A stretch of 64,000 nucleotides of DNA from Escherichia coli. Its GTDB lineage: Bacteria; Pseudomonadota; Gammaproteobacteria; Enterobacterales; Enterobacteriaceae. The position numbers were made by a program, and so were the translations under genes. Positions 1 to 64,000 of this stretch are shown piece by piece; within the stretch, counting starts at the first letter, position 1; each line of letters opens with the position of its first letter. The notes below the pieces were generated by a model. It saw only the letters and a list, made by a program, of their open reading frames with translations. It was not told the DNA's origin and searched no databases. The DNA is taken from the NCBI RefSeq assembly GCF_003334355.1, contig NZ_QOWP01000005.1; one strand, 5' to 3'.

Positions 1-76
1 TCTCGTCGTTGTTGTCAAAGGAACCCACGTTACGCGGATTCTCGTAATGGTCGATAACTTTTTCGCTGTAAGCCAT
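1..76 (-). CDS. iscU: Fe-S cluster scaffold protein IscU, N-terminal fragment (gene continues beyond window start)
   Basis: Reverse complement of 1-76 begins ATG GCT TAC AGC GAA AAA GTT ATC GAC CAT TAC GAG AAT CCG = MAYSEKVIDHYENP, the recognised IscU N-terminus; lies 27 bp downstream of the iscS stop. Confidence 0.85.
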   Translation of the reverse strand, partial: MAYSEKVIDHYENPRNVGSFDNNDE

Positions 77-103
77 TATAAATTCTCCTGATTCCGATAC
101 CGA

Positions 104-1318
104 TTAATGATGAGCCCATTCGATGCTGTTCAGATCCACGCCCTGCTTGTACATTTCCCACAGCGGAGAAAGGTCACGCAGACGACCGATGGATTTACGA
201 ACTAACTCGATGGTGTAGTCGATCTCTTCTTCAGTAGTAAAACGACCTAAAGAGAAACGGATAGAGCTATGTGCCAGCTCGTCGTTCAGCCCCAGCGCGC
301 GCAGCACGTAGGACGGTTCGAGGCTTGCTGACGTACAGGCGGAACCGGAAGAAACCGCGAGGTCTTTCAGCGCCATAATCAGCGACTCACCTTCAACGTA
401 GTTGAAGCTGACGTTGAGAATGTTCGGCGCACCGTGTTCCAGGTCACCGTTCAGGTAAACTTCTTCGATATCTTTGATGCCGTTCCACAGACGGTTACGC
501 AGTCCGCGCAGACGTTCCATCTCGGTCGCCATCTCTTCTTTTGCGATGCGATAGGCTTCGCCCATTCCGACGATCTGGTGAACAGGCAGAGTGCCGGAAC
601 GCATACCGCGTTCGTGACCGCCGCCGTGCATTTGCGCTTCGATGCGTACGCGCGGTTTACGACGCACATACAGCGCACCAATACCTTTCGGGCCATAGAT
701 TTTGTGACCGGAGAAAGACATCAGGTCAACTTTCAACTGGCTCAGATCGATAGGCAGTTTGCCCACGCTCTGGGTTGCATCAACGTGATAGATAATGCCA
801 CGAGCACGGCACATTTCGCCGATAGCCGCGATATCCTGTACCACGCCGATTTCGTTATTCACGTGCATGATAGAAACGAGGATGGTGTCGTCACGCATCG
901 CTGCTTCAAGTTCTTTCAGGTCGATAATGCCGTTACGCTGCGGTGCCAGGTAGGTGACTTCAAAACCTTCGCGCTCCAGCTGACGGCAGGTATCCAGTAC
1001 CGCTTTGTGTTCAGTTTTGCTGGTGATGATGTGCTTGCCTTTTTTCTGATAAAAGTTGGCTGCACCTTTGATCGCCAGGTTGTCAGATTCGGTTGCACCA
1101 GAGGTAAAGACGATTTCACGCGGATCAGCGCCGACCAGATCGGCAATCTGATTACGGGCGATATCTACCGCTTCTTCAGCCTGCCAGCCGAAACGGTGAG
1201 AACGGGAGGCCGGGTTACCAAAGGTTCCGTCCATCGTCATAAACTGCATCATTTTCTCGGCAACACGCGGGTCCACCGGCGTGGTTGCGGAGTAGTCGAG
1301 ATAAATCGGTAATTTCAT
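104..1318 (-). CDS. iscS: Cysteine desulfurase IscS (404 aa)
   Basis: ORF 104..1342 translation matches IscS; trimmed to internal [14 protein letters not shown] start (ATG complement at 1316-1318), preceded by GGAG. Confidence 0.95.
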
Positions 1319-1558
1319 TGCTCTATAAACTCCGTACATCACTCAATGCAAGGAATCAGGCTACCGGCTGGATGTACGACCGTGTTTACGGAACGCGATA
1401 CGCCCCGGCCTGATTCTAATATCTTGTTATCTTTAACCTAACTGTTTCGGGTTTCAGCAAGTTGACAAACTTACGAATCTCCGGGAGCTTACATAAGTAA
1501 GTGACCGGAGTGAGTATGTGCAGTCAACGCAGATGCAACACGAAACAGGACGGTTAAA

Positions 1559-2047
1559 TTAAGCGCGTAACTTAACGTCGATCGCGTCTTGTATGCGGGT
1601 GCGTGGCGCGTCGTGAGTATGCTGACGACCAGACACATCCAGCACTTCCTGGTTATTAACCAGTTCGCCTAAAGTAATGTTGTTGAGAAAACCGGTGAGA
1701 CGGTCGCTCAAATCACGCCACAGCGCGTGGGTCAGGCATTTATCACCGCCCTGGCAGCCGCCTTTACCCTGACAACGAGTAGCATCTACAGATTCGTCAA
1801 CGGCGCTAATCACTTCGCCAACGGCGATGCTGCTGGCATCTTTGCCTAACAGATAACCACCGCCTGGTCCACGTACGCTGGAAACCAGACCATTTTTACG
1901 CAGACGGGAAAACAGTTGTTCCAGATAAGAAAGGGAAATTCCCTGACGTTCGGAAATATCAGCCAACGGTACCGGGCCCGCTTCAGAGTTGAGCGCAACG
2001 TCAAGCATTGCGGTCACGGCATAGCGCCCTTTAGATGTCAGTCTCAT
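1559..2047 (-). CDS. iscR: Fe-S cluster regulator IscR (Rrf2 family, 162 aa)
   Basis: ORF translation [17 protein letters not shown]... with C-terminal Cys cluster; position upstream of iscS. Confidence 0.95.
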
Positions 2048-2160
2048 GTCTTACTTCACCTCAAACTCGCCCCTGCCCGGGGTTTTTTATTGTAAAAGTG
2101 GGGGTATTGCATAGCAGGGTCAAGTCTGACATTCCCGAGTAAATTGGTCAACTATTTACT
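2048..2160 (-). promoter_or_regulatory. iscR promoter / IscR autoregulatory operator region (approximate)
   Basis: Immediately upstream of iscR start; recognised isc promoter sequence containing TTGACC...TATGCAAT; boundaries approximate. Confidence 0.5.
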
Positions 2161-2221
2161 TGACTGATTTAGTCGGGTATTTAACCTTCAGTGCCATTTT
2201 TTTATCGTGGTGTTTGTACCT

Positions 2222-2403
<182 letters not shown>

Positions 2404-2407
2404 GCTG

Positions 2408-3148
2408 TTATTCGGCCTTGTTACCTTTATTCTGCTGCTCAATAGAAGCCAGAATCCCGCGCAGGATATTCAACTCCTGGCTTTCCGGGCGCGCACGGGT
2501 AAACAGACGGCGCAATTTATTCATCACCTGCCCCGGATGGTTTTCACGGATAAAACCGGTTGCCAGCAGCGTTTGTTCCAGATGACCATAAAAACGCTCC
2601 AGATCATCGACCAGCGGATACGGCGTCTCTTCATGCTCGACCTGCTCGCCATTTTCCTGAGTTGCCAGCCAGGCCATGCGCACTTCATAGGCAATAACCT
2701 GAACCGCCATCGCCAGGTTCAGCGAGCTGTATTCCGGGTTAGCCGCAATCGCGACATGATAATGGCATTTCTGCAACTCTTCATTGGTCAGGCCGACACG
2801 TTCGCGACCAAAAACCAGCGCCACCGGGGTATTTGCCGCTTCAGCAACGCTTTTCAAACCGCATTCGCGCGGGTCGAGCATCGGCCACGGCAGCGTGCGG
2901 GAACGTGCGCTGGTGCCCACCACCAGGCTACAACCGGCTAACGCTTCGTCGAGCGTATCGACGATGTGAGCATTACCAATCACATCGCTGGCCCCCGCCG
3001 CCAGGGCAATCGCCTGGGAGTCAGGTTTCACCAGTGGATTAACCAGCCACAGATTGGTTAATCCCATTGTTTTCATGGCACGGGCAACAGAACCCATATT
3101 GCCGGTGTGTGACGTCTCCACCAGCACAATTCGAATATTTTGCAGCAT
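2408..3148 (-). CDS. trmJ: tRNA (cytidine/uridine-2'-O)-methyltransferase TrmJ (246 aa)
   Basis: ORF translation [26 protein letters not shown]..., SpoU-type methyltransferase; synteny. Confidence 0.93.
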
Positions 3149-3266
3149 TGTCTTTCTTCGTCTAAAGATTATTCGCGCATCTTATCATAAAACGAAGACA
3201 GATGCCGATCTCGCTGCTATACTCTGCGCCGTTTTCCCGTTCTTTAACATCTAGTGAGAGAGACCG

Positions 3267-4070
3267 ATGCATCCGATGCTGAACATCGCCGTGCGCGCAG
3301 CGCGCAAGGCGGGTAATTTAATTGCCAAAAACTATGAAACCCCGGACGCTGTAGAAGCGAGCCAGAAAGGCAGTAACGATTTCGTGACCAACGTAGATAA
3401 AGCTGCCGAAGCGGTGATTATCGACACGATTCGTAAATCTTACCCACAGCACACCATCATCACCGAAGAAAGCGGTGAACTTGAAGGTACTGATCAGGAT
3501 GTTCAATGGGTTATTGATCCACTGGATGGCACTACCAACTTTATCAAACGTCTGCCGCACTTCGCGGTATCTATCGCTGTTCGTATCAAAGGCCGCACCG
3601 AAGTTGCTGTGGTATACGATCCTATGCGTAACGAATTGTTCACCGCCACTCGCGGTCAGGGCGCACAGCTGAACGGCTACCGTCTGCGCGGCAGCACCGC
3701 TCGCGATCTCGACGGTACTATTCTGGCGACCGGCTTCCCGTTCAAAGCAAAACAGTATGCCACTACCTACATCAACATCGTCGGCAAACTGTTCAACGAA
3801 TGTGCAGACTTCCGTCGTACCGGTTCTGCGGCGCTGGATCTGGCTTACGTCGCTGCGGGTCGTGTTGACGGTTTCTTTGAAATCGGTCTGCGCCCGTGGG
3901 ACTTCGCTGCAGGCGAGCTGCTGGTTCGTGAAGCGGGCGGCATCGTCAGCGACTTCACCGGTGGTCATAACTATATGCTGACCGGTAACATCGTTGCTGG
4001 TAACCCGCGCGTTGTTAAAGCCATGCTGGCGAACATGCGTGACGAGTTAAGCGACGCTCTGAAGCGTTAA
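3267..4070 (+). CDS. suhB: Inositol monophosphatase SuhB (267 aa)
   Basis: ORF translation with IMPase motifs (WVIDPLDGT, TGSAALDLAYVAAG); synteny. Confidence 0.95.
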   Translation: MHPMLNIAVRAARKAGNLIAKNYETPDAVEASQKGSNDFVTNVDKAAEAVIIDTIRKSYPQHTIITEESGELEGTDQDVQWVIDPLDGTTNFIKRLPHFAVSIAVRIKGRTEVAVVYDPMRNELFTATRGQGAQLNGYRLRGSTARDLDGTILATGFPFKAKQYATTYINIVGKLFNECADFRRTGSAALDLAYVAAGRVDGFFEIGLRPWDFAAGELLVREAGGIVSDFTGGHNYMLTGNIVAGNPRVVKAMLANMRDELSDALKR

Positions 4071-4214
4071 TGACTCAGGCGGGTGATATCACTCACCCGC
4101 CCTCGCCTTTCAGGCGCTATTCCGAAATACTTCCTCACTGCTTTACTTTCTTTCGTCACTCTCCCACCATCTTTCCCCGATTAATGGATGATAAAGAAGT
4201 CGCAAGGAAAGGTT

Positions 4215-5069
4215 ATGGCACTGCCAGTGAACAAACGCGTTCTCAAAATTCTGTTTATTCTCTTTGTTGTTGCCTTCTGCGTTTATTTAGTGCCGCGCGT
4301 TGCCATCAACTTCTTCTATTATCCCGACGATAAAATTTACGGTCCCGATCCCTGGTCGGCGGAATCCGTCGAATTTACGGCTAAGGACGGTACTCGTCTG
4401 CAAGGCTGGTTTATCCCTTCTTCGACGGGCCCTGCTGACAACGCCATCGCAACCATCATTCATGCTCACGGCAATGCCGGAAATATGTCCGCCCACTGGC
4501 CGCTGGTCAGTTGGTTACCCGAGCGTAATTTCAACGTTTTTATGTTTGATTATCGCGGGTTTGGTAAATCAAAAGGCACGCCGTCCCAGGCCGGATTGCT
4601 GGACGATACGCAAAGCGCCATCAATGTGGTGCGCCATCGCAGTGATGTAAACCCACAACGGCTGGTGCTGTTCGGGCAGAGTATTGGCGGGGCGAATATT
4701 CTTGCTGTTATTGGTCAGGGTGATCGTGAAGGCATACGTGCGGTGATCCTCGACTCCACATTTGCCTCTTATGCAACCATCGCCAACCAGATGATCCCCG
4801 GCAGTGGCTACTTACTTGATGAGAGTTACAGCGGCGAAAATTACATCGCCAGCGTCAGCCCGATCCCGCTTTTACTCATTCACGGTAAAGCCGATCAGGT
4901 TATCCCATGGCAGCACAGCGAAAAGTTGTATAGCCTGGCAAAAGAGCCAAAACGGTTGATCCTAATCCCGGATGGCGAACACATTGATGCTTTTTCCGAT
5001 CGTCACGGCGATGTTTATCGCGAACAGATGGTGGACTTTATCCTTAGCGCGTTGAATCCGCAGAACTAA
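4215..5069 (+). CDS. yfhR: Putative alpha/beta-hydrolase family membrane-anchored peptidase YfhR (284 aa)
   Basis: ORF 4188..5069; start trimmed to ATG at 4215 preceded by AGGAAAGG; N-terminal TM segment, GQSIGG nucleophile elbow. Confidence 0.85.
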   Translation: MALPVNKRVLKILFILFVVAFCVYLVPRVAINFFYYPDDKIYGPDPWSAESVEFTAKDGTRLQGWFIPSSTGPADNAIATIIHAHGNAGNMSAHWPLVSWLPERNFNVFMFDYRGFGKSKGTPSQAGLLDDTQSAINVVRHRSDVNPQRLVLFGQSIGGANILAVIGQGDREGIRAVILDSTFASYATIANQMIPGSGYLLDESYSGENYIASVSPIPLLLIHGKADQVIPWQHSEKLYSLAKEPKRLILIPDGEHIDAFSDRHGDVYREQMVDFILSALNPQN

Positions 5070-5259
5070 CCCATGATCGCTAGCACGATAATCATTCACA
5101 AAACCACCTTAAGACATGCTAATCCACTGGTCAGAACAGTTTAAGATGAGAAAAATTCTGTGACGCTTGCCAACATTTCTGATGATTAGCATTCCCTTCG
5201 TCATTTCCCTGAGCAAACTTTAGCTATTCTTATCAATTATGCTTATGGGAGATCTACAG

Positions 5260-6540
5260 ATGATGCCTACGCTTGCTCCACCATCTGTCCTTTCGGCTCC
5301 CCAGCGCCGCTGCCAGATCTTGCTGACGCTCTTTCAGCCGGGGTTGACCGCCACCATGGCAACCTTCAGCGAGCTTAATGGTGTGGATGATGATATTGCC
5401 AGTCTTGATATCAGCGAAACAGGACGGGAGATCCTGCGCTATCATCAACTCACACTGACGACTGGTTATGACGGTAGCTACCGGGTTGAAGGTACAGTGC
5501 TTAACCAACGTTTGTGTTTATTTCACTGGCTACGACGTGGTTTCCGTCTGTGTCCGTCATTTATTACCAGCCAATTCACCCCCGCCCTGAAGAGTGAATT
5601 GAAGCGGCGCGGAATTGCGCGTAACTTTTACGACGATACCAATCTACAAGCGTTAGTGAATCTCTGCTCCCGACGGCTGCAAAAACGCTTTGAATCGCGC
5701 GATATTCATTTCCTGTGTCTGTATCTGCAATATTGTTTGCTGCAGCACCACGCTGGAATGACGCCTCAGTTTAATCCGCTCCAACGTCGCTGGGCGGAAT
5801 CCTGCCTTGAATTTCAGGTAGCGCAGGAAATTGGACGCCACTGGCAGCGTCGGGCGCTCCAGCCTGTACCGCCTGATGAGCCACTGTTTATGGCACTACT
5901 TTTTTCCATGTTGCGGGTTCCCGATCCACTGCGGGATGCGCATCAGCGAGACAGACAATTGCGTCAGTCTATCAAACGTCTGGTAAACCATTTTCGTGAG
6001 CTGGGAAATGTTCGTTTTTATGATGAACAGGGGTTATGTGATCAGCTTTATACCCACCTCGCCCAGGCGTTAAATCGCAGTTTGTTTGCCATCGGTATTG
6101 ATAATACCCTGCCGGAAGAGTTCGCCAGACTGTACCCACGCCTGGTGCGCACCACCCGCGCGGCGCTGGCCGGATTTGAAAGTGAATACGGCGTCCATCT
6201 TTCTGATGAGGAAAGTGGTCTGGTCGCGGTGATTTTCGGTGCCTGGCTAATGCAGGAAAACGATCTGCATGAAAAACAGATTATTCTACTGACCGGGAAT
6301 GATAGCGAGCGAGAAGCGCAGATTGAGCAGCAGTTACGCGAACTAACGTTACTGCCGCTCAACATTAAGCATATGTCGGTAAAGGCATTTTTGCAGACAG
6401 GCGCTCCGCGTGGCGCGGCACTGATTATTGCGCCTTATACCATGCCATTACCGCTCTTTTCACCACCGCTGATCTATACGGACCTGACGCTGACAACACA
6501 TCAACAGGAGCAGATCCGCAAAATGCTCGAATCAGCATGA
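5260..6540 (+). CDS. csiE: Stationary-phase inducible protein CsiE (426 aa)
   Basis: ORF 5239..6540; start placed at MMPTLAPP to give the 426 aa length I recall. Confidence 0.85.
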   Translation: MMPTLAPPSVLSAPQRRCQILLTLFQPGLTATMATFSELNGVDDDIASLDISETGREILRYHQLTLTTGYDGSYRVEGTVLNQRLCLFHWLRRGFRLCPSFITSQFTPALKSELKRRGIARNFYDDTNLQALVNLCSRRLQKRFESRDIHFLCLYLQYCLLQHHAGMTPQFNPLQRRWAESCLEFQVAQEIGRHWQRRALQPVPPDEPLFMALLFSMLRVPDPLRDAHQRDRQLRQSIKRLVNHFRELGNVRFYDEQGLCDQLYTHLAQALNRSLFAIGIDNTLPEEFARLYPRLVRTTRAALAGFESEYGVHLSDEESGLVAVIFGAWLMQENDLHEKQIILLTGNDSEREAQIEQQLRELTLLPLNIKHMSVKAFLQTGAPRGAALIIAPYTMPLPLFSPPLIYTDLTLTTHQQEQIRKMLESA

Positions 6541-7671
6541 GGGAACAACTTTCGGGCGCAAAAACATTGCCGGCAGCGCCACCAGCGCCATTACCCAGAA
6601 CACGCCGTGGCCCAGATATTGATACAGGAAACCGGCGAAAACGGTCATGATAGCGATACTGCCGCCCATCGCGACGGCAGAGTAAACCGCCTGTAAACGG
6701 ATGACTTCGCTACCCTGGCGAGCAGCAATATAACGCATGGCGGCCAGGTGGCAGACCGTGAAGGTGCCGCAATGCAGAATTTGCACCACTATCAACCACG
6801 GCAACGCCGTAGTTGCTCCCATAATGCCCCAGCGCACTACGCCGCAAATCGCCGAGATCAACAGCATATCGCGTGCACTACAACGGCGGAAAAGTTTATT
6901 ACTCAGCGCAAAGATAATGACTTCCGCCACCACGCCCAGCGACCACAAATACCCCACCGCCGAGGCCGAGTAGCCAGCTGCCTGCCAGTAAATGGCGCTA
7001 AAACCGTAATAGGCCGCATGTGCCCCCTGCAATAAACAAACGCAGGCCAGAAAGCGCCAGTTCTGGCGAACCAGCGCCAACCACGCTGACCAACCGGTGC
7101 TCTCCTGCTGGCGGCTTGCCCCTTGTGGCTGAATCGTCGGACGGATGAGAAAGCCGAGCAGCATGGATGCCACGCCCAACGTCAACAGCGCGAGGATCAC
7201 CCGATAATCAAACATAGTGACCAGTTTGCCCGTCAGCGCCGAGCCAATGACAAACGCCACCGAGCCCCACAGTCGCACTTTGCCGTAATCAAGCGGGAAC
7301 TGCTTTTGCCACGTATTCGCCAGTGCATCGGTCAACGGTACCAGCGGTGAGAAAAAGAGGTTAAAGCCAATCATCACCAGCATCAGCCACGCTACGTGCG
7401 CCCCCGCCCAGAAGGCGACAGCAAAGAGAAGTGTCAGCAGTGCCAGCACGCGCAAGGCGAAAATCAGGCGGGAAGGATCGCTGACGCGGGGCGCGATGAG
7501 CAAACTCCCGAGAAAACGGGCAACCAGACCTGCCCCCAATAACAGGCCGATGGTTTCTGGCGTTAAACCAATCCCTTTAAGCCAGACGCTCCAGAAAGGT
7601 AGAAAAATGCCGTAACTAAAAAAGTATGTGAAATAGCCGAGCGCCAACCAGCGCGTGGATTGCAAAACCAT
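6532..7671 (-). CDS. hcaT: MFS transporter HcaT, putative 3-phenylpropionate transporter (379 aa)
   Basis: ORF translation highly hydrophobic, 12-TM-like; position next to hcaR; 3' end overlaps csiE by 9 bp. Confidence 0.92.
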   Translation of the reverse strand: MVLQSTRWLALGYFTYFFSYGIFLPFWSVWLKGIGLTPETIGLLLGAGLVARFLGSLLIAPRVSDPSRLIFALRVLALLTLLFAVAFWAGAHVAWLMLVMIGFNLFFSPLVPLTDALANTWQKQFPLDYGKVRLWGSVAFVIGSALTGKLVTMFDYRVILALLTLGVASMLLGFLIRPTIQPQGASRQQESTGWSAWLALVRQNWRFLACVCLLQGAHAAYYGFSAIYWQAAGYSASAVGYLWSLGVVAEVIIFALSNKLFRRCSARDMLLISAICGVVRWGIMGATTALPWLIVVQILHCGTFTVCHLAAMRYIAARQGSEVIRLQAVYSAVAMGGSIAIMTVFAGFLYQYLGHGVFWVMALVALPAMFLRPKVVPSC

Positions 7672-7830
7672 GAGTCCCTCCCGTCAGGAGGCGTTAGTCT
7701 GGGGTTAATCGAATGTTGGTGCAAGTTGAAAAATAAGAATATTCGAGCCTGCTTCCCGATGTCTGTAACGCCAGTTCACAAGCACTAAAAAACTGAGATC
7801 CGCGACGCATGTTGCAAAAATAATGCGTAA

Positions 7831-8721
7831 TTATGCCGTTACGCTTGCCAAACGTTCCTGCACAATGGCGATGAAATCGCGTAATGCCGGCTTCATCTCC
7901 CCTTTCTTCCACGCCATCAGTAAAGCAATGGAAGGCACATTTCCGGCAATGGGACGAAAAACAACCTGCCCGGTATTAAAATTATTCATATAACCGGGTA
8001 TCAAAGTGACGCCCAGCCCCATGCCCACCAGATTCATGGTCACCAGAATATTCGTTGCCACCTGGACGATATTTGGCTGGCTGTTTTCTTGCGCAAACCA
8101 CGCTTTAACGATCGGCGCAAGCGAACCGGAATACGCCGGATCGGTACTGACGAAATTCACGCCATCCAGTTGCGCGGCGGTGATCTCTTTTTCATGTGCT
8201 AAAGGGTGATCAACCGGTAACACCACCACTAATGGTTCGTCAAAAAGCTCCAGATAATCAATCTCCGGGCTATAAACAGGATGGCGCATTAAGCCGACGT
8301 CGAGTTCACCACGGCGAATTTTTTCCTCCTGTTGCGTGGTGATTAAACTCACCAGCTCAATCAAGGTGTCTGGCTGTCTGAGACGAAACATCGGTAATAC
8401 TTTTGGCAATAAATTCACTTCCGCCGATGGCACAAAGCCAATGGTTAATTGTCTGTCTTCCTGAACAATTTTCCGCGCCCGTAATTTGGCATTTTCCGCT
8501 TGTTCGAGGATTGCCAGCGCGTCCTGGAGAAAACATTCTCCCGCCGCCGTCAACGCGACTTTGCGCTTATCCCTCACCAGTAACGGAACACCGACACAGT
8601 TTTCAAGATCGCGGATCTGGCTGCTTAACGAAGGCTGTGAGGTATGCAGTTTTTCCGCCGCACGGGTAAAGTTCAGTGCCTGCGCCACTGCGACGAAATA
8701 GCGTAAATGCCGTAGTTCCAT
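7831..8721 (-). CDS. hcaR: LysR-type transcriptional activator HcaR (296 aa)
   Basis: ORF 7831..8814 trimmed to MELRHLRYFVAVAQ start (ATG complement 8719-8721) preceded by AAGGAGAAGG; LysR HTH. Confidence 0.92.
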   Translation of the reverse strand: MELRHLRYFVAVAQALNFTRAAEKLHTSQPSLSSQIRDLENCVGVPLLVRDKRKVALTAAGECFLQDALAILEQAENAKLRARKIVQEDRQLTIGFVPSAEVNLLPKVLPMFRLRQPDTLIELVSLITTQQEEKIRRGELDVGLMRHPVYSPEIDYLELFDEPLVVVLPVDHPLAHEKEITAAQLDGVNFVSTDPAYSGSLAPIVKAWFAQENSQPNIVQVATNILVTMNLVGMGLGVTLIPGYMNNFNTGQVVFRPIAGNVPSIALLMAWKKGEMKPALRDFIAIVQERLASVTA

Positions 8722-8820
8722 CACCTTCTCCTTGTTATCGAAAAAACGTCTCAGCTGGTAGAAATTAACTATTTCACATATTAGCAACCAACCAGCAACA
8801 TCCTTATGGCACAAAAATAG

Positions 8821-10732
<1,912 letters not shown>

Positions 10733-10733
<1 letters not shown>

Positions 10734-11053
10734 TGAATCGAATTTATGCGTGTCCCGTTGCGGATGTGCCGGAGGGTGAGGCTCTCCGGATCGATACCTC
10801 GCCCGTCATCGCCCTGTTCAACGTTGGCGGCGAGTTTTATGCCATTAACGATCGTTGCAGCCATGGTAATGCGTCAATGTCAGAAGGGTATCTGGAAGAT
10901 GACGCCACGGTGGAGTGCCCGCTACACGCCGCCAGTTTTTGCCTGAAAACGGGGAAAGCGTTATGCCTGCCCGCCACCGATCCGCTCACCACTTATCCAG
11001 TACACGTTGAAGGTGGTGACATTTTCATCGACTTACCGGAGGCGCAGCCATGA
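10733..11053 (+). CDS. hcaC: Rieske ferredoxin component HcaC (106 aa)
   Basis: ORF translation with CSHG...CPLH Rieske motif; coupled to hcaF and hcaB. Confidence 0.95.
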
Positions 11054-11862
11054 GCGATCTGCATAACGAGTCCATTTTTATTACCGGCGGCGGATCGGGA
11101 TTAGGGCTGGCGCTGGTCGAGCGATTTATCGAAGAAGGCGCGCAGGTTGCCACGCTGGAACTGTCGGCGGCAAAAGTCGCCAGTCTGCGTCAGCGATTTG
11201 GCGAACATATTCTGGCGGTGGAAGGTAACGTGACCTGTTATGCCGATTATCAACGCGCGGTCGATCAGATCCTGACTCGTTCCGGCAAGCTGGATTGTTT
11301 TATCGGCAATGCAGGCATCTGGGATCACAATGCCTCACTGGTTAATACTCCCGCAGAGACGCTCGAAACCGGCTTCCACGAGCTGTTTAACGTCAACGTA
11401 CTCGGTTACCTGCTGGGCGCAAAAGCCTGCGCTCCGGCGTTAATCGCCAGTGAAGGCAGCATGATTTTCACACTGTCAAATGCCGCCTGGTATCCTGGCG
11501 GCGGTGGCCCGCTGTACACCGCCAGTAAACATGCCGCAACCGGACTTATTCGCCAACTGGCTTATGAACTGGCACCGAAAGTGCGGGTGAATGGCGTCGG
11601 CCCGTGTGGTATGGCCAGCGACCTGCGCGGCCCACAGGCGCTCGGGCAAAGTGAAACCTCGATAATGCAGTCTCTGACGCCGGAGAAAATTGCCGCCATT
11701 TTACCGCTGCAATTTTTCCCGCAACCGGCGGATTTTACGGGGCCGTATGTGATGTTGGCATCGCGGCGCAATAATCGCGCATTAAGCGGTGTGATGATCA
11801 ACGCTGATGCGGGTTTAGCGATTCGCGGCATTCGCCACGTAGCGGCTGGGCTGGATCTTTAA
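11050..11862 (+). CDS. hcaB: cis-dihydrodiol dehydrogenase HcaB (SDR family, 270 aa)
   Basis: ORF translation with TGGGSGLG Rossmann motif and YTASK catalytic motif. Confidence 0.95.
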
Positions 11863-13074
<1,212 letters not shown>

Positions 13075-13170
13075 CCAGGATAATTAGCGAATATCTCAAT
13101 GCCTGGGGCGTGGCGAGGTGCAAGAGTGTGTATTACGTTTAAATCACATTATCTTGCAAAGGGATTGGTT

Positions 13171-13593
13171 ATGAACACACTACGTTATTTTGATTTTGGA
13201 GCTGCCCGCCCCGTTTTGTTATTAATTGCCCGTATCGCCGTGGTCTTAATTTTCATTATTTTTGGTTTTCCCAAAATGATGGGCTTTGACGGTACGGTCC
13301 AATATATGGCCTCGTTGGGCGCGCCAATGCCGATGCTGGCAGCGATTATTGCGGTAGTTATGGAAGTGCCCGCCGCGATATTAATCGTGCTTGGCTTTTT
13401 CACCCGTCCGCTGGCGGTGCTGTTTATTTTCTACACGCTGGGTACGGCGGTGATTGGTCACCATTACTGGGATATGACCGGCGATGCGGTTGGGCCAAAT
13501 ATGATTAATTTCTGGAAGAATGTCAGTATCGCTGGCGCGTTCTTGCTATTGGCAATTACCGGGCCGGGGGCAATTTCTCTCGATCGGCGTTAG
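13171..13593 (+). CDS. yphA: DoxX-family inner membrane protein YphA (140 aa)
   Basis: ORF 13099..13593 trimmed to ATG at 13171 ([10 protein letters not shown]); hydrophobic. Confidence 0.85.
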
Positions 13594-13598
13594 GAAAG

Positions 13599-13632
13599 AT
13601 GCCGGATGCGGCGTGAACGCCTTATCCGGCAT
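13599..13632. repeat. REP palindromic element
   Basis: gatgccggatgcggcgtgaacgccttatccggcat between convergent yphA and yphB. Confidence 0.8.
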
Positions 13633-13640
13633 TTAATAAA

Positions 13641-14513
13641 TTACAGCCACTCTACCCGCAACGACATCTCTGAAGTTGTTGATTCCCCTGGTGCTAGCGC
13701 AATGAGATCACCCCCTTCCGGGCGATGATGATCATCCGGCGCATGGCTCATCGGTTCCAGACAGAAGAAATCAAACGCATATCCTTTATCAAACGCAGGG
13801 TCGGAAACAAAGATGAAATAACACGGTGCAGGTGGCGTCGTTTCCATGATGATGGCATAACCTTCCTGCGGCTGCTCGATGCGGGCCTGACCATTCCATC
13901 CGGCAAAACCATTGTTCACCCACTGGCGCGGCAACGGCGCGGGCTGGTTAAAATCCAGTTCCTGCGGTAGCTGCTCGCAAAACTCACCCGCCAGCCACTG
14001 CTCCCGCTCCAGCCAGTAACCGCTCGCCTGTGCCTGAATCCGCGTTTGCGGCGACAACGGAAAATAAGGATGCCAGCCGGTACCAAATGGCAGCGTCTCT
14101 GCCCCTTGATTGGTGACAGAGAGCGTCACCGTCAGCGTATCCGCCGTTAAATGAAACGCCTGACTTACCCGATAGTGATAGACACCGCTGCGATGTTCAT
14201 ACACCAGACACAAACTATCATCGCTGTGCGAGACACATTGCCACTCGCCCAGCCAGCCATCGCCGTGTAGATAGTGCGCATCCCACTCAACATTCGGTTG
14301 CAGTTGATACTCACGCCCCTGCCAGACAAAACGATTGCCGCTCACCCGGTTTGCAAATGGCACCAGCGGAAAACATGAGGCATCGGTTGCCACACCGCTT
14401 TTTTTACCAGGACGTAAGAGCGGCGTCGTATCGCGCCAGAAGCCTTCGATTACGCCGCCCTGGTCAGAAACGTCCAGCTTTAGCGACCCGTGGGATAAGG
14501 TATAGATGGTCAT
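13641..14513 (-). CDS. yphB: Aldose 1-epimerase (mutarotase) family protein YphB (290 aa)
   Basis: ORF translation; galactose-mutarotase-like fold is my family assignment; synteny. Confidence 0.88.
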   Translation of the reverse strand: MTIYTLSHGSLKLDVSDQGGVIEGFWRDTTPLLRPGKKSGVATDASCFPLVPFANRVSGNRFVWQGREYQLQPNVEWDAHYLHGDGWLGEWQCVSHSDDSLCLVYEHRSGVYHYRVSQAFHLTADTLTVTLSVTNQGAETLPFGTGWHPYFPLSPQTRIQAQASGYWLEREQWLAGEFCEQLPQELDFNQPAPLPRQWVNNGFAGWNGQARIEQPQEGYAIIMETTPPAPCYFIFVSDPAFDKGYAFDFFCLEPMSHAPDDHHRPEGGDLIALAPGESTTSEMSLRVEWL

Positions 14514-14524
14514 CCGCTAACTCC

Positions 14525-64000: not shown

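Follow-up and report, generated by a model that had tools for sequence, protein, structure and literature searches.

What occupies the spacer between iscR and iscS in this strain, and is the switch that acts there altered by it? According to papers that cite the original work, RyhB base-pairs in the interval between iscR and iscS, after which the 3′ part of the transcript is removed by RNase E, and in K-12 a stabilising structure preserves the iscR fragment. In the window (the whole 64,000-nt stretch of Escherichia coli DNA that was analysed) the spacer lies on the minus strand at 1319-1558. It is bounded by the iscR coding sequence (1559-2047, minus strand, 162 aa), which was assigned from the open reading frame list and the RefSeq annotation of matching E. 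coli genomes and whose 3′ end aligned with that of K-12, and by the iscS coding sequence (104-1318, minus strand, 404 aa from the ATG at 1318), assigned from the same two sources. A REP cluster lies between trmJ and iscR at 2190-2400. An earlier reading of the sequence alone (the sequence-only reading) had given the spacer as 240 bp, called this long for a junction within an operon and left open whether K-12 had the same length. The spacer between the iscR stop and the iscS start is exactly 240 nt, compared with 111 nt in MG1655. Alignment to the MG1655 spacer, which had been proposed as a check, placed a net 129-bp insertion directly after the iscR stop codon (TAA, 1561 to 1559, minus strand), which is the same with or without the insertion.

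The sequence-only reading was right to place a RyhB-controlled junction here, but the extra length lies outside that regulatory structure and corresponds to a 129-bp ERIC/IRU element. In our judgement the 240-nt spacer very probably consists of two independently folding RNA modules within the iscRSUA mRNA, with an ERIC that is tolerated or modest in effect and a switch that is not rewired. The spacer had also been described as structured, and this was borne out by RNA folding (minimum free energy (MFE) of -77.4 kcal/mol, z = -3.7, equalled by 0 of 200 shuffles). Promoter-like sites were absent from 1200-2250 in a promoter/terminator scan, and the only two terminator-like sites found were both outside the spacer; an ERIC-borne iscS promoter or attenuator was therefore rejected. 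The spacer is presumably co-transcribed with iscRSUA.

The iscS-proximal module comprises 111 nt (1319-1429) on the coding strand between the iscR stop and the iscS start. cmscan matched 1320-1429 (minus strand) to Rfam family RF01517, the iscR stability element and RyhB-responsive iscS leader, over the full length of the model (positions 1-110 of 110), with a score of 117.3 bits (E = 3.5e-31), the gathering threshold being 40. The 85 nt next to iscS were 100% identical to those of K-12 and other E. coli. Covariation was assessed on 13 homologous elements from six taxa (E. coli, Enterobacter, Klebsiella, Buttiauxella, Franconibacter and one further relative). The RF01517 structure paired in 96.5% of the cells of this alignment, compared with 32-48% for slid controls, and two-sided changes were found at 8 pairs, against 2.1 in shuffles (reached in 0 of 500). 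The element shares with the iscRS element of RyhB-dependent iscRSUA differential decay (Desnoyers et al., 2009) its location and its covarying helices, and RyhB pairing is predicted over the Shine-Dalgarno sequence and AUG. By analogy with the K-12 mechanism, this copy of RF01517 should protect the iscR fragment when RyhB acts.

Compared with the K-12 element, the window copy lies 129 nt further from the iscR stop, carries an altered linker and has an alternative hairpin-tip allele. The AU-rich linker (1416-1429, minus strand), identified by alignment, forms the first 14 nt of the iscRS element; it reads UAACAAGAUAUUAG in the mRNA and departs at 4 of its 14 positions from the sequence UAAAAAGAAUUCAG seen at every empty site that was examined, so that the filled allele is not simply K-12 plus an ERIC. 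The filled-type linker was found in 455 genomes, which does not exceed the 490 ERIC carriers described below, and it adjoins the ERIC in strain E2865. These genome counts accordingly gave no sign of empty sites with the filled-type linker, that is, of excision footprints. The linker breaks two of the five pairs of the RF01517 outer helix. That helix is weak (86% paired) and is already broken in 8 of the 13 sequences across taxa, and its disruption was for this reason dropped as a point of interest. The tip of the second hairpin (1390-1406, minus strand, by alignment) carries the allele GGGGCGUAUCGCGUUCC, where K-12 has GGAGUGCUAAAUACUCC; the stem pairs of this hairpin (helix 3) covary. The same tip allele is present at an empty site in strain CP66-6 and is therefore independent of the ERIC.

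RyhB pairing was predicted with the actual MG1655 RyhB sequence. A duplex with the whole molecule (-54.7 kcal/mol, shuffle mean -52.9) was dominated by giant interior loops and uninformative, and was replaced by a local duplex scan with the RyhB core. The best local duplex reached -23.9 kcal/mol at 1345 to 1316, a value reached by 4% of dinucleotide shuffles. This region (1316-1345, minus strand) covers the Shine-Dalgarno sequence and the iscS AUG, and the predicted duplex contains a perfect 8-bp stretch, GAGCAAUG:CAUUGCUC. The Shine-Dalgarno sequence itself, read from the sequence as GGAG (1330-1333, minus strand), is predicted to be paired in both the filled and the K-12 contexts. The predicted site is identical in sequence to that of K-12, where pairing has been shown experimentally according to the citing literature. 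The sequence-only reading had placed complementarity to RyhB in a segment just upstream of the iscS start. The local scan gave a stronger predicted site across the Shine-Dalgarno sequence and AUG, but the segment that had been named was not above background, its duplex of -16.0 kcal/mol being weaker than the shuffle mean of -18.3.

Two complementary segment pairs had been proposed from the sequence as well. In the first, gatgtacg was correctly placed at 1371-1378, but cgtacatc lies at 1333-1340 rather than at 1336-1343, a shift of 3 nt. In the mRNA, the upstream half (CGUACAUC; 1371-1378, minus strand) falls within the conserved 12-nt loop of consensus helix 4, and the downstream half (GAUGUACG; 1333-1340, minus strand, corrected coordinates) lies 5′ of the Shine-Dalgarno sequence and overlaps it. 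As a secondary structure this pair was not upheld: neither the MFE fold nor the Rfam consensus contains it, it showed no covariation and it competes with consensus helix 5 of RF01517, which 1333-1340 overlaps. When the 111-nt part was shuffled, an 8-bp inverted repeat arose about 5% of the time. Pairing was compatible in 96% of cells among the 13 sequences, with 0 two-sided changes, because the 3′ strand (1333-1340) is invariant in 13 of 13. This strand (GAUGUACGG) is also kept in Serratia and Yersinia, in spacers of 55-68 nt without the upstream partner. As an isolated duplex the pair was calculated at -9.6 kcal/mol, against -2.9 kcal/mol for the competing local hairpin, and a loop-to-Shine-Dalgarno pseudoknot through 1371-1378 and 1333-1340 is possible on these modelled energies.

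The distal module (1430-1558, minus strand) is delimited by the net 129-bp insertion relative to empty sites and, on its alignment with members of the family, is an ERIC/IRU miniature inverted-repeat element. Read as mRNA it runs TTTAACCGTCC...GGTTAAAGA, its first base following the iscR stop without a gap; the part matched by the profile (1433-1557) starts one base after the start of the net insertion. A leave-one-out ERIC profile matched it with nhmmer at E = 7e-29, and a profile built from three E. coli paralogs alone at E = 1.2e-25. The spacer copy was the sole significant ERIC match in the window, in which its 21-nt core is unique. Full-length alignments were obtained with the copies between cusC and cusF, between lpdA and aceF, and after ybiT; the examples examined were intergenic. 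An ERIC-free origin of the 129 bp was excluded by these alignments. The conserved central core (1473-1516) was located by primer matching with the ERIC-PCR primers, whose strings were verified by their joint occurrence in 233 publications: ERIC1R matched 18 of 22 positions at 1473-1494 (minus strand) and ERIC2 matched 18 of 22 at 1495-1516 (plus strand).

Reviews give ERIC a length of 127 bp and describe it as a miniature inverted-repeat element, with inverted repeats at its ends and a TA target that is duplicated. The insertion of 129 bp fits 127 + 2 bp, and TA follows its right end. On the left flank the TAA stop is followed by TT. A TA target duplication is not visible, and the 14 nt of linker adjoining the element are diverged. 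Against the consensus of the remaining aligned copies, the spacer ERIC shows a divergence of about 20%. Diverged relatives (60-80% identity, 87-89% coverage) occupied 33,248 places across 5,424 genomes (median 7 per genome), and none of the E. coli loci found carried a copy more than 80% identical to the spacer ERIC, which leaves no evident source copy. The element thus resembles the ERIC/IRU family in its length, its primer-matching core, its long imperfect hairpin, its intergenic position, its dispersal, its polymorphism between strains and its place next to a stop codon, as at other loci. It differs from a typical member in sharing no more than 60-80% identity with any other copy in E. coli, in lacking an evident TA duplication, in the degeneration of the AU-rich stretch of its 3′ arm and in its position inside a characterised sRNA-regulated operon junction.

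On its own the ERIC folds into a hairpin of -45.8 kcal/mol. The second pair of the sequence-only reading belongs to this hairpin: ctgtttcg (1442-1449) and cgaaacag (1541-1548) were exact and paired in the MFE fold, but they form the lower stem of the ERIC and not a structure of the RyhB element. In the mRNA the 5′ arm of the lower stem is CUGUUUCG (1541-1548, minus strand; the exact reverse complement of 1442-1449) and the 3′ arm is CGAAACAG (1442-1449, minus strand). Among eight ERIC copies, compensatory change was found at 18 of 40 consensus hairpin pairs. Of the 18 substitutions that are private to the window copy and fall in paired columns, 14 make up seven compensatory pairs. The copy keeps 38 of the 40 pairs, compared with 26.2 ± 2.1 under random placement of the changes (P < 0.0002), and is therefore not decaying freely. 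Upkeep of the hairpin may stem from selection acting on the RNA or on the inverted repeats as DNA, or from templated repair of the palindrome.

The effect of the insertion on the switch was modelled by folding the spacer with and without it. The fold of the proximal element was essentially unchanged, and no contacts between the ERIC and the proximal element were predicted. Unpaired probabilities of the Shine-Dalgarno sequence, the AUG and the RyhB seed were 0.00, 0.21 and 0.32 in the filled context and 0.00, 0.20 and 0.32 in K-12, in thermodynamic models that ignore pseudoknots, proteins and co-transcriptional folding. From these values we infer that the ERIC neither occludes nor exposes the region of RyhB pairing and the Shine-Dalgarno sequence. 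Since the 85 nt nearest iscS are those of K-12, the RyhB switch should work unchanged. The AU-rich linker is predicted to be mostly unpaired (probability 0.65) and is the most accessible stretch.

The distribution of the insertion was determined in 5,426 complete E. coli genomes. The full 240-nt spacer was present in 490-491 of them (about 9%, or 1 in 11); the remaining 91% or so gave a 311-bp match equal to the query minus 129 bp, that is, a 111-nt empty site. Each of 490 carriers has one chromosomal copy, with at least 99% identity. Carriers include HS, ATCC 8739, O26:H11 11368, O111:H- 11128, O103 strains and ETEC; the named strains span phylogroups A and B1. The site is empty in K-12, O157:H7 EC4115 and JJ1886.

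Beyond E. coli, when one genome of each species was scanned with a strict core pattern, Enterobacter sp. kpr-6 proved to have an ERIC in this position; the count across species is a lower bound, since this pattern missed Buttiauxella. Sampling of IscR homologues recovered two Buttiauxella species in which a full-length ERIC, oriented as in E. coli, directly follows the iscR stop, the Buttiauxella junction (TAA|TTTACCCGTC) matching the register of the E. coli one (TAA|TTTAACCGTC). Genomes whose IscR is identical to that of Enterobacter sp. kpr-6 have spacers of either 246 nt or 139 nt, and the kpr-6 group is thus also polymorphic. Other taxa have spacers of 113-180 nt with different or unidentifiable inserts. 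A suggestion is that spacers of intermediate length carry ERIC remnants; a 178-nt spacer of Klebsiella sp. matched at E = 0.029 only, and neither the 139-nt spacer of Enterobacter nor the 180-nt spacer gave a significant ERIC match. ERICs of the iscRS locus are 76-86% alike across genera, compared with 66-70% between the E. coli copy and its own paralogs. This likeness hints at a shared old insertion and is equally compatible with a preferred target site.

Taken further, the ERIC after the iscR stop might be an old, selectively maintained second module of the switch, common to Escherichia, Enterobacter and Buttiauxella, that tunes the survival of iscR relative to iscSUA mRNA. The shared junction register and orientation in three genera would fit such a role, as would the greater identity across genera than among paralogs and the seven compensatory pairs private to the E. 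coli copy. We nevertheless hold this to be improbable. Recurrence in three genera together with compensatory upkeep of the hairpin could mean that the element is functional rather than tolerated.

As to how the two modules would work, the proximal one is expected to act as in K-12, where RyhB pairs at the translation start of iscS under iron starvation, RNase E then degrades the iscSUA portion and the structure upstream of it shields the iscR fragment. The ERIC, most likely co-transcribed in iscRSUA, would place a hairpin of its own between iscR and the accessible AU-rich linker. With a strong hairpin in this position, the ERIC is most likely a 3′ barrier to the iscR fragment that is tolerated or redundant, and the switch is not rewired by it. 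Any functional effect of the insertion is probably modest, and the chance that it has no measurable effect is about even.

Two readings of the spacer as a whole bear on this arrangement. All 240 nt could form a single extended RyhB-related structure specific to the junction, since the whole spacer folds better than its shuffles and contains the RyhB site; however, the distal 129 nt belong to a repeat family dispersed over unrelated loci, are missing from 91% of E. coli genomes, fold alone without touching the proximal element and gave no RyhB-core duplex above background (best -13.4 kcal/mol). The identity of the ERIC, its absence from most genomes and its independent fold already contradict such a structure, which we regard as very improbable. 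An assembly or sequencing artefact, or complementarity by chance, is practically out of the question: the same 129 bp were found at the same site with 99-100% identity in 490 independent complete genomes, no shuffle folded as well as the spacer, and this explanation was rejected on both counts.

The remaining alternatives give the ERIC opposite effects on iscR mRNA. It might be a ribosome-dependent destabiliser, in which ribosomes at the stop codon, at most 1 nt from the base of the hairpin, would keep the 5′ arm melted and thereby give RNase E access to the 3′ arm and to the AU-rich linker; iscR would then be cut away from RF01517, and IscR output would be lower than in K-12-type strains. Reviews on Yersinia ERICs describe co-transcribed elements with less stable upstream transcripts and, without defining the strand, an effect that depends on orientation and on ribosomes uncovering a site for RNase E within the 3′ inverted repeat. 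The spacer ERIC abuts the iscR stop codon, and when 15-23 nt from the stop were blocked to model a terminating ribosome, the 3′ arm became more accessible, its unpaired probability going from 0.29 to 0.47-0.63. In the model, however, the greater part of the hairpin withstands this melting of its base and would itself protect the iscR 3′ end. The consensus 3′ arm in the iscRS orientation contains an AU-rich run (GAAUUAUUUAGG), which favours the idea, but the run has degenerated to GAAACAGUUAGG in the window copy. Orientation was sampled at 41 distinct metagenomic ERIC loci, with open reading frame calls and ERIC boundaries that are approximate: copies at most 3 nt from a stop were 5:0 in the iscRS orientation, and several unrelated ones sat 0-2 nt after the stop in that orientation, whereas copies at most 20 nt from a stop were 8:6, which is no clear bias. 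Taken together, a destabilising role seems rather unlikely. Conversely, the hairpin could be an additional or alternative 3′ stabiliser that blocks 3′ exonucleases after RyhB-triggered cleavage, giving at least as much iscR fragment as in K-12 and a stronger apo-IscR response. A hairpin of this strength immediately 3′ of iscR, kept by compensatory change, is what such a role would call for, and the accessible linker between the ERIC and RF01517 is a plausible point of endonuclease entry, after which the fragment would end in the ERIC. De Gregorio and colleagues are said to have suggested in 2005 that one orientation of ERIC stabilises upstream RNA. Yet RF01517 already protects the fragment, so the gain may be nil, and the compensatory upkeep may arise at the DNA level, through the inverted repeats needed for mobility or templated palindrome repair; this role too we consider doubtful. 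A tolerated or redundant barrier remains the preferred reading.

Among known systems, the arrangement is most readily compared with other palindromic repeats in transcripts. Like the stop-adjacent ERICs of Yersinia enterocolitica (De Gregorio et al., 2005), the spacer ERIC directly follows an open reading frame and has a hairpin base that terminating ribosomes could melt; unlike them, it is followed in the window by a dedicated second stabilising structure. The iscR-iscS spacer of Yersinia is only 68 nt long and has no ERIC. REP/BIME elements are likewise palindromic repeats of operon spacers able to block 3′ exonucleases, but REPs are GC-rich and about 35-40 bp long, and the REP cluster at 2190-2400 bears no resemblance to the ERIC.

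The iscRS/RyhB element and the ERIC family were each known already; what is unreported in the literature searched is the unannotated copy at their junction. No earlier description of an ERIC between iscR and iscS was found in that literature, whose coverage left out most subscription journals (including Wilson & Sharp, 2006), and this ERIC has apparently not been described before. The ERIC at this site was unannotated in every genome examined, and differences in spacer length should therefore not be taken for a novel regulatory RNA.

Differential decay of a polycistronic mRNA driven by an sRNA has a textbook example in the iscR-iscS junction, and the mechanistic literature examined builds on the K-12 result. 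About 1 in 11 complete E. coli genomes has a 129-nt structured insertion exactly between iscR and the protective RNA element, and the carriers include the reference strains HS and ATCC 8739 and major non-O157 EHEC serogroups. Were the ERIC a maintained module after all, strains with and without it (in E. coli, including O26, O111 and O103 EHEC, and in Enterobacter) would be natural variants in the regulation of Fe-S cluster homeostasis. If the insertion alters the survival of iscR mRNA, the balance between Isc and Suf, which has been linked to stress and aminoglycoside tolerance, would be set differently in carriers. If it has no effect, it would be a clean natural demonstration that the switch is modular. 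The ERIC variant is thus a ready-made natural test of the modularity of an sRNA switch.

The position directly after the iscR stop appears to be a hot spot at which palindromes insert. Contigs that encode exactly the IscR of Enterobacter sp. kpr-6 were found with two spacer types, one of 246 nt with a full ERIC (L010) and one of 139 nt (L011-L013). The shorter spacer carries a 22-nt palindrome, TTACCGGACTCGCTTCCGGTAA, at the ERIC position; it has the terminal 5 nt at each side in common with ERIC and may be an internal-deletion remnant of it. Palindromic inserts of ~67-69 nt, other than the ERIC of the window (1430-1558, minus strand), lie directly 3' of the iscR stop in Klebsiella sp. (L014, L015 and L017; 178-nt spacer) and in L024, whose IscR is 96% identical to that of E. 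coli (180-nt spacer). An intact iscRS element, the Rfam iscR stability element, follows the insert in all four loci. Of these inserts, that of Klebsiella alone gave a marginal match to the ERIC right arm (E = 0.029).

Placement of ERIC at stop codons was also seen in several mutually unrelated metagenome loci (L059, L107, L118 and L063), where the left end (TATACCCGTC or AATACCC) lies 0-1 nt past a TAA or TGA stop or contributes part of the stop. It therefore seems common for ERIC to have inserted within, or next to, a stop codon that contains TA.

On the plus strand, the opposite one to that of the iscRS element, two sub-threshold Rfam matches were obtained. V_AS5 (RF02818) matched at 1432-1554 with 20.7 bits against a threshold of 96; despite this score the full model was covered and the match spans the entire ERIC. 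CssrA (RF02798) matched at 1504-1603 with 23.4 bits against a threshold of 93. Both families, curated as 'sRNA', may in fact derive from ERIC.

Upstream of iscR, the trmJ-iscR spacer holds a cluster of REP/BIME-type palindromes (2190-2400). The Rfam scan placed an naRNA4 unit (RF02564) at 2275-2346 on the minus strand (72.2 bits, threshold 59.5), flanked by four weaker copies. The spacer is 360 nt long in the window and 451 nt in MG1655, and the number of repeat units therefore varies among strains.

Within the iscRS element (1320-1429, minus strand), the tip of the second hairpin (1390-1406) occurs in E. coli as two strongly divergent alleles, GGGGCGUAUCGCG(U/C)UCC and GGAGUGCUAAA(U/C)ACUCC. 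In the alignment, compensatory changes keep the stem of this hairpin across both. The dimorphism is independent of ERIC, since CP66-6, a strain with the empty site, carries the first allele.

Positions 1371-1378, for which complementarity had been noted in the sequence-only reading, lie in the loop of helix 4 of the Rfam consensus structure, a strongly conserved stretch of 12 nt. They are complementary over 8 nt to 1333-1340, the invariant GAUGUACG that adjoins the iscS SD. The duplex was predicted at -9.6 kcal/mol, compared with -2.9 kcal/mol for the competing consensus hairpin, and covariation spoke neither for nor against the pairing. It is possible that this candidate pseudoknot would sequester the iscS SD flank.

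The spacers of Serratia (L031; 55 nt) and Yersinia enterocolitica (L034; 68 nt) contain none of the upstream iscRS helices, and in both the segment GGAAGUGAUGUACGGAGC..AAGAGCA-AUG is nearly unaltered. Because it is kept where these helices are missing, the SD-proximal 30 nt, the predicted RyhB site, are far older than the 'stability' structure and far more widely conserved.
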